Source of the DNA: Azolla caroliniana
Taxonomy: Eukaryota > Plantae > Polypodiophyta
Direction of reading: 5' to 3'
Length of the DNA: 16,719 nt
NCBI GenBank assembly: GCA_043228905.1
Contig: JBHGNT010000725.1
Coordinates: 1-16,719, forward strand
The position numbers were made by a program, and so were the translations under genes. The notes under the pieces are model-generated. The model searched no databases. It saw nothing but the letters and a program-made list of their open reading frames with translations, and had not been told where the DNA came from. How positions within the stretch are numbered: the first letter of the stretch is position 1; each line of letters begins with the position of its first letter. This document shows, one piece after another, positions 1 to 16,719 of the stretch.

Positions 1-89
1 AGTAAATATAAGAAAGGTTTTAATAATTTTTAAAATATTTTACTTTCTTGATCTTTAAAAACGTCTAAATAGGTAAATTTATGGAAAAA

Positions 90-449
90 TAGAAAACATA
101 AAGCATTGGTGCGGAAACAAAGATAAGGACTTAAAGCTCGATTACTGGCCATCTAAGTCGAATAGCTTTAACTATGTCTTACTTCTCTTTTATACAAAAG
201 GGTTAATAATTTTATGAAAAAAAAATATTAATTTATATTTAAACAGTTTTAAGAATTTTACAGAAATTTTTGCATTTTCAAAAGAATATATTGTACATTT
301 TAAGTTAACTATAATACTTGTTTTTTATGTTGATGATCCATGGTAAACTATAAAAAGTTTAATTAAGACATAGGGAAAAATTTTAGTATTCTATTAAACA
401 CTAGGCCATTATATATTTTCTGGAGACTTTTTTGTACTGCTCCACTGTA
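90..449 (+). mobile_element. Possible highly degraded 3' end of a Tc1-like DNA transposon
   Basis: ~130-180 translates as DLKLDYWPSKSNSFNY (cf. Tc1 LDWPSQSPDLNPIE). ~350-378 gives KSLIKT*GK (cf. AVIKAKGG). The segment ends in ...ccactgTA at 442-449, the reverse complement of the TA-CAGTG Tc1 terminus. All matches are weak. Confidence 0.3.
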
Positions 450-945
450 GTGACATACAGAATATACAGCATATCCGTAGGCAGATCTGACGCGTAAGCT
501 TTTCGTTTTCATAGCGATGCCGATAGAGGGGCGTGCTGACTTATTTTGTTACTTAATTCTTATTTTGATAACCCATTCAAAAGATTATTTCTTAATTTAA
601 CTTTACCAACTAAATGGTAAATATCTTATTTCTATCGTAACAATATACTTTTTTTAGCCATATAATCCAAACCATTTAAATAATGATTTATTTTTTACTT
701 ATTTTGTTTTGAAATGCAGTTTTTTTTTTTAATTTTTAACGCTTGTGGTTTTTTGAGAATTTTGTAAATATAGTTAAGAAAGTACAAATTTGCCATGGTT
801 GACGCGGCAAAACAAATAAAGTCTTATATTTATACACAGCGAATCGAATATTTTGAATGAGAGAAATGTTTATTTGAAAAACTGTAATGATACAAATAAA
901 ACATAACATAAATATAAGTAATATAAATTAAAAATATTTGTTTTT

Positions 946-1043
946 TTTACAATTGGTCTAACATGCCATCTACCATTAACGGTAGAAATTAAGACGAAAC
1001 AGACGACATCTGGCGACAAATGCAGAGTCAGACGTAATGTGTG
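946..1043 (-). repeat. Inverted partial copy of the core of the hammerhead-bearing repeat family
   Basis: 946-1018 (tttacaattggtctaacatgccatctaccattaacggtagaaattaagacgaaacagacgacatctggcgaca) is the diverged reverse complement of ~1322-1394. cagagtcagacgtaatgtgt (~1024-1043) matches the reverse complement of acatatttcgtccggctctg in the 14.6 kb array. Confidence 0.85.
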
Positions 1044-1100
1044 TCCGAGAAGTGTTGAGACCACGGGAAATGTTGTGCTTCATACTTGAGCGGGAAAATT

Positions 1101-1480
1101 AAAAATCTACAGTTTGGTAGAAAAACAAACCTATATTTGAAAGATTTCATTCTATCGTCATCTTACGACCGGTTTCGAACTATCTCAGTTCTTATCAGGC
1201 AAACTAGTCAATGGATAAATGTCTCTTAAAAACTCCCATAGATAACCAATATTGGTTGGTATCAAACATTTTGCAATTTGTTTTAAAGATATGTTTGGTC
1301 TGTGATATATTTCATCCGAACTGTCGCTAGATGTCGTCTGTGTTGCCTTGATTTCCACCGTTAATGGTAGATGGCGCGTCAGACCAATTGTAAACTTTTA
1401 TATACCAACAAATATTGGTTAAGTATGGGAACTTTTGACTAGCTTCCCCGATGATAATTGACATAGTTCGAAACCGGTAG
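1101..1480. mobile_element. Dispersed copy of the hammerhead-bearing repeat: inverted arm (1101-1268), core (~1269-1395), truncated direct arm (~1400-1480)
   Basis: 1101-1268 (aaaaatctacagtttggtagaaaa...) is the reverse complement of the 3' half of the 347-bp unit (...ttctaccaaactgtagattttt). 1233-1480 aligns directly with the unit (cccatagataaccaatat...gtttggtctgtga...ggtagatggcgc...ttggttaagtatgggaact...ccggtag). Confidence 0.85.
1162..1203 (-). ncRNA. Minimal Type I hammerhead ribozyme motif, near-intact (single G8A core change)
   Basis: Minus strand reads UUUGC-CUGAUAA-GAACUG-AGA-UAGUUC-GAAA-CCGGUC-GUAAG. It has stem I (UUUGC/GUAAG), stem II (GAACUG/UAGUUC), GAAA, a palindromic ACCGGU stem III and a GUC cleavage triplet (predicted cut between 1167 and 1166). 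Confidence 0.75.
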
Positions 1481-1484
1481 TAAA
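1438..1484 (+). ncRNA. Degenerate minimal Type I hammerhead motif
   Basis: CCGATGA (1448-1454, U4C)-taattg-aca-tagttc-GAAA-CCGGTA. The GAAAC and palindrome are intact, while stems I and II are eroded. Confidence 0.55.
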
Positions 1485-4199
1485 AGTATTTAAAACATTC
1501 TTAGTTTATAATAACGCGTTGTTATCATTACATCTTTGTACGCAAACAAAATAATTTTAATTAATTTTTAAAATACTGCAATAACCAATTTGTCGAGTTC
1601 AAATTTATATCCAGAAAAAGAAAAAGCGAAATTGTTAAATAATCCTAAAGATATGGTTCCTTTTTGTCTTTGTCTCTTCGAGAATACAATCACGTCGCGA
1701 CCATATGTCATACAACATTATCGCGAAAAGTGCTGCCTTCTATACTTATGAGATGCTGATATAAGGGAAAGATTCCGCAAATTTACAAAGGTTTTAATAT
1801 AAAGAAAATTGCTTTTTTGTATGAAAAAAAAGGAATATATTTTAAAAAATGTTCTTTGATGGACCTTGGCAAAATAAATTTGTATATTTTGCGTTTTATA
1901 ATTTTTTTCAATCACGCGAATTTGTATATTAACAATGGTTTTAATTTAATCCAAATTCGATATATGTTTTTTTAACTGTAATTTTTTTGTTTCAGCGCGC
2001 TCGCAAAAGTACGTAAACGCCGTGTTTATTAAAGCTAAAATAAATTTTTTTATTTATTTATTCAAATATTTTTTCCTTATTTATTTAAAATATAAGTAGC
2101 TTTTAGTTAACAGTTGGCTACTTTAATCCTTATAAAAAAAAATAAGCTATAGGTTTGCAATGAAACACAATATACTGAAATACATTTTTATGTTAAAACC
2201 ATTATTAATACTACAAAATATCATTATTAAGCAATTCTTGGTTGTGAAAATTTTTTGGCAAAAACATTATTAATGTTGTTTTAAATTTAATTTGTTAAAA
2301 AAGACATAAGTCTAAATGATTTACAAATTTCTTTATTATGTTTTGTAAATTATTATATATATTGGGTTAAAGGTTTTTAATTTACCAGTAAATATATTGC
2401 AGATTGGTAAACCAATTAGATTTCTGATATCAAATCCAGATATGTAATTAGTTACGTAATATTGCTTTAGTTAAAATGGATTCTAATAATTTTAATATGT
2501 CCTTTCAATGTATTTCCCTAATGAAAACAAAAAATAAATTTAAAATACACGTATTGTGTTGAGCTGAATAGACTAATAAATATGTTTGGTTTGGAAAGAC
2601 TTGGTATATTATTAAAATCTGCTACCCCTGTATCCATTTCTTTTAAAAAATGTACAAAATAATATATATAAGTTGTCTCACTCAGTATGGTCAGCGGTAT
2701 GGCGCAGGTGATATACGGTGGCTCTCGCTTCCAGGCTATTGTTGCGAACGGTATTAATACAGAGTGGTCCAAATTAATAAGCATTGATTTAATAATAGCA
2801 TTGCCTCTTACTTGATAAAAATCTATATGAATAAAACAATGACTTTAGATTTTCACAGAAGATAATAAACATTACATTAAAAATTTTGATATATTTAATA
2901 TTGTTCTTTAAAACTTGGGAATTTTTAGCACAGTGTCAACTAAAAATTGTATAGTGAGGTAAACCGCATATTCTAAATACTTTTTTGATTGATCAACGAT
3001 ATTTTATTTTAGTACACTGTATTCAAATAAAAAGAATTGTAAAATAAATTAAAATTATGTTACATAAGTGTTCTCGGGTAGGCTTGTCCGTCAGAGCGCC
3101 TGCTAGGGAGTGAGTAGATTTTTAGGACTCGATCCAGAACGTTCAATTAGCTAAGATAGTGTTTATTTTGGAATGCTACTTTAGTGAAAATTGGAGATAT
3201 CCGGTATGTATTATTATTTAAACTATTTATGCATTTTTCTATTACTTGTTAAATTTTTTTATCGTACCGGTTTATTTTTTTATGGAATTGTTTTTTGTTG
3301 TAATCAACTCAAGTTAAAATGCCATTAAAGGTGACTAATTGCTGTCTTTTCGTGCTTGCTTTGTTTGAGAGAAAGAGCCTTGGTGAATCTACTAACATTT
3401 TCCTCCCGTGATAATATTCAACTCATAGCTGGGTAGCCTCCCGAATGGGAGCTCAGTACCTGCTGGTGATGGCCGGCTAACTAACACAAAACTCTTCAGT
3501 TTTAAGTGCTTGATGAATATGAAACATTAAATAGCGGTACGAAGGCAGAGATTAGTTTAGTTCTTTTCTGATTTTCCACAAAGTGGCAACATAAAACGAT
3601 TCTTCGGAATAATGATCGGAGTTTTCTTCGCCGTACTCTTTTTCCTCGAGAATTCTAGGCGGAGTGCGGCAAACTTTATTCTTTCGAACAATAAGTCTGA
3701 ATAAAGTCTCGGATATTTTCAAATTTCTTGTTTTATTTTACTTACAATTTATTTTTCCCCTCAAATTTCCCAAATTTTCGTCGTAGACTGGCGCATTCGA
3801 GGTAATGTAAAAATAAATAACACAACGTAGGTCCTTAGCTTTTTATATATTTATTTATTTATGGTTAGACGATTATTGGCAAATATTTACCTCTTCGAAC
3901 TAGATTGTACTGACCCGGGTCGGTTATACTACAATAGTGAGATATAATCTGGATTAATTTGCGGAAAAGTTTATATGCAGGAGCAGAAGCAAAAGATACC
4001 AACACAATGGGAAAATTATTTTATAACTTTAATAAACGAATATATTTTTGAAGGTTGTGGATTCATTAAAGCAATTTAAAGTCTTTTTAAGTACTAATAG
4101 CAGATTTTTAATCGGAAAGAAAATATGGTAAAAAAACTTACACGAGAAAATACCCATTGCAAAAGAATACTTAAAACTGTAATAACATTGGAGGGAATT

Positions 4200-5928
4200 T
4201 ATTACTGAAAATTATCTGACGGATTTCAGTGTATTTCTTAAATCTTATTTTGTTCTTTTGAAAAAGTCTGGTGCAGGGTCCGGATACAGGAAGTTTATAT
4301 TTTGAGTCCCAAAGCATATAACAAAATGCCCTCCATTTATCGATTACCATGAAGGTCGAGTCTTTATAGATATCTTCAAAATTGGAAATTACAAAAATAC
4401 AATTGTTCTTGTTTAAAGAAAAAGAAAAGTATTGTATTTTGTGTATTTTATGATATTAAAAAAGATAAAACTGTTGGCTTTTAGGAAGGATTGGCAGTCA
4501 TCAAAAATTTCAAACAGAGCTTTAGTTGTTATTGCCAGAGGTATTGCTACAAACTGGAAAAAAACAATAGCCTACTTTTTATGAAAGCATCAGCACGTTA
4601 GATAAAAAAAGGCAATTTTATTTGCATTTGTAAGATATTCAAATGGCATGGGATTAAATGACATGGGTGTTGTTTCTGATCAGGGCTCCAATTTTTTCAA
4701 ATTAGTAAAAAGAACATTAAAATTATTGACAGAAGAAAATTCCACCTTTTTGATAAATAATAAAAAACTTGTGTATCTCTTCGAGGTACCACACCTTTTA
4801 AAGTCTCCAGAATTTTTGTTTTTATTTTACTTTCCATTACAAAACGGAATCCACTAAGAAAATATTTTTTGGAGAACATCAAGACAAAGATAAGCAATTT
4901 AGAATTACTTTCAAATTGTCAAACGACTATTTGTACCCTAACAACTTTCAGAAGATCAAGGTAAAATTAGACGCGCAAATATGAAGCCATTCGGTAGTAT
5001 GGCTACATATTTGTACTCCCAGAAGTGGCGAAACCAACAGCTACTTTTATAAAACAAATAAATGATTGATTTGATCTTTTAAACTCCAGTAAACTGAAAA
5101 ATTATGGAGAATTTATGGGGATCCAAAAGAAGCCAAATATGTTATTATAAATGTAGCATTTATTTCAAAATTTAAAAGTTCAGAATATCCAAGAAATAGA
5201 TTTTACAAAGCAATTAAAATTTATTTTTGGGTGAAAAATGACAATAAAGGCGATACTAATTATTTTTTAATCTTCACAAGGAAAAGCATACAAATACTTT
5301 TTTTGTTTACGAGGAATTTGAATCAAGATTGTCTTAAACATTTCCAAATCAGGAACTGTTGCGGAAATGCAAAGAATCCCACTTGAGTTATTAAAAAATA
5401 TAAAGCAAGATACCGCCTCTACAGTTGTAACGTTACATACTTATAGTCTATTGGTCGTTTTTACGAACCACTATATGAATCTAAAATCCTCTGAAATGAC
5501 TGCACTGGTCCATGTAGTAGTTTTTTTTTACTAAAATGTTTACTTCAACATTCCTGTGACACATGTACATACTTTAATGAGATGGTCGTATTAGATTCTA
5601 CAATTTTGTGTGGAGATAAGGCTTAGAGCAATGAAAAAACTGAATTGGAAGGTCTAACTATGCCAAGAAAAACTATGGTGGATTTTGTTGATCATTTAGA
5701 AAAAAAAATTATTAGCCAATTTAACGACTTGGCCTATCAAATGAATATTGAAAAACGACTTTTTTAAAGTAAATTTCTCTCATTCTTTAGGCGATTTTTC
5801 ATTTAAATAGTTTATTTCTCTTTACTGTACGTGTATATTTTACCCTTAAATTTGTTAATCAAGACCTTAAACAAGGTAGATACAATAAGATAAAAAATGT
5901 AAAACTTGGCGTTTTACAACATTTATAA
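4200..5928 (+). pseudogene. Fossil P-superfamily (THAP9-like) transposase with many stops and frameshifts
   Basis: Collinear motifs across frames: SPKAY (~4305), KEKYCILC, RALVVIARGIATNWKKTIAYF (cf. ALVFMARGL..NWKQP.AY), VVSDQGSN, FEVPHLLKS (cf. FDPPHLLKS.RN), FQKIKVKLDAQI*SHSV (cf. F.KMKV.LA.Q..SHSV), IND*FDLLNS, LNQDCLKHF..IRNCCGNAKNPT (cf. LNQD.LENFF..IR..G...NPT), and C-terminal KLGVLQHL* ending at 5928. Confidence 0.88.
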
Positions 5929-6839
5929 TAAATCTAAAGTTTAAAAGTATATTTGATTCATTTTGGAATTTTGAATTCTTATAAAACAAGAGACACACTT
6001 TTAGTTTAAGGGTATTTTAACGTTTGAAAAAATAAATAAATTAAAATAAAATTTCTTACCGAGAGGCTCATGCCCAAAAATGTTGGTGTTTATTTAAGTA
6101 TATAGCTACAATTGTAAAGTTAAAAAAAACGATAACTAGATGACCCATAAAAATGTAACCCATAATTCTCCTACTACCACAGCCCCATCTATATCGAAAA
6201 ATGGGTGGTTCTTTTTTATGCTAATTAAAGCACTGATTATTTATTATGACGTTAATAATTATTTATTTCTTATAATAAGAAAATAAGTTTGACTTGTTTC
6301 TGATATTATTTATAATAAATTAAATTATAATAATCTAAAAAAGTAATTGTTTTGAATATAGTCTTTTATCTTTTGTTTTGCTTATTTAACTGTATTTATC
6401 ACTTTTTAAAATGGAAACAGTTTTAATTTTTTTAAAGTAAATATTTTTTTTATTATGTATAATAGTATTGTGCCAATTTTTTTTATAAAATATAAATACT
6501 TATAATTGCAAAAGTTGATGTTATAATTGACTGTAATAAAATCAACTTATCAGTCCAAAACAGTTTATGAGATACATTTTTTTACCAAGTACCTAATTGT
6601 AGCCTATGAAAACCCTAAAAAAAATTGAATAAGTAACCGAAGTAAAATAACAAAAAGTTAAAAAATATTACAAGGGTATTTAAAAATTAACATATTGCGT
6701 TATTAATTTAGTAGATATACTTTTAAAACCTAATGATTGGCTTTTTCGCCAACTAAAACTTATTAAAAAAATTAATAAAAAAATATTTAATAAAACAGCA
6801 CTGCGTAGCTAAAAAAAAAATATCTTAATCGGACGTTAC

Positions 6840-6956
6840 TTGCTGCAAATGTCTTTTACAAGGCCAAGTTAGAAACTCTCGTATGCGTTTATAGGTTAAA
6901 GGGGACTCACAAAAAACTATGAGAGCAAACAGCATGATAGTTACGCTATGTCGTCT
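6840..6956 (-). pseudogene. P-transposase N-terminal region remnant
   Basis: Translates RRHSVTIMLFALIVFCESPLTYKRIREFLTWPCKRHLQQ (cf. RRYS....FA..LY..SP.AY..LR..L.LP..R.L). Confidence 0.7.
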
Positions 6957-7471
6957 TTTTTTATTTTTAATTAAATAAAGTTTATTCCTTACCAGTTTTA
7001 ATGTTGTTTTGTATTAATTTTCATTATCACTATTTTTTATTGCTTCTTAAATATTATGGTATGCCTCGCTAATAAAGTAGTTCGGAGTAAAGAACTGTCA
7101 GTAACAAAACTATATCCGACACGATTTTCTAGTTGGTACGTCCTAGTGAGTTTGGTTATATCCATTTAAGTTTATTATAATAAAGTTCAAAATTTTGTTA
7201 AAGTACACATACCTTTAAATTTTTACTGACAGTTACGGTGAAGATATTTTTTACACTTTCACCAAAACAAACCATCGATATCAATATTTAGTAAATAACA
7301 AAAAGCACATTTCGAAACTAGTTTAAAATTTTACTCATTTAATGTCAATTTCTTATCGAGCATATTAACAAAATCTTTATTAAATAACTTTTTTAAAGTT
7401 TTTTCTTCTTGTTTATTTTTTTTTTAAATATTCAATTTTCCTTTTTTCTGGATTTCTTTGAAATTCAACCA

Positions 7472-7782
7472 ATGATTGGGCTGATTGGGAAAAATATGGG
7501 ATAAAACATTATTTTTGAGAATTGGCCGTTTCAACTTATACTCTTGAGTCACATCATTTATGTCTTTATAGGTTTAACTTCTTATTATTTCGTTTTCTTC
7601 AAAATTTTTGCTGCAGACTACCAAGTACTTCGTCACAATATAATTCTCCCTGTGTATTGCATTTAACCATACCTTTCGAGTTTTTTCGACTTAAGGAAAT
7701 GAGAAGGTTGTTTGCTAACCTTCACTTTTTATTGCACTTTGGTAGTTGGATATACATCCAGGCACACAACAAGCCTTGGCAT
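7472..7782 (-). pseudogene. Degenerate THAP (C2CH zinc finger) domain of the P-like transposase
   Basis: MP-(frameshift)-ACCVPGCISNY...TFSFP*VEKTRKVWLNAIHRENYIVTKYLVVCSKNFEENEI...KRPILKNNVLSHIFPNQP. THAP hallmarks are CxVPGC, FxFP, W, VCxxHF (H changed to N) and an AVPTIF-like box. There are three in-frame stops. Confidence 0.85.
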
Positions 7783-8665
7783 CTAAAACAATTTAAACGA
7801 TATTGTTAACCAAAACCTTTTTTTTTTATAATAATGCAACGATAATCTTGCTGCTAATTTGATTACCTTAATAACTCGTGTGAATAAATTTACACTAATA
7901 AATACGTTTTTTCAGAAATTAACTACCAGAAAAAATTATCTAAACGCCTTTACACCTGTTAAGATCGCACGCGCACGGTTTCTCAAAACGGCATTATACA
8001 CGATGTTGCCGTTGTTGCCTGCTGCATGGCTTAATATAGAGGGGGCTGTGCTCCTACCCTATCTTCCCCTAAGCAGGTAAGTAGGGCTAAATATAAATAT
8101 TGTTTATCCTATTTTGCACCTACTTCCACTAGTTTGTTTTATTTGTCGAGTGCGGAACCCTTGTGAAGTGGCCAACTGTGAGTGTGCCGCTGCAAGTTGC
8201 GACAATTTATATTTTATTTTGTAAACACTGTAGCCTTTTAATTTTGCGTCACTTATTTTGATTAAATGCAATTCTTTCTTTTTTAATAATCCAATGTCTT
8301 CAACCAATCACATTAGTTTGGTGTATCGGTGTGTTCAGTGAGTAGCGGTCTTGTACTGTTTTGTCTATGGTTGCAGAGTAGGGATAACGGAAGTTACCTT
8401 TTTGACGGTCAATCATCGACCTGTCTCTTCTTAGTGAAACATCGGATTTAAAGATTTTAAATCCACGAGGATCAAGAGCATCCTTAATTTAATGGCTGTT
8501 TAAAAGCGGTGCAAAAAAAATTAAATATCTGCCATGCTTATAAAAGTGAATATTTTTTATTTTAGTAAAATCGTTCCTGTTTTGCCCTCATAGTGAGGTA
8601 AGTTTCATTAACCTTAAAAACTTGTATTGACCCCCTTTTTCTCTTTAAAGATATTTCACTGATAA

Positions 8666-8686
8666 TTCTTCTTCTTCTTCTTCTTC
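8666..8686 (+). repeat. (TTC)7 microsatellite forming the RTE 3' tail
   Basis: Seven TTC units directly abut the RTE 3' end. Short trinucleotide tails are typical of the RTE clade. Confidence 0.9.
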
Positions 8687-10080
8687 TTTGTTATAGGATT
8701 ACATCATATTTGTTAATTTATTTGTCCCCCATCCGGTATCCTCGCTCCACTTCCTTGACTTGACCGTGATTATTTCGTCCATGATTATGTTGAATAGGGT
8801 GAGGCTTAAACTGTCTCCCTTTTTTATTCCGGTTGTTAAAGGTATTTAATCGGACAATTTATCTGCTATTTTTCTGGATTTGTAGTTATTGGTGTTTAGC
8901 TTGCTAATAAAGGTTATTATGCGGGGGTGTACTTCTCTCTTCTGCAGAAGCGGTACGACGTCCTCTAGCTTTACCATGTCGAAGGCTTGGGTGAGGTCAA
9001 CGAAAAACATAAAAGCCGGCTTGTTAAATTTAATGGCTTTATCAGTTATCTGCCTTATGGTAAATATTGCATCTATAGCGGACCTATTTTTCCTGAAGCC
9101 TTGTTGTTCTTCACATACTTCAGTGTCAGCAATTTCTTTCTCAAATATCTTCATCAGGAATTACGACATTGTGCTTAAGAGGCTGATTCGTCTATAGTTT
9201 GTTGTATCGGTCTTTGCTCCTTTTTTGTATATTGGTATTGTAACGCTATGCTTCCACTCCATTGGTACGTCTATCCCATTTTGTATCTTGTTAAAAAGAA
9301 CCTGGATTTGTTACAATAACATACTACCGCCATATTTTGTCATATCGTTGGATATCTCGTCTATACCAGCCGACTTTCTTTTTTTCAGTTTGCTGGCTAT
9401 ATGTTCTATTCTCTCCAGGGATATGTTCTATGTCGGATGGGTGTTGTCGCCCATTTGTGTTATGATATTCTCGGCGTAGTCTTCTGTTGAGGCGTAGAAC
9501 TCCCTAAAGTGTTTCTCCCAGTCCTCAATTAAAATCTTTGTTATTTGTATGAATTCGTCTATGGGTTTTTTTCGATTTCTGAGCATATTCCCTATCTTTT
9601 TCTGTTCTCCGTAATGGTCTCGTTTCATATCCTTGGAGAATTGTTTCCAGTATGATGTTTTTATTGCTTGTATTTCGCTGTTGACGACTATGTTTCTTGC
9701 AAGCTTGTACTCATTGTATGATATTGTTTTTGATATATACTGTAGGTATAACTCTCGTTTTTTCTTCGCCAGTGACTTGATCTTTTGAGTAAATCATGGT
9801 TTGATATTTGAATTCCTTTTTCCTGTACGGTGGCTTCTTCTCAGCGCTTCTTCTTACTGATAATTGGTTTTTAAAATTAGGGTGCTTCCGGGGGATTGTA
9901 ATTGCCATCCCTTTGCGTTTCCTGGGCATTATGAATGCCGTATAAGAATTTTCAACCGCCTGTTTTGGATCCTTGTTTCCTGATGGTGCTATTGCATGGG
10001 GTCCTGGTCACGTGTTTCGCAAGGAGAATAGATTTCCCAGTAGGCAGTACACCCTGAAAAGGATTAATTAGGCGAGTCTT
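8666..10080 (-). mobile_element. RTE-clade non-LTR retrotransposon, internally deleted, with a (GAA)n tail
   Basis: Minus-strand translation gives the linker KP*FTQKIK...YNEYKLARN...YWKQFSKDMKRDHYGEQKK and RT motifs KSAGIDEI, EWKHSVTIPIYKKG..NYRRISLL, EEQQGFRKNRSAIDAIFTIRQ, FVDLTQAFD, GIKKGDSLSLTLFNIIMDEI. It ends ...cctataacaaa(GAA)7. The 5' boundary is approximate. Confidence 0.92.
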
Positions 10081-11292
10081 TTCCAATTTAATAATCTATT
10101 TTGCATTCATCATTTTGTTTAAATAACGTTTGTCAGATCTTATAAATAATATAATTTGGAATTGAAAGTGGTTAAATGTTTACCTTTTTTCTTTTATTAC
10201 TATAATTAATTTATATTAAACAGGTTACATAATTGATCTAGTTTTAAATAATTATTAGCATGCCATTAAAGTTAATTTTTAAATATACATAATATTTTAA
10301 TATTTATGTTTATTTAAAAATTAAATTATTGTTTTACCAACAATATTTTAAAGTGTTAGACCCTAATTATGCGTAAAGTATGTGAGCCAGCCAAAAAATT
10401 CAATATAACTAGATGCAGAAGTTGCAAATATAAATTTACTTTTAAAACAGACACCTATAAATACTGACTAAGTGTGCTCGTTTAATAGTCTATAGTACTT
10501 TTTGTTTTTAGCAAGAAGGCGCAATAAAACAGCAAAAATAATATGTTTGGGCGTGGTCGTACAAAAATTATTTAAAAATGCTCTGGTCGATTTAAAAATG
10601 ATTTTTAAACAAAACCCAATTTTTAATAATTAAGTAATCAATCCATTTTACAGGAACTTAAGCTTTTAATTGAAATGATAATTTTACAAGTATAATTTAC
10701 TTTGTAAGCTTTAAGTGGTGTTTTCAAAAAACAGTTATCTCTTTTTGCAGTTTTCATGCAAATTATAAATCTTTTAATTTAATTGCTGAAAAGTTATAAA
10801 CTTTGTTAAGTGAAAATTTTAATTAATAAGTCATTTAACAAGTTTGGTCATTAGGCTAAAGATATAATAATTCGGTTTTTCAATTATTCATGCAAATTTA
10901 TTCAAAAGGAGCGACGAAAATTACTACATAAATTTTCAGATTCAATAAGGTACACGATGTTGGTGAATTTCCAGATGCCTTATGTTTATATTTCCAATAT
11001 CTTTGTTTGTAAATTGGTAAGCTTAATTTTGGTTTAATAAATTCGTTGGTGCAGTATAAATAACCCAACATAAAGGTATAATTGTATATCAAAGTTAGAA
11101 TATACAAGTATTATAAATAGCATGCACAAAAAAAAATAAACATTTGAAAAAAAATTATATAAAATTTTTAAAAATCGCTAAAATATTTGAAACCACAAGT
11201 CAGGCATAAGAAAAGTATTCTCTTCAAGGTATTTATCCTTGTCCTTGACGTTTTTGATGAATTAACTATATATAAACATAGGTGTAAATCTT

Positions 11293-11811
11293 GACAAACT
11301 ACACTTAAATCATTTAAAATTTGCGAATAACAAAATAGTAGTGGAAAATAATTTGAAGGAATTAAGAAAAAAACACAGCATTTACCTATCTACTACTGAC
11401 AGTAAATTATATAAATCAAAAATCCCAAGCAATGAATAAAGATATATTTTTATTATTTTACGCCCTTTTCTACCAAAGGCTGACAATTCAATTAGCAACT
11501 TACAAATGGGAGCCTTTTCACAAATCTGTTTTGCTGTACTTTGTCTTTTTTTATTAGCAATTTTATTTTTTACTTATTACCTTTCATCACATAACCCAGG
11601 AATTGCATTTTTTGTTTGATGTTATTTTGTGGTGATTTGTATGTATACATGCAATGGAGTTCTTTCTTGTTGGTGAAACTTAGTTTTCATGAAATTCGCA
11701 GCGTTTGTCTATGCACATAAATTTAAAAATATTTATTTCTTTTATTAAGATAATACATAATATTTTTAAAGAACACGTCAAACACTGCCAGATTACATCA
11801 ATAGAACAAGT
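11293..11811 (+). repeat. Copy 1 of a diverged ~520 bp direct duplication containing an RTE 3' end on the minus strand (~11445-11811)
   Basis: Aligns along its length with 12388-12902 (aactacacttaaatc, aatcccaag, ttacgccctt, gctgtactttg, aagaacacgt, cagattacat). Minus strand gives KKMQFLGYVMKGNK*KIKLLI (cf. RTE KRKLQYLGHVMRGEKY). Confidence 0.85.
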
Positions 11812-11814
11812 ATA

Positions 11815-12386
11815 TATATTTTTTAAATCAAATCATAAGGTGAATTTGTCTGTAAAATATAAATTATATATTTAATCTTTCCAATGATTTAATTGCTATC
11901 AAAGTAATCTTAGTGCCATAAAAAACACTTTTTCCACTCCTTAGAACAGTTGAGATAAACTTTTACTGGTTTTACCTTTTTCGATTCGGTTTTTATTTTC
12001 TTAATTGTGTCAAAACGGCGTCCGTGCATTGTCCTTTTGAGTTAAATAGCCAGAATCCGCACGGATCCAAATCAGGCGAATGCGGTGGTTGCGGAACAAT
12101 ACAAGTGGTGTTTTTGTCAAAAATGTGCAGTGTGACGTGGTGCATGATCGTGATGAAGGAACCATGAATTCTTTCCCATAATTTTAGACGTTTTAGATGA
12201 TAGTACAATATCTTGCACGTGGTTCGTCTCCAACGCGTTCTCGGCATGCTTTAACTTCGTTATACCACTTATGTACTTTTTTGTGGTATGTTTAAAATAA
12301 CTATTACCCTTTTGCCATATTTTTAATGTACTTGAATTGAAATATTCGTTTCGCAAACAAAATTTAATGCAAGTTCTTTGCTCAAG
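11815..12386 (-). mobile_element. Mariner (DD34D-type) transposase remnant, internally deleted and 5'-truncated
   Basis: N-terminus EQRTCIKFCLRN (~12383), then NSWFLHHDHAPRHT (cf. HHDNA), VPQPPHSPDLDPCGFWLF (cf. PYSPDLAPCDF.LF) and DYFDS (cf. YFEGD). It ends at a TA run near 11811-11818. Confidence 0.88.
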
Positions 12387-12387
12387 A

Positions 12388-12902
12388 GACGAACTACACT
12401 TAAATCGTCTAATATTTGTAAATCACCAAGTATTAGTAATAAATAATTTGCAAGAATTAGGAAAAAAGTACAGCATTTAGATATCTGCTAATATGGACAA
12501 TAAATTTTATGAAATCAGAAATCCCAAGTGAACAGAGATATATTTTTTTTATTACGCCCTTTCCTACCTAAGGCTGCTATTCAAATTGCAAACGAGACTC
12601 TTTTCAGTGATGTTTTTCGCTGTACTTTGCCTTTTTTGTATTGGCAGTTTTATTTTGTATTTATTACCTTTTATTACATAATCCCGTTATTGCATTTTTT
12701 CCTTAAGAGGTTATTTGTGTGTTTGCATGCGCTGGAATTCTTTATTATTGGTGATTTCCATGAATTTCGCAGCCTATGTCTATACATATAGATTTAAAAA
12801 TATTTAATTATTTTATAATAACAATACAAAACATTATTAAAGAACACGTTAAACAACATGTACATTTAAGCCATGATTTCAGATTACATGAATACAACAA
12901 GT
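12388..12902 (+). repeat. Copy 2 of the ~520 bp duplication containing an RTE 3' end on the minus strand (~12543-12902)
   Basis: Minus strand gives MYRHRLRNSW (cf. YRRMLRISW), TNNKEFQRM (cf. TNEEVLRRM) and GKVQRKTSLKR (cf. GKVQGKRSVGR), ending in an A-rich tail. Confidence 0.85.
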
Positions 12903-12969
12903 TTAATAGAAAAAACAACCTAAATAAATCCTACAAAATAATTTTATTTGGCATTAACCTAAAATAAAA

Positions 12970-13175
12970 ATACAGAACACCTGCATTTTACTGGTGTGCA
13001 CCTACGATGTAGGGACTATTCTACGCCCCCAAAAGGCTATCAAAAAATTAAACACAATACTAAAAAGAATATAACCACAATAAAAGGCGTAAAGCACAAG
13101 AGACATCGGAAAAGACTTTGCAGATCGAAAAAATTAAAAGAGACCTACGTTCAAGATTATTCGAACGGTGATTGA
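12970..13175 (+). mobile_element. Possible very degraded LINE (RTE-like) C-terminal fragment
   Basis: Weak collinear motifs RTPAFYWCAPTM*, KKLNT, IKGV and EKIKRD resemble the post-RT region RPA..YG.E.W...GV...D.IRN...KI. Confidence 0.3.
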
Positions 13176-13216
13176 TAAAGAAAATAAGTCCCAAGTCTAA
13201 TAAAAAAAAAATACCA

Positions 13217-13390
13217 TTTTTTATTTATTTATTTATTTACGGGCCGTACCCATTTTTAGTACAAAATAAAATAAAATGTTTACAATATATAACCTCAACA
13301 AACTTAAATAAATATTACATATTATATAACAAACGTAACAAACATTATATTTGGTCGTTATTGCAATTAAAATTAAATTTATTTTGTGTT
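13217..13390 (-). mobile_element. LINE-like 3' UTR ending in a (TAAA)n tail
   Basis: Minus strand has a T-rich UTR-like tract ending ...aatgggtacggcccgTAAATAAATAAATAAATAAA, an end type typical of insect CR1/L2/Jockey-group LINEs. Confidence 0.55.
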
Positions 13391-13394
13391 AATT

Positions 13395-14350
13395 TTAATT
13401 TTTCTGCTCGCCGTTTCTCCCAGGGGAATTTGTCTGTTTGGTTCGCACGTTTGATTGTCTCTAGATATTCTAACGAGCCAATTTCTTAATTAATCCTACT
13501 TTAATGTTATAAATTTGTCTTTGATCACTGGAAACATTTTGATTATATTATATCATTTTGCACTTTTGAAAGCTTATTGTCATTTCAATTTTATTTACAA
13601 AATCGTTTAGTCCTTAAAGGATATGTTTGGCCTCTCCCAAATTTTCTTACAAAATAAGGATGTCATTTACAAAGCGCAAATGAATGCTTCTTACTCCGTC
13701 GGTGACAATTTCCTTTTTCTGCCATGCCAACCTATTAAATTTATACTCGAAAACAGTATATAATTTTGATTTCTTTTACCAGGGTTTTCAAGCATTTTCA
13801 AACACTAGGGCTGGTCACTTTGAGCGACTTGTTTCCGTAGCTAATAGAAGTCTAGCTTTGGCTCTAGTCTGGTTGTTGTAATTCTAAAGTACAGTTTATA
13901 AATATGCTTAAGACGACTAAATGGTCTGTTTTTAAGGTTCGTTAAATATCCATTTTTGTTCAAAGTATTGTATATTAAATTGCTTTACTTTGGTAGGGTA
14001 TTCTGATTTTACAGGCACATATAAAGGAGTTTTTAAATTATGGACATCACTACTGGTCCTCCTATTTTTATCTTTTTTTTGACGACACCGCCATTCTTGA
14101 GAATTTATTATTTTTCATCCTTCTTTAAGCAAATTTAATTTTGTGCATATAGATCTCCGAATAAAACGATTCCATAATTTGTAACAAATGTTTTTGTTGG
14201 ATGTAGTATTAGTTATCCTTGTTCTAGAGTTTGACAATATCCCTTTTCTTATTTTATAGTTTTTGTCTTATTACTTTTATGCTCTAATTTTCCTTGATAG
14301 TTATGACCATTTTCCTTGTTTATTCTTTATTCGTTTTGTGATGCCTATGA
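13395..14350 (-). mobile_element. Old RTE-clade reverse transcriptase remnant
   Basis: LLQIMESFYSEIY; FALRRMKNNK...IKIGG; LAWQKKEIVTDGVRSIHLRFVNDILIL (cf. LNW..KGI.IDG..L.HLRFADDIVL); VRISRDNQTCE (cf. IGRDNQT.E). Many stops and indels. Confidence 0.8.
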
Positions 14351-14786
14351 TACTTCTTTATTCGGTCCCATAATTCTGTCTTAGCTAGCGTTTTCGTAAC
14401 TTCACAATGCGCCTACTATTGGTCAGACACCATAAAAAAAAATTGCATTTTTTTGGCTAAAAAGCTGGATTTATTTAATTCAAACACCCGTTTTTCAAAA
14501 ATTGTTTGTTTTTTATTTATTGACACATTTTGTCCGTCGAAGGATGAATATTTCTCAATGGTTTCCATAGTTAACCAATATTTGTTGGAATGTCACACTT
14601 AACAATTTGTTTCAGATAACAGTTTGGTCTGTGACATATTTCGTCCGGCTCTGGAACTGTCCTAGGTGTCTCTGTCTTGCCTTGATTTTTACCGTTCACG
14701 GTAGATGGCGCATCAGACCTATTTAAAACTGTCTGATGCCAAAAATGTTGGTTAAGTATGGGAACTTCTGAGAGATATTCATCCTT

Positions 14787-14840
14787 CAACTAGCATGCCT
14801 GATGAGAACTGACACAGTTTAAAGCCGGTAGATGTTGTTG
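14787..14840 (+). ncRNA. Minimal Type I hammerhead motif, unit 1 (CUGAUGA intact, GAAA mutated)
   Basis: CAACUAGCAUGC-CUGAUGA(14799-14805)-GAACUG-ACA-CAGUUU-AAAG-CCGGUA-GAUGUUGUUG. The flanks pair as a bulged stem I. Predicted cut after 14830. Confidence 0.7.
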
Positions 14841-15133
14841 AGGTGAAATGTTTCACATATAGATTTGGTTTTCTACCAAACTGTAGATTTTTTATAACTT
14901 ATGCAAAGTTCCCATAGCTAACCAATATTATTTGGAATGACACACGTAACAATTTGTTTCAAATTTGAGTTTGGTCTGTGACATATTTCGTCCGGCTCTG
15001 GAACTGTCGCTAGGTGTCTCTGTCTTGCCTTGATTTTACCGTTTACGCTAGATGGCGCGTCAGACCTATTTAAAACTGTTTGATGCCAAAAATGTTGGTT
15101 AAGTATGGGAACTTCTCGGAGATATTCATTCTT

Positions 15134-15187
15134 TAACTAGCATGCCTGATAAGAACTGACACAGTTTAAAACCGGTAGATGTTGTTG
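15134..15187 (+). ncRNA. Minimal Type I hammerhead motif, unit 2 (degenerate)
   Basis: CUGAUAA(15146-15152)-GAACUG-ACA-CAGUUU-AAAA-CCGGUA-GAUGUUGUUG. Predicted cut after 15177. Confidence 0.62.
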
Positions 15188-15482
15188 AGGTAAAATCTCC
15201 CATATATAAATTTGGGTTTTCACCAAACTGTAGATTTTTTATAACTTATATAAAGTTTCCATAGTTAACCAATATTTTTTTGGAATGACACACTTAACAA
15301 TTTGTTTCAAATATGAGTTTGGTCTGTGACATATTTAGTCCGGCTCTGGAACTGTCGCTAGGTGTCTCTGTCTTGCCTTGATTTTTACCATTTACGTTAG
15401 ATGACTCGTCAGACCTATTTAAAACTGTTTGATGTCAAAAATATTGGTTAAGTATGGGAATTTCTAAGAGATATTCATCCTT

Positions 15483-15536
15483 TAACAAGCATGCCTAATG
15501 AGAACTGACACAGTTCAAGACCGGTAGATGTTGTTG
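15483..15536 (+). ncRNA. Minimal Type I hammerhead motif, unit 3 (degenerate)
   Basis: CUAAUGA(15495-15501)-GAACUG-ACA-CAGUUC-AAGA-CCGGUA-GAUGUUGUUG. Predicted cut after 15526. Confidence 0.62.
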
Positions 15537-16719
15537 GTGTGAAATCTCCCACATATATATTTGGTTTTCAACAGTAGATTTTTTTTAACTAATAAGTAAA
15601 TATTTCCCTTCAATCCCTTTAATATACATCAACTTAAAGGAGTACCTTTGCTATCTTGTTGGTAAATAATATTGTAAATTTTTGGAATGTACACCCCAGA
15701 TGCTTAAAAAAATAAGCTTCATACATTTCCCAAAATAAACATGTTATTTTTTAAATGATATAAACAAAAAGCACTTTAAAGATATTTCTTTGCAACAAAA
15801 CTATGTTAAATTTTCAATGGTAAAAGGCGACACCAGAAAACCTATATGTATGTATAGATGTCAATAGATATATTTAAAATATGCGTAAAATGCTATATAA
15901 AATTGTATTCACATTCTTTTGCTTTTCGTATAAATTATATGCCTGCGACATGCGAGACACTAGATAAAACTTTGGCATTTCATTTCTGTTTTCGGAGACG
16001 CCATTTATGCAAATACGTTGCCTCTGGTTTTATTTCCAACCAGAAAATATGCCGAAAGATTTATGCTCCTAAAAATAATTTAATTAGGTAGTAAGCATTG
16101 TTTAACTTGTTATTAATATCTTTTAATTAGCTCAAAAAAAAATTACTTTTCTATGATAATTTTTAATAAATAGGTAAAAATTGCTTATATTAATAAAATA
16201 AACGGATTTATTTTTAGTAACATATTGTGGTGGTTTTATATTTGGTTTTAATAAATGTAAAATTTATTTGATTTTCAAATATATTTTGTTTTATTTTATT
16301 GATCTATTATATATTTTACCATTTACAATTTTACTAAAAGTTCTTGGCTTTAGAATTGTAGCCATCCAATTTTCCGCCCAGAAAAACCGTTTGTTTGAGC
16401 TGTTTGGGCGCTAATGTATACAATATTTTATTTTCTTATAATAAAGTAAATAAAGTACAAAAAAGCTGTAAGTATTCAAATAAATAAATATTAAAATATA
16501 AGGTACACTCTATTTATGTGAAGATTTAAATCCAGGGACATCGCAAGAATACTGTTGCAAGAATATTGGGTGTAAAGTATATCCTAAATTATTTATTAGC
16601 CTAATTAAGCCTAATAGAGACTGGAAAGAAAAAACATTATTTATAAGATGCAAAATGGTAAGTAAGTAAGCATAATATCTAAAATTTAAATTAAACTAAT
16701 ATTGGGAAAGAAAAATTCT

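What the first reader, a model, noticed from the sequence alone, without database searches (positions are those of the whole stretch)
14536..15590. 347-bp tandem repeat carrying one hammerhead ribozyme per unit: candidate retrozyme family
Seen: three head-to-tail non-coding units, each with CTGATGA-like / 6-bp hairpin / GAAA-like / CCGGTA, and flanks that pair as stem I. Combining the intact motifs from the five copies in the window gives a complete minimal Type I hammerhead: CUGAUGA GAACUG ACA CAGUUC GAAA CCGGU(A/C). Predicted cuts at 14830, 15177 and 15526 would release 347 and 349 nt monomers. Established: minimal Type I hammerheads with a palindromic stem III occur in Penelope-like element pLTRs and in metazoan non-LTR retrozymes, which are small tandem repeats processed into linear and circular RNA monomers. 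Inference: this apparent satellite is the retrotransposed product of a self-cleaving, possibly circular RNA mobilised in trans, since no Penelope RT/GIY-YIG ORF is visible in the window. The element class is known, but whether this family is described cannot be told from the sequence.
Basis: partly seen in the sequence, partly recalled or inferred. Interest (0 to 1): 0.88.

Follow-up and report, generated by a model that had tools for sequence, protein, structure and literature searches.

The report
Triplicated dead copy of hammerhead repeat
Three 347-base tandem units each carry a broken self-cutting RNA motif and likely arose by in-place DNA duplication of one dead insertion of a multi-copy ribozyme repeat family of a known kind, so these copies are predicted not to release the RNA monomers that were proposed.

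Summary
The array is real (14562-15607, three 347-bp units, 9-9.5% apart), and each unit holds a hammerhead-derived motif far above chance. But none of the five copies in the window has an intact core. All three tandem units share G12A (the catalytic base) and a 4-nt deletion beside the cut site, so the proposed cuts are predicted not to occur. The wider family looks intact: in a public DNA run (X1), 148 contigs laid on the 1040-1300 copy mostly restore the full core and stem I. That motif is nearer the canonical amphibian type I form than the 'minimal' Penelope form. The array's ends fall on four TTYCC words exactly 347 bp apart, and unit 1 is colinear with a second, palindromic locus (936-1483). 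This points to in-place triplication of one dead, inversion-bearing insertion, not rolling-circle copying of a self-cleaving RNA. The family fits animal non-LTR retrozymes, likely moved by Penelope-like elements; expression, cleavage and a Penelope partner were not testable. Known class, family not found in my searches. Interest 0.3.

The parts
14536..14561 (-). Single-copy outer end of an inverted piece (reverse complement of the sequence just upstream of the hammerhead); it continues inside unit 1 as the inverted arm to about 14635
   Evidence: 48-nt inverted repeat with 14743-14790, 83%; best match is L- (score 100 over about 104 nt) rather than T1/T2/T3's own direct arm (71/55/59)
14562..14908 (+). 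Unit 1 (347 bp): inverted arm, middle segment, direct arm, broken hammerhead, about 68-nt tail, AT-rich linker
14909..15255 (+). Unit 2 (347 bp)
15256..15607 (+). Unit 3 (347 bp) plus the closing TTYCC word at 15603; homology to unit 2 ends at 15607
14799..14830 (+). Hammerhead core T1, C3 to H17; G12A at 14821, A15.1G at 14824; 4 nt missing next to the cut
15146..15177 (+). Hammerhead core T2; G8A at 15151, G12A at 15168; same 4-nt deletion
15495..15526 (+). Hammerhead core T3; G5A at 15497, G12A at 15517, A14G at 15519; same 4-nt deletion
936..1301 (-). L-: a permuted full unit of the family form (about 341 nt between landmarks 1301/1302 and 960); after the hammerhead and tail it runs through a different segment (V, about 1098-1020) back into the middle segment
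   Evidence: X1 contigs cover 1040-1282
1167..1198 (-). Best-preserved core in the window: G8A only; 5 of 5 proximal stem I pairs, two-sided internal loop, further distal pairs
1207..1483 (+). L+: inverted arm, middle, direct arm and core (1448-1479), ending 4 nt after the cut; colinear with T1 (14536-14830) at 80%, 216 of 270 columns

Best explanation
The three units likely arose by in-place DNA duplication of one insertion whose hammerhead already carried G12A and a 4-nt deletion, and that insertion likely came from a multi-copy, non-coding hammerhead repeat family of the animal retrozyme kind. Proposed steps: (1) the family unit of about 340 nt is transcribed as multimers and self-cleaves, probably as a dimer through its 6-nt palindrome at helix III (inferred from family majority letters and published analogues). 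(2) A Penelope-like RT/endonuclease copies uncleaved or circular RNA in trans into AT-rich DNA, starting downstream of the cut site and leaving inverted pieces (inferred from where copies end). (3) One inversion-bearing form, ancestral to both window loci, gave the insertion at 14536 (colinearity shown; order inferred). (4) After it lost G12 and 4 nt of stem I, the stretch between two TTYCC words was triplicated by slippage or unequal exchange (shared lesions and breakpoints shown; mechanism inferred). (5) The units then drifted about 4.5% each (shown). The array is predicted to be a catalytically dead minisatellite.
For: Shared lesions: G12A and the 4-nt deletion are in 3 of 3 units. At 6 of 12 sites where the X1 majority differs from T2, all three units carry T2's letter. 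G12A slows cleavage about 10^5-10^6-fold (PMC2553840, passages). Window CpG o/e is 0.96, so three independent CpG hits are not favoured. Breakpoints: TTYCC at 14562, 14909, 15256 and 15603, exactly 347 apart; left of the first lies ancestral inverted sequence present once, and homology stops at the last. A circle copied by rolling has no reason to begin and end on its own novel junction. Star-like divergence: 13/12/16 private differences. Family level: 74 and 148 X1 contigs lay on the two stretches, mostly under 90% identical. 26 contigs (452 of 650 summed depth) restore G8; no variant row at G12-A15.1 among the 40 of 44 rows shown. By my hand reading, 6 of 10 majority letters in stem I improve a pair, 2 turn pairs into U-U mismatches and 2 are ambiguous. 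Penelope-type marks: inverted truncated copy at both loci, as described for PLEs (PMC8557442 passages; opposite-strand HHR pairs 100-700 bp apart in PMC4209133). X1 copies give way to mixed AT-rich flanks about 17 nt (13 contigs) and about 68 nt (8+4 contigs) after the cut (my reading of loose ends). Ends past the cut fit internal priming on uncleaved RNA (PMC11167929 passages).
Against: The tandem units keep a stronger fold than the better-preserved L- copy (local z -2.7 to -3.1 vs +0.3; monomer z -2.3 to -3.6 vs +0.1), and the shared change at 15142 restores pairing after the deletion. That could mean selection on a T-type RNA. A star tree also fits one-step copying. One X1 contig (95%, depth 11.8) spans the T-type inverted-arm/middle junction, so the inverted form is not private to this window. 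X1 evidence is biased: T-like copies may not lay on L- at 80%, and could not report core variants because alignments end at 15175. X1 is a single run holding 0.09 of the sampled words and may be a related species. No Penelope ORF was linked to the repeat. No target-site duplication was found.
Confidence: 0.62

Rival explanations
1. A ribozyme-dead, rod-stabilised T-type RNA was itself copied by Penelope machinery as a trimer in one step.
For: Star divergence. Strong rod fold of the T monomers. A pairing-restoring change shared by the three units. Hammerhead cleavage was not needed for insertion in vitro in PMC11167929 (passages).
Against: Both array ends coincide with the novel junction, and the 5' end continues into ancestral inverted sequence that resembles L- more than T's own arm. 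A dead unit cannot cut itself out to form a circle. The rod is explained by the inverted arm alone.
Confidence: 0.18
2. The repeat is only terminal-repeat (pLTR) debris of an autonomous Penelope-like element, not an independent non-coding mobile unit.
For: Inverted truncated copies, two end classes past the cut site and opposite-strand hammerheads are described PLE features. Li et al. 2026 report that retrozymes match pLTRs. This can coexist with in-place triplication.
Against: L- runs from hammerhead through tail and V back to the same landmark in about 341 nt with no ORF, and X1 contigs bridge tail-V and V-middle. The longest stop-free stretch on the + strand of two units is 34 codons. The core lacks the extra base between A9 and G10.1 typical of PLE minimal motifs.
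Confidence: 0.13
3. One reading: the array was retrotransposed from a self-cleaving, possibly circular 347-nt RNA, and the lesions arose later and independently; transcripts would give 347/349-nt monomers.
For: Unit size, low GC and tandem layout match non-LTR retrozymes (PMC7229834). The composite core matches the X1 majority.
Against: The same G12A and the same 4-nt deletion in all three units; no CpG depletion in the window; breakpoints on microhomology; the T monomer differs from the family unit.
Confidence: 0.07

Closest known systems
Animal non-LTR retrozymes (Cervera & de la Pena 2020, PMC7229834; Li, Clavereau & Pollet 2026, 10.64898/2026.07.22.740005)
   Same: Non-coding tandem unit of 150-450 bp, GC under 50%, one type I hammerhead per unit. 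Li et al. found them in 2 of 3 insect genomes (mean 313 bp) and propose birth from PLE termini followed by local amplification.
   Different: This array has 0 of 3 complete hammerheads, so it fails Li et al.'s 'active' rule. Its unit holds an inverted arm in place of the family's V segment. RNA expression is unknown.
Axolotl HHR_Amex1 / newt satellite 2 hammerhead (as described in PMC7229834 and PMC6155905)
   Same: Helix III of one pair capped by a palindromic tetraloop; defined loop 1; dimer-type cleavage expected.
   Different: Here proximal helix I is 5 bp, not 6; helix II can be read as 6 bp + 3-nt loop or 4 bp + 7-nt loop; the host appears to be an invertebrate (inferred). No sequence comparison with the amphibian repeats was run.
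Minimal hammerheads in pLTRs of Penelope-like elements (Cervera & de la Pena 2014, PMC4209133)
   Same: G10.1-C11.1 pair, palindromic helix III region, helix II up to 6 bp, opposite-strand pairs a few hundred bp apart.
   Different: No extra base between positions 9 and 10.1; well-defined loop 1 with a long distal helix; no RT-GIY-YIG ORF seen next to it.

Membership tests
Non-LTR retrozyme | Tandem unit of 150-450 bp, GC under 50% | tested here: met
   Period 347; GC 0.35-0.37
Non-LTR retrozyme | Complete type I hammerhead in at least two consecutive units (Li et al. 'active') | tested here: not met
   0 of 3 tandem units and 0 of 5 window copies intact
Non-LTR retrozyme | Family majority carries the full core and stems | tested here: met
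   X1 majority letters on L- restore G8; no shown variant at G12-A15.1. One run only, biased to L-like copies
Non-LTR retrozyme | Non-coding, no RT ORF | tested here: met
   Longest stop-free stretch 34 codons on +, 72 on -; the equivalent 72-aa frame of unit 1 has no Pfam hit
Non-LTR retrozyme | Highly self-paired monomer | tested here: inconclusive
   T monomers z -2.3 to -3.6, largely from the inverted arm; L- family-type unit z +0.1
Non-LTR retrozyme | Target-site duplication longer than 4 bp when present | tested here: inconclusive
   None at the array; the 11-mer at the L locus is at chance level, 609 of 2000 draws
Non-LTR retrozyme | Expressed as linear and circular monomers; self-cleaves | not testable with these tools
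   No RNA holder listed; no biochemical tool
PLE minimal hammerhead | Extra unpaired base between A9 and G10.1 | tested here: not met
   Stem II starts directly after the first box in all five copies
PLE minimal hammerhead | Short helix I with poorly defined loop 1 | tested here: not met
   L-: 5 proximal pairs, a 3x2 internal loop, distal helix 94% paired over 4 copies
PLE minimal hammerhead | Palindromic helix III region and G10.1-C11.1 pair | tested here: met
   6-nt palindrome in 4 of 5 copies; G-C in T3 and L-, G-U in T1 and T2, broken in L+
PLE minimal hammerhead | Lies in a pLTR flanking an RT-GIY-YIG ORF | not testable with these tools
   No genome held; none among the 12 of 29 window ORFs scanned
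Canonical type I hammerhead (amphibian form) | Loop 1-loop 2 contact (unpaired U seven bases after the cut, terminal A of loop 2) | tested here: inconclusive
   L- has an unpaired U at +7, and the 7-nt reading of loop 2 ends in A (contact described in PMC11875169 passages). The T units lose it. The contact itself was not modelled
PLE-type insertion | Inverted truncated copy at the 5' end | tested here: met
   Both loci, but the inversion is shared and older than either insertion
PLE-type insertion | Optional 3' tail between two priming sites (30-40 bp) | tested here: inconclusive
   End classes at about +17 and +68 in X1, about 50 nt apart; L+ ends at +4; short contigs only

The most novel reading that the evidence does not exclude
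A retrozyme derivative that had lost its ribozyme and gained a stronger rod fold was still copied as RNA by Penelope machinery, which would show in a genome that self-cleavage is dispensable for spread and that the fold, not catalysis, is what the helper needs.
Probability: 0.15. Interest if true: 0.6.

Novelty: new member of a known kind. Interest (0 to 1): 0.3.

Why it matters
The class is known, including in insects. The modest value is as a worked case of how a hammerhead 'satellite' can be born: a tandem array of ribozyme units need not record rolling-circle copying, since shared lesions and microhomology ends here point to DNA-level amplification of a dead insertion. That is the route Li et al. 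2026 suggest, and a caution for tandem-based retrozyme screens. The intact family members, if cloned, would give an invertebrate test of dimer-dependent cleavage.

Tried and rejected
Whole genome: none held, so no copy count, no PLE search, no genome-wide consensus. Sequencing runs: one DNA-type run listed, no RNA holder listed; this says nothing on expression. In one search X1 contigs gave no cover at 15242-15301 (tail-to-arm junction and arm); a hole proves nothing. Pattern scans: family-specific core pattern 0 hits in viral and metagenome contigs; looser pattern 0 in viral and prokaryote genomes and 3 in metagenomes, which share only the core and give no blastn hit to the window. Rfam: no hammerhead hit on window copies. 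One search used a misregistered structure string and was discarded; one search is the corrected count. In one search covariation does not beat shuffles (168-500 of 500), so five copies give no covariation evidence. The 11-mer 'TSD' at the L locus was rejected as chance. Loose ends at 1209 were rejected as true ends because they resemble the family sequence. Independent CpG decay of G12 was judged unlikely. Per-insertion twin priming as the source of the inversions here was judged unlikely, because the inverted arms of the two loci resemble each other more than their own direct arms. Literature: a 16-nt core word found 0 papers; Penelope + satellite DNA + Coleoptera + ribozyme found 0; some searches listed class papers, none naming this family in the listings. 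Supplements: PMC7229834's could not be read; 2 of 3 files of PMC4209133 searched, 0 hits; the Li et al. preprint supplements were not seen and may hold insect family sequences. Earlier scan notes by sequence and by genome: none.

Full report
Observation. The window is AT-rich DNA with decayed transposon pieces; no genome is held for it. TRF finds one long array at 14561-15570, period 347, 2.9 copies. Blastn and nhmmer find only one other locus of the repeat in the window, at about 933-1483. Five hammerhead-like cores occur: T1-T3 in the array, L- (1198-1167) and L+ (1448-1479). A descriptor with core boxes, a 4-bp stem II and a palindromic tetraloop gives 3 hits at two or fewer mismatches against 0.22 per shuffled window (60 shuffles), and 0 hits at zero mismatches. 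So the motif is real, but no copy is intact.

The tandem copies are predicted dead. All three have A at G12, each has a further core change, and all three lack 4 nt next to the cut relative to L-. With the hammerhead structure counted on the five-copy alignment, stem II is 97% paired and the distal part of stem I 94%, but the proximal stem I is complete only in L- and nearly so in L+. G12 is the general base and G12A slows cleavage about 10^5-10^6-fold (PMC2553840, passages). The predicted folds of T1-T3 pair the cut-site bases with the bases before the core. Rfam misses the window copies but finds 2 of 3 unrelated intact controls at E about 1e-6.

The family looks intact. One public run, X1, holds 0.09 of the sampled words; it may be this species or a relative. 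74 contigs lay on 14990-15330 and 148 on 1040-1300, most under 90% identical. On L-, 26 contigs (452 of 650 summed depth) restore G8. No variant is shown at G12-A15.1 (40 of 44 rows shown). G5A is a minority (70 of 595), and the cut base is C or A (484 of 1050 differ). By hand reading of the same table, 6 of 10 majority letters in stem I improve a pair, 2 remove one and 2 are ambiguous. Limits: copies must be 80% like L- to be laid, and cannot report core variants because its alignments end at 15175. The resulting architecture is 5 bp, a 3x2 internal loop with U at +7, a long distal helix, helix II of 4-6 bp, and one pair plus a palindromic tetraloop in helix III. By the definitions in PMC4209133 (parts 1-2 of 4 read) it lacks the extra base before G10.1 and the ill-defined loop 1 of PLE minimal motifs. 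It is closer to the axolotl/newt form described in PMC7229834 (abstract and Results parts 1-2 of 3 read), which cleaves best as a dimer (also PMC6155905, passages).

Two unit forms. L- reads from the direct arm through the hammerhead, a tail of about 68 nt and a segment V, back to the same landmark about 341 nt later. X1 contigs cover this path, and one continues from V into the middle segment. In the array, V is replaced by an inverted copy of the direct arm, which makes the cut-to-cut monomers fold as rods (z -2.3 to -3.6). The L- unit folds no better than shuffles (z +0.1). T1 with its 5' piece (14536-14830) is colinear with 1207-1479 at 80%, and its inverted arm matches L- better than T's own direct arm. 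So both loci descend from one inversion-bearing form; one X1 contig also spans that inversion junction.

How the array arose. TTYCC words lie at 14562, 14909, 15256 and 15603. Left of the first, the ancestral inverted piece continues, once. Homology of T3 to T2 ends at 15607. The units differ by 9-9.5% with 13, 12 and 16 private changes, and share T2's letter at 6 of 12 sites where the X1 majority differs. The simplest account is one insertion that had already lost G12 and 4 nt, then was triplicated between two TTYCC words. Against this: the T copies keep a strong fold and share a change that restores pairing after the deletion, and a star tree also fits one-step copying. I give that rival 0.18.

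How the family likely moves. Inverted truncated copies and optional tails are PLE marks (PMC8557442, passages). A PLE protein primes at two internal sites downstream of the hammerhead and uses uncleaved RNA in vitro (PMC11167929, passages). X1 loose ends with mixed AT-rich flanks lie about 17 and about 68 nt after the cut once their matching letters are allowed for, and T3's T-run sits at the second position. Ends past the cut imply an uncleaved or circular template (inference). No PLE ORF could be linked. Of 29 window ORFs of 70 aa or more, 12 were scanned; the only Pfam hit is RVT_1 at 8846-9157, with LINE-type motifs (recalled).

Comparison and novelty. Li et al. 2026 (parts 1-3 of 5 read; supplements not seen) report non-LTR retrozymes in 2 of 3 insect genomes, tie them to PLE termini, require two consecutive complete hammerheads for 'active', and saw cleavage in 1 of 9 tested dimers. 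The family works like a retrozyme on sequence evidence; this array fails the 'active' test. I did not find the family, but unread supplements and repeat libraries may hold it. Earlier scan reports from other genomes propose two-armed Penelope priming for similar repeats; here the inversion appears inherited rather than made at each insertion. The host was not identified; an invertebrate is my inference from composition and repeat content. Verdict: new member of a known kind, dead at this locus; interest 0.3.

Noticed in passing
window 936-1483: Palindromic locus with hammerheads on opposite strands 250 nt apart; a described PLE pattern, and the best-preserved copy in the window.
   Followed up: yes
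window 8846-9793 (-): Broken LINE-type RT remnant (Pfam RVT_1 4.9e-07 at 8846-9157); not Penelope-type by recalled motifs.
   Followed up: partly
window 11293-11784 and 12388-12855: Dispersed duplication about 1.09 kb apart, 71-84% identical, around what looks like a mariner-type transposase remnant at about 11950-12420 (-) (recalled resemblance; no Pfam hit).
   Followed up: no
window about 4500-5800 (+): Fragments resembling a P-element/THAP-type transposase (recalled resemblance; no Pfam hit for the two frames scanned).
   Followed up: partly
window 14749, 15096, 15445, 1416 (+) and 1466, 15513 (+), 1180 (-): Pol III A-box-like word in the direct arm and B-box-like word over stem II/GAAA, 50-68 nt apart (box patterns recalled), with T-runs in the tail. 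The B-box word may be forced by the ribozyme; chance was not tested.
   Followed up: partly
window 1203-1206 (-) and 14791-14794 (+): A YAG after a pyrimidine-rich stretch sits at the 5' edge of proximal helix I, where the intron of D. virilis Penelope ends (PMC4209133). Possible splice acceptor; untested.
   Followed up: no
middle segment of each unit, e.g. 14998-15062: Two words that resemble CTCF-type sites (recalled resemblance only).
   Followed up: no
L001 1-1137: Metagenome contig with a 123-nt terminal direct repeat (circular or tandem unit of about 1014 nt) and an intact hammerhead core that Rfam misses.
   Followed up: no
L002 726-792, L003 634-700: Related contigs with intact hammerheads (Rfam HH9, E about 1e-6) near CCCTAA telomere-like tracts; L002 has a 68-nt terminal repeat. 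Could be telomere-associated PLE ends; untested.
   Followed up: partly
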